Assembly: GCF_006345805.1 (NCBI RefSeq)
Contig: NC_043004.1
Span: forward strand, 5,952,001 to 6,016,000
Length of the DNA stretch: 64,000 nucleotides
Direction: 5' to 3'
Origin: Octopus sinensis
Taxonomy: Eukaryota
The notes beneath the pieces are model-generated. The model was not told where the DNA came from. It ran no database searches and saw only the letters and a list, made by a program, of their open reading frames with translations. Of this stretch, positions 1-64,000 are shown one piece after another. A program made the translations under genes and the position numbers. The first letter of the stretch is position 1; each line of letters opens with the position of its first letter.

Positions 1-424
1 ATATGTATGTATGTGTATGGTGTGGTGTGGTGTGGTGTGTGTGTGTGTGTGTGTGTGTAAGGACAAGCAAATTAGGCAAGTCGATATACAAAAAATATTA
101 AATACATTTTATACAAAAATGTACATATGTATATATATATATAAAGTCCGACTTATACAGAATGGAAATAATATCAGGAATTAAGGGGGTTGAGTAGGAG
201 TTTTATGAGTCCGACAGCTGTTTCTGGGGGCTTGGTGGTCCAAAATAATGCCTGTAACTTGATTCCATCATCAGATATGCGTCTTCAGAAAAAATTTTTA
301 TATTTGAGGTGTTGACAGAATGTAAAATTCTTCCTCGAAGACGGAGGCTGGCGGTATTAGCTTTCATAAGCATTGTCAGTGCAAACCTGCTTTTGACATG
401 TGACAGCAATAGTTTATCGTTTAC

Positions 425-626
425 CTGTTTCAATCATTGGGCAGCGACCAAACTGCGGCAGCGTCTTGATGGGTTTAACCAAACCACTCAGTCCCACTAC
501 ATATTTTTAAGCTTGGTACTTAATTCTGTGAATTTCTTTCGCCGAACCGCTAAGTTACGGGAGTGTAAACAGACCAACACCGCTTGTCAAATAGTGGTTG
601 GAGATAAACACAAGCACAAGGACACA

Positions 627-677
<51 letters not shown>

Positions 678-678
678 T

Positions 679-731
<53 letters not shown>

Positions 732-890
732 TCTTACGAAAGGCTTCCAAACAGTTTCCGTCCAGCAACTTCTCTTACAAGGCGTTGGTCAGCCAAGTGC
801 TATAGTGGAAGATACTTGCCCAAGGTGCCGCGGCGTGGAAATGAACCCAAAACTACGTACTTGCAAATCAGCTTCTTAATTACACAGGCC
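425..890 (-). mobile_element. SINE family A (tRNA-derived) with internal (CA)n/(TA)n
   Basis: Reverse complement of the family consensus GGGCAAGTGTCTTCTACTATAG...GTAACTTAGCGGTTCGGC...TGACTGAAACAAGTAAAAG. Confidence 0.8.
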
Positions 891-1359
891 ATATTAATTT
901 ACGTAAGTTATAAAACTAAATGAGTTTAAAGAAATAACTCAAGTGGGCCAGTTGCATAAATTCAGATAAATAATCTAAGGGACGCTGCATTCAATGACGT
1001 ACACAGAAAATTCTTCAATCATTTGCTGTTGTAACTTTCCTCTTATTTAGGGAAAGAAAGAAGAACCTAACGGTAAATGTTGACCACTCTCAATGAAAAG
1101 GGGGAGATAATTTCGTTTGACACCATCTTCTATCATATTATACGGAAAACAGAGACATGCCAGAAAATGCATTATCAAGAATGCGAAAGGTTTCTAAAAA
1201 ACTTGAAATGGGAAGGTATATTACGAAATAGATATGTTTTGGTGGTCAGAGAACAATAATCTCAATTAGCGACCAACGGAGCCGACTAACAACCAGATAT
1301 ATTCAAAGGTGGAGGCATTGTTTATAAAGATAATAAATAGAGATAAACACTTAAGCGTG

Positions 1360-1770
1360 GACTTGGCTTTGCTGTGTGGGTAAGAAGTTCGCTTTCCAAC
1401 GTTGTGTCTTCTACTATAGCACCGAGACGACTAACGCCTTGGGAGTAAATTTGGTAGACAGAAACTGTGTGGAAGCCCATCGTACATGTGTGTGTATGTG
1501 CTTCCCATCACCGCTTGACAACCGGTGTTGGTATGTTTTTGTCCATGCTATTCAGAGTAATGTACCTTCTCGGATTCCCATTTCAATTTTCCTAGAAGCC
1601 TTTCGCAAATTATCGGTTCGGCAAAAGAGACATATAGAATAAGTACCAGGCTTTAAAGCAAGGATCGATTGGTTCGACTACACCCCCCACCCGCTCCAAA
1701 AAAAATGGATTCTTGGGTGGTGCCCCAGTATAGCGTAGTCCAATGACTGAAGCGAGTAAAAGATAAAAGA
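1360..1770 (+). mobile_element. SINE family A
   Basis: Family motifs CTTCTACTATAGC, GCTTGACAACCG, GAATAAGTACCAGG, CAATGACTGAA. Confidence 0.75.
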
Positions 1771-2154
1771 CCTCATTAAAAATTGATCTTAATTTGGAAA
1801 TTTATGGCGATGACTCATTATTTCGTTGATGGCTCAATTTCCATGCATTTGAAGTTTTCATGAGAGAAAACTCTGTTGTTTGGCTGACATTGTAGACCAA
1901 ATGATAACAAGTTTCTAATATGAGGGAATTGCATGATATAATTTGCCAGCTTTTACAAATTCTGTAGCATCTGCCTCGTTTCAACGAACTTGGTTTTCCT
2001 AGCAACACAATTGTGTCTTCTGTCAAGAATGACACACAAAGAGGAAACTAAATTCTCTGGCTACAAACCAGATAAAACTGAATGTTGCAGTCGTGAAATT
2101 TACTTCCTCAAAGAACTTCGGCGTATCCTAACAGGTTGAGTGGTAAATTAATTT

Positions 2155-2188
2155 GAATAATAATAATAATAATAATAACAACAACAAC

Positions 2189-2222
<34 letters not shown>

Positions 2223-2258
2223 TTAATAATAATAATAATAATAATAATAATGATAATA

Positions 2259-2295
<37 letters not shown>

Positions 2296-2368
2296 TATTA
2301 TTATTATTATATTATTATTATTATTATTATTATTATCATTATTATAAATAATGATAATAATAATAATG
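2155..2368. repeat. (AAT)n switching to (ATT)n microsatellite
   Basis: Direct reading; the strand switch is at about 2295. Confidence 0.95.
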
Positions 2369-2619
2369 ATTTCTTTTATTGGCCACAAGGGCTCAAAACA
2401 TGAAGGACAATATGAAAGGACGAATTATAACACACAAAAGCAAAACGAGTGGTGTTTACGTCAATCAAAGGGAGACACTACCACATTAAAGAATGTAATA
2501 AAGGATATCGAAATAGAATTTAGAGAAATAAATAGAATATAGGGAAATTTAGAGAAATGAAAAAAAAAAAGCGGGGTAGCCCTCTTAAGTTAATTCAGGG
2601 TAAACCGAATAATAATACT

Positions 2620-2945
2620 TTCTGCTATAAATGCAAGGCCTGAAATTTTGGGGGAGGGGGCTAAGTCGATTACATCGACCCCAGTTCTCAACTGGTACTT
2701 AATTTATCGACTCCGAAAGGATGAAAGGCAAAGGCGACCTCGGCGGAATTTGAACTCAGAACGTAACGACAGACGAAATCACGCTAAGTATTTCGCCCGG
2801 CGTGCTAACGTTTCTGCCAGCTCGCCGCCTTATATCTATTTCTTTACTACCCACAAGGGGTAAACACAGAGGAGACAAACAAAGCCAGACAAACGGATTA
2901 CATTGACCCCGGCGTGCTAACGTTTCTACCAGCTCGCCGCCTTAG
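2620..2945 (-). mobile_element. SINE family B copies
   Basis: Reverse complement of the family B consensus, two heads. Confidence 0.8.
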
Positions 2946-2949
2946 CAAG

Positions 2950-3002
<53 letters not shown>

Positions 3003-3005
<3 letters not shown>

Positions 3006-3672
3006 AATGAAACAATAAATCATATTATCTCTAGCTGCCCAGTCCTGGCTAAGAAGGAATATATTCACAGACATGACAGAGTTGGAACCTACATACATTG
3101 GAAGCTATGCCAACATTATGGAATAACAACAGAAAAAAGATGGTATAGGCACACACCAGAAAAGGTCACAGAAAATGAGAAAGCAACCATACTCTGGGAT
3201 ATGCCGATATACACAGATAGAGAAATTAAGGCCAACAGACCAGATATAGTTGTCAGAGATCATGAAGAAAAAAAATGCCTTCTAATTGATGTATCAATAC
3301 CGGCAGATGACAACGTGTCTCTAAAAGAAATGGAGAAACTCTCAAAATACAAAGACCTGGAAATAGAGATAACTAGAATGTGGAACCTGAAAACAGAAAC
3401 AATTCCTATCATAGTAGGTGCATTAGGCATGATAAAAAAATATTCAGACAAATACATAACAAAAACACCAGGACTTACAAACACATATAACATACAGAAA
3501 ATTGCACTACTAGGCACTGCACACATCCTACGCAGAACACTTTCCATACAATAACCATCAGAGCATCACAACAAATCACAGCACATACCCAAGGCACACA
3601 GAGCTGCGCTCGGTAGTGAAGTGAAAGCACGCTATAAAAATAAAACTACTGAATAATAATAATAATAATAAA
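3003..3672 (+). mobile_element. 5'-truncated R4/Dong-type non-LTR retrotransposon (restriction-like endonuclease domain)
   Basis: Uninterrupted frame 3003-3554: ETINHIISSC (end of CCHC knuckle), RHD, ILWD, RPDIVV...LLIDVSIP (PD-(D/E)xK), IPIIVGALG. Flanked on both sides by (AAT)n. Confidence 0.88.
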
Positions 3673-4237
3673 ATGCCCTGATGCAGTACCAGGCAGTGGC
3701 TCTCATGGCTTCTGATCTTAACTGATTGGAAGTGTTATGTACATTGTTTTGTCTTGGTATAAAAGATGGGCTACAGCAAATATTCTGCTCAATACCACAG
3801 ATTTGCTTGTCAGTTGCTTGACCTTAACCAGTTGAGCATGTCCCTTAGTGGCTGACGATATGTGCATCTCTGATCACGAGCAGAAGTAGTGGGGGAGCAT
3901 CATAGCCATGTGTTGAGAGGGATTCTTTGGGGTTTGAATAATTCACCTCTGGAAACATGGGTGGTTCTTTCAACATCCTTAAACAACCCTTATTCAGGGA
4001 CCTTTTGAGCGGGATGGGCTACTCAACCTGAAGAAAATTCTAACTGGGCCCCACCTGCAAGGTCATGTGCTGTTTATCTTGATATGAGATCACCATGTCG
4101 CGCACATATGGTTGTGATGCATGTGCCTGGTGTACCCTTATCAGACGGGTAGTCATGATGGGTATATTGGGCTTCGTATATTTTACCCCAGTATCACTTT
4201 GATGGCAGGCACTGCTCTCTCACTCAATAATAATAAT
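3673..4237 (+). mobile_element. Non-coding interspersed element ending in (AAT)n, adjacent to the R4/Dong copy
   Basis: About 560 nt of moderately GC-rich non-coding sequence bounded by (AAT)n arrays; family assignment is inference. Confidence 0.45.
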
Positions 4238-4244
4238 GCGGTTA

Positions 4245-4383
4245 AGAAGCTCGCCTTTGCAGTTACGTGGTTTGGGAATTCAGTTCCACTTCTCGGCACC
4301 TTAGGCAAGTGTCTTCTGGTATAGGCACGGGTGACCAATACCTTGTGAGTGAATTTGCTATATGGAAACTCCTAGGAAATCCG

Positions 4384-4430
<47 letters not shown>

Positions 4431-4630
4431 CGTGCGTGCGCGCGCCTTTGCATTTGTCCCTCGTCGCTGACTGACAACCGGTGTTGGTTTGTTTACGTCT
4501 CCGTAACTTAGCGGCGAAAGAGACCGATAGAATAAAAACCAGATTTAAAGAGACATAACATAAGTAGTGGAGTCATTTTATTCGACCAAACTCTTGAAGG
4601 CATTACCCCAGCACTGTGATTGCAATGGAC
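4245..4630 (+). mobile_element. SINE family A
   Basis: CAGTTCCACT..GGCACCTTAGGCAAGTGTCTTCT head and (GT)n linker. Confidence 0.75.
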
Positions 4631-4807
4631 ATAAGCTTTTAACATTAATTTACATTTAAACACAGAAATTTAGGTTATGTTCAGCCGAGAAAAGAATCAT
4701 ATTTACATATTTAAAAGCTCTCAGCACCCAGACATCGACCTAAACTAGAGAAGTGAGATTTTTAACCCTTACCCAGGCGAAAGAATTGATATTTTATTGT
4801 ACCTCAC

Positions 4808-4977
4808 CATCGAGGATGTATACTGAGGGTGTTGGTAGTAGAAAGAGCTTCTGGCCAGTGGAAAAGAGACCTTTCCGCAAGAATCGGAAGAGTAAGAGGC
4901 TCCAAATGGTTAGATGAAAAGTGGAACAATACTCGACGACCCTTGATTAACGGAGATATATGTGTTGGCAAATTCAT
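4808..4977 (-). CDS. Candidate first coding exon of an unidentified minus-strand gene continuing leftward
   Basis: Unique CpG-rich sequence. ATG at 4977, open frame MNLPTHISPLIKGRRVLFHFSSNHLEPLTLPILAERSLFHWPEALSTTNTLSIHPR, good donor TG|GTGAGG at 4808/4807. No family recognised. Confidence 0.35.
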
Positions 4978-5099
4978 AACTGACTTCTCTAGAGTAGCTT
5001 CCACTTGGTCTATTTCTTGTTGAGACTGGCTACTCTGTTCGTAACCTCGTCCCAATTCCTGTTCGCCTAGAATCCCAAACCGAATCAGATCTCAAGCAG

Positions 5100-5250
5100 T
5101 TTAACCAGTCCGTCGATCCAGCGCCCCAAAACCGTAGTCCGAAAGTATGGATTTGCCTCTCCCGTTGTAATAGATATATATATATTAAATCGCTGTAAAA
5201 CTATTAATCAGCGTGCAACCCGTGACGGCGTACGTAACGAAGGCGACCTC
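5100..5250. promoter_or_regulatory. CpG-rich putative promoter upstream of the 4808-4977 candidate exon
   Basis: Dense CpG (cgtgacggcgtacgtaacg) in an otherwise CpG-poor, AT-rich background; not a recognised repeat. Confidence 0.3.
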
Positions 5251-5352
5251 TTCTTAATATGTGTAAAAATATTACAGTATAATAAATTCAAAATATTATA
5301 AAACCAAATATATCTTACTTGATCAAAACTATCATATTCATAATATTACAAG

Positions 5353-5760
5353 GAAAGGCGGCGAGCTGGCAGAAACGTTAACGCACCGGGCGAAATGCTT
5401 AGCGGTATTTCGACTGCCGTTACGTTCTGAGTTCAAATTCCGCCGAGGTCGACTTTGCCTTTCATCCCTTCGGGATCGATTAAATAAGTACCATTTACGC
5501 ACTGGGTCGATATAATCGACTTAATCCGTTTGTCTGTCCTTTGTGTTTAGCCCCTTGTGGGTAGTAAAGAAGTAGGTATTTCGTCTGTCGTTACGTTCTG
5601 AGTTCAAATTCTGCCGAGGTCGGCTTTGCCTTTCATCTTTTCGGGGTCAATAAATAAAGTACCAGTTTCGCACTGGGGTCGATGTAATCGATTTAATCCG
5701 TTTGTCTGTCCTTGTTTGTCCCCTCTATGTTTAACCCCTTGTGGGCAGTAAAGAAATATA
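5353..5760 (+). mobile_element. SINE family B, tandem partial dimer
   Basis: GGCGGCGAGCTGGCAGAAACGTT...GAGTTCAAATTCCGCCGAGGTCGACTTTGCCTTTCATCC...TAAATAAGTACCA, with the 3' three-quarters repeated from about 5575. Confidence 0.85.
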
Positions 5761-6289
5761 TATTTATAATATTACAAGGCAACTTTTCTATCCTTGCCGC
5801 TAGCATAGACCTCAATTACAATCGGCATAATTAAGTTCACCTCCAAGAAATTATTCGACTGCTCAGATTTCCAGATTCAATAACCTGTCTTGGCACCTCA
5901 CTGACCTCATAACTTTCTTATTAAGAGTTAAAACACTGAAGATTTTTCAGCCCATTCAGCTGTAACATGTAGGTAGCAGAAAATAACTACATGAACGAAT
6001 AGTTCTTTAAGATGTAACTCAGTAAGTTTCAACATTCAAATGGATTATTTGAGCTTAGAGAAATATTTGATTCATTCATCGATTTTTTAAATGGAATATA
6101 TTATCGCTTGCATCAATTGATATATAATCGATATCATATATTTCATACAATTGATTAACATTAAGTTCAATCTAATCATTTTCTATTTAATGATATTTCC
6201 ACATAAATCCAAATAAGTTATTGAAATAAGATGAAGTTGTGAAGAGTTTTGAAATATTTGAAAGGATCGAATCAAAATTGATGAAAATT

Positions 6290-6590
6290 GTTGGCACTCT
6301 GTCGGTTACGTCGACGAGGGTTCCAGTTGATCCGATTAACGAAACAGCTGCTCGTGAAATTAACATGCAAGTGGTTGAGTACAACACAGGGAGAATCAGC
6401 GTGACATATAATGTGACAAGGCTGGCCCCTTTGAATTACAGGTACAACTCATTTTTGCCAGCTGAGTGGACTGGAGCAACGTGAAATAAAGTGTTTTGCT
6501 CAGGGACACAACACGCTGTCAGGAATCGAACTCATGATCGTGGGCCAAATACACTAATCACTAAGCCACGCGGCTTCACTTGGTAAAAAT
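6290..6590 (-). mobile_element. SINE family D (related copy at about 40090-40380 +)
   Basis: Minus-strand tRNA-like head GTGGCTTAGTGATTAGTGT...GAGTTCGATTCC followed by GTGTTGTGTCCCTGAGCAAAACACTTTATTTCAC. Confidence 0.7.
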
Positions 6591-7364
6591 TACCTCTATC
6601 TTAAATCGCATAGAATAAAGTACATTGCATGTACTTTATTCTGTGAGGTTTAAGATAGCTCGCCTGCTATGTTGTGCTGGAAAAGCATTTATAGCATTAT
6701 AGATTTGCTTCTTGCAAGATGATGCATCAATATGACTAATGGTCAATGAACATGACTAATGATAAGTAATCCAGAAACTTTATTAAACCTCTAAAATATA
6801 TGGTATGGAACTTTGTTTAAACTTCACTCCAGAAATATTGCAAGCAGGTAAACCTTAAATCATAAAATATATAATCATGCAATTAACCCCATATCCCGAA
6901 AATTACTGACCTTATGCCAAAATTTGAAACCATTATCATTATTATTATTTTAATACAATTTAGTGTGAATCTATTACCGACTCTATAAGGGTGGCACAGT
7001 TGGTAACGTGCTGAGCAGTAATTATTTCTGTTGATTAATAACCGAGTTCAAATCCTACTAGTCAGCTTCGGTACTACGTTTTTATCTCACTGTTGGTATG
7101 CAGGAAATATTTACTATATTCAGTTTAATAGACTACAGCTGCTCCAAGACATCATGTATGTATATGTACAAACTATATTATGCAATAGAAATTTATACAA
7201 AGTCAACGTACTCCAAAACCTACGTAACGGGGTCCTCGAGGATGACTTTTCGCTTAGTACTGATATCTAGGATATTAATGCACGTTTTCCCCACCTTCAC
7301 TAGAGAACGCTTTTTTCCCCATCTGCTTTTAATTGAAATGTTCATTTGGATTTCCTAAATTTTT

Positions 7365-7553
7365 AGCCGTATTTGAGAAACACTGACAAAATTCCGTGCA
7401 GCACAGAATTTTGTCAGTGAACAGGTCGCGGTCTCAAAGCGACGAAAATATTTTGGCAAATTCAATTTAAATGTTGAAGTGAATCTAACGGGTTTTTTTT
7501 TTTTTTGTGCGTTTCTTAAATGGCTTATGAACATCTTCCACGCTGCAATTGTT
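7365..7553. mobile_element. Partial copy of the palindromic MITE family
   Basis: CAGTGAACAGGTCGCG...CCACGCTGCAATTGT right arm. Confidence 0.7.
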
Positions 7554-8902
7554 ATATACTCCATTCGTTGCCTTTCCTGAATCAGCGTTTTCTCCGGCAG
7601 TACTAGAATCAAGGATAACGACTTACCCGCTCCCCGATTCGAGATTACTGGCCTTCTACCTAAGTCAGAAACGAAGTGGGAATAACATATTTCGATCCTA
7701 CAATGGCTGCCAACCAATTCTAATTTGGCCGCAAATTTAATTTTATTTAAAAGATACACCGTGTTTTTGATGTAAAGACATTAACTCGGTCAATAAAGAT
7801 TTTAAATTATTCACCCTTAACATCAGTCCCTGTCTTAAAAAAAAATTAACGGTAGTGAAATACTGTTAAGATTTTGTCCAAATGGATGCTATAAGAATCT
7901 ACTCAAGTTTAAATAAGTTGGGTGCCTCTTATGTCTTGAAATTGTTTCCGGAGTTAGATTCAGAGTAAGCGAGGACTTAATTACCGAGAATGTCAGCTGT
8001 GAAAGTCATGAATTTGAGCGTTTCTATCAGGAAGATATGCTATGCGGCCTTTTGAGAAATTGAAGGAAGATGTGAAACAAAACATTTGAGAAAGACTGAT
8101 CTAAACAAAACACTCCTTTTAACCATCGAATACTATGAGACGAAACCCTTGTGCAATTATTTTTTAGAATTCGAAATATTATGATGAAATATATTGTACA
8201 AATTCTGGACAGATCCAAATAAATTTGCGACTTCATTGTAAGCAGGCGCCTGCATTAACTCCATGACAGTCATTGTAGGATCGAGATGTGTTATTCTCGT
8301 TTGGTTCCTGACTTAGATAGAAGGCCAGTAATCTCGAATCGGGGTGCGGGTAAGTAAATACCCTCGATTCTAGTACTAGACTGCCGGGAAAATACACTGA
8401 TCCATGAAAGGCAGAGAATGGAGTACAGTGTTTTGTTTAGATCAGTGTTTCTAAAATGTTTTGTTTCACATCCTTCTTCGATTTCTGAAAGGTCGCATAG
8501 CATACCTTTCTAATGGAAACTCTCAAATTCATGATCCGCTCGCTAAAAGCAGTTAGTTTCTGGTCTTATTTAGCAATAATATAGCTTTCTTTTCCCGTGA
8601 TAAAAGAAAAAAGTCAACACCGGTCTGCTGGTTTCCCGCGCTAAAAAAAAACATATACCACATCCTTATAACTGCCACGCTCTTTGGATTTTGAGATTAT
8701 CTCCCCATCTCAAGTGGAACAGGCCTTAATTTGCTATTTGCTAATCATGCCACATTCTCTAGAGACGGAGAAAAATCTAATAAATCATAGTTTTATGTTA
8801 CATGGTGTTGGATATACCTGTACTTGTCTGTGTATGTATATATATATGTGTGTATGCATATGTATATATGTATGTGTATCCCAAAACGATATATATATAT
8901 AT

Positions 8903-9098
8903 AACAATTGCAGCGTGGAAGGTGTTTATAAGCCATTTAAAAAACACACAATAACCGTTAGATTCACTTCAACATTAAAATTTAGTGGTTTTTATGTGTT
9001 TCTTAAATGGCTTATAAACACCTTCCACGCTGCAATTGTTTTCGTTCCAGCACACGATCTCATATCAGGTCTCTTGCTATACGAGTACATCTCCGTAA
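8903..9098. mobile_element. Internally deleted copy of the palindromic MITE family
   Basis: Same ACAATTGCAGCGTGGAAGG arms and GTACATCTC tail as 59086-59416; flanked by (TA)n and (TACA)n. Confidence 0.75.
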
Positions 9099-9238
9099 TA
9101 CATACATACATACATACATACATACATACATACATACATACATACATACATACATACATACATACATACATACATACATACATACATACGTACGTACGTA
9201 CGTATGTATGTATGTATGTATATATATATATATATATA
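9099..9238. repeat. (TACA)n-(TACG)n-(TATG)n-(TA)n microsatellite
   Basis: Direct reading. Confidence 0.95.
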
Positions 9239-9239
9239 T

Positions 9240-10165
9240 CAGGTCACCCCATAAGTTCTGTCCGAATTTTGAATAACGAAAACAAGTGATCAAATGTTAT
9301 ATTTAATTGAAATTTAATCACCAATGTACTTCCCTAGATTATCTATGACTTCCATCTATTTACAAGCTTTTTAATCCCATCAATGTAAAACTCTTTTGGT
9401 TTCAAAGCGAAGAACTATGAAATGTCAGTTTCGACCTCCTCCTGGCTTGCGAAAGTTATGTCCACCAAATGATTCTGTAAACTACGAAACAAATGACAGT
9501 CTGAAGGAGCAAGGTTGGGAGAATAAGGTAGATGAGGAATTTTTCCCAACCAAGCTCTTCGATCTTATGTGATGTGATCTTTGCAGTGTGGGGCCGCGCA
9601 CTGTCCTGATGAAACATCACTCCTTTTCGATTCACTAAAGCGGGTCATTTTTTCTTCAAAGCTTGGTTTAAACGCTCTAATTGCTGACAGTAGACTTGAG
9701 CATTGATTGTTGCATTAGGTGGTAACAATTCAAAGTGGATTACTCCTTTGCAATCAGACCAGATAGAGAGAAGAAGCTTTTTCCCATGAAGTTCCCTACT
9801 CGGCTGTGGTTGAGCTTTTTCCCTTTTACCAAGCCACTGTTTGCGTTTAATATTTCGACAGAAGATCCATTTTTCGTTACCAGTCATAAGTCCTTCCGAA
9901 AAGTACCCCTGTTGTACTCTTTCTCCCCAACTTCCTCTCACTCTTTCTTCATGTTTCTTGGGTAACGCTGCGATGGACTGGCGTCCCGTCCGGCTGGGGG
10001 AAACATACGCCACGGAAACTGGGAAACCGGGCCCATGAGCCTGGCTAGGCTTGAAGGCTTGAAACGGGCGAATAAATAATATATATATATATATATATAT
10101 AACTAATGTAGGATAAAATTTTTTTCGGGAAAAAAATTTCATCAATGGCCAGCATATCAAAAAAT
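9240..10165 (-). mobile_element. Degenerate mariner (DD34D) transposon interrupted by a short SINE-like insertion at about 9960-10090
   Basis: TGNEKWI, KKLLLSIW, GVIHFELLP...TINAQVYCQQLERL, FHQDSARPH and PYSPNLAPSD motifs; mariner-like end TATCAGGTCACCCCATAAGT near 9237. Confidence 0.88.
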
Positions 10166-10472
10166 ACCTTTAAAGGTTAAATTTATAAATAATTTACAAT
10201 ATAAGGGCAAAAGAAAAAAATCTAATGCCAAATATGCCAGAAAAAAGACAAAAATTGTCAATAACCATTATAATTTATGCGTCTCGAAACAAACCGATAG
10301 AAATTTCTATAAAATCCGTTATTACCGTATTGGTCCCAATTTCGAGGTTAATTCATAAGAATTTTCCCCTCTTCAGCGATAAATACGTGAGATATAAGTG
10401 AAATACTTACTCATACCCATGGAAAAAGCAAGTACTAAGTCATATTTATATATATATATCATACATATATAA

Positions 10473-10530
<58 letters not shown>

Positions 10531-10984
10531 TATATATATTATATATATATATACGTATTTTGTAATTATCTGTTTAATTAATTGATTTCAACCTACATCC
10601 AACATATGAATCCCATTTTGGAACCACACCCTAGCATCACCTTCCTGATTTCTTCCCTTGAATGAAAATTAAATCATGCATACTAATAAGAAACTATATC
10701 GCTCTATATTGAAAAAAAAAAAAACACACTAAAGGATTTCCACACGAAAATTTAACTATAGGGGATATATAAAAGAAAAAACCCTATTTCTTGTACTTGG
10801 TAATGGAAAACGAAATATAAAGAAATTGAGTAGTCGGTAATAAATTAGACTTCGCTCTCTTCCATATTTTTTTCTATAACGATGTTATGCAAGAGAAATT
10901 TTCACTGAAGTCGTTTTGATAGCTGAGGGTCTTTAACCTTAAATTATTCAAGAATTTACGGTTCAACGAATTCTAGTAGTCACT

Positions 10985-11080
10985 TTGTACCTAGGCGGTC
11001 TCTGATACCCATAATGCAATAGCCATCATGGCTGTATTTTAAAATCTACTTCCGCCCGCTCTCGTTCACTCGTAACTTAT
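10985..11080. promoter_or_regulatory. Putative (possibly bidirectional) promoter of the XTBD gene
   Basis: Local CpG enrichment, ACTTCCGCCC (ETS/GABP-like plus GC-box-like) at about 11048-11057, and the palindrome AGCCATCATGGCT, about 150 nt upstream of the ATG. Confidence 0.5.
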
Positions 11081-11208
11081 AACTTAGTATTAGTTATAAT
11101 AACATATATATATATATAAATATATTATATACAGGGTATATACATACACGTACGGGGACGTAGCTCTATAATATATATCTATCTTTCTATCAAATTTATC
11201 AACTCGCA

Positions 11209-11424
11209 ATGTCTGATAAAAAAATTTCGAAATACCGAAATGCTTTTGAGAGTAGCACTGAATGGGGGCTACGAAGAAAGTTCCTTAAAGTACATCAAGA
11301 TAAGTTTGACGAAGACCGCCTGGTTTGCCTGTCCATGTGTTACGTCAATGTAGAGGTGTATGGATGCACCTATCCTGCGCCAGTGATGAAATGCATTCAA
11401 CGACTTAAAGCTGAGTTAAAGTGA
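11209..11424 (+). CDS. Stand-alone XRN2-binding domain (XTBD) protein, PAXT-1/CDKN2AIPNL-like, 71 aa, single coding exon
   Basis: Translation MSDKKISKYRNAFESSTEWGLRRKFLKVHQDKFDEDRLVCLSMCYVNVEVYGCTYPAPVMKCIQRLKAELK follows the XTBD pattern ES-x3-W-x-LR-x2-F-x3-H...L-x-CLS-x4-NV-x3-GCxY-x4-M. It has ATG and TGA, no repeat-like composition, and a CpG-containing promoter-like segment just upstream. Confidence 0.9.
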   Translation: MSDKKISKYRNAFESSTEWGLRRKFLKVHQDKFDEDRLVCLSMCYVNVEVYGCTYPAPVMKCIQRLKAELK

Positions 11425-13299
11425 ACTTTTACATCTTTACCATTCTTCCGTCTGGCCTGTATTTTCTTGAGATACCTGCTACATACATATGCGTAAAATG
11501 TAAATAACTTTACTATTTTTTTAATTACATATCAATCATCATCTGTACCATTAGACATTCTTCATCAGTCTAAATAAGGACACACGATGTAGTTTATGCA
11601 CCCTTAAACAGATGTAATGGTCACGGCCGGAATGCCTTTGATCGTAGCTGTACCCGATCTGACTTGACCTTCGACTAAACAATAACAATCGCTGTCTAAA
11701 TAAATTACATTAATCTCCTGAATTTATTATCTTGAGACATTTTTGAGAAATTTCTTTCTGAATTTTATTTTGTCTTGTTCCTTTGAACGGTGCTTTTTTT
11801 TTTTCAAGTATGTGAAGAATTCTACACTGAAAATAATCATTTCCATTGTTTTCGCGCATTTTCAAATGATTTCAATTTGACTTGATTAATATTTTCTCAA
11901 TATTCTACACATTTCAAGTATAATATATTCTCCAAAACATCTTTTATCAAAAATGCTGTCTAGTTAAAAATATTAATTCATTAACTGAAAAATGAATTTT
12001 TATAAACAAATTTACAAAAGAAATTATTCGTGTTTGATTTTGCTCTTTTAAATTTTTGTTTCGTTTTTGAAAAGAATATTTGATAAGGAATATATATATA
12101 GCTACAATGGTAGTTTATTGAAACTACATTTTGCTATTTTTTCAATATGTTCCAGTTTCTGTTACTTTGGTATTTTTCGAAAGATAAATGAAAGATGCTT
12201 TCATACCATATGCAAGAGGAATGCAGTGGTGCAATATTTTAAATTATTCAATTATTTTTGTCCCTATAACCTTTTGATAATTTGAAAAAATATTTCAGGC
12301 GCTACTTATAAAAAGGAAAAAAAAAAAAGAAAGCAATTAATTTATTAGATTTATGAGATTTATCCTCAAAGATTGACGGCTTAAATTTGAGGAATTTCTT
12401 TAAGAAATTCTTCCTCATTTAAAGCAGTCTCTTACACATGTTTAAAAAATTTAGTTGGGAATAGGCCAATGTGATTGCATTCTATTTAGTGAGTTTCTGT
12501 GATTTTGACTTCTTGTGTATATTGCGATACAGCGTTATTGAATTAAAGAAAATTTAACTTCGCTGCTTTGTTAATTGTATTTCCGTATATCACAGTTGTC
12601 ACACGTCTAATTAATTAATACCCACTACATTGCTTGATTTTTTTTTCTTTTGGTAACATTCTCTGAGAACGAAGATTTATTAAATGAATCTTGTGATATC
12701 ATTGAAACACCTCAAAGACCGTAATCATAATCTTTAGATAACTGGAATTCTTAAAATGTGGTCGTTTTGAAATGAATTGGACAGTAATGGCGAGTAAATA
12801 AAAATATTCACCATGGTTGTTTCATTTAATTTGGGATCATTCTTGGACATTCCAGCACCATATTGTGGCATTTTGAGGTTTGCGGGTGTATTAGTTTTTA
12901 CTGTAACTTTAGTAAACCTTCTACAGCTTAGTAATAGTATTATAAATAACATAACTTCACATTGCTAGCAAATGTTAAGTATCATAGTTTTAAATAACAT
13001 TTTATTGACCCCTCATAGAGTCAAGACATTTCGAAAACTAAAATATTTCAGTCTTTAACAACAATTCATACTATTATATTACTATCACAAAGTTCAGACA
13101 CTAAGCTGTACAATGGAATACCCAATTATGTATCTGGAACTAAATTCCTACCATATATCATTCTAGATAATTCAAAGAAAGTCGTCTGCTTCCTGATAGA
13201 GGCAAGCCAACTTCACCAACAAAAGCAGAAAACCACCGGTCTACTGTCTACTTGTGTTCTTTCTTTCTTTCTTTCTTTCTCTTTCTCTCAATTTTCCAT

Positions 13300-13572
13300 A
13301 GCTGCTGCAGTAGTTATTACCGCTTTGAAATTGCTGTCTTGAACAGTGTGTTCGTTGCATCACACCTTCACACACGCACACGTTCTCTCTCTCTCTCTCT
13401 TTCAAACAAACCAAAGTTTATTTCTATGAATACCTGTAGTGGATTTCCATTTCATTCAGATCAAGGAACTAAGTGATCGCCTTGAAACTGTTCTGTTTGC
13501 CTTAGCTCATCTTAATTTTTTAACTATGCTAACTAATTACTACTGGCCAGAAATCTTCGTGTCTGTTTTTCT
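13300..13572 (+). other. Candidate non-coding 5' exon
   Basis: Unique sequence ending in donor CT|GTAAGT at 13572/13573; no long ORF. Confidence 0.25.
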
Positions 13573-13784
13573 GTAAGTAAAACCCTCCGTCGCATGGTCA
13601 AGCAGTCTCCAGTTTGATATTCTTTGTTGAGGAGGTAACAACAAGGTTAAAAGATCAGATTTCCCCACAAGAATTATAGATCAGTTTGGTGAAATTAATT
13701 TTTAATTTATTGAAATTATCTCCCCTTGTCTGTCATTGTCTCTTAAAATTTCTTTTATTCTCTTTTCCCACTTAAGAAAGAAAT

Positions 13785-14410
13785 TGCTTACCAACCACAT
13801 GGTTCTGAGTTCAGTCCCACTACGTGGCACCTTGGGCAAGTGTCTTCTACCATAGCCTTGGATTGAGCAAAGCCTTGTGAGTGGATTTGGTAGACAGAAA
13901 CAGGAAAAAGCCTGTCATATATATATGTGTGTGTGTGTGTCTGTCTGCTTGTCCCCCACCATCGCTTGACAACTGATGTTGGTGTGTTTACGTTCCTGTA
14001 ACTTAGCAGTTTGGCAAAATAGATCGAGTAGAATAAGTCCTGGGATCTATTTTACTCGTTTCAGTCATTTGACTGTGACCATGCTGGAGCACTACCTTTA
14101 GTCAAACAAATCGACCCCAGGACTGATTCTTTGTAAGCCTAGTACTAGTACCTATTCTATCAGTCTTGCCGAACCACTAAGTTTTGGGGGACTTAAACAC
14201 ACCAACATCGGTTGTCAAGTGATGAGATAAACATAGACACATAAATATATATATACGATGGTCTTTCAGTTTCTGTCTACCAAATCCACTCACAAAGCTT
14301 TGGTTGGGCCAAGGCTATAGTAGAAGACAATTGCCCAAAGTACCACGCAGTGGGATTGAACCCAGGACCATGTGGTTGGGAAGAAAGCTTCTTACCACAC
14401 AGCCACTCCT
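13785..14410. mobile_element. Two abutting, oppositely oriented family A SINEs (+ 13785-14055, - 14055-14410)
   Basis: Family head on + at 13785 and on - at about 14405. Confidence 0.8.
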
Positions 14411-14989
14411 GCACACAGTTCATAATTGACAAAGACATTAGAATATTACCATATGTGGTGTCATGTAAAATGCACTCTTCCAAAAACAATTTCTCAAAAA
14501 AAAATCACCCTGGGACCTATATCCTAAATTGGACCCATATTACATGCTTCTGAGAACAACACTTAACATAAAATTGTAGTCCCATACAACAAATGAAGTT
14601 CTTTATGGTAATCTTTCAAGAGTTACCTCCATGAATGTAAGAAGAGTTTCTGTGGACACTGCTTTTGTAGTAAGGATGAAGTAGAGATTGAAATGCTAAT
14701 GTGGGAACCAAAACGGAAAATGACCCACGGGTCAGTCTGCCAGGATCTTTATTGACCAACTGGTTGAAGTCCAAGAGCAATTTTGGAGATAAGTGGTTGA
14801 TGGTGTTTGTCTGTGGACAATATGGTAGGTGTGTATGTATATAGGTAGGTAGGTAGATAGGTAATGCACTAAAAACTATATTTTTTTTCCTGAATATGTA
14901 CTGCTGCAATTGTGGTGCATTTAATATGTCCATGCTTCTTTTATGCCATCAAATAAATTAATATGAAAGATAACAGATTCTATTCCAGG

Positions 14990-15325
14990 TATTAAACGGC
15001 TTCATATGTCTAATATTTGTGGACATGCTTACAAAATCAAAATACAACACAACATCCATAAATTTCGGAAACACATTTTCACACTCAGAATTGCTGAAGC
15101 ATGGAATGAACTACTCACATTAGTTGTTAGCTGTCAGGACACTACATCCTTCTAAACTTCCATGCTTTCTGAAATTCACCAACAGTACACCTGATGTCCA
15201 CTCTGCATTTTTTAAACGATTCATTCACTGTTCACTTCCCGTGCATTATTCTGTGTGCTGTTCATGCACTTTTGGCTACTTTTTCTGATGGATTGTAATG
15301 CAACTGAGCACTATATACAATAAGT
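14990..15325 (+). mobile_element. CR1-type LINE 3' end
   Basis: GHAYKIKIQHNIHKFRKHIFTLRIAEAWNEL resembles the CR1 terminal GH.FKL...RK.FF..R....WN.LP motif. Confidence 0.65.
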
Positions 15326-15359
15326 TCATTACTATTATATAATGATTCTGATAATTGAG

Positions 15360-15730
15360 AAGTGGCTGTGGTAAGTAGCTTGCTTACCAACCACATGGTT
15401 CCGGGTTCACTCCCACTGCATGGTACCTCGGACAAGTGTCTCTTACTATAGCCTTGGGCTGACCAAAGCCATGTGAGTGGATTTGGTTAACGGAAACTGA
15501 AAGAAGCCCATTGTATATATACATGTATGTGTATGTATGTATTTGTCCCCCCCCCATTTGACAGATGACGATGGTGTGTTTACATCCCCGTAACTTAATG
15601 GTTCGGCAAAAGCAACCGATAGAATAAATACTAGGCTCACAAAGAATAAGTCCTGGGGTCAATTTGCTCGACTAAAGGCAGTGCTCCAGCATGGCCACAG
15701 TCAAATGACTGAAACAAGTAAAAGAGTAAA
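15360..15730 (+). mobile_element. SINE family A, full length
   Basis: GTGGCTGTGGTAAGTAGCTTGCTTACCAACCACATGGTTCCGGGTTCA head through TGACTGAAACAAGTAAAAGAGT tail. Confidence 0.85.
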
Positions 15731-16039
15731 CAATTTGACTAATGACTGGTATGGATTGGGCACTCAACATTTAGTTTACAATACTTAAACTCATCTTTAA
15801 TTTGCCTTGACACTTTTATCTTTCAGATTCATATGGAATATGGAACATGCATTTAATTTGTTCCTCTCCATATTGTAAGAATCTTCATCATCCAAATTAT
15901 AATTCCAATTATACATTATCCTTCTTTCGTGTGAATAAAATACATTCAGTGCAAAAATGTAATTGATGCTACACTGTATCAAAATTATTATTCACCTCCA
16001 CCTCCTTTCAATCATTTAACCATGCTGTAGTACCACATT

Positions 16040-16352
16040 CAAGTGTTTAGTCAAATCAGCCCTAGTATTTATTTTTGCTTTTAAGCTTTGTATTTATTCT
16101 GTCAGTCTCTTTGGCTGAACCACTAAGTTACAAGGACATAAACAAACCAACGCCAGTTGTCAAGTAGTGGTGGTGTGAGGACAAACATGCACACACATAC
16201 AATGGGCTTCCACGCAGTTTCTGTCTCTAAATTCAGTCACAAGGCATTGGTCAGCTGTTGTTGATAGTCAAAGACACCTTTCCTAAGTGCTGTGCAGTGA
16301 GACTGAACCCAAAATCTGGCAGTTACAATGTGAGCTTCTTAACCACACAGCC
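16040..16352 (-). mobile_element. SINE family A
   Basis: Reverse-complement family motifs. Confidence 0.7.
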
Positions 16353-16474
16353 TAGCAAAAGTTGCATATTTTGTAATATTTTCTTATACAATCAAAACTA
16401 AAATGAGTTATATAAATCAATTTTTGTAGAAATTTAAATCCCTGACAGCAGACAATGAATGAAATTGAAACCTC

Positions 16475-16940
16475 ACTGTAAACCAGGGACAAGCAACTTT
16501 TCATCAACTGAGGGCCACGTGATACCATTTCCAAGTGGGAGAGGGCCACATGATAAAACACATATGCATGAAATATTACTTGCCCACTTTACACTGAATT
16601 TTTTGCAGTTCTTAATTTTATTTGTTTTAATATAAAAGTTTACATTAAGCTGGCATCTCTCATTATTTCCTAATGATAATGATGATGATGACTAGTGTAA
16701 ATAAATTATAGTTTAGAATATTGAGGTAAAAAATGTAAATTCATTGATATTTTAATAAAGAACAAATTTCATTATCTGTATCAATGAAATTTTTGCACTT
16801 TCACATTCTTTACCATATCTCCAATATTAGGTAGAATTTGAGATGTCACTACTTTTAGGTTATGCTGCAAATTTGTAACCTAGAAATTCATTGAGGGCTG
16901 CACAACATGTCGAGGGTCGCAGGTTACTCATGCATGCTAT
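16475..16940. mobile_element. Old hAT-like MITE
   Basis: Degenerate CAGGGACAAGCAAC...GAGGGCCAC start and AGGTTACTCATGCATG end, similar to Charlie-type MITEs. Confidence 0.4.
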
Positions 16941-17087
16941 AAAACTTTGTGACTTTAAGCAAGGTACACTACTCTGCCTGCTTCACTCAAACACTTCCAT
17001 TTCACTTAAAACCCATCTGCAAACGAATTTCAGAATCTAATGTTAAAATCCATGTTAGCAGTGCACATTCCTCTAAACTAGCGTCTG

Positions 17088-17460
17088 TAGGTGCAGGTAT
17101 GGCTGGGGGGTTAAGAAACATGCTTTGCAATCTTCATGGTTTCAGGTTCAATCCCACAGCATGGTACCTTGGGAAAGTGTTTTCTACTGTAGCTCCAGAC
17201 CAACCAGTATCTTGTAATTGAATTTGGTAGACAGAAACTGAAAGAAGCCCATTGTATATAAATAGATATATGTGTGTATTTGTCTCCCTACATTGCTTGA
17301 CAATGCTGAAACTTAGCAGTTCAGCAAAAGTGACTGATAGAATAAGTACCAAGCTTTAAAAAATAAGTATTGGGGTTGATATATTCAACTAAAATCCTTT
17401 GAAGCAGTGGACCCAGCATGGCTGCAGTCCAATGACTGAAACAAGTACAAGGTACAAGAA
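17088..17460 (+). mobile_element. SINE family A
   Basis: Head, core and tail motifs present. Confidence 0.8.
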
Positions 17461-18059
17461 GATAGAGAAGTAGCTGCTAAAATAGTTTGAATAAAAAGTG
17501 TCCATTCTTTTTCTAGATTGAGAGGTTAAAATTAAAGTCTAACCCATGCCATCATGGGACATGGACTTAAATGACAACGAGAAACCCATGTCTAACTAAA
17601 TCTAAAATAATTTTGAGTGATGGTGCACTGTAAAAAGCACCCAGAACACTGTAAAGTGGTTGGTGTTAGGAAGGGCATCCAGCCATACAAACCATACCAC
17701 AGCAACTCTGCAACTTTTCTGCTCTCTGTCAAACCATCCAACCCAGGCCAGTATGGGAAGCAGATGTTAAATGATGATAATGATGCTTGAAAGAAATTTG
17801 GCAAAAAATTTAGCAATTATGATTGTTAATTCATTTATAACTCAAATCATGATCTCCAGTACATGCTGTTACTCTTCCTCCAGAAATGTGCTAATCTTGT
17901 CCTTTCTCTACATTTTACAATAAGCACTGAGATTTTAGTATTAATAGTAAGTATTTTTGCTTTTTGTTCAGTTGTTCTGTGCTGGCATGGGTTAAAGCAG
18001 GGGTAAATTACCCCAAGTAGGGTTAAAAATGAAATTCTTGAGGGTAACGAGGACTCATT

Positions 18060-18290
18060 AAACATTCCATGCCAGTGGCTGTTGCCATCCTCGTCTGGCA
18101 CCTGTGCCAGTGGCACGTAAAGAGCACCCACTACACTCACGGAGTGGTTGGCATTAGGAAGGGCATCCAGCTGTAGAAACACTGCCAGATCAGACTGTGC
18201 CTGATGCAGCCTTCTGGCTTCCCAGACCCCAGTTGAACCGTCCAACCCATGCTAGCATGGAAAGCGGACGTTAAACGATGATGATGAATC
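18060..18290 (+). mobile_element. RTE-derived 3' end (family C; further copies at about 17625-17785, 18460-18600, 23370-23760, 31960-32230, 35430-35750, 39150-39450, 39680-40090, 44740-45300, 46860-47070, 47580-47830, 49200-49350, 54870-55200)
   Basis: TTGGCATTAGGAAGGGCATCCAGCTGTAGAAAC...CCCATGCTAGCATGGAAAGCGGACGTTAAACGATGATGAT, the same tail as the RTE at 36065-37530. Confidence 0.75.
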
Positions 18291-19489
18291 CTGTCCTAAT
18301 TTTCCACAAATTTCACCTCTGCAGAAATTGGAGATGATGTTCAAAAGTTGGTCTATTCCATGTGTGCTTGAGAAGTCTGTAAAATCATCATAGGAAGTTT
18401 TCCAGCTGTATATCTATTCAACTCTAACCCTACCAGGAGGATGACTTTAAAACACATCATCATCATCATCATTATTTAATATCTGCTTTCCATGCTGGCA
18501 TGGGTTGGACGGTTTGATGGGCTGGTTAGGTAGATTACATCAGGCTTCGCTGTCTGTTTTGAGATGGTTCTTACAACTGGATACCCTTCCTAACACCAGC
18601 CTTTAGATTGCTTTATATATTCATGTATTATAATTCAACAAAATATAGGCATAGGCGTGGCTGTGTGCTTTTGGGCTCAATCTCACTGTCCTTCATTTCC
18701 AATCTTCTATGATATGTCTGGGAAAATATTACTCTACTTGATAACAGAAAGGGCATTGAACCATAGAAAATCTGCCTCAATAAATTCCGTCTGACCCATG
18801 CAAGCATGGGAAAATAAACGTTAAAACAATGATGATGATTGTTGTATTCCTCATCTTAAACATAGAACAAGGAAAAACACGAAGACTTAAAAAAGACTTA
18901 AAAAATCACACTTTCTTTAAAATAACTTAACTGTTAAAAACAAAATTTTCATTTGAATTTTTGTTTTTTAGTTTTGAAAGTTAAAAGGGGTTCTTACTAA
19001 TATGATGTAACAATACTTTTATGGTGATTTTTGTCAAAATTATTTCGACCTATAAATAAATGTATCTTGTTGAACTAACATCTTAAAGCATTCTAGGGCA
19101 GTATTTGCTGTAAAGGGGCGTAACTGTGTAATTTCCACTTCGGCTTCTGTTGCATTCGAATTTCCCGAAGTCTTTTTTCATTCAAAGCTTTCGAAAATAA
19201 ATATAATTATCTTCTTGATTGAACTTACATTTAATTCTAATATTATTTGTTTATTTTAGATTTCTAAGCTTCAAAACTATTGAGATCATATTACTATCGA
19301 AATTAGTGGGTATTTTGCAATAATATCAAACATGGTTTCAAAATATAAAGAAAACGTTACATGCCCTAATAGTACGTTTTAGTTTACGGACATTAGATAT
19401 GTGCAGGAGAAAAAAAAGTTGTTTAAACTGTTTCTCATATCTGAAATTGAGATCTTAAAAGTTGCAAATTGACTCAACCAAACTTTATC

Positions 19490-19980
19490 TTTTATCTTTT
19501 ACTTGTTTCAGTCATTGGACTGCAGCCATGCTGGGGTGACACCTTGAAGGTTTCTGTCAAACAAATCCGGTCCAGTACTTATTTCTAAGTTTGACACTTA
19601 TTCGGTTGGTGTCTTTTGTTGAACAGCTATGTCACAGGGGACAGGCAGTTATGGAGGACACACACAGAGAATTACATGCATATATTCAATAGGCAGAGCC
19701 GGCCCTTGGGTTGCTGGTGCCCCAGGCAAGCAGAATTTTAGTGTGTACAAGCTGACGGTCGAGGAAATTTCCTTGTCTTTGTCATGTTCTCCTTGGCACC
19801 CCAGGCGACCCTGTCAATAGGCCTCCACACATTTTCCATCAACCAAATCCACTCATAAGGCATTGTCAGACTTGGAGCTTTAGCAGAAGACGCCCCAGAT
19901 GTACCAGGCAGTGGGACTGAACCCAAAGCCGTGTGATTGCAACACAAGCTCCTTAACCACATAGCTGTGCTTGTAAAGAC
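19490..19980 (-). mobile_element. SINE family A interrupted by a hAT-like fragment (about 19690-19810)
   Basis: Family motifs flank CAGAGCCGGCCC...GGTGCCCCAGGC. Confidence 0.65.
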
Positions 19981-21154
19981 AATTAGTCAACGATAATTTA
20001 ATTGCACGCTAGGATATGAAGAATTATTTATGCATGAATCCTTCACGAAGACTAACTTATCTATCATACATATTATAAAAGAAATCTCATTTACTGACTT
20101 GACAAATCAATGCTGTTCACTTGTACTCTATCTATTACTGTTATCAAGGATTTCATGAAAAACATACAAGTTGAGATCTCTCAATCTTAGAATATTGTAA
20201 TGCAATGTAGTAAAGAAATACTGGCTACATGAATCTATGGGTGTGTGTGTGTTTCGTCCTCATTGTTTTAATGTCCACTTTTCCATACTGGCAGATATTG
20301 GATAGTTTGAAAGGAGCTGGCAAGGCTAGAAACCACACCCAGTTCCTTTGTCAGTTTTGGCATAGTTTCTACTGCTGGATGCCCTTCCTGATGGCAAAAA
20401 GTTAAATTGCCTTCCCAGCTGGGAATTGAACCCCAGTCTCCTGCATGATAGACAGGAATACTTACCACTGAATATATATATATATGACACAGGTATGGAA
20501 ATTCAGTACGTGTTGCACTTCATCAGATTTTTAAACTTGCAGATGCTGATGAAGCGCAGCATGTTAAATAATGATGACGATGATGATATATAAATATAGT
20601 CCAAAGGTTTTGGGCAGTTTTGGACTTCAATAGAAGACACTTGCCCAAAGTGCCATGTATTGGGATTAAATCCAAACCCTTACGGTTGAGAAGCAAAATT
20701 CCTAACCACACCTGCACCAATACTTTCAATAATATCCCTGGCATAACAGCTGTGATTGACAAGTACAGATAATAGTGGAAGTAATGGTTGATGATGAGGC
20801 AGTTCAACACATTTTAGTAAAACAAATCTGTTTTTGACAATTATACGACACATCTTTTTGTACAGGATGCCTAGCCTGTGGATGTTTCAGAAATTCACAG
20901 AAAAACCACAGAGCATTCACTCCTGAAATTGCCAAATAGCACTTACACAGTTTTCACAAAATATAGCTTGATCAGATGTAGCACTCCAGTTGAATGGGTT
21001 CATGGGGAACTGTTGTATAACTCTGAATTTCCTTAAGTTGAGCTTAGAGTTTTTGTCTGACCAAATATGGTTGTTAAATCCAAAGTTTCTGAGAATTAAA
21101 AACCTTACTGAAGGTTATGCAGTTACTCTTCTAAAAACAGCTGCAAGGAAATAA

Positions 21155-21870
21155 TGTGCTGGTATAGCTGTATGGTAAGAAGTTTGCTTCCAAATCACAT
21201 GGTTCTGGGTTCAGTTCCACTGCATGGCATCTTGGGCATGTGTCTTCTACTGTAGCTTCAGACCAACCAAAACCTTGTGAGTGGATTTGGTAGATGGAAA
21301 CTCTAAAATGTCTTATATATGTGTGTGTGTGTGTGTGCATGCATGTGTGTTTGTGTTTGATCCCCCCCACTGCTTGACAACTGGTGTTGGCGTGGTTTAC
21401 ATCCCCGTAACTTAGTGGTTCAGGAAAATAAGAATGATAGAATAAGTACCAGGTTTTACAAAAAAAATTAAGTACTGGGGTCGAGTCATTGAACTACAGT
21501 TCTTCAATGAAGTGCTCCAGCATGGTTGCAGTCTAATGATTGAAACAGGTAAAAGATAAAAGATACACAAATTGGTTGGGTTCTTTTTTTTTATGCATTG
21601 TGTTTTATGTAAGGCACAAATAATATCTTCACAAATGGTGTCTTTTGTCTTTTTATCATTTACTCATTTCAGTCCTTGGACTGTGGCCATGCTGGGGCAC
21701 TGCTTTGAAAGGTTTTAGTCAAACAAATTGACCCCGGTACTTATTTTTTTTTAAAGCCTGGTACTTATTCTATCTGTATTTTTGCCAAACTGCTAAATTA
21801 CAGGGACATAAACACACAAACACTGGTAGTCAAGAGGTGGTTGGAGACAAACGGAAATGCAAAAAAGCAC
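21155..21870. mobile_element. Family A SINEs (+ 21155-21560, - 21650-21870)
   Basis: Family motifs in both orientations. Confidence 0.75.
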
Positions 21871-21907
21871 AAATATATATATGATTATATATATATATAT
21901 ATATATT

Positions 21908-22178
21908 GATAGAAATGGTAAGACAACAAAAGAATGAAAGAGACATTGATATTATGTAAATAGAGGAATTTATCTGTAAATATAATATATGACAATTATT
22001 CGGTAGCCATGATAAAACTCCGAGTTTCAGATGTCGGGGCAGAAACCCATGCCGCCATCTCTTCAGTTATCGAGCCATTGAAAAAATGCTATGAAAAGTC
22101 CTATTTTTCATAGCATTTTTCGATGGCCGGATAACTGAAGAAATAGCGGAATGGGTTTCTGCCCCGACATCTGAAACT
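21908..22178 (-). mobile_element. Penelope-like pLTR-type element with inverted duplication (22023-22097 and 22104-22178)
   Basis: 75-bp imperfect inverted arms with a 6-nt loop, overlapping the hammerhead motif; PLE assignment is inference. Confidence 0.5.
22011..22071 (-). ncRNA. Minimal type I hammerhead ribozyme motif
   Basis: Minus strand GATAA-CTGAAGA-GATG...CATC-T-GAAA-CTC-G-GAG-T-T-TTATC: 5-bp stem I, stem II, stem III ACTC/GAGT, GUU cleavage triplet. Confidence 0.6.
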
Positions 22179-22705
22179 TGGAAGGCAAACTTCTTGCCAC
22201 ACAACCACACCAAGAGTACATTAGAGATATCTTCATATCTCTTTGGTGACACAAAATTTTTAGAAAGACCCACTTGTTCAAATTGTTTTAAGGCAGAACT
22301 GTAAGAAAATTTCAAAGGTCTTAAACTGATGTTTCCTTTCTTGAGCAGCAACAGAGGAGCTGGAATCAACATTAAGCCACTTTAGTCTTAAAAGATAAGC
22401 CATTCTGAATTGGTTGACTTATACAGCTTACTGAGTTTATCATTACTGTAAGATCAGCATTACTGAATATTGTTTAGGTTGAGCAAGTTGTTGGGCAATA
22501 GCAAGACATTTTATCCAATGGTTGATCATTAAACTGAACCAAAATAATACTTATCCAATAGCACAAATACCTTCATTCATATGACAAAATTCAGCAAAGC
22601 TTAGTTCATTTTGTGGTCAGAGTTTATAGATTATGTAATTATGTAACAGTAAAGATAAAGTATCATAACTTTCCTCCCGTCTTCTAAAAATCTTTTATCA
22701 GCATA

Positions 22706-23095
22706 TAGGCACAGGAGTGGCTGTGTGGTAAGTATCTTGCTTACCAACCACACGGTTCCGGGTTCAGTCCCAGTGCGTGGAACCTTGGGCAAGTGTCTTC
22801 TACTATAGCCTCAGGCCGACCAAAGCCTTGTGGGTGGATTTGGAAACTGAAAGAAGCCCGTTGTATATATGTATATGTACATATATGTGTGTGTCTGTGT
22901 TTGTCCCCTCAACATCGCTTGACAACCAATGCTGGTGTGTTTACGTCCCTGTAACTTAGCAGTTCAGCAAAAGAGACCGATAGAATAAGTACTAGGCTTA
23001 CAAAGAATAAGTCCTGGGGGTCAATTTGCTCAACTAAAGGCGGTGCTCCAGCATGGCCACAGTCAAATGACTGAAACAAGCAAAAGAATAAAAAA
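22706..23095 (+). mobile_element. SINE family A, full length
   Basis: Near-consensus head to tail. Confidence 0.85.
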
Positions 23096-25290
23096 TTCAT
23101 AAAGACTGACTTTTGTTTCTCTCATTCTTCTTGCCTCAAAACTATCATAGTCAATCCTGTAAATAATAGCGATTAACAAGATCACGAAACTTTAAAAACT
23201 AAATACTTTTAGTTATGAAAAAATCCAGAAATTAGCTTTTGGTATATTCTCAATTTACAATTTAAGCAGTTTTAAGAAAGTTAAACTGCTAATGCCTTCG
23301 GGAAAGCATGAACACAACAGTTTTACATTTCCTTCTCCTGGAACTTGATGTCTAGTGTAAAGACTAGATATCATTATCATCGCTTAACACACGTTCCATG
23401 TTGGCATTGATTGGACAGTTCAATATATCCAACTATCCTGAGGGCTATGTTTATCTCCATTGTCTGCTTTGGCAAGGTTTGTGTAGTTGCATACCTGTAT
23501 CTAATACCAGCCACTTTACAGAGTGTACTGGGTGCTTTTTTCATGGCACCGGCATTAGTGGGGTCACCATATAACACACAAAAGAAGACCCCTTTACAGA
23601 ATGGAGGTGCAGTATTGAGCGAGGTGACATTGTGCCAGGTGTGGAGAGGTTAATGTAGGAAAACAGGAATGGGTGTCTTGCTGTAGAGGAGATACATGGG
23701 TACCCTAGCAGGAAAAGGAGATGCGGTGTGTCAGGGGCTATCTTAAAGGTACAAAAAGGTGCTGAGGAAGGGAGATAGTAGGAAGTGAGGAGGCAGAGAA
23801 TTGATGATTGGGTTAGTAGTTAGAGGTGATAAGGTGGAATGATATTCAAAAGTAATAAACTAGGGTACCTTCATTGTTAAAAATGATTGTTGGTGTGATT
23901 GTATTTTTAGATGAAAATATTTCATTGTTACAAATTTGCATTAGTTTATTCTTTGCATTGTTAAGGTTGTAGCCATAACTGAGAAAATGCCAAAAGTTAG
24001 AAACAAAAACAAACAATGTATTCATTTGTTAATTTTTTGAAATAAAATTATTTAATTTTATTCATAAAGTAAAATGAAAAACTTTCTCATCAAAAAAACA
24101 ATAAGGAAATAATATGTTTAAATTCCATGTAACACTAAAAAAAAAATGAAAGCTGATACGGAAGCAAGAAAATTTTTGAAATTGAGTTGTTTAAGCTTGA
24201 AGATAAATTGGCTAAACAAATAAGCTGGCACCCAGAAGAGGTAAATTGACCAGATAGATAAGGTGGGTATTTTAATAGACTGATGTAAGGTTTTAGTTAT
24301 CAGAAGAGATTGATAACAGCTTCAAGAAAGTTGCTTGACATTTGAAAATAAGAATATTAATGCGGCAGTGTAATTAAGTGTGCATGTATATTGGTGTTTC
24401 TTGCAAGCTGACATTAAGCCAACATTTCCAGAGCTGTTGTATACTGCAGTTGCATATAAGAAGCTCAACTTAAAAGACCGCAGAGTGTTGTTGTAGTTCA
24501 TTAGAGATAGGAGTAGATAATTACAGCTGAAAGTAGATGAGGATAGTGTTGAGACCTAAAGAGCAATAAATAAAATTTTTGTGTTTCAACTGAAGATGGA
24601 TTTATTTATTCGAAAAACAGAATCAAGTCATGAATATGTTAATTTTCATGCCTACTTAGGTAAAATACAATATTGTACATCAACTTTGTGGTCCTCTTGT
24701 CACTGTTATATTTTCTAACAAACAAGTCAAATTTTTCAGACAAAAATATACACTCTAGAAAGGTAGGTTTACTTATATACCAAGATGATCTGTGAGGACT
24801 AAAAATTCTATGTGAAATGCAGCAGGATTTGGAAAGATAGTGACAATGTTTGAATGTTTACACTATATACTACATTGACTTGTATGCTGGAAAATATTGT
24901 ACTTCAGCCGTGTACTATAAAGTCTACATTTGGTGAGGAGATATAAGATAAAAAAACATGTCTAGAGTTTTCTTCCATATTCAATGAAAGGATTAAAATA
25001 TTATTTGTCATTGAACTAATGTTTTTTCCTCACTACATAATTATTTTCAATTAGCTTTTTGATGCTCACTATTTTAAATCACTGTTCTGATGTTGATAGG
25101 CTCAGAGAAAATTTGGAAACCAGCAACGAAATTGTTGAGCTGATTTATTGAAGGCTTTGTAGGCTAACGATGAGTACAGAATAACCTCAAACCAGACTGA
25201 TGTATGGAATATCCAAGTAGAAATAAAATTTGCCAAATAGAAAAGGTGGCATCCAGGTAAGATAAATTGGCTAAACAGATAAGGTAGCAT

Positions 25291-25730
25291 TATTTATATT
25301 ATTTACATTAGATGGATATTTGTCCTCATCTTGTTTGTTGTTAACACAATGTTTCGGGTGATATACCCTCAAGCCTTCTTTAGGTGTCTTGGGGATATTT
25401 CGAACCTGGGTTCTCATTCCTAAGGTATTTTTCGATGTTATTATTATTATTGTTCAGGTCACTACTTGGAATTGAACTTGGAATCTTGGGGTTAAGAGCG
25501 CAGGCTACTAACCCCAAGATTCCGAGTTCAATTCCAAGCAGTGACCTGAACAATAATAATAATAACATCGAACAATACCTTAGGAATGAGAACCCAGGTT
25601 CGAAATTTCCCTAAACACCTGATGAAGGCTGGAGGGTATATCAGCCGAAACATGTCAACAACAAACAAGATGAGGACAAATATCCATCAAATGTAAATAA
25701 TGTACATAATTCTTCATCTCTTAAATATAC
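25291..25730 (+). mobile_element. Fold-back Penelope-type/retrozyme-like element with tRNA-like head and hammerhead motif
   Basis: About 200-bp inverted arms (25291-25494 and 25509-25708) with a 14-nt loop; B-box GAGTTCAATTCC; hammerhead core CTGATGA-A-GGCTG..CAGCC-GAAA. Confidence 0.7.
25614..25656 (+). ncRNA. Minimal type I hammerhead ribozyme motif (core and stem II intact, stem I damaged)
   Basis: ac-CTGATGA(25619-25625)-a-GGCTG-gagggtatat-CAGCC-GAAA(25647-25650)-catgtc. Confidence 0.6.
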
Positions 25731-26001
25731 AACAGATAAGGTGGCATATCAAGGTAAAGGTAAATTGGCCAAATAGATAAGGTGTTTTGGCTATCAGTTT
25801 ATATTTTTATTTCAAACATTTCATTGTATATTTTGGCAGTACATCATTTAACTTGTATTTCTCAGTTCACTTAGCTGGACAAGAATAACACACGATATCA
25901 ATATCATCTGAGATTGTTATCTTATTTAATGGTATATAAGATGCACTTTTTGCATTTAAAAAATGTCTCAAAAAATCACACAAGTTCTATATGTAAAGCT
26001 A

Positions 26002-26319
26002 ATTTTGTCCCTGATGCTCTTTTTCCTGAATATGTCCTGCTGAAATTGAGTTTCAATGAATGTGCCCATGTGTCTTTTATGCCATCAGACATGATACTTG
26101 AAATAGAAACAGATTTCTCATTCATCTGCTCAACATCATAAAACCAAGGCCTTTTAAATCTTATCCTGACTCTCAAAAGATTTACACATATAGCTGGCTT
26201 AATGAAGTTGTTTATTCTGTACTTTGAATGTTATTTTTTAAATCTTTCTATAAAGCTGACGAGTAGTTACTCAACAACCATAGATAAAAAAAAAAACCTT
26301 TAGTGTATGAGCCAGTGAG
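26002..26319. repeat. Direct repeat copy 1 of a 315-bp local duplication
   Basis: Near-identical to 28373-28685; a diverged core copy lies at about 14886-14985. Confidence 0.85.
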
Positions 26320-26569
26320 AGAGCATGGCTTATGTGGTCACTGATAGAGATAGCAGGTAAAATCACCTTGAATCTCACCCTACTAACTTAAAAAGCAAAG
26401 GACACATTGCATAATGTAATCTTGGATACACTATGTCAAAATAAAATAAAATAGTTATGATCTAAACCTTTTTAATCACAGGTCCACTTAATCAGACCCG
26501 AATCAAAAAATTATTATTTTTCTTCTTTGGTCTGAGAAGAGCAGTTTAGAGTTTTGCAGATGGATGCTT

Positions 26570-27990
26570 ATCTTTTATCTTTTTCTTCATTCACTCATTG
26601 GACTGTCGCCAGGCTAGAACACCTTTTGAAGGGTTTATTCAAACAAATCGATCCCTAGAACTTATTTTCAAGTGTGGTATACTTATTCTATCAGTCTGTT
26701 TTGTCAAATTGCTAAATTACAGACAGAAACAAACCAACACTGGTTATCAGATGATGGTGGATGGGACAAACGCAAAGATGCATACACACATATGTATGAA
26801 GCCTAATTGTGCTTGTCTGCATTACTATCTCACCTGCATTACTATATCAGCTCACCTGGACTTCTCTTATAGCCACTCTTTTCCCTGTGGATCCTTTGAT
26901 AAAGTTTTCAGAGCTTAAATTCAAATCATTTGAACACTACAGTTTTCAATACTGAGCATTTCCAGCTCTCACCTTTTGATTGCATACATATATATAGGCA
27001 GAAGAGTAGCTGTGTGGTAAGAAGATTGCTTCCTAACCACATGGTTCCGGGTTCAGTCCCATTGCGTGGTTCCTTGGGCAAGTGTCTTCTTCTATAGCCT
27101 CAGGCCAACCAAAGCCTTGTGAGTGGATTTGGTTGATGGAAACTGAAAGAAGCCTGTCATATATATATGTATATATGTATGGATTTGTGTGTCTGTGTTT
27201 GTCCCCCTACCATCGCTTGACAACCAATGTTGGTGGGCTTACATCCCTGTAACTTAGCAGTTCAGCAAAACAGACCAATAGAATAAGTACTAGGCTTACA
27301 AAGAAGAAGTCCTGGGATTGGTTTGTTCGACTAAAATTGGTGCTCCATCATGGCCACAGTCAAATGACCGAAACAAGTAAAAGAGTAAGAGAATGATTTC
27401 TCACAGTTTCTGTCTACCAAATTCACTCACAAGGCATTTGTTATCCTGGGGCTATAGTAGAAAACACTTGTGCAAGGTGTTGCACAGTGGGACTGAACCT
27501 GAGATCATGGATTGCAAAATGAACTTCTTAACAACACAGTTATGCTTGTATCTTATGGAAAGCAACAAAAATAACAAAAAAAAAAGGACAGTAGTGGCTG
27601 TGTGGTAAGCAACTTGCTTACCAACCACATGGTTCCGGGTTCAGTCCCACTACGTGGGACCTTTGGCAAGTGTCTTCTACTGTAGCTTTGGGCCAACCAA
27701 AGCCTTGTGAGTGGATTTGGTAGATGGAAACTGAAAGAAGCCCATCATATATATGTATATGTATATATATATATATGTGTGTGTGTGTGCGTTTGTGTGT
27801 CTGTGTTTGTCCTCCCAACCTCGTTTCACAACTGATGCTGGTGTGTTTACGTCTTCGTAAGTTAGCGGTTCGGCAAAAGAGACCGATAGAATAAGTACTA
27901 GGCTTACAAAGAATAACTCCTGGGGTTGATTTGCTCAACTAAAGGCAGTGCTCCAGCATGGCCACAGTCAAATGACTGAAATAAGTAAAA
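26570..27990. mobile_element. Cluster of family A SINEs (- 26570-26780, + 26995-27390, - 27390-27550, + 27590-27990)
   Basis: Family motifs in alternating orientation. Confidence 0.8.
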
Positions 27991-28372
27991 AAAAAAGAGA
28001 CAAAGTGTGAGTTTTAGAAACCAGACAGTTATAATGGATGAACTGAAGAGGAATCTTAGAAGCTTGTAAATACAAACAGAAGCCATTTAAGCTACAGTGC
28101 CACCATTTAAGCAACAGCACCAGAGCAGAAAGAGAAGGCATCAGATATGTGCGCTAATGGCCATGAGTCATTGTCAGATAGCCCAGCCTGATGACCTTTC
28201 ATGGATGTGATCTTGAATGGTTCATTCATATAGTAGCAGCACCATTCCAAATATGTGAGCAGTGCTAGAATGTGGGTCATACTTGTCTTTTGCATGAGAG
28301 TAAATAAATTTGAGAGCAAAAATGATTTTTGGTCATGAAGGAGAATTTCTAGTTTTTTTGTTTGAGCTGCAT

Positions 28373-28685
28373 ATTTTGTCCCTGGTGTTCTTTTTCCTGA
28401 ATATGTCCTGCTGAAATTGAGTTTCAATGAATGTGCCCATGTGTCTTTTATGCCATCAGACATGATACTTGAAATAGAAACAGATTTCTCATTCATCTGC
28501 TCAACATCATAAAACCAAGACCTTTTAAATCTTATCCTGACTCTCAAAAGATTTACACAAATAGCTGGCTTAATGAATTTGTTTATTCTGTACCTTGAAT
28601 ATTATTTTTTAATCTTTCTATAAAGTTGACCAGTAGTTACTCAACAACCATAGATAAAAAAACCTTTTGTGTATGAGCCAGTGAG
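28373..28685. repeat. Direct repeat copy 2 of a 315-bp local duplication
   Basis: Near-identical to 26002-26319; overlaps a 146-codon minus-strand ORF. Confidence 0.85.
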
Positions 28686-28844
28686 CTTTTGTGTATGTGC
28701 AGTGGAATCTCTTACTTCTCAATGAAGTCTTGGATTTGCTTTGGGCAAGTGTTTTCTATTATTGTTGTGGGCTGAGTAAAGCCTTGTGAGTGGATTTGAT
28801 AGGCAGAAACTGAAGAAGCATGTATGTATGTATGTATGTGCTTA

Positions 28845-30037
28845 CTGGGCTTTGCAAAAGTCTTCTTGCACTCGTTATGATGCTCTCAACAAAGGACACA
28901 ATGATAGTTTTGATGCAGTTAGACACGTTTTTATTGTTTTAACATATAAGTATGTGTTTAAATATTAATATTAATCAATGTGGCCACCCTTGGTTGCAAG
29001 CAGGCACTCCAGGTGAGACTTGAAGGCATGCACATGTTGCAGACGAAATGCTTCCTCATGCTGGCCCACACACAGTTGGTGGACTTGCAGACCTTGTGCT
29101 CAACATGCTGTAGTTGAGGGGGTTGTGGTTGGATGACTGTGATGGCCAAAAGTACTGTGACCATAAGTTCATGTTCCATCCCAACCATTCTTGGCTGTGT
29201 GGGCTGGGGCACTGCCTTGCTGAAAGATGTAATCCACCTTCTTTGTGATTTTTCTCACCCAGGGCTGGACTTTTGTGGCCAAGATGTCCCTGTAGTTGGC
29301 TGTGGTGAGCCTGCAACCAGTTGCAAATCACACCATTGGCATCTCACCATTCAAAGCCACGATGCTGAGTATCATCACAGAGGCCAGGTACTTGGTTGTG
29401 GACATGTAGTGGACTTCAGAGACATCCTGCACAAAGCTGGCCACATGGTCATTCTGCTTGTTAATGACTAGATTAACTGTGAATGTTTTTTCATCAGAAA
29501 AAATGAGAATTTGGTTGCCATGACACTTCAAGTTGTTGAGACGGTAACGACGGTGCTCCCAACTCTGTTCTCACATATAGTTGGTGAGCAGAGGCCTTTC
29601 CACACCCCCTCAAGCTCTTGCTGCCCTCCTTGATGACCCTGGACACTGTGGCCACCAAGATGCTGTTGTTCTTTGTGAGCACAGTCATTTTGAGCTTCTG
29701 ATAACTGTCGAAGGCCTTTCTCACAACCAAAGGGTCGACAAGGTCCCAATTTTTGAGGTCTTTCCCATTTTTGAGCCTCTCTGTGTGTCTGTGGACAGTC
29801 ATCCAGCTGATGTCAAGCCACTTAGCAATGTCAGACTTGTTTTTGCCTAAGTGCAGGGGAGCACTCCATTCTTTTTGCTTCCCTTTCAATACACCTGCAC
29901 ACAATGGAAAAGGTGTTTTAATAACACGTCCTGGAAAAGTAGAACTTTAGGTATGTTTGACAGCACTTTTTCTATTACACACATAAACCTCTTGAGAGCC
30001 CCAAAAACAAGTGTAATAAGACTTTTGCAAAGCCCAG
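28845..30037 (-). mobile_element. Full-length but pseudogenised Tc1/mariner element (maT/DD37D-like), inserted into a SINE
   Basis: TIRs CTGGGCTTTGCAAAAGTCTT at both ends with TA flanks. HTH-like segment SDIAKWLDISWMTVHR, FSDEKTFTV, and a degenerate SPDLNPLDY motif (SSNHNPLNY); multiple frameshifts. Confidence 0.88.
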
Positions 30038-30362
30038 TACGTGTATGTGTGAACCTTTGTCTTGACATCATGTGATGGCTGTAAACAAGCATCACTGCCA
30101 TATAAGAGGTGTTGTTCATTTCCAATCTTATGTGAAAAACATGTCTGACCATGGGGAAATATCACCTTGCCTGGAAACAGGCGAAGTTTGGCAACAGAAA
30201 TGGTATCTGGCCATAGAAAATCTGCCTCAATAAATTCTATCTGACTCATGAAAGTGTGGAAGAGTGGTGGCTCATGAAAGTAAATGGTGGTGGCAATGAT
30301 AATAATGGTGATAATGATGATGATGATGAGGACGACAATGACGACGACGACGATGACATCAT

Positions 30363-30394
<32 letters not shown>

Positions 30395-31119
30395 TTTAAA
30401 GCCCAATTCTCCATGCCTCCATGGGTCAGTTGGATTTGTTGAGGCAGATTTTCTGTGGCTGGATTCACATCCTGTTGCCAAGCTTCACTTATTTTCAAGC
30501 AAAGTAATATTTTTCCCATAGCCAAACATGTTTTCCATGGAAGACTGAAAAATGAACACTTTGAGTGTATGATGATGATGCTCATTTACAATCATCTCAT
30601 GATGTCAAGACAAAGACACACACAAACATATTCACACACACACACATGCGCACCCCACCACACACACACACATATATATATACATATCAAAGATGTGCCA
30701 CCTGAGCAGGCAAAGTAGGTAGTGCCTACCTTGCATAAAATAGATCGATAGCAATATTTTCCTTTAATGGCAAAATATGCTCATAGTTCAATAAAATTAT
30801 GAAGGTTACTCTGATTACTATGCATTTCTTATGCAGAGTCAGAAATCCCAGATCTGGAATTATCCAGTAATTTTTTTTGCTAGTTTATTTTGTCTCTTTG
30901 TCTTCTCTCCCGGTGCTGTATGAACATTTAATGTGGTTTTAGAGTCAAGTTTTGACTGCTATTTCCAGCTTGCTGGTATTTCTTAGATACCCTAAATTAT
31001 AATCTTAAATAATTATTACATTTGAAGGTTTTTATTCCCATGCTGGCCACCTGATAAGATTGGTATTTAAATATCGATATTATCCTTATTTATATAAATT
31101 TATATATATATATATATAT

Positions 31120-31482
31120 AATTTCCAGGTTCAGTCCCACTGCGGGGCACCTTGGGCAAGTGTCTTCTACTTACTATAGCCTCAGGCCAACTAACGCATT
31201 GTGAGTGGATTTGGTAGACGGTAACTGAAAGGCGGCAAGCTGGCAGAATTGTTAGCATGCTGGGTGAAATACTTAGCAGTATTTCATCTGCCGCTATGTT
31301 CTGAGTTCAAATTCCTCTGAGGTTGACTTTGCCTTTCATCCTTTCAGGGTCGATTAAATAAGTACCAGTTACACACTGGGATTGATGTAATCGACTTAAT
31401 CCGTTTGTCTGTCCTTGTTTGTCCTCTCTGTGTTTAGCCCCTTGTGGGTAGTAAAGAAATAGGTAACTGAAAGCAGCTTGTC

Positions 31483-31553
<71 letters not shown>

Positions 31554-31745
31554 TGTGTGTGTCTGTGTTTGTCCCCCCAACATCGCTTGACAACCGATGC
31601 TGGTGTGTTTGCATCCCCGTAACTTAGCAGTTCAGCAAAAGAGACTGATAGAATAAGTCCTGGGGTCAATTTGCTCAACTAAAGGCAGTACTCCAGCATG
31701 GCCACAGTCAAATGACTGAAACAAGTAAAAGAGTAAAAAGAGTAA
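31120..31745 (+). mobile_element. Family A SINE containing a nested family B SINE (31232-31461)
   Basis: 12-bp TSD GGTAACTGAAAG at 31220-31231 and 31462-31473. Confidence 0.85.
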
Positions 31746-32569
31746 AATATATATATATATATATAGGGAGAGTTCACAAAAAAAACAAAAGACAAAGACA
31801 GGTGGTGTATAACGCTCAGGAATTGAAAAAGTCTTTTACGTTTCGAGCCTACGCTCTTCTAAAGAAAGGGACAAAGAAAAAAATGAGAGAAAAAAAATGT
31901 GTGTAGTGGCTACCGATCTATCATATATATATATATATATATATTATATATTTTACCAATGTCACCTTACTGGCACCTGTGCTGGTGGCATGTGTAAAAG
32001 GATTCGAGCAAGGTCGTTGCCAGTACCGCCTGACTGACCCCCGTGCCGGTGGCACGTAAAATGCACCCACTACACTTTCGGAGTGGTTGGCGTTAGGAAG
32101 GGCATAGCTGTAGAAACTCTGCCAAATCAAGATTGGAGCCAGGTGCAGCCTTCTGGGTCGCCAGCCCTCAGTTAAAAACCGCCCAACCCATGCTAGCATG
32201 GAAAGCAGACGTTAAACGATGATGATGATGATATATATATAAATATACTATACTATACTATACTATACTGTAATATAACATAATATGATATAAAGAACTT
32301 ATTATATTCAGCGCTCAGGTGCATATATTTATATATGATGCAATAAACAGAGAGGTGCTTTTGCACCATGCAGAAACCGCAGGAGCAACGTGGTTGTATT
32401 GCAAGCTTTTCTTCTTTGGGTGATGACTAAAGCCATCACAATGTTGGAAAGCCTTCCATATCACCAGCAGGTCTCTCAGGCTCACAAGTGTCTTCGCTCT
32501 CAGCCTGAATACATATATAAATATTTAGTCCAACTTGTGCCAACATGGAAAACAGATGCAAAACGATGA

Positions 32570-32934
32570 CGATGACATTTATATATGTAAGTAAGTGAAT
32601 GTATAAATACATATATATATATGTGTGTGTGTGTGTGTGTATATATATACACACACATATATATATGTATGTACATATATATATGTATGTATATATATAT
32701 ATATATAGTATGTATGTATATATATATATGTATGTATGTATGATGATGATGATATATGTATGTATGTATATATATATATGTATGTATGTATATATATTAT
32801 ATGTATGTATGTTATATATATATATATGTATGTATGTATATATATATATATGTATGTATGTATATATATATGTATATGTATGTATGTATATATATATATG
32901 TATGTATGTATGTATATATATATATATAGTATGT

Positions 32935-32966
<32 letters not shown>

Positions 32967-33069
32967 TATATATATATGTATGTATATATATATATGTATG
33001 TATGTATATATAATATATGTATGTATGTATATATATATATATGTATGTATATATATATATATATGTATG

Positions 33070-33102
<33 letters not shown>

Positions 33103-33168
33103 ATATATTATAATATATATATGTATTAATATATATATATATATGTATGTATATTATATATATATATG

Positions 33169-33223
<55 letters not shown>

Positions 33224-33239
33224 ATATATATATATATAA

Positions 33240-33306
<67 letters not shown>

Positions 33307-33350
33307 CATATATATATACATACATATATGTATGTGTATATGTATGTATG

Positions 33351-33388
<38 letters not shown>

Positions 33389-33392
33389 CGTA

Positions 33393-33424
<32 letters not shown>

Positions 33425-33425
33425 T
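32570..33425. repeat. Large compound (TA)n/(TATG)n microsatellite
   Basis: About 850 bp composed almost entirely of TA, TG and TATG units. Confidence 0.95.
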
Positions 33426-34460
33426 AAATAAATAAGAAGCTAAGTTTAGATTGAGAAGGTAGTGGTGTTAGAGTTTATGAAGTGCTTTATCGTTCACAAT
33501 TTCCGACTAGCTCTTGTAAGAAATTCTTAAAGAACTTATCAAACCAACTTGTATCTACTAGGATAAAATAATCAACTATACTGACTCCACTTCCAGTACT
33601 AAGATGGAAAGAAGGAAATTCCTACTAAATTTTTACTGGTAAATTTCTTGAATACATAGTTGTCTGTATAGGTTCAATGAAATGGCTTTCCTGATCCACA
33701 CCAGTGAAAACATTGCAAGTTAATTTGTTCTACTTATCTGAGGTAAGCTGACCAAAAATAGATTCTATTGATGTGTTATAATGGTATGGGCTCTGTTTAG
33801 AAAAGGTATCATCCAGTTGGAAAGCATGTTTTTAGCATGGGAAAAAATAGTAAATGGATGTAAAGAGTGAGAAAAAAAAAATGAAAGGAAATAAGAATTT
33901 GTTCAACCTGTTTATTAATATGAGTCATCTATGTTTTGATTTAAGAAAAATAAAAGTGAAGCCTTTAAAAGCCACAATGTGAGAGTGTCAGTGCTTACTT
34001 AACTCATGGTTTTGTAATCTCTTATTATAATATTTAATAAAGACCAAATTCCCATTTAAACTAGGATGCTGGTAGAACATTGTAGTCTGCTTGAAGCCTT
34101 GTGATAAAGAAGTAAAATAACAAAATGGTGAAGACAAAGAGCTTCTTAAAACATGAAAAGAGAAAAGTTTTAGAACCTTTATATATTTCAAGAGCAAAAG
34201 CCCCACCATCAGAATTTAACAGTTAAGGAATGTTAGTCTGTTCCAGTGGTTACTCTTACTCTTTTACTTGTTTCAGTCATTTGGTTTCTTTTCCTAATAT
34301 TTTACATAGTTCAAACTACACAAGTGAATGTGTGAAAAACAAAACAGGTATTTTGAAAGAAGTATCTATAAAACCAGTTTTTAAACATGAAATAGCTATG
34401 AGGGTCCACCAGAATAAAATAGTAATCAAAGCGGTTTATAGATAAAAAGTAGTTGAGAAG

Positions 34461-34870
34461 GCGCAGGAGTGGCTGTGTGGGTAAGTAGCTTGCTTACCAA
34501 CCACATGGTTCCGGGTTCAGTCCCACTAGGTGGCATCTTGGGCAGGTGTCTTCTACTATAGCCTCAGGCTGACCAAAGCCTTGTGAGTGGATTTGGTAGA
34601 CGGAAACTCAAAGAAGCCCGTCGTATATATGTATATGTATATATATATGTGTCTATGTTTGTGTGTCTGTGTTTGTCCCCCTAGCATTGCTTGACAACTG
34701 ATGCTGGTGTGTTTACGTCCCCGTCACTTAGCAGTTCAGCAAAAGAGACTGATAGAATAAGTACTGGGCTTACAAAGAATAAGTCCTGGGATCGATTTGC
34801 TCAACTAAAGGTGGTGCTACAGTATGGTCACAGTCAAATGACTGAAACAATTAAAAGTAAAAGATAAAAG
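34461..34870 (+). mobile_element. SINE family A, full length
   Basis: GGCGCAGGAGTGGCTGTGTGG head (A/B-box-like) through tail. Confidence 0.85.
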
Positions 34871-35189
34871 AAAAAAGGTGCCTATATGTTTTTCAATGAA
34901 GTAATAAATGATAGTGAAGTAGTAGAATCTCAGTGTATGACTGGTATCTGTTTAATGTACCAATAACAAAGCCTCAATGTCTTTGCTTGACCAGCTAAAA
35001 ATAGTAGATTGGATTTCCTCAAATTATACTCCACTTTTAAAAAAAGGACATGTTGGATAATGCAGTTCTAGACATCTGAAAAGAAACAAAACAAATGGGA
35101 TGGTCATGACTGGAATACCATTGATTATAATTTTGCTTGATCTGTGTTAACCAAGGGCTAAACAACAACAACAGCAACCATATAAAAGA

Positions 35190-35430
35190 GATGAATGGCA
35201 GTGACCATCCTGGTGAATTTGAACACAGCAGTCATCTGTTTTCTCTGCCCAATATTCCCAGGAAGGTCACGGGAGCAGAACCCTCAGCACCTCCTCTATA
35301 TGATCCTATCAGAAACAAGTGTGTCGAACTGAGACTTTGGATATTATCCAATCAATTCATTCTTGATTTGCTCCTAGGTCTTCTGCCAGTTGGCTTGGCT
35401 TGAAGAATTTGTCTTGCAATTATTTCCTGT
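35190..35430 (-). mobile_element. RTE LINE fragment
   Basis: Nucleotide similarity to 60170-60470 (ttcttcaagccaa...ggcagaagacc, on the minus strand). Confidence 0.45.
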
Positions 35431-36064
35431 GATCATCATCATCATCATCATTTAGCATCCGCTTTCCATGCTGGCATGGGTTGGACGGTTCAACTGGGGT
35501 CTGGGAGGCCAGAAAGCTGCACCAGGCCGTCTGATCTGGCAATGTTTCTACGGCTGGATGCCCTTCCTAACGCCAACCACTCCATGAGTGTAGTGGGTGC
35601 TTTTTACGTGCCACCGGCACAGGTGCCAGATGAGGCTGGCAAACAGCCATGATCGGATGGTGCTTTTTACGAGCCACCAGCACAGAGGCCAGGCGGGGCT
35701 GGCAATGGCCACGATCAGATGGTGCTTTTTACGTGCCACCGGCACGATGTCTGTAGTACCAGTGCTGTGACCTCTGAATGGGGAGAAGTAGCAGCATGAC
35801 CCAGAGAGACTTCCTGATCTCCAAGTTACACACCCTGTTGAGTAACATTACTCCAGGGACCCTTCAGAGGAATACCATTTTGGCCTCTTGTATTCATGAT
35901 AATACTCTTTTACTCATTGCTCAACATTCATGACCATAGGTGCAGGAGTGGTTGTGTGGTAAGAAGCTTGCTTCCCAGCCACATGTTTCCGAGTTCAGTC
36001 CCACTGTGTTGCACCTTGGGCTAGTATCCTTGTGAGTGGATTTGGTAGATGGAAACTGAAAGAA

Positions 36065-37530
36065 GACAGTCATATCATCAACATCATCGTTTAACATCCA
36101 CCTTCCATGCTGGCATGGGTGGGACGGTTTGACAGGAGCCAGCCAGGCAGAAGCCTGTTTCGGCAGGATTTTTACAGCTGGACGCCTTTCCTAACACCAA
36201 CCACCCTGCAGAGTGGACTTAGTGCTTTTTATGTAGCACAAGATTTTCACAGCAGGATGCCCTTCCACATGCCAACCACTTTACAGCATGGACTGGATGC
36301 TTTTTAAGTGATACCTGCACTGACAGGGTCACCATGTAACCTGCAAGACAAAAATCTTTTGAGAGGGGAGGGGGCATTGGAAGGAGGGGATCTTATGTCA
36401 GATGATGAAAGGTTATAGTGAGACAGAGAAACAGAAACAGGTGTCTTGCTGTAGAGGAAGTTCAAGGTTACCTAGCTGGAGACAGAGACAAGGAGAGACA
36501 AAGAGAGATCATAAATGGGGATAGAAACAGGTGTGCTGCTGCAAAGGGGATACATGGTTACCCAGCCAGAGGGAAGTGCAGGAGAAGGTGAGAGAGAGAG
36601 TGGGAGACATCAGGATAGAGATGGTAGCAAAGTGCCAGGCATACTCACAAAGGATGGGGAGCAGAACATAAATGAGATGGTTGAGTAAAGACATAATACA
36701 AGTGGCAGGATATTGCCAAAGAAGCATGAGGAGGGGAAGTGAGTGGTGAAAACCTAAGTATATAGAGTAGGGGAGGGGGCTACCGGATAACAACAATACA
36801 GAGAAACAGGGCCGTGAGGACAGGATTGGTGAATGAGAGGCAGGCATAGTGCATGAAGGAGGAAATGTGAGGAAGAGAAGAGATGTGGAGATGTAGATTG
36901 GTTTGTTGGGGTAGGATGTGTGAAAAATTTTCTTGTTATGCATAGATGGAACAAACAAATTAGGGGCTAGCGAATAGCAATAATACAGTGGGACAGGGCT
37001 GAAAGGACAGGATTGGGGAGTGAGATTAAGTATAGTGGAAATGTGAAGAAGAGAAGAGATGTAGTTTGATTTGTTGTGCTAGGGTGTGTGAGAAGTTTTC
37101 TTGTTGTGTGGGTAGGACACGCAGCGATTCTAGAACTCAGTTTCGCTGATGTGGGCAGGTCTTCTCAAGAACCTCATATTGCCAGACATCTTGGTCCATT
37201 GTCATTTCCTCCGTGAGGCCCAACATCCTGAGATTGGTACTTACCACTTCATCCCATGTCTACCTGGGTCTTCCTCTTCCACAGGTACCACTTCTTTATG
37301 CAGCTGTCCTCATTCATATGCATCACTTATCCAAACCAACATAGTCTTCTCTCTTGCATGCTATATTTAATTCCTCTTACGCCTAACTTTTCTCCCAATA
37401 CATATGCATTTTGTCATACATGTGCACTGATGTTGTACATTGAACAGAGCATGCTGCCTTCATTTCTCTCCAGTCTATGCACATCTGCATTCAGAGCCCA
37501 TGTCTCACTACCATGGAGTATAGCCATTCA
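36065..37530 (-). mobile_element. RTE-clade LINE 3' fragment (end of RT ORF, 3' UTR, (GAT)n tail)
   Basis: Minus-strand AILHGSETWAL...RRLCWFG...GRPR...WDEVV, followed by a 3' UTR containing TTAGGAAAGGCGTCCAGCTGTA (family consensus TTAGGAAGGGCATCCAGCTG) and a (GAT)n tail. Confidence 0.8.
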
Positions 37531-37559
37531 TACATAAGAATCATACATGCGTGTGTGTG

Positions 37560-39630
37560 TGTGGGTATGTGTATGTATATATTTATGTGCATGTGTCTTT
37601 GTGTCTGTGTTTGTCCTCCCCCACCATCGCTTGACAACTGATGTTGGTGTGTTTATGTTCCCATATCTTAGTAGTTCAGTATAAGGCTTACAAAGAATAA
37701 GTCCTGGGGTCGATTTCTTCAACTAAAAAAAAAAACCCTTTACGGTGGTGTTCTAGCATGGTCGCAGTCAAATGACTGAAACAAGTAAGAGAATAAAAGA
37801 ATAGGCATGAAAACTGAAATGAAGCAAGTTTGACTTTTTTACCAACCTCTCCTGGCAGGTATGCAGTGAGTGTATTGGAATCAGGAAATGCCATGATATT
37901 TAGAAAAACTTGAGTGTTTGTAAAACATTGCATCAGGGTACACAGTTTATCATAACTCGTGATAAACTTTGATGCATGCACCCAGCTATGTTTTAAAACA
38001 ATTTTAATACTCATCTTTTAAAATAAGCTAAAAAAAAAAAAAATTTTGGTTTTGTGAAGTTAAAACTGAATATGATATGTTTAACCCTTTCAATGCTAAC
38101 CTGCCTGGTTCTATGACACAAACTTTAAGTTTTAAAGAGAAGTGTATTAAAACCTTCCATCAAAATTTTCTGTTAATTCATGTGTCAAACACCAGCTTAA
38201 TAACGACAAAGCTATTTTACTAAGTTCTTCATTATATTAAGATTTAACTCAAAGTGAAGCAGTGCATTTTAACAGAAATTTAGTGATAAAAGGGTCAACT
38301 CTTAACATCCAGTCCTATAATGGTTCCATTAGAGAATAGAAAATGAAGGACACAAGAAAGGGCTAGAGTTTTCTTCTTTACATTAAAGAATTCTTCACAT
38401 CTTTCAAGATGAATGTCAACAAGGTTAGTATCATTCTTGTGATATTATGCTTTTCAGGATTGGCTGACTAATGCATTCTATGCAGAACTGTATCTTACAG
38501 GAAGTAAAGAGTTAATTTTGTTTTATGGGTATCTTGGGCAAGAGCCTTCCACTATAGCTTCGGTGGATTAATGCCTTGTGAAGGAAGTTGGTCGACAGAA
38601 ACTATATGGAAGCTCATCATGTGTGTGTGTATTTGTTCCACTACTACCACCACTTAACTAATGATGGTTTGTTTATGTATGTGTAACTTAGCAGTTTGGC
38701 AGAAAGGGTCTGATAGAATAAGTACCAGACTTGAAAACATAATTGCTCGGGCTGATTTGTTTGACTGCAGATCCTTCAAGGTAATGCCCCAGCATGGCCA
38801 GAATCCAATGACTGAAAGAAGGGAAAAGACAAAAGATAAAAAAATACAATTGATTTTACTTGTAAAATACCAACCCTACTCTGTATGTGTGTGTGTGTGT
38901 GTGATCGACTTGTTGGCTGATTATCTCTTATCTTTTACTTGTTTCAGTCATTGGAATGCAGCCATTCTGGGGCATCACTTTAGTAGAACAGTTCAATCCC
39001 AGTGCTTATTTTATAAGCCTAGAACTTATTCAATTGGTCTTTTTTTGCCAATTTGCTAAGTTACAAGAATATAAACAAACCAATACTGGTTATCAAATGA
39101 TGATTTGGTGTGGGGACAAACACATACATAAAGAAACACACACATACACACATGTGCTAGTGGAATGTAAAATGCACCATTTGTGTGTGGCTGATTCCAG
39201 TGCCACCTGACTGACTCCCATGCTGGTGGCACATAAAAAGCACGATTTGAATGTGATCGATGCCAGGCCTACCTGACTGGCACGTAAAAACACCCACTAC
39301 ACTCTTGGAGTGGTTAGTGTTAGGAAGGGCATCCAGCTGTAGAAACTTTGCCAGATCAGATTGGAGTCTGGTACAGCCTCCTGGCTTGCAAGTCCTCAAT
39401 CAAATCGTCCAACCCATGGAAAGCAGACGTTAAACAACAATGATAACAATGATGATACATACATACACAACAGGCTTTTTTCAATTTCCATCTACCAAAT
39501 CCACTCACAAGGTTTTGGTCAGCCCATGGCTATTGTAGGAGACACTCACCTAAGTGCTATATGCAGTGGGACTGAACCCAGAACCCTGTGGTTGGGAAGC
39601 AAACTTCTTGCCACACAGCCATGCCTGCAC
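37560..39630. mobile_element. Several family A SINE copies/fragments (37560-37805 +, 38535-38840 +, 38925-39130 -, 39465-39630 -)
   Basis: Family motifs. Confidence 0.7.
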
Positions 39631-40442
39631 CTTGTTTAATTTTGTCTAGTAAAAGGATGTGAGATATCTTTAATATATCATCATCATCGTCGTCATTTAA
39701 CGTCTGTTGTCCATGCTGACATGGGTTGGACGGTTTGACTGGGTTGGCATGTGGAAGGCTGCACCAGGCTCCAGTCTGATTTGGCATGGTTTTCTATGGC
39801 TGGATGCCCTTCCTAACGCCAACCACTCCAAGAGTGCAATGTATGCTTTCACATGCCACCAGCGCAGGTGTCATTTGCATGACACCAGTATCTGCCACAT
39901 CTGCAATTTTGCTCAGCTTGATAGGTCTTCTTCTCAAGCACGTCTTGGTCATTGCCTCTATGAAGCCCAACACTTGAAAGGAACTCGGCCTCTTTGCCTC
40001 TTAGAGGCTCATTGCTCGAAAGGAACTCAGCCACTTTGCCTCTCTGAGGCCCAACACTCAAAATGAGCTTAGCTACCTTGCTTCTGTGAGGCCCGGGTGT
40101 GTGGCCTAGTGGTTAGAGCATATTACACTCGTGATAGCTAATCATAGGTTCAATTCCCAGACTAGGAAGTACATTGTGTTCTTGAGCAAAACACTTCATT
40201 TCACATTGTTCCAGTCCACACAGCTGTATATGGGTTAACCTGTGACAGAATATCTTTCCAATCTGGGGGAATGTTGGCCTACTCACCTACCCAGTGAGTT
40301 GGTGCCATTTGAAATCTAACGCAATGGGAAGTGCATTGTGGCCAGCGGTGTATAACAACATCTGATAGTCTGCTTGATACCATGATACCATGATATTTAT
40401 TTGATTATAAGGTAATAAGGGTGATATAATAAGTCTCTAGAG

Positions 40443-40792
40443 CAGTGTTTCTCAACCAGGGCCTATGTGGCCCCTGTGGGTCCATTTAGGGTTTTTGGGG
40501 TCTACGCAACAAAATAGTAAATCGAGGACCCACAGCAGTATTTTAAGGGCCCCTGAAAATATTTTGCTTTAGATATATGTATTGGTATGTATTGCAAGAA
40601 TCAGTAAGGTTTCTTTCTCTTACATTTTACATTGTTCAACCTACACAAGTTAATGTGTGAAAAACAAACTAGGAATTTTGAGAGAAGTATCTCTAAAATT
40701 AGTTTTTAAACATTGAATGACTAATGGGGGGTCCACCAGAATAAAAGAGTTATCAAAGGGGTCCATAGATAAAAAATATTTGAGAACCCCTG
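40443..40792. mobile_element. hAT (Charlie-like) MITE
   Basis: TIRs CAGTGTTTCTCAA...TTGAGAACCCCTG with a perfect 8-bp TSD CTCTAGAG (40435-40442 and 40793-40800). A related fragment lies at about 34320-34445. Confidence 0.85.
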
Positions 40793-40919
40793 CTCTAGAG
40801 TCATGGCTTATTGTATCTTATCCAATCTACTAAGTTTAAATCCTGCTAGGGTTGACTTTCTGTTGTGTCCTTCTAAAGGTAATTAAAGAAGTACCTGTAA
40901 TACACTGAGGTTTGTACAA

Positions 40920-41330
40920 TTCTTTGTGTTCTATTCTTTATCTTTTACTTGTTTCAGTCACTGGGCTGCTGCCATGCTGGGGCATTTCTTTGAAGGGTTT
41001 TAGTCAAATAAATAGATCTCTGTACTTATTTTTTTTTAAACCTGGTATTTATTCTATCAGTTTTTTTTCTGTTGAACTAAGTTACAGGTGATGTAAACAA
41101 ACCAACACTGGTTGTCAAGTGGTGGTGGAGGGAAAGACATACACAGACACAGATCCAAGCACACACACTGAACTTCTTATAGTTTGGCATCTACCAAATC
41201 CTCTCACAGGGCATTGTTCAACCCTAGGCTAGAGGAGAAGACACTTGCACAGGGTGCAATGTAGTGGGACTGAACCTGAAACCATGTGGCTGGAAAGCAA
41301 AATTCTTACCATACAGCGATGCCTGCAATT
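40920..41330 (-). mobile_element. SINE family A
   Basis: Reverse-complement family motifs. Confidence 0.75.
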
Positions 41331-42789
41331 ACTACAAAAAAAAAAAGAAGAAAAAGAAAGACTAGAAAGAAAAAGAATTGGCTGTGTGCCTAAGAAAGAA
41401 ATCAATATTTATCCGAGCATTACAGATACATAAGCAGTGTAGGGGATATGTAGAAAATGTTTTCTAAAAATATGCAGTTTTTAAAGACAAATGGGATGTT
41501 GTGACAGAAACAGTAAAAGTAACAAAAGACTCTGTGTGTGTGTGTGTATAGGGGACGGGGTTAGTGATTTCAGTGGGGAGCTGAGCTAAGATGTATTTGC
41601 TGACATCCATGCTGCTCCAGGTTGCAGAATAAAGGAGTGACAGAAGCAAAGACAGAGCACAGTAGATTTATTGAACAGTTTATGTGAAAAGTGCTTTGTA
41701 TTGATTATTACTGTCAGGGCTGCTGATTATTGATTTTCATATTTTTTTCCCTGTGAAGTTAGATGAGTTTTTGAGGGCAATGAATTGGGTTACAGGAGGT
41801 TGTGACAAAGATTATTTCAGCAGATTTCTACAAACAAATGGTGAAGTAGGGATAAGTCGACTAGAAGATTGTTAAGTCATGCAGTTTGTGTAAAGATGGA
41901 ATTACTAAATTTTTTAACGTTTGAAAATGTTAATTACTTGTGTTCATTATACACTGAAATAAGTGATGATCTAGAAAGTTCCAACACAGCCTAGTTGGTC
42001 AGACATTTGATTGACAAGAAACAAAGCAAAATTGTATTAAGCATACACCTTTTACATTCTTGTTTCAGTCATTAGACTATGGCCATGCTGGAGCACTGCC
42101 TTGAAGACATTTTAGTCGAATTATTCAATCTTATTTTTTTTAAGCATGGTACTTATTCTACTGGTGTCTTTTGTTGAACTGCTAAGTTACATGGGCATAA
42201 ACTCATCAACAGCAGTGTGGGACAAACAAACTTTTTAAAAAAATTAGGTCTGGGGTTGATTTTTTTCACTGAAGCCCTTTAGGGTGGTACCCCACTAAGA
42301 CCACAGTCCAATGATTGAAACAAGTAAAAAATAAAATGTGAAAACTAATTCATCTAATTTTTATTTTATCATCTTCAGAAGATTGAAAATAAAAGTTGGC
42401 CACAACAGAATTTTAATTTTCTTTTCTTCCTTCAATTTGGAAAAAGGGCAATTCCTATCACCTCCTATGTCCCTCATTTTTTTTTCAAGACTTTTGTGAT
42501 TGGAAGGAAGGATGTAAGGAAGGAAACTACCTTCAAACTGGAGTTCTGACTTGAATGCCTGCAATGGAGAGGACTTTGATGTAGTAATGTCAGACCAGGT
42601 GACAAATCAAGTCTAACACCCAAGAACTCAGAACACACACACATGCATGCACATACGCATGCGCATGCATGCACATATGCATGTGAATGCATGCACACAC
42701 TCAATGAATACTACAATGCAGTTTGTTTGATATTTAATAACTCTGCTGATCCACTATCCTGGAGATCCCCACCAAATGTACTAAGGAAT

Positions 42790-43980
42790 ATAATTAATAA
42801 AAAAAAAACGATAGAAAGGCTGTGTAAATGTTACATATGGTCCATACTGTTATATGGTGCAGGCACACGGACATTGACAAAAACTTTATCTGACAAACTA
42901 AAAAGCTTTTGAAATGTGGACATAGAGAAGAATGTTCAGAATCTTCTGGACAAAACAAAACTAATAAAAAGACTAGCTATTTTGACCCGTGCTTCGCTCG
43001 GGTTTTGGTGGTCATGTTGTTTTGTGCGTGTTGTCTCCTTTTCCCTTCCTTCTTTTGTTCGTTTTCTTTGCCTGGTTCTTTTTATTGCCCTCTTCTTTTT
43101 CTTTTTCTTCTTTTTTTATTTTATCTTCGTCTTTATCTTCTTTAAAACTCAATTTTTCCCATATTCCTCACCATGGCGACCAAACGGTAGCCCCAAGTGA
43201 CTTGCAACCCTCCTCACACCATTGCCCACCCCATTTTACCCCCCAGTGTAAATTTTGGCGCCAATCCGACCCCACCTACAGCCCCTTAAACCGTTCCCAT
43301 TCCAAAATGAGACAAATAATCAAGAAATCAAACAACTTTTTCGCATTTCAGCTTTATAGATATTGATTATTAGTCTCAACTAGCCTAAAAAAGGAAGCTA
43401 AAGTACTTTGGTAAGAGCACAAGGTACACAAAGAGTAAAGGTACACAAGAAGGAGAGATAAATGACAAAAGCTGAAGAGGAAGACCTAGAACAAATTTTT
43501 CAATATGATCTCTACAGATTTTCTTTAGACGTTAGAGCCAGTAATGAAAGCTATGACATTTCGCATATGAATAAAGAACTCCTGATATATGCTTATACAC
43601 CCATTACCTACTTTTCTATTTTTGATCACATTGTTTACATAGACGTATTTGTATACAAAACGTAGTAACTTTCAGTGGTGGCTCTAACTTCAATAGAAAA
43701 TCTGTTGAGATAACTTTAAAAAGTGATTGAGTTGCATTGCTAACACAGGTGGGACATAGTGTTGACTTATGAAGCCTTTTGTATACTTGGTTGTACGTTA
43801 CTGTTGCAAAATGAAACACAGTGTTCCTGCCAGCAATTACTAGAACAAACTGGTTTGATAACATAAAGGACTGGAGTAAATTTATCATATGGTGAATGTG
43901 TAAGAATGGCAGATGAAAGACTTAAATGGAGATCCTTGGTAGTCAACCTGCTGAGAGCAGACATCACCTAATGATGATGA
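42790..43980 (+). mobile_element. RTE LINE 3' fragment (split by Helitron)
   Basis: CYIWSILLYGAGTRTLTK...FEMW...RRMFRI, then ...MADERLKWRSLV and a (GAT)n tail. Confidence 0.75.
42972..43367 (+). mobile_element. Lep1-like non-autonomous Helitron inserted into an RTE fragment
   Basis: Starts ACTAGC...GACCCGTGCTTCGCTCGGG and ends CAAAC...TTTCAGCTTTATAGATATTGAT, resembling Lep1-type termini; splits the RTE reading frame. Confidence 0.55.
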
Positions 43981-44169
43981 CTTAAAGGAATAAAGGTAAA
44001 ACTGATCATCACAATCGGGTTTGAACTCAGAGTGAAAAGGGCCAGAACAAATACCACAAGGTAGTTTGTCTTATTTCTTAATATCCTCTGTTCCCCTCCA
44101 TTCCTCCTCTGTCTTTTTTGACTGTTGCCCTGACGTAAACAAATTCTTCCACCTCGTTGTTGTTGATTC

Positions 44170-44720
44170 TCACAGACAATATCCAAAACCTGGAAAGCAT
44201 TCTGTAATCTAACAAAGGTATGAAGAATCCAAGATATTGGCTTCAAAATAAAGCTGAAGCTGTTCAAGACATTGGTTTGACCAGTATTACTCTGCAGATA
44301 TGAAAACTGGAAAGTGACAACAATGGAAGGAAAAACAATGGACAGCTTCCAGTTCATATGTTTAAGGAGAATACACAACATTAAGTCGCTGCAAATAGTC
44401 CAAAATGACACAATTGAGATAACAACAGGCATCAACAGAATCAGTGACGGAATAAAATGCAGACATTGGAACTGGATAAGATACATCCTCAGACAAGATT
44501 GAAAAAGCGATTGTAAAGTGGCACTAAAATGACAACCTGAGGGGAAAGATGCAGCAGGGCACTCTAAAACATCATTATGAAAGACCATTAACAAGGAAAG
44601 GAAATAATGAGAAGGGTGGAGAAGCTGGATTGAGACCAGAATAATGGCAGAAAACAGATCAGGTTGGAGAGATTGTGTTGTGGCCTTTTGTGCTAAATGG
44701 CATGGAGAGAACTAAGTAAT
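44170..44720 (+). mobile_element. RTE LINE 3' fragment
   Basis: CLRRIHNIK...RHWNWIRYILR...MAENRSGWRDCVVAFCA, typical of an RTE C-terminus. Confidence 0.7.
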
Positions 44721-45654
44721 TTATCTTATGGTCTATCATCAAAATCATCATTATCATCATAGTTTAACGTCCATTTTCCATGCCGGCATAGGTTGGATGG
44801 TTTGACTGAGGTCTGAAGAACCAGCAGCTGCACCAGGCTCCAATCTGATCTGGCAATGTTTCTACAACTGGATACCCTTCTTAACGCTAACCACCCCGAA
44901 AGTGTAGTGGGTGCTTTTTACATGCCATCAGTACAGGAACCAGTCAGGTGGGTCTGGCATCGATCATGTTCAGATAGTGCTTTTTTATGAGGGCCAGTCA
45001 GGGGGTACTGGCATTGGCCATATTCGGTTGGCACTTTTTCAAGTCCCTAGCATGGGAGCCAGTCAGGCGGACCTGGCATTGACCACATTCGGATGGTGAT
45101 TTTTACATGCCACCAGCACAGGAGCCACTCAGGAGGCACTGACCACAGCTACAATATTGGTTGCAGCTGTGACCAGTGCCCCCTGCTACAACCAATATTG
45201 TAGCTGTGGCCAGTGCCCCCTGACTGGCTCTCATGCTAGTGGCATGTAAAAAGCACCATCCGAACATGGTCGATGCCAATTCCCCCTGACTGGCTGCCAA
45301 TTTGCCCCTCAGAATGGAAATTAAGTACTGTGATAAAATCGTTTTGATACTCTAATAATTCCACCATTTCACTTCTCTAAAGAGTTTACTGACTTCTATC
45401 TTAAACTAAATACTATAAAATCTGAAATTATTGGAGACATAATTTAATTCATTAGAAGGTAGCAAGTGGGCTCTCAGAAATTCCAGCTTGGTGCCTGGCA
45501 TGCTGGAAGACCACTGGGTGTGAGGCACCCCTTAACTTTTGTTAAAACATGTCTCTAGAACCTGCTTCAAACCCAGGCTGATAATCGCCTGCAATGGTCA
45601 AAAATGACAACAAAATGAACTGTTACAGATCACACTTTCCCAAAGTGTGCATGT

Positions 45655-45728
45655 ATGTGGCTGAGGACCACATGTGGCTGGGGACCACATGTGACTGGGG
45701 AATACATGTGACTGGGGATCACATGTGA
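45655..45728. repeat. 17-bp minisatellite, about 4.5 copies (ACATGTGRCTGGGGAYC)
   Basis: Direct reading of tandem units. Confidence 0.75.
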
Positions 45729-45941
45729 ACTTACATTCCCACTGAAACTTCGAACAATCGAAGTTGGCCCAACCCACCTCAGGTGAATTCTGCAACAAGT
45801 ACAAATAAGGAAGCAAGCTGGTAGAATCATTTGCATGTCAGCAGAAAAATGCTTAGCAACACCTCTTTGAACTTTTTATGTTCTGAGTTCAAATGCTACC
45901 AAGGTCAGCTTCACCTTTTGTCCTTTTGAGGTCAATACAAT

Positions 45942-46313
45942 TGTAGCGGCACAAACTGCCAGTGCCACATTGGATGAGATCTCGCAGCAGCCATTGCCAT
46001 CTCCGAGACCTCACCTGCATCCATTTGCTATGCGCGAGATCACAACGAGGCTCGCGATGGAACAATGTAGACAGAAAACCGATTGAGTCCTGTCTCTTCT
46101 CTTTCGGCACCATTTACACCGCAGCATTGGCCTGAACACCAATGCTGGCAGAGTTTTCTGCCTGTCTATCTCCAGTGGCTATGCACCCACACTATCGGAG
46201 TTTAAGATGGTAGCTGAGAGCAGCACACTTCACCTTTCCTGTAAATAAACCAGTTGTAAATAGCATTTATGCTTGAAGTGTTTTCTCTTCGCCTGCTGGA
46301 AGCCTGAACTACA
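45942..46313 (+). mobile_element. Probable solo LTR (Gypsy-like)
   Basis: TGTAG...CTACA inverted termini, internal AATAAA near 46245, GC-richer than the flanks, 372 bp, interrupts a SINE. No clean TSD found. Confidence 0.55.
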
Positions 46314-47820
46314 TAAAGAACAAGAAAGAGATGATGGAAGAAGATGATATTCCTCAGATATCATAAACCTTGCCTTCCATTACTAAACAATAAAGTACCA
46401 GTCAAGTACTGGGTTGATGTAATCAACTTGCCTTCCCCCACCCCTCGAATTTACTGACCTTGTGCCAAAATTTGAAATGATTATTAATTCATTATTAGAA
46501 GCGTTTGATATATAATGACATCAATACAGTTATAATTCATAAAGCCAAATGAGTTGGTATAATAATCAGCTGTGACTTTTAACTAACATATCAAATGGTC
46601 AAGCTAATGAGGTCAGCCTTGGCCTGTTAGAAATAGCAGCCAAATCTCTTTCAAATCAGACTCTACCTTTTTTTTTAAAGGTAGTTGTACAAATACAAAA
46701 GTGATGATTGTGAGTAGAATGCCTTTGACCATAGTACTACACAATTTGAGTCCAGATTAACCATTTTGATACAAACCCACCTGAGGCTTCCCTGTTTAAT
46801 GATACTTAAAATATACACTTTAAAGTGTTCATCCTCTTCCACCTCTTCCTCCTCATCTTCATCATCATCGTCACCACCACCATTTAACATATATTTTCCA
46901 TGCTAGCATGGGTTGCATGGTTTGACTGGAACTGGTAAGAGCAGGGGTCACACCAGGTCCTATAGTCTGTTTTGGCTTGGTTTCTGTGGCTGGATGCCCT
47001 TCCTAACGCCAACCACTCCACAGAAGTGTAGTGGGTACTTTTTGTGTGACACCAGCACAAGTAAGAACCTTCTGTCGTGTTCCAAACACCACTTTACTAA
47101 TGGAGATGGTAGTCATATTACCAAACCCACCACCACCATCACTATCATGAATTAGACTTATCTGCAGGCAGTAAGGATATATTACCACTTGTGTGAGTGA
47201 GAAAAAATGAGACAAATGAATATTGATTGATGAATGAGCTTTTGTTTACAACTTTCATGGAATAATGTGTGATTAGTTCTGCTCAGTGTATAGCAAAAAG
47301 CCCAACAAATACTGTTCACGATACAGTAAACACATTCCAGTCAGCAGATGTTGAGGTTTAGTGTATGCTTATGGTAGACTAGGAGTAAATCAATTATTTC
47401 AATGTGCTGGTGTAATAACAAGATTTGCATACCATAGTTCAACATCATCATCATCATCATTGTTATCTGTCATCATCGTCACCACCACCACCACCACCAT
47501 AATCACCATCATAATCAGCTTAATTGTTGTCATCATCATCATCATCATCGTCGTCATCGTCATTATCATTGCATCATTGTAATCATCATCATTTAATGTG
47601 CTCCATCCATGCTGGTATGGACTGGATGGTTTGACAAGAGCTGGCAAGTCAGATGGTTCCTACGGCTGGATGCTTTTCCTCTTGCCAAACACTTTACAGA
47701 CAGCACCAGGTGTTTTTTTTTATGTTGCACCAGCAACAGTGAGATCACCAAGAAACTTGAAAACAAGACCCTTCAACTAAGGCAGAGGAAATTGTATTGA
47801 AGAAGGTAGCTTTATGTTTC

Positions 47821-48321
47821 CAGGCGATGTCCGTGAGCGCAATTGCACTTGAAAGCCCATTTTATTGTGTCCACAGGCTGATATACTCATACGTACAAAA
47901 TATAGTAAATTTTTCAATCAAAATTTATACAATATTCGTATACCTATTTGAGACATAGGTTGCATTTCCACTATGACTTAAAAGGGTCAAGAATCGCCCG
48001 GTAATTGCCATTTGAATGGAAATTTTGTTTTCAGCAGAAAACACATATTGCTAGGTTTGTACCTTGAGACCCAACTACACTTTAGCTGAAAAATATAGAA
48101 TACCTCATAAGTAATATAAGCATCCTAAATTCAGTGACGGTGTAAATGAAGATGTTATGCGTTAATTCAATGTGTTAAACCTATCTTTATTAATGTATAC
48201 CAAATCATACATAGATATATACAAGAGTTACACAGATATAAAAGTTAGAACCTGTGTTCTGCCTGCAGATTTTTTCTTAGGAATTTTTTGCCTGCTGCAC
48301 TAAAAAGTTTCCCCACCCCTG
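47821..48321. mobile_element. Probable hAT-like non-autonomous element
   Basis: Right end TTTCCCCACCCCTG is a hAT-like TIR; left end CAGGCG is degenerate. Confidence 0.35.
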
Positions 48322-50189
48322 GGTTGAAGTATAATAGAGGGATAGAAATAGGTGTCTTGCAGTAGAGGAGATACATGGCTACTCCAATAGGAGAGAGAGA
48401 AGAGGGAGAAATAGAGAGAGAGAAAGAGGGGAAAGAAAGATAGACAAATAGATAGACAGAGAGAGAGAGAGAGAGAGAGAGGATTTTACTCGAAGCTAAA
48501 ATAGATAGATAAATTCCCTTGTTGAAGTGATGTAACTATGTTGACTGTAATGGAGATAATAATCCTTTCTTCTGGAAGCACAAAGCCACGAATTTTGAGG
48601 GATGGGACTAGTCGATTAGATTGACCCCAGTGTTTCACTGGTACTTAATTTATTGACCCCGGATTGATGAAAGGAAAGATGGCCTTGGTGGAATTTGGAC
48701 TCAGAATGTAGCAACAGATGGAATACGGCTAAGCATTTCGCCTGGTGATAATAATTACGGTTGTGTGTGTGTGCGTGTTTGTGTGTGTGTGTGTGCGTGT
48801 TTGTGTGTGTGTGTTTGTGTGCATACGTATGTTTCTGTACTTGTGTGTGTGTTTGCGTGTGTATTGTGTATGTTTTTGTGTTTATATCATTGTTTATAGA
48901 AGTTTCAGTGGCAGTGAAATTACAATTGTTAAATATGTATTTATAAGAATAAAGCTGGTCTTCATTCAAAAATGTACAACAGAACACAAAAATTACATAA
49001 TAAGATATCCAGTTCACTAGGACAGTCAGTGCACAGATATATAATATAACCACTGATTATAATGATCCAGCGAAAGATTATCAACATCAGTGATCCTTAA
49101 CCAATATTTTTGTTGTACCCACCTTTCAGGTAGCTGTTGTGCCTAGTGCCCACTAAGTGGTGAGTAATCGCGATTAAACTAACACACCACCACCACCATC
49201 ACCATCATCATTTAATGTCTGTTTTCCATGCTAGCATGGGTTGAATGGTCTGACAGGAGCTGGCCTGCCAAAGAGCTGCCTAGACTCCATGTCTGTTTTG
49301 ACATTGTTTCTACAGCTCAATGCCCTTCCTAATGCTAACCACCTTACAGGGTATGCTACTATAGGTAAAATTTAGCATGTTAATCATGTTACGTCATCAC
49401 CCCTATTACCGCCCCCAAAGTCCCTTCAACATACCCAGCGCTCCCTCTGGGCGTTAAGAACCTCTGCTCTTCATGGCTGATTGATCCAGTAAAAACAGCA
49501 GCTAAAGTCTCACTCATAAACACACCAGACTATTTTAGAAAATACTACATTGAATAATGTAGAACCAGAAAGATAGGAAGGCCACAGCTGGCGATCCTTT
49601 TGATGATAAATCTGCGCAAACAAGTCTGACCTTGGGTGGTGGCAAAGAACAATTGAACATTCGAACTTGTAAACGTTCACGCTTGTTCATCCACTAGAAA
49701 TAGCAGCTAAATATCACTCAAATTACACCCTGCCGTCGCAAAAACTGAAAGACACATTGAATAATGAGGTCTTGGAATGATGGGGAGGCTACGACTGGAT
49801 TTCCTTCCGATAATAGGTTTACTCAACCAAGTTTGGCCAAAGGTAGAGCTAAACAGAAACTGAACACCAAGACCCGCAAACGTTCGCGTCAATTCGTCCA
49901 CTACAAATGCAGACGACAGTTTGGAAACATTCTTTGTGGATGACTGCATTTACTTAAACAATGAATGATATTATGAAGGTGTGGGTTCTCACTCGGGAAT
50001 GACACCTCCTGCTTAAGATTTTGAGAACCTAGCAAAACAGGTAAATAAACAGCCATGAGTCAAAGCCGGAACTGAAAGTGTGTCATGAACTAATCTTATC
50101 AAGAGCTTACCACTACAGTACATTTTATTCTACGCTTACCTCACATAATGATATAATGTGTTGTCCAAGTTATTAGCATTATTCATTTG

Positions 50190-50625
50190 TAGGAAGGTGG
50201 AGTGGGGTGAACTGGCAGAATCGATATTGCACCAGAGAAAATGCTTAGCCGCTTTTCTTCTGGCTCCTTATAGTCTAAATTCAAATCCAGCTAAGGTCGA
50301 CCTTGCTTTTTACCCTTCCAGGGTCGGTAAAAGAATGTACCAGTCAAGTACTTAGGTTGATATGACCAACTAACCTCCTATCCCCAAATTCCAGGCCTTG
50401 TGCCCCATAGTAGAAAGCAGCGTGCTGACAGAATTGTTAGTATGCTAGACAAAATGCTTAGCGGCATTTCTTCCGGCTTTTTATATTCTGAGTTCCAATC
50501 CTGCCGAGGTCAGCTTTGCTCTTCATCCTTTCGGGGTTGATAAAATAAAGCACCAGTCAACACTGAGTTCGATATAATCGACTAACCCTCTCTTTAAATT
50601 GCTTGCGTTAAGTCTAAAATTTGAA
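50190..50625 (+). mobile_element. Two tandem family B SINEs (others at about 45810-46480, 48590-48745 -, 62080-62300 -)
   Basis: GGCAGAAT...GCTTAGC...GAGTTC(A)AATCC...GAGGTC motifs. Confidence 0.7.
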
Positions 50626-51486
50626 ACCATCCATAGTTTTTTTTTGTCTATGCTGTTATTTTTGCTGAAGTGTACACCCGACTCGTAACAGGAAAATAAT
50701 TCCAAATGAAAATAATAGGTAATGAAATATTGTTTTTATTGAATCAACAACCATAGGAATATTTTGTAAAATATTTTATTTAAATTATCATTGACAGATA
50801 TGCGTTTTGTTGATGTTTTCTTATTCAGCTAAATTTTTAGTTGCAATTTAAACTATGATTATTATGTGAGAAAATATATTTAAAGATGTTGCTCAGAATG
50901 CAACTTTTTCAACGTACACATGCACCCACACACTCTTCACAAACTATTACTCAGAGTTTCACGTGACAGATCAGATCCGTGACGTGAAACTGAGTAACAA
51001 TTTGTGAAGTCTTTTCAGCTTCAATTGCAGCAGGTGTGTGTGTGTGCGCGTATGGATGGATGGAAAACGAAAAAATAAAAAGCGAGAATGAAAAAAGAAA
51101 AAACAATTTATCAATAAATTTCAACAAAATCTTATATGGATCCCAGCTGAGAACCACTGGTTTAAAGTATAAAGCATCAGGAGAGTACAGAGCATAATAT
51201 TAATTAATAAATGGCAAAAGAACAGGAGTCACGTCATCACTTCATTAGCTCACAAGTGTTTCTGCTGTAAGAAGCAGCACACTCAGAGCTGAGTATTTTG
51301 CAACATTTTATAGTTTCCTTGGAACCATTGCCCCAGTATGACCGCAGCTCTCGAGCTGAAACTAGTAAAGAGTATGTGTGTATATCGTTTTTAGAAAAAC
51401 AAATCCGGAGAAGCACACTCTAAGAGGTAGAGCAGTATATATATATTCCTGATGAAAGCCGGTTTATGGGGTTACACAGGATTTCA

Positions 51487-51628
51487 CGTCCATAAAAGGT
51501 TTAACCGTATGGCGTATCGTCAGACCCCAAGACCTGTTGGACTAACACCTCTTTAAAATATGGAGGATCTTAGGCCAACAGGTTTGGGGGTCTGACGATA
51601 CGCCATAAGGTTAAACTCTTTATGGACG
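51487..51628. repeat. Inverted repeat (about 58-bp arms), probable MITE core
   Basis: CGTCCATAAA...GGCGTATCGTCAGACCCC...CCTGTTGG paired with its reverse complement, about 26-nt spacer. Confidence 0.7.
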
Positions 51629-52031
51629 GGAGCACAGGGTAATCCCCTCATACACTAAATTCTCGACCTTCGAGTCAATGTAATTTCTACCAATAACAAT
51701 AATAATAATCTTTTCTTTATTGGGTATCCCAAGGGCTTAATAATAATAATAATTATTATTATTATTATCATTATTATTATTTCTCTAAAAGATACAAGGC
51801 CTGAAATTTTGTGCAGTGCATACAAGCGGTACTTATTTTATCGACCGTAGAAGGATGAAAGCTACATAGAGAGAGAGAGAGAGGGAATGTGTGTGTGTGT
51901 GAAGTAGAGAGAAAGAGGGAAGCGCTCTTAACAACACTACCACCACCACCATAACTACCACAGTGGAAAAAAAAAACTAGAGAAATAAAGGGAAGTAACT
52001 GTACAAGCATTTGTGATGTAATTCTCTACAG

Positions 52032-52413
52032 GTTTAATCGGAACTTTACGGCAACCAACGAAGAGTAACGGAAATCCATATAAAACAACAGAATGCCGTC
52101 TGCTTTCAATCTGTTGTGTCGGGATTATTTAACATGTTGTTCGTTCATTATTATTCCAACTGCTATCAACTGAAGTGCACGGCTTCACATCTTCGTCATT
52201 TTCCTTCTAAAACCAACGAGAATTTTTTTGTATTTTCCTAATTTGACTTCCTTCCTCCTAGTGTAAGCCTGCTGTGAAAAATCGGGAGTTTTCTTTCAAA
52301 AAGCAAAGATGTATTATTTGTGAAGTTGTTAATACTAAGAAATGGTGATTCAGACTGGACAAGAATTGCTTGTGTCGTTTTGGATTCATTCAAACCGTAA
52401 TTATACCATAACG
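52032..52413 (+). other. Candidate 5' exon, possibly with coding start MVIQTGQELLVSFWIHSNRNYTIT
   Basis: Acceptor ttctctacag| at 52031, strong donor ACG|GTAAGT at 52413/52414, ATG at 52342 giving a phase-0 junction; unique, CpG-containing sequence. Confidence 0.3.
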
Positions 52414-55400
52414 GTAAGTAGAAATATAGACAGAAGGAATGAAAGAAATAAAATGAAAGGGAAAAAAACCAAATATGAAAGAGAATTTGATAAAATTTCT
52501 TGCATTTTAGTAGCGTGTTTTATTTTGTGTATATATATATATATATATTCTATTATAATAATAATTGTTGCATTTTTTATCAGGTGTGTAAGCCTTCATT
52601 CATTAGTTTACCTTCACGTTCAAATGCATATACACTCATATATATGCAACAAATACCGATAAAATTCGAATGTACACCGTCTGAAAGGTGTTTGTAAAAA
52701 AATTTCATTGAAAGTATTTTTTTGAAAGTTATCAGGAAACAGTCGGGTGGGGGCATGCTTATGTAGGTATGCCATACGTGTGTGTATACACACACACATA
52801 TAGCATGTTAGGCAGTAGAAGGAATTCTTCCTTCAATTCTTCAAAACGTATTCAATAACATTACAACACAGCACAAGAAGCTGTTAGAAATAGCAGTCAG
52901 ATTTCCTCCTTCAGCTCACACCCAACCATCTAAATATATACATACGTGTCTCATTGGACAATAAAGTCCTCGGTCTACAAAAAAAAAAAAGACTGGCTGG
53001 ACATGGCTGAAACGTCTCTGTTAGTAGTTGGCCTACTCTATCGGGTCAGACCTGGTGCTAAACAACAACAACAACACTAACATTATTATTTTGGGGGATG
53101 CAGAGACGGACGACCAGGTTTCCCTCCATACTGTAATGAAAGATGATAATACATTAGAATAGATGTGATGCAAGAAAGATATACACTCGAAGGCATTTGT
53201 CCTAATATTATTTTATCGAAGTATTAGTTGTTTATCTTAGTTTAACCATTTCCCTCTCACTCCTTCTAAATAAATTACCAAAGACCAGTTAAGAATTCTT
53301 GGTTTTTCGTATCTATACATTTGGTTGCACAGCCTGTTGTCGTTTGACTTGGTTTATTCATTCTAAATTTGTGAGCTTTTATTGCTGTTATTTTCATTAC
53401 TATTACTAAGTGATATTTGTTATTATTATTATTATTACCAAGTGAACGCAGTGAAAACTACTGGGATTGCTTTCAGTTTGCAATATTTACTTAGTGTTGA
53501 CGGGGGCATCTTTGGATGTTGTTTATGTAAACAATCTGTAAAGACAAGCAAGCACAGGGACACACACAGAGTCGTATATGTGTACCGAAGTTGTGTGGCA
53601 TGTCACAAACCGAGAGATAAATGTTTGTGCATGCAGAAATATATGAATACATAAGTATTATGTATGCAATATGCTCGAATAATTTAAATACTTCCACATA
53701 TACATATTCAGAGAATAGATGTATTATGTGGGGGGATATACGTTTTCAATATATATATATACCTACATAATTTATCTTTTTTTTTTTCTTTTCGACGTCA
53801 AGCCCTAATAAAATAATGAACGTCTTGAGACATATTTTATGAATTCAAATTTCCGGAGTAAGGACTCAACCGCAAGTTAAATGAATTATTAGTAGATAAT
53901 ATAATAATGTCAGTTAATGTAGTCATTCGGTTGTTGCTTTGTTTCCTCGTTGATGACGACTATTACTATCTGTGGATGTATTTGGCACTGAAGAAAAAAA
54001 AAAAGCATATATATTCATTCATATGTATTTATGCCTGTAATAGGTCATTGGTCTCTTGCAAATAGGTAACTGCCAAACAGCGAATGCTGTACTGGTTAAG
54101 AGAACTACTGGAGTCTGCATGTGTGTGTAGACACACACACATATACAACTCTGGTCTATTGATTGTCACGAGACACTATTGTCAGTTGCTAGGAGTTGTT
54201 ATGATTCTATCCCAGTGATCTTTATGTTGCACTAATTTCTATTAAACTATTACAGTAGCATTTCCGAAATGAAACTAATATATATATGTATATAATATTG
54301 GAAGTAATTTTTTTGGGGGGATGGGGAGGGAAGATGCTTCTATGATGTCAATTTCCTCTCTTTTTAATTAAACTTGTAATGATATTCCAAGATTTAATAT
54401 AGAAGTTCCTTTGGGTAATTTTTTTTTTTTTTGCATTTCAAAAATAATATATAATAAACATGAGCAGTGATTTTTAATTCTGCTGTGTTGAGTCATAAGA
54501 AGCTGAGGATGACAAATTTGCTCTTAATTAGGATTAGATGCTCTCTTTATCATATTAATTTAAGATCTTCCACTGAACCTGTTGAGTCATTATAAATTTA
54601 TGCTTTATATGTTGTTATTTACCCCAAGCAGCCCTGATCAAGCTCAGCTTATAATTAAGCTTATATTTCAGACATGACCATTCCATTATTTCCAATATCT
54701 ACATTATGCTGTGTGTTTGTTTTTAAAGATTAGGAGGGTGTAATTTGATGGAAACTTAGCTGCTATTTTCTGCTGGTCGAGTGTAGAAGCTTGCTCATTG
54801 GCTAGTTCCTGTGTTAATAATTGATTTTGATGTATGGCTTCTCTTTATCATTCACATCAGAGCTTTTTATATAACGCCATCATTATCATTGAATGTCCGT
54901 TTTCCATGCTGGCATGAGTTGGACAGTTCACCAGGAGCTGCGAGCTAGTGAGCTACACCATTCACCATTTGTCTGTTTTGGCTGGATGCCCTTCCTAACG
55001 CCATCCTCTTTACAGAGTATACTGGATGGTTTTTACATGGCACCAGTAGAATCGCCAAGGAGCTTGCAAAACAAAGACCTCACAGCTGAGAGAGAGATGG
55101 AACTGAGGAAAGTGGCTGTGAGCTAGGTGAAAGGTTAGTACGAGAGAGGGACAGAGATAATTGTCTTACTATAAGAAGGGTTACTTGGCTACCAATAGGA
55201 CAGAGAAGGAGATGAATGTGAAAGAGAGAAAGATAGACAGTCAGCATGAGAGACCCAATTACTAACTCTCAGTAGAAATAAATCATTCAAGTAAATGATA
55301 CTTTCACTAATTAACTCTATAATTAACAATAGACTGTGTTAACATTATTGGAGTGAAGCTTATTTTATTTTATTTTTAATACTGAAATTAATCTTAACAT

Positions 55401-55989
55401 ATGAATCATCTTAAATACTTTCATTAACTTTTAATGTTATTAAAATTGAATGAAATTTGCATAACCCAATTTGTTCTCATTAAAACCTATGTGTAATTAT
55501 ATGCATTATAAAAATCTGTGGTTTTCTCATATTTCCAACATGGCACAGTGGTTTGGTTTATTCTACTGCATGGCATCTTGTGCAGTTGTCTTTTGCTATA
55601 GACCTGGGTTAACCAAAGTAGTAGAAGAGTGGATTTGGTAAAAGGAAAGTGAAAGAAGCCTGTCGTGTGTGTGTGTGTATCTTTGACTAGACATTATATG
55701 ATGGTTGTAAACGAGCATCATCATTATATAAGTGGGGTTGTTTGTTTCCGGTTTTCTGTGAAAAACTTGTCTAACTCTGTTAAAACATTACCTTGTTTGG
55801 AAACAGTTAAGGGTTGATGACAGGAAAGCCATCCAGCTGTAAAAAAATCTGCCTTAACAGCTTCCAGCTGACCAAGCATAGAAAAGCGAATGTTAAATGA
55901 TGAACATGATACTCTGACAATATTTGAGCTATGAACCTTTATCTCAAGAATGAATGAATTATACGAACAACATTACATATAAGGATAAT

Positions 55990-56400
55990 GTTAATGCACC
56001 TGAACCTGCTAAACAAAGATAGCATGCAACTAGAACTGTCAACATTGCTATACATGCTTGATCTCACCATTAGCAAGTATCTCTCCTGGCAAATGCATAT
56101 TCTCAACACTGCCAAAAACTACATCGCTAAGACTGAGTTTCTTCTTCGGAGCTGCAAAATATTTCAAACCCCAGTAATTATTAGCTGTCTCCAAAACTCA
56201 AGTGAGATCCACAATGAAGTTCTGCTTCCACATTTGGGAATGTACTGTTGCTACACACACAGGCATCCTAGATCCTATCCTAACAAAGGTCTCTAAAACT
56301 GATTGGCTGGAAATCACTCACCAACACTGATCAGCCTAGATGTGGGGCAGGAATCTTTTCATGTAGGAAGGATGCATTGAAGCTAACTGCCATCAGGTAT
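55990..56400 (+). mobile_element. CR1/L2/Jockey-group RT C-terminal remnant
   Basis: LDLTISKYLSWQMHILNTAK...EFLLRSCK resembles LG+TIS..LSW..HI. Confidence 0.55.
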
Positions 56401-56444
56401 TGTGCACATCTCAAAAAGAAAATTTTATACTGCTAAACCGTCTG

Positions 56445-56800
56445 TTCTTTTATCTTGTTTCAGTCATTGGGCTATGGCTATGCTGGGGCACAAGCTTTGA
56501 AGGGTTGAATCAAACAATTCAACTCCCAGTACTTATTAAGTCTGGTACTTATTCTATTGTCCTCTTTTGCTGAACTATATGGGCATAAACAAACCAACAC
56601 TGGTTGTCAAGCAGTGGCAGGAACACACACACACACACATGACCAGCATCCATCCAGTTTCTGTCTACCAGATTCACTCACACTATATTGGTTGGCCTGG
56701 CACTATAGCAGAAGACATTTGTTCAAATTGCCACTCAGTGGAACTGAACCAGAAACCATATGGTTGCAAAGTGAGCTTCTTAACTATACAACCTTACCTG
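56445..56800 (-). mobile_element. SINE family A
   Basis: Reverse-complement family motifs. Confidence 0.75.
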
Positions 56801-59042
56801 TTGAATAAATTATTACTAATTATTCATAAAAACTCTTCCAAAATGTAAAAGAATCTGGTGTTTCAGACTAAGTACCCCCATCATAGCTTTTCCCCAAAAT
56901 TTCTTTGGATTTTTATATTTTAAATGCAATCGTGTTCGTGAATGTTTCCTAGATTTTAGAAAAGGCACACCATATTCATGCATGTTACAAGAAGTAGCTA
57001 AAAGGTTGGCATCAGGTGGAGCACCAAGCCATAAAACACTGCCTCAAAAAGTCCCTGCCCAGCCTGTATCAGCATGGAAAAGGTAATCTAAAATCAATAC
57101 TGATGATAATATATACAGACTCCAGTAGTTCTGTTGACCAGTATTTGCTATTTGGCTGTTATCTATTTACAATAAATTATTTTAACCCTTTAACATTCAA
57201 ATTTCTCTGTCAAATGTGATGCTTATTTATTCACATCATTTTGAATTTATCCTGCATTATTTTGTAGCTTAGATTTTGATTATGTGATTGTTTATTTTTA
57301 GACTAACATAGCAGGGTGTGTGTGAGAGGTTAGATCTGGTCAATTTGAACATAAAACAGGTAGAATATTTAGGCTGGATTTGGCCAGAGTAAATGCTAAA
57401 GAGTTAAGTACAGATAAAAAAACATAAATTTCTATGTTTAAAAGTTTCAAAAATTTGCAATAAGCTTTAAATATTAAAATCAAATCAACAGAATGATATT
57501 TCAGTACAATGATTTTTCCCATTTCTATTTTCTTCAGAAAACTGCATATTCCCTGTCTCTTCTCCTCTAACCTCTGACCCTCACACATGCTTGCTGTCTC
57601 CTCTCTCTGCCTCTATTACCATTGTACCAGTGACCTCTGTTTGCCTTGTTCCACCTCCACTCAGGCACTCCCAACTTGTGTCTCTTCTATTCTATACCCA
57701 TAGTGTCTCCACTCTCAAGCCCTGTTCTATTATTATACCTATTCTTTCCTCTTACGGGAGCTCAATGCTGCCCTGCAGCTTGCTGGATCCTTCAAACCAT
57801 GTAACCCATGCTAGCATGGAAAATTGGATGTTAAAATGATGATGGAATGAACATTGCCTTTCTGGAATTCTTTCATTTTTTTTCTTTTATAGTCTTTGAC
57901 TTGAAACTATTTAACAGGAATATTAACTACTTTGAGCTCACCAATCACAGTGGATCTTCAAAGGCCATGGACACAAACCTGTTCTCCAGGCTAAACTAAC
58001 GCAGAACTCCTGACTCCCTCCCACCAAAAAACTTTTTTCATTTAACTTCTATGGAAGTAAACAACTCTTTCAAGTTTGCAAATTCATTTATTTGCAAGAA
58101 ACTGCTTCCAGCTATATCAGCAAATTAAAATAAAAGAAAAATACCCAATAGTTTCTGATGAACTAAATAAAGTGCTGGAATCATTGATTCAAATGATGCA
58201 AGTTCATCTCTCCAGGAAAGAGACATTTTATATATAAATACAATAGGGTGGGTACAGGTGAAGGTTGGTAACAGGAATGACATTCAATTATCGAAAATCT
58301 GCTCAATGAATTCCATGCAAGCATAGGAAAGTGTATGTTAAAGCAATGATGAGTATAATATAGCAAGTTGAAAAACTTTGATCATCTGAATCTATCCAAG
58401 TAATTACTAGACAAAATATTCAACTGGAGGTGTTTAAAATTTCAAAACAATTAAAGGGGGTAATTAATGAGATTAGTCAATTGATTTAAACTTTAGGACA
58501 ATATAGACAATGCATATATCACTGTGCTTTATAGCTATAGGTTTGAAATGAATTATGTTTGAAATTTGATCTTTGTATTTGTAACAATCAGCAGGTTAGA
58601 CAAAATGAACATATTACACTAATGTCTTGCTCCTGCTTCTTATCTATTAATTCTTAGGCAGTATTTATGTTTTTAATGCTGCTGACACTAGATTAAATGG
58701 TACTGCCCAGGAGTCAAAAGGATAATCGTATCTGTTAGGCAGTTGATGATGGATGTATGTTTGATTACTAAGTTTTTTGTATCTTGTGTTCTTGTGATTC
58801 TACATTGTCTTTCATTGAAATTCTAGCTCTTCTAGGGTTGAACTTGTTTATAGTTGTTGGTTTATGGTTGGTTTTATTGTATATATTAATTATACCATAC
58901 ATTGATATTGCATGATTACCCTTCATTTGGATTCTATTTCTCATAAGTGTAATACTTGTTTAAAGGTTTCCAGTTTATAGAAGTTTTGTTGCATATTAGA
59001 GTGAAGCATATTTCCACAATATCTGCAAGATTTAAAGTAATT

Positions 59043-59085
<43 letters not shown>

Positions 59086-59088
<3 letters not shown>

Positions 59089-59416
59089 ATTGCAGCGTGG
59101 AAGGTGTTTATAAGCCATTTAAGAAACACACAAAAGCCGTTCGATTCACTTCAACATTTAAGTTTAATTTGTCAAAATATTTTCGTCGCTAAAATCCGCG
59201 ACCTGTTCACTGACAAAAATCCGTGCTGCATCTGCAGTGAACAGGTCGCGGATTTTAGCGACGAAAATATTTTGACAAATTAAACTTAAATGTTGAAGTG
59301 AATCGAACGGCTTTTGTGTGTTTCTTAAATGGCTTATAAACACCTTCCACGCTGCAATTGTTTTCGTTTCAGCACACGATCTCAGATCAAGTCACTTGCT
59401 ATGCAAGTACATCTCA
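59086..59416. mobile_element. Palindromic MITE-like element (perfect 127-bp arms plus a unique tail)
   Basis: 59086-59212 is the exact reverse complement of 59235-59361 (22-nt spacer); tail ...GATCTCAGATCAAGTCACTTGCTATGCAAGTACATCTC; flanked by (TA)n. Confidence 0.75.
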
Positions 59417-60169
59417 ATAATATATATATATATATATTATATATATATATATAAGATAGAGATAGTGTGTTGGATGTTTATTATAGATGTCAGCAATATG
59501 GTTGAAGTTCAATACCAAAGAGGGGAATTTTGTATACTAAGTATGCATATGGTGGCTTTCACATATGCAAAAGAGTGATTTGATAAATTTTTATCAACCA
59601 AAATTTTACAAACACAGTGAATAATAAATTGTATTAAGATAGCTTAAGACTCATTTTTCATGCAGTCATTGTAACCTCTCATTAAAATAATATAATTATT
59701 ATACTAAGTCATCATTATTTAATGTCCATTTTTCCATACTAGCATGGGTTGGATGGTTTCACAGGATCTGGTGAACCCTTCCTAGAACCAACCACTGTAC
59801 AGTGTGTGTATTCAGTGCTTTTTCTCATGCTGCTGGCAACTGTCTAAAACATTAAACTCTATTTCAACCTCATCCCATACTATCTTATTTTATATCTAAT
59901 TCAATTCCTACCGACACATGAAAACTTATCAAATCTAGTGACTGAAATATTAATTACTAAACATATGTTCAAGAGTTCAAACACACAACAATCCTTTTGT
60001 TGTATTCATTGCATTATTTCAATTTGTCTGACTGACAAATATGTGTTCTTGATTATAGAAATAGCATTCAACTGTAAAACATAAACACTCCTTTTGTATG
60101 ATTTAGCATAAAACTAAATGTGAAACAACTAATATATGAATCAATAATATCCATCCATCCATTTTCACT

Positions 60170-60470
60170 GACTATTATTCCTGGGAGGGTTATGAGTGTA
60201 GAGTCTTCAGGCACCTCCTCTATACAGTCCTTTCAGAAGTAACTGTTATTACACTTTCAGGCTGGATTCCTAGATATTTTGTTTTTGGTCTAACGCTAGG
60301 TCTCCCAGTTGGCTCAGCTTGAAGAATCTGTCTTGCAATTCTTTCTTGCAACTTTCTAATCACATGTCCATAGTACTGGAGTTCTGAGCTCTCAGTACCA
60401 AGAAGCAATGGCTTGACCTGGAGAGATTCTCTGGCCACTAAGCTGTTTACCCTATCAAGTAACATTACTA
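60170..60470 (-). mobile_element. RTE LINE fragment
   Basis: LQYYGHVIRK...RIARQILQAEPTGRPSVRPK motif. Confidence 0.65.
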
Positions 60471-61599
60471 CAAGGAACTTTCAGAGGAACCCCATTTCAG
60501 CTGTTTATATTAATAATATATCTAAAATATATTAAGTTCCAAGCAGTACTGAGAGTTTATGTTGAAGGGAATGAAGACCAACCAAAAATGTCTTGGTTTT
60601 AGTCAATAATGATGATAGCCAGTGACAAAATAGAGATAATTTTAATAAAGACCGGGATATGTGAAGTGTTGCAAAAAATTGTGGCTGGTTGTTCAAGTTT
60701 GCAAACTAAAAATACAGTCTTGAGGGATTTGCTTTTGTTGTTTGAAATATTATTTGTTATTTGAAGTAAAATTTAAAAAAAAAAGAGCCAACTACTGAAG
60801 CCATTGAATGGCTTTATTGGATAAAAAAAAATATAAAGAGTGTATTCACTAAAGTATTGATAGAAATTAACAGAGTAAATAAATCATAGAACCAAAATAG
60901 CATTTGGCTCTCACACTGACTCCTTTAATCGATATATTTGTCGAACCATCACTAAATTTCAGTATAAGTATCTTTGTTGGAAATATAATTTGCATATTAA
61001 CTATTATATTTCCTCAAAATAGAACAATAAAACATTGGCTTCCATATTTGTTTGTTTGTCTGTCTGTCTGTCTGTCTCTCTATGTGTCCTTCCATCTGTG
61101 CGTCTGTCCTGGTTTTTAGAATAGGTATATTGTAGCCCTGCATGCCACAAGCAACAACTAAGTGAGTTGGTGTCAGAAAGGGCATCTTGCCATAACACTG
61201 ACTCAAAAAGACTTAGCTAGTCTTTGTTGGCATAAGAGAGTGAACTTAATAACAGCTTCAAATTTTAGCACAAGGCCAACAATTTTAGGGAGCAGGGTTG
61301 GTTGATTACATTGACCCCAGTACTTAACATGACTTCTGCAAATTCTATATCCATAACTTAGCTGTATCAAAGAATTTGTATGTTCATTATTAGAGCCAAA
61401 AGGTCTTGTACAGTTGTTGATTTCAGGTTTTGGGTATGGTATTTTGGTTTCCACTAACAAAATATTGGAGTGAATCCAAAGAAAATATATCTACTGATAA
61501 ACACACTTGCTGTCCTAATATACTTCTAGTTCACAGCTGAGCTGTCTTGTATATTTTTATTTTCCAGTCTTTACTACAATGCAGGGAAATGGTTGAAAG

Positions 61600-61970
61600 G
61601 AAATTGTAGAAGACTGGCATTCTGGGAGGCAAGGATTTGGCATAGTTGTTAGTGGAGAGCTAGGTGCATGACACAGTATGGTTGATGAGTTAGGTATGTC
61701 AAGTGAACTTGGATGGAGGTGATATGTAACCAGCTAGTTCTGTGAAGTGGAGCGCATTGTAATATCAGTAGAGGAGACATAGGGTAGGTAGGACATCGGT
61801 TAAGTAGAGGAGCTTCCTTTTGGATATGGTGAGTAACATCATCATAAGTATGGCAGCAGTATTTAACTATGGGTATATCTTGAGCTTTGTAGAGAAAACA
61901 GCCAATGATCTGAGCAGTAATATGGGCTACTTTTGGGGAAATGCAGTGTTTATTATGTAATAAATGTGAG
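61600..61970 (-). mobile_element. CR1/L2/Jockey-group RT C-terminal remnant
   Basis: LYKAQDIPIVKYCCHTY resembles LYKAQ+RP.+EYC.H+W. Confidence 0.55.
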
Positions 61971-62699
61971 ATCACCTTTATTTTGACTGAAAAATATTTT
62001 GAACTGGATAAAAAAATTATATTGATTACAGCAAATTGAAAAGCAATATAATCTTGTTAAATTATGAAACTATTGTTTCCAACCAATAAGTCTTTCTAAT
62101 TTTGTCACAGAGCCAGCAGTTATGAGGGGAGGGGGCAAATCGATTACATCAACCCCAGTATTTGATTGGTACTTTAATTTATGAACCCCCAACCAAAAGA
62201 ATGGAAGGCAAAGTTGATCTCTGCAGGATTTGAACTCAGAATGTATAAAGTCAGAAGAAATGCAGTTTAGCATTTGGTTCAAGGGGCTAACAATTCTAAG
62301 ACACACACACACATATGTGTGTGTGAACATGTACTAAATGTTTAACTAAATTTGCTGACTAGCTAGTCTAATAGTCCTCTGACTAAAGATGTTTTAAATA
62401 CAAGTGCTTTTGTACCTGTGATGTAACTATGAAGAGTTAATTACTGGACTGATTAGTTAGGTATGTAATTATGACTCATTAAGTTTATTCTTTTTCTCTT
62501 TAACAATTTGGCCTGGAGTAAGAGGCTGTGCACATGGCCTTTGTAAGTCCTCTCAGACCTCTGAGATCAATGGGGTTGATGTTCTTTTTAAACAAATTGA
62601 TGATTCCAGAAAAAAGCATGGTTGGGAGTGGAGTAGAGAGGGCATTCCAGATGTCTGACATTCTTCTTGCTATCACACTAAATAATTAAAATTCTATGA

Positions 62700-63010
62700 A
62701 TAGATTTTCTTGGCATAAGCATGGCTGAGTGGTTAAGCTCACTTTGCAACCATTTGATTCTGGGTTCAGTCCCACTGTGAGGCATTTTGAGCAAGTGTCT
62801 TTTATAATAGCCCTGGGTCAACCAATGCTCTGTGAGTGAATTTGGTAGACAGAAACTGTATGGAAGCCCATTGTGTGTGTTACCTATCACTGCCACACAA
62901 GTGTTGGTTTGTTTATGTTCCTCATATCTTAGCAGTTCAGCAAAAAGGAACCAACAGAATAGGTGCCAGATTTTAAAACATAAGTACTGGGGTTAATTTG
63001 TTCAATTAAA
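62700..63010 (+). mobile_element. SINE family A
   Basis: Head, core and tail motifs. Confidence 0.75.
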
Positions 63011-63365
63011 ATCTGCACAGCAGGATTGAATTCAAGACTACATAGATGGGAAGCAAGCTTCTCAGCCACAAACCCACAATAAAATCAACAGATCTTTTAT
63101 TATGGATGTTTAGAATGTTCTCATTGTAGAAATGCTAATGAATGGCTATAAACGAGTGAGTCAACAATTTTAACTTTTTATACATTCCTACCATTTGGTT
63201 CTGGCCATTGCTTTACTTAATTATAATATGTAGCACTACTGAAGATGGAAATGTAATTGTCAGTAACAGTCTAAGCACTGGTGTGGTTGTGAGGATACAG
63301 AGTTCACTTTATTATGTGCTCTCAAGTTCTATCGCATTGTGAGGTACTTTGGACAAGTATCTTCT

Positions 63366-63950
63366 ATTAGGTTATCCCATAAGTAATGTAGTTTTTTAAT
63401 ACTTCTTTTATTTTTCAAAATTAAGATAAAGTTTCTTTTTTTTATGTAAAATATAGTCTCCTTCATTTTCTACAATGCTCTTCCATCTATCTAGTAGACT
63501 TGCAAGGCCACTCTTCCAAAATTCACTTGTTCGTGATGGAAAATACTCCTCCAGTACTGTTCTCACCTCATCTACAGAATTCATGTTTTTTCTGTCCCAA
63601 TGATTTTGAAAACTGCAAAATAAATGATAATCAGATGGGGCAATGTCCGGTGAATATGGTGGGTGGGGCATTGTTTCCTATTCAAGCTGCTCCAGTCTTT
63701 CGAATGTCATCTTTGCTGTATGTGGCCATGCATTATCCTGATGGAAGAACACCTTTCATCTTGAAACCAAAAATAGTCATTTTTCTTCTAGCACTGACTT
63801 AAGCCACTCAAGCAGCTCATAGTAGATCTCCTTTGTTATTATTTGGTTTGGGCTTAAAAGTTCAAAATGGACTAAATCTTTCATATGCCACCAAACAGAT
63901 AACAACACTTTATGTGGGTGAAGACCTTCTTTAGCCTGGGGTGCTGGTGT
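63366..63950 (-). mobile_element. Degenerate mariner transposase 3' half
   Basis: HPPYSPDIAPSDYHLF and RWKSIVENEGDY motifs; end TATTAGGTTATCCCATAAGT near 63365. Confidence 0.88.
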
Positions 63951-64000
63951 TTCTCCTTTCCTTACCCACTGTTTTCAATGCTTGACATTTTTATAGAGAA

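What the first reader, a model, noticed from the sequence alone, without database searches (positions are those of the whole stretch)
11209..11424. Intronless XTBD-only microprotein (71 aa): a minimal XRN2 partner
Seen: a complete ATG-to-stop ORF that is nothing but an XTBD, including the GCxY motif (Cys53/Tyr55). Known: XTBD proteins (C. elegans PAXT-1; vertebrate CDKN2AIP/CARF, CDKN2AIPNL, NKRF) bind and stabilise the 5'-3' exoribonuclease XRN2. The PAXT-1 N-terminal domain alone suffices, and its GCEY Cys/Tyr are functionally important. Inference: this may be a natural minimal XRN2 stabiliser or competitor, short enough to be dropped by 100-aa annotation cut-offs, and its lack of introns may indicate a retrogene. 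No strong donor that would extend it to NKRF-like dsRBD/G-patch exons was seen.
Basis: partly seen in the sequence, partly recalled or inferred. Interest (0 to 1): 0.8.

Follow-up and report, generated by a model that had tools for sequence, protein, structure and literature searches.

The report
Octopus 71-residue XRN2-binding-domain-only gene
The window holds a real, conserved octopus gene for a 71-residue protein made of a single XRN2-binding domain and nothing else; it is a small extra copy of the N-terminus of the ribosome-biogenesis factor NKRF, probably binds the RNA-degrading enzyme XRN2, and is a new member of a known kind of protein, not a new kind.

Summary
Window 11209..11424 (+) is an ATG-to-TGA ORF of 71 codons. 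It matches Pfam XTBD (83 bits against a cutoff of 27.6). Its predicted fold (pLDDT 94) superposes on the PAXT-1 XTBD crystallised with XRN2 (TM 0.87). It keeps all 16 best-conserved family positions, including Cys53 and Tyr55.

It is not exon 1 of NKRF. Octopus vulgaris and O. sinensis have a separate NKRF-like gene with an intronless coding sequence and its own, divergent XTBD (52% identity; GVTY instead of GCTY). No NKRF or CARF exons lie in the 52 kb downstream.

A second, unidentified lineage carries a colinear 71-codon ORF with TGA at the same codon, although synonymous sites are saturated. The stop is therefore conserved, not an intron read-through.

An ETS-like motif, an ATG-free leader and an AATAAA signal fit a small single-ORF gene. 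No transcript data were available.

The O. bimaculoides ortholog (97% identical, 71 aa) is already in UniProt as an XTBD-domain protein, and XTBD-only proteins such as CDKN2AIPNL are known. The retrogene idea cannot be judged.

Side finding: bivalve NKRF transcripts also release a free XTBD, through a two-ORF mRNA or a stop-carrying cassette.

The parts
11048..11054 (+). ACTTCCG, an ETS-type core promoter-like motif 155 nt upstream of the ATG
   Evidence: It is the only occurrence of this 7-mer on either strand of the 64-kb window. Lineage-B contigs have ACTTCCG and CCGGAAGT 70-90 nt upstream of their ATG. CpG observed/expected is 1.5-1.7 in 10801-11200. A promoter function is inferred, not shown.
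11055..11208 (+). putative 5' leader without any upstream ATG
   Evidence: There is no ATG in the 161 nt from the ETS motif to the start codon, where about 3.6 are expected at the window's ATG density. Lineage B shows the same (131-148 nt without ATG). A purine at -3 precedes the ATG in both lineages.
11209..11424 (+). complete coding sequence: 71 codons plus TGA, an XTBD-only protein
   Evidence: It is 97% identical to the 71-aa O. bimaculoides protein P0001. It is colinear with the 71-codon ORF of lineage B, with pN 0.30 against pS 0.89.
11362..11373 (+). codons for G52-C53-T54-Y55 (the GCxY motif)
   Evidence: The motif aligns with the GCEY of PAXT-1. PMC7054742 reports Cys54 and Tyr56 of PAXT-1 as required for XRN2 binding. 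Cys is present in 237 of 265 and Tyr in 256 of 265 family domains examined.
11421..11426 (+). GTGAAC overlapping the stop codon: a candidate splice donor that was considered and rejected
   Evidence: Its PWM score of 3.3 puts it only in the top 15% of all GTs in the window. Lineage B has TTTTGA here, with no GT. No homologous downstream exons were found.
11699..11704 (+). AATAAA, putative polyadenylation signal 275 nt after the stop
   Evidence: It is the first AATAAA or ATTAAA after the stop. Lineage-B contigs have AATAAA about 310 nt after their stop. Use of the signal is inferred.

Best explanation
Window 11209..11424 is a stand-alone, single-exon coding sequence for a 71-residue protein that consists of one complete XRN2-binding domain (XTBD). 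It is an old paralog of the XTBD at the N-terminus of the NKRF ortholog, which octopuses keep elsewhere as a separate gene with an intronless coding sequence. It is probably transcribed from its own ETS-type promoter about 150 nt upstream and polyadenylated about 300 nt after the stop, giving a small single-ORF mRNA.

Inferred mechanism: the four-helix domain docks on XRN2 through the canonical surface centred on the GCxY loop (Cys53, Tyr55), as PAXT-1 and CDKN2AIPNL do. Because it has no RNA-binding or localisation module, it would act as a plain XRN2 stabiliser. Because one XRN2 binds only one XTBD, it would also compete with adaptor-type partners such as NKRF for the XRN2 pool.

What is shown: the ORF, family membership, the predicted fold, conservation of the key residues, conservation of the stop codon, and the existence of a separate NKRF gene. 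What is inferred: transcription, translation, XRN2 binding and its effect.
For: Domain and fold. All 16 most conserved family positions carry the consensus residue.

Separate NKRF: P0117 (646 aa; XTBD, dsRBD, G-patch, R3H) is one uninterrupted 1941-nt ORF in O. sinensis GCA_006345805.1 and O. vulgaris GCA_951406725.2. Its XTBD is 52% identical to the window ORF.

Conserved stop: the ORFs of contigs L003-L007 are 71 codons, gap-free against Octopus, with TGA at codon 72. pS is 0.89 (saturated) against pN 0.30. The flanks cannot be aligned with Octopus.

Within lineage B, the ORF has 4 substitutions and 0 indels in 213 nt, while the surrounding roughly 950 aligned columns have 40 gap openings.

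The 71-aa O. bimaculoides ortholog is 97% identical.

Promoter, leader and poly(A) features.

No NKRF or CARF exons elsewhere in the window.

Literature: XTBD alone binds and stabilises XRN2; CDKN2AIPNL (XTBD only) substitutes for PAXT-1; one XTBD binds per XRN2 (PMC10511037). Cys54 and Tyr56 are required for binding (PMC7054742).
Against: No transcript, ribosome-profiling or peptide evidence could be obtained. The exact product is not on record in the gene-position collection.

The species of lineage B is unknown. Its orthology to the Octopus ORF rests on colinearity and the shared N-terminus, not on a supported tree: core identity is 55%, no higher than to bivalve XTBDs, and bootstrap is below 50.

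A GT overlaps the stop codon in Octopus, so lineage-specific splicing to an exon beyond the window is not strictly excluded.

In bivalves the homologous short ORFs belong to NKRF transcripts, so a link to a larger transcription unit has precedent.
Confidence: 0.68

Rival explanations
1. The ORF is the first coding exon of a longer gene, such as a CARF-like XTBD+dsRBD protein or a second NKRF-like gene. On this reading the TGA lies in an intron, just after a donor at 11420|11421.
For: aaa|GTGAAC overlaps the stop. The Pfam match ends at profile position 64 of 85. Many relatives continue past this point into a linker and a dsRBD. Octopus introns can exceed the 52 kb available downstream.
Against: The donor is mediocre, in the top 15% of all GTs, and lineage B has no GT there although it stops at the same codon. 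A stop at exactly the same codon in lineages with saturated synonymous divergence is not expected for intron read-through. No homologous exon was detected in the window with 166-270 family proteins as queries. The canonical NKRF is elsewhere and complete. The crystallised PAXT-1 XTBD is fully covered by the 71 residues.
Confidence: 0.1
2. The ORF is the upstream cistron, or the short-isoform end, of a larger transcription unit, as in bivalve NKRF loci. It would be translated as a 71-aa protein while sharing its mRNA or promoter with other coding sequence.
For: Bivalve transcript-like contigs show ORF1 as an XTBD of 73 aa, a 47-nt spacer, then ORF2 as the NKRF body (L010-L012). Another shows a 99-nt stop-carrying cassette ahead of a duplicated helix-4 segment (L013). 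In the Dreissena genome the XTBD ORF lies 1.6 kb upstream of an XTBD-less NKRF ORF.
Against: No ORF with similarity to an NKRF body follows in the window. No + strand ORF of 40 aa or more lies between the stop and the AATAAA at 11699. Octopus NKRF keeps its own XTBD at another locus.
Confidence: 0.1
3. It is a processed pseudogene or a decaying partial duplicate of the NKRF 5' end, with an ORF that is open by chance.
For: It is intronless and short, is not found among the gene calls of the collection for this exact sequence, and sits in a repeat-rich neighbourhood with a mariner remnant 1 kb upstream.
Against: It is only 52% identical to Octopus NKRF, so the duplication is old, yet the frame is intact. 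All 16 conserved positions are kept. Start, stop and length are conserved in O. bimaculoides and in lineage B with pN well below pS. There is no poly(A) tract at the 3' end; the nearest A12 is at 12317.
Confidence: 0.04

Closest known systems
CDKN2AIPNL (C2AIL), vertebrate XTBD-only protein of 116 aa
   Same: XTBD is the sole domain. CDKN2AIPNL forms a complex with XRN2 and can replace PAXT-1 in C. elegans to stabilise XRN2 (PMC10511037). The Octopus protein has the same architecture and the same conserved Cys and Tyr.
   Different: The Octopus protein has 71 residues with essentially no tails. Its coding sequence is intronless. It appears to derive from the molluscan or cephalopod NKRF-type XTBD rather than being a demonstrated ortholog of CDKN2AIPNL; no vertebrate sequences were placed in the tree, and the trees are unresolved.
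C. elegans PAXT-1 XTBD (PDB 5FIR)
   Same: The four-helix fold matches (TM 0.87, rmsd 1.2-1.5 A). The GCxY motif is present, and sequence identity is about 30%. The isolated domain of PAXT-1 is what was crystallised with XRN2.
   Different: PAXT-1 has additional C-terminal sequence. The Octopus protein is the domain alone.
[quoted passage not shown]
   Same: These are the closest sequence relatives, at 52-57% identity to mollusc and annelid NKRF XTBDs. The CLSMCY segment is shared with cephalopod NKRF.
   Different: The dsRBD, G-patch and R3H domains are absent. Cephalopod NKRF XTBDs carry NHVSYGVTY, with Val at both the Glu49 and Cys53 positions, whereas the 71-aa protein keeps NVEVYGCTY.
Short XTBD ORFs of bivalves (Dreissena DPMN_157200, 88 aa; P0207, 73 aa; P0026, 76 aa) and 120-aa 'partner of xrn-2 protein 1-like' proteins of chelicerates
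   Same: All are free XTBD-only products that end just after helix 4. The bivalve ORFs stop within one residue of the Octopus stop in the alignment.
   Different: The bivalve ORFs have an intron after GC-x and are part of NKRF transcripts, as an upstream cistron or a stop cassette. The Octopus ORF is unlinked to NKRF within the window and has its own promoter-like motif.

Membership tests
XTBD family (Pfam PF11952) | Profile HMM match above the curated gathering score | tested here: met
   83.3 bits against a cutoff of 27.6, E=9.9e-24.
XTBD family (Pfam PF11952) | Compact helical fold superposable on the PAXT-1 XTBD | tested here: met
   The AF2 model has pLDDT 94.3. Foldseek against PDB gives 5FIR chains only, TM 0.85-0.87, rmsd 1.1-1.5 A. 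This is a prediction, not a solved structure.
XTBD family (Pfam PF11952) | Conserved Cys and Tyr of the GCxY loop, reported as required for XRN2 binding | tested here: met
   G52-C53-T54-Y55 aligns with PAXT-1 GCEY. Literature. Family frequencies.
XTBD family (Pfam PF11952) | Physical binding to XRN2 | not testable with these tools
   No complex prediction or experiment was available. Binding is inferred from homology only.
NKRF orthologs | XTBD followed by dsRBD, G-patch and R3H in one protein | tested here: not met
   The ORF stops after the XTBD. No such exons lie in the window. The true Octopus NKRF-like gene is elsewhere.
CDKN2AIPNL orthologs | Orthology to vertebrate CDKN2AIPNL by phylogeny or synteny | tested here: inconclusive
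   NJ trees of the 65-residue core do not resolve the position of the Octopus ORF (bootstrap below 50). No vertebrate sequences were included. Only the architecture (XTBD only) is shared.
Retrogene (processed copy) | Intronless copy of an intron-containing parent, with a poly(A) remnant, target-site duplications and no inherited promoter | tested here: inconclusive
   The likely parent, the Octopus NKRF coding sequence, is itself intronless. No A-run is adjacent to the 3' end. A promoter-like ETS motif is present and recurs in lineage B. The duplication is too old for such hallmarks to survive.

The most novel reading that the evidence does not exclude
Coleoid cephalopods may have moved canonical XRN2 binding from NKRF to a free 71-residue XTBD. 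Their NKRF XTBD carries Val in place of the Cys reported as essential (and in place of the conserved Glu49) in octopods and in a distant Logan lineage, while the stand-alone paralog keeps every conserved residue. Bivalves free the same domain from NKRF in other ways, through a two-ORF mRNA or a stop-carrying cassette. Together with CDKN2AIPNL and the chelicerate short forms, this would point to recurrent selection for a free XTBD that sets how XRN2 is shared between nucleolar and other partners.
Probability: 0.25. Interest if true: 0.65.

Novelty: new member of a known kind. Interest (0 to 1): 0.42.

Why it matters
The protein is about the smallest natural XTBD-only protein one could have: 71 residues, the same extent as the crystallised domain. 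That makes it a clean natural reagent for asking what a bare XTBD does to XRN2, whether stabilisation or competition with NKRF-type adaptors.

It also shows that a conserved gene this short can be missing from the gene sets available here. No gene call with this product is on record, although the window's species and assembly are not known. The O. bimaculoides copy, however, is already in UniProt.

The wider comparison suggests that NKRF has repeatedly released its XRN2-binding module as a separate product: as a paralogous gene in cephalopods, and as an upstream cistron or stop cassette in bivalves. If confirmed, the bivalve case would be a tidy example of a gene splitting into a two-ORF animal mRNA.

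Tried and rejected
1. NKRF exon-1 hypothesis. I took this seriously after finding in Dreissena an XTBD ORF 1.6 kb upstream of an XTBD-less NKRF ORF and a Mya model that joins the two. I rejected it for Octopus once the separate intronless NKRF-like gene was found and tblastn with up to 270 family proteins found no other exon in the window. A weak hit at 18185-18310 is a SINE-like repeat.

2. Splice donor at 11421. The first percentile calculation had an indexing bug and was corrected. The site is mediocre and is absent from lineage B.

3. Exact-product look-ups of the window ORF, P0001, P0004 and P0005 found nothing on record.

5. P0055 and P0217 first looked like 139-aa and 171-aa proteins with non-conserved tails. 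The gene caller had read TGA as Trp; with the standard code both are 71 aa.

6. Octopus and lineage-B flanks were aligned to look for conserved UTR blocks. None was found beyond the ETS motif.

7. The run accessions were searched in papers to identify lineage B, with no hit. The P0231 sample list did not overlap the lineage-B samples.

8. dN/dS between L003 and L007 is uninformative, with only 4 substitutions.

9. Rfam found nothing in the window.

10. A search for an 'exon 2b-like' segment in the window and in Dreissena gave only noise.

Full report
**1. Observation**

Window 11209..11424 (+) is an ATG-to-TGA ORF of 71 codons. The ATG follows an in-frame stop about 40 nt upstream.

Pfam XTBD (PF11952) matches residues 6-69 with 83.3 bits against a gathering score of 27.6. 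The only PDB sequence hit is PAXT-1 in 5FIR, E=4.8e-9. That alignment is gap-free and places Octopus G52-C53-T54-Y55 on the GCEY of PAXT-1.

An AlphaFold2 model built on 61 family sequences has mean pLDDT 94.3 and four helices. Foldseek against the PDB returns only the five PAXT-1 chains of 5FIR, with TM 0.85-0.87 and rmsd 1.1-1.5 A over 65-68 residues. Everything else has E>2. The ordered PAXT-1 chains are 67-73 residues long, so the Octopus ORF is the domain and nothing more.

The Pfam match stops at profile position 64 of 85. The remaining profile positions lie beyond the stretch that superposes on the crystallised domain, in a part that is poorly conserved among relatives.

**2. Stand-alone ORF or first exon of a bigger gene?**

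This was the main open point.

(a) Dreissena. The first homology search found a 71-aa O. bimaculoides protein, 97% identical (UniProt A0A0L8HDB8, 'XRN2-binding (XTBD) domain-containing protein'), and an 88-aa Dreissena protein. In the Dreissena genome the XTBD ORF lies 1.6 kb upstream, on the same strand, of a 1162-aa ORF with dsRBD, G-patch and R3H domains but no XTBD. That made the 'mis-split NKRF' reading plausible.

(b) A separate NKRF in Octopus. A profile search then returned 'NF-kappa-B-repressing factor-like [Octopus vulgaris]' (P0117, 646 aa; XTBD, dsRBD, G-patch, R3H), an Argonauta ortholog (P0226) and Logan relatives. P0117 is encoded by one uninterrupted 1941-nt ORF in both O. sinensis and O. 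vulgaris assemblies. Its XTBD is only 52% identical to the window ORF. The window shares only SINE-like repeats with that locus. The window ORF is therefore a paralog of the NKRF N-terminus, not its first exon.

(c) No downstream exons. tblastn with 17, then 166, family proteins found no other family exon anywhere in the window.

(d) A second lineage. The closest non-Octopus relatives (P0055, P0217) come from Logan genomic contigs L003-L007. The gene caller had read TGA as Trp. With the standard code all five contigs encode a 71-codon ORF, gap-free against Octopus, with TGA at codon 72.
- Against Octopus, pS = 0.89 (saturated) and pN = 0.30. The flanks cannot be aligned.
- Between the two lineage-B species the ORF has 4 substitutions and no indel in 213 nt. 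The surrounding roughly 950 aligned columns have 49 mismatches and 40 gap openings.
- A stop kept at the same codon across saturated divergence argues for a true stop codon and against the first in-frame stop of an intron.

(e) The candidate donor. The only GT that could rescue the ORF in Octopus (aaa|GTGAAC at 11421) scores in the top 15% of all GTs in the window, so it is unremarkable. It has no counterpart in lineage B (TTTTGA).

**3. Gene anatomy (inferred)**

- The only ACTTCCG in the 64-kb window, on either strand, is at 11048, 155 nt upstream of the ATG.
- Lineage B has ACTTCCG and CCGGAAGT 70-90 nt upstream of its ATG.
- No ATG lies between the motif and the start codon in either lineage. 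In Octopus that is 161 nt, where about 3.6 ATGs are expected. A purine at -3 precedes the ATG.
- CpG observed/expected is raised in 10801-11200.
- The first AATAAA is 275 nt after the stop, against about 310 nt in lineage B.

Together these fit a small single-ORF mRNA of about 0.6-0.7 kb. No expression data could be reached.

**4. Function and mechanism (inferred from family knowledge)**

XTBDs bind XRN2. Mutating the conserved Tyr of PAXT-1 abolishes binding. An XTBD binds one XRN2. PAXT-1 stabilises XRN2, and the XTBD-only human CDKN2AIPNL binds XRN2 and can replace PAXT-1 in worms (PMC10511037). Cys54 and Tyr56 are described as required for the interaction (PMC7054742).

The Octopus protein has the consensus residue at all 16 best-conserved family positions. 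The most likely role is therefore a bare XRN2 binder. It would stabilise XRN2 and, having no RNA-binding or targeting module, would compete with adaptor-type XTBD proteins for XRN2.

**5. Relation to NKRF in cephalopods**

Octopod NKRF XTBDs (O. vulgaris/O. sinensis, a Logan Octopus-like sequence, and Argonauta) and a distant Logan NKRF (P0231, 46% identical overall) all carry CLSMCYINHVSYGVTY. This puts Val at the Glu49 position and Val at the Cys53 position. Those positions are Glu in 201 of 265 and Cys in 237 of 265 family domains. These NKRFs form a clade with 94% bootstrap.

The 71-aa paralog keeps NVEVYGCTY. This raises the possibility that canonical XRN2 binding is carried by the free domain in these animals. 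That is a hypothesis, not a result.

The trees of the 65-residue core do not resolve where the 71-aa ORF branches. A cephalopod-specific duplication of the NKRF 5' end is suggested only by the shared CLSMC segment.

**6. The retrogene idea**

The idea cannot be evaluated.
- The paralogous NKRF coding sequence is itself intronless in Octopus.
- There is no poly(A) remnant next to the 3' end.
- The locus has its own promoter-like motif.
- The duplication is old.

**7. Side finding in related loci**

Three transcript-like Logan contigs from one bivalve (L010-L012) carry ORF1, a 73-aa XTBD ending in TAA. A 47-nt spacer with stops in all frames follows. Then comes ORF2, starting MNYYEQFYDDLE..., which is the NKRF body. 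Both junctions coincide with the GT..AG introns of the Dreissena genomic locus. This looks like a mature two-ORF mRNA.

Another bivalve contig (L013) has a 99-nt, frame-preserving segment that encodes an alternative helix 4 plus a stop. It is followed in frame by a second helix-4 copy that continues into NKRF. Skipping the 99 nt gives a fused protein.

Mytilus NKRF is fused. Free XTBD products thus seem to arise repeatedly from NKRF in molluscs.

**8. Verdict**

It is unproven on function, cannot be judged on 'retrogene', and is overstated on novelty. An ortholog is already in UniProt, and XTBD-only proteins are a known kind.

Novelty: new member of a known kind. Interest: moderate (0.42).

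Noticed in passing
L010 1-2511, L011, L012 (Logan SRR18242212/13/17); Dreissena L001 10001-17306: In these bivalves the NKRF locus appears to give a two-ORF mature mRNA: a 73-88-aa XTBD ORF with its own stop, a spacer of about 47 nt with stops in all frames, then an XTBD-less NKRF body ORF (MNYYEQFYDD...). The contig junctions coincide with the GT..AG introns of the Dreissena genome.
   Followed up: partly
L013 416-514 (Logan SRR7949664): A 99-nt frame-preserving segment encodes an alternative XTBD helix 4 plus a stop (YPTQTMIQLQELIKELKGN*). It is directly followed by a second helix-4 copy (YPDSVHLQLKELTRDL...) that runs on into NKRF. This looks like a stop-carrying cassette from a duplicated half-exon, giving short and long isoforms.
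   Followed up: partly
L008/L009 10001-11941 (O. sinensis CM016859.1, O. vulgaris OX597814.1); P0226; P0231: The cephalopod NKRF-like coding sequence is intronless. Its XTBD has Val at two nearly invariant positions, NHVSYGVTY instead of NVE.YGC.Y, including the Cys reported as needed for XRN2 binding.
   Followed up: partly
L003-L007 (P0055, P0217): The Logan gene calls for these eukaryotic contigs read TGA as Trp, turning a 71-aa ORF into spurious 139-aa and 171-aa proteins. Other short eukaryotic ORFs in that collection may be inflated in the same way.
   Followed up: yes
window 9415-10160 (-): A mariner-type transposase remnant (Pfam Transposase_1, E=5e-23) lies about 1 kb upstream of the XTBD gene, split over overlapping ORFs, so it is probably degraded.
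   Followed up: partly
window 15358-15730, 22707-23095, 27590-27992, 34453-34877: Four copies of a SINE-like repeat of about 400 bp, 85-90% identical to a copy beside the NKRF-like gene (L008 17758-18176). The weak tblastn hits at 18185-18310 fall in similar repeat sequence.
   Followed up: no
window 32579-33427 and 8900-9290: Long TA/TATG-type microsatellite tracts give spurious 'YIYIYI' ORFs on both strands.
   Followed up: no
L002 834-1085 (-) and 5465-5704 (+) (ENA ERZ25069853 contig): An unidentified lophotrochozoan contig carries two XTBD first exons of about 80 codons, each ending in a GTAAGA or GTGAGC donor. One lies upstream of an NKRF body and the other is inverted about 4.5 kb away, which suggests a local duplication of the XTBD exon.
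   Followed up: no
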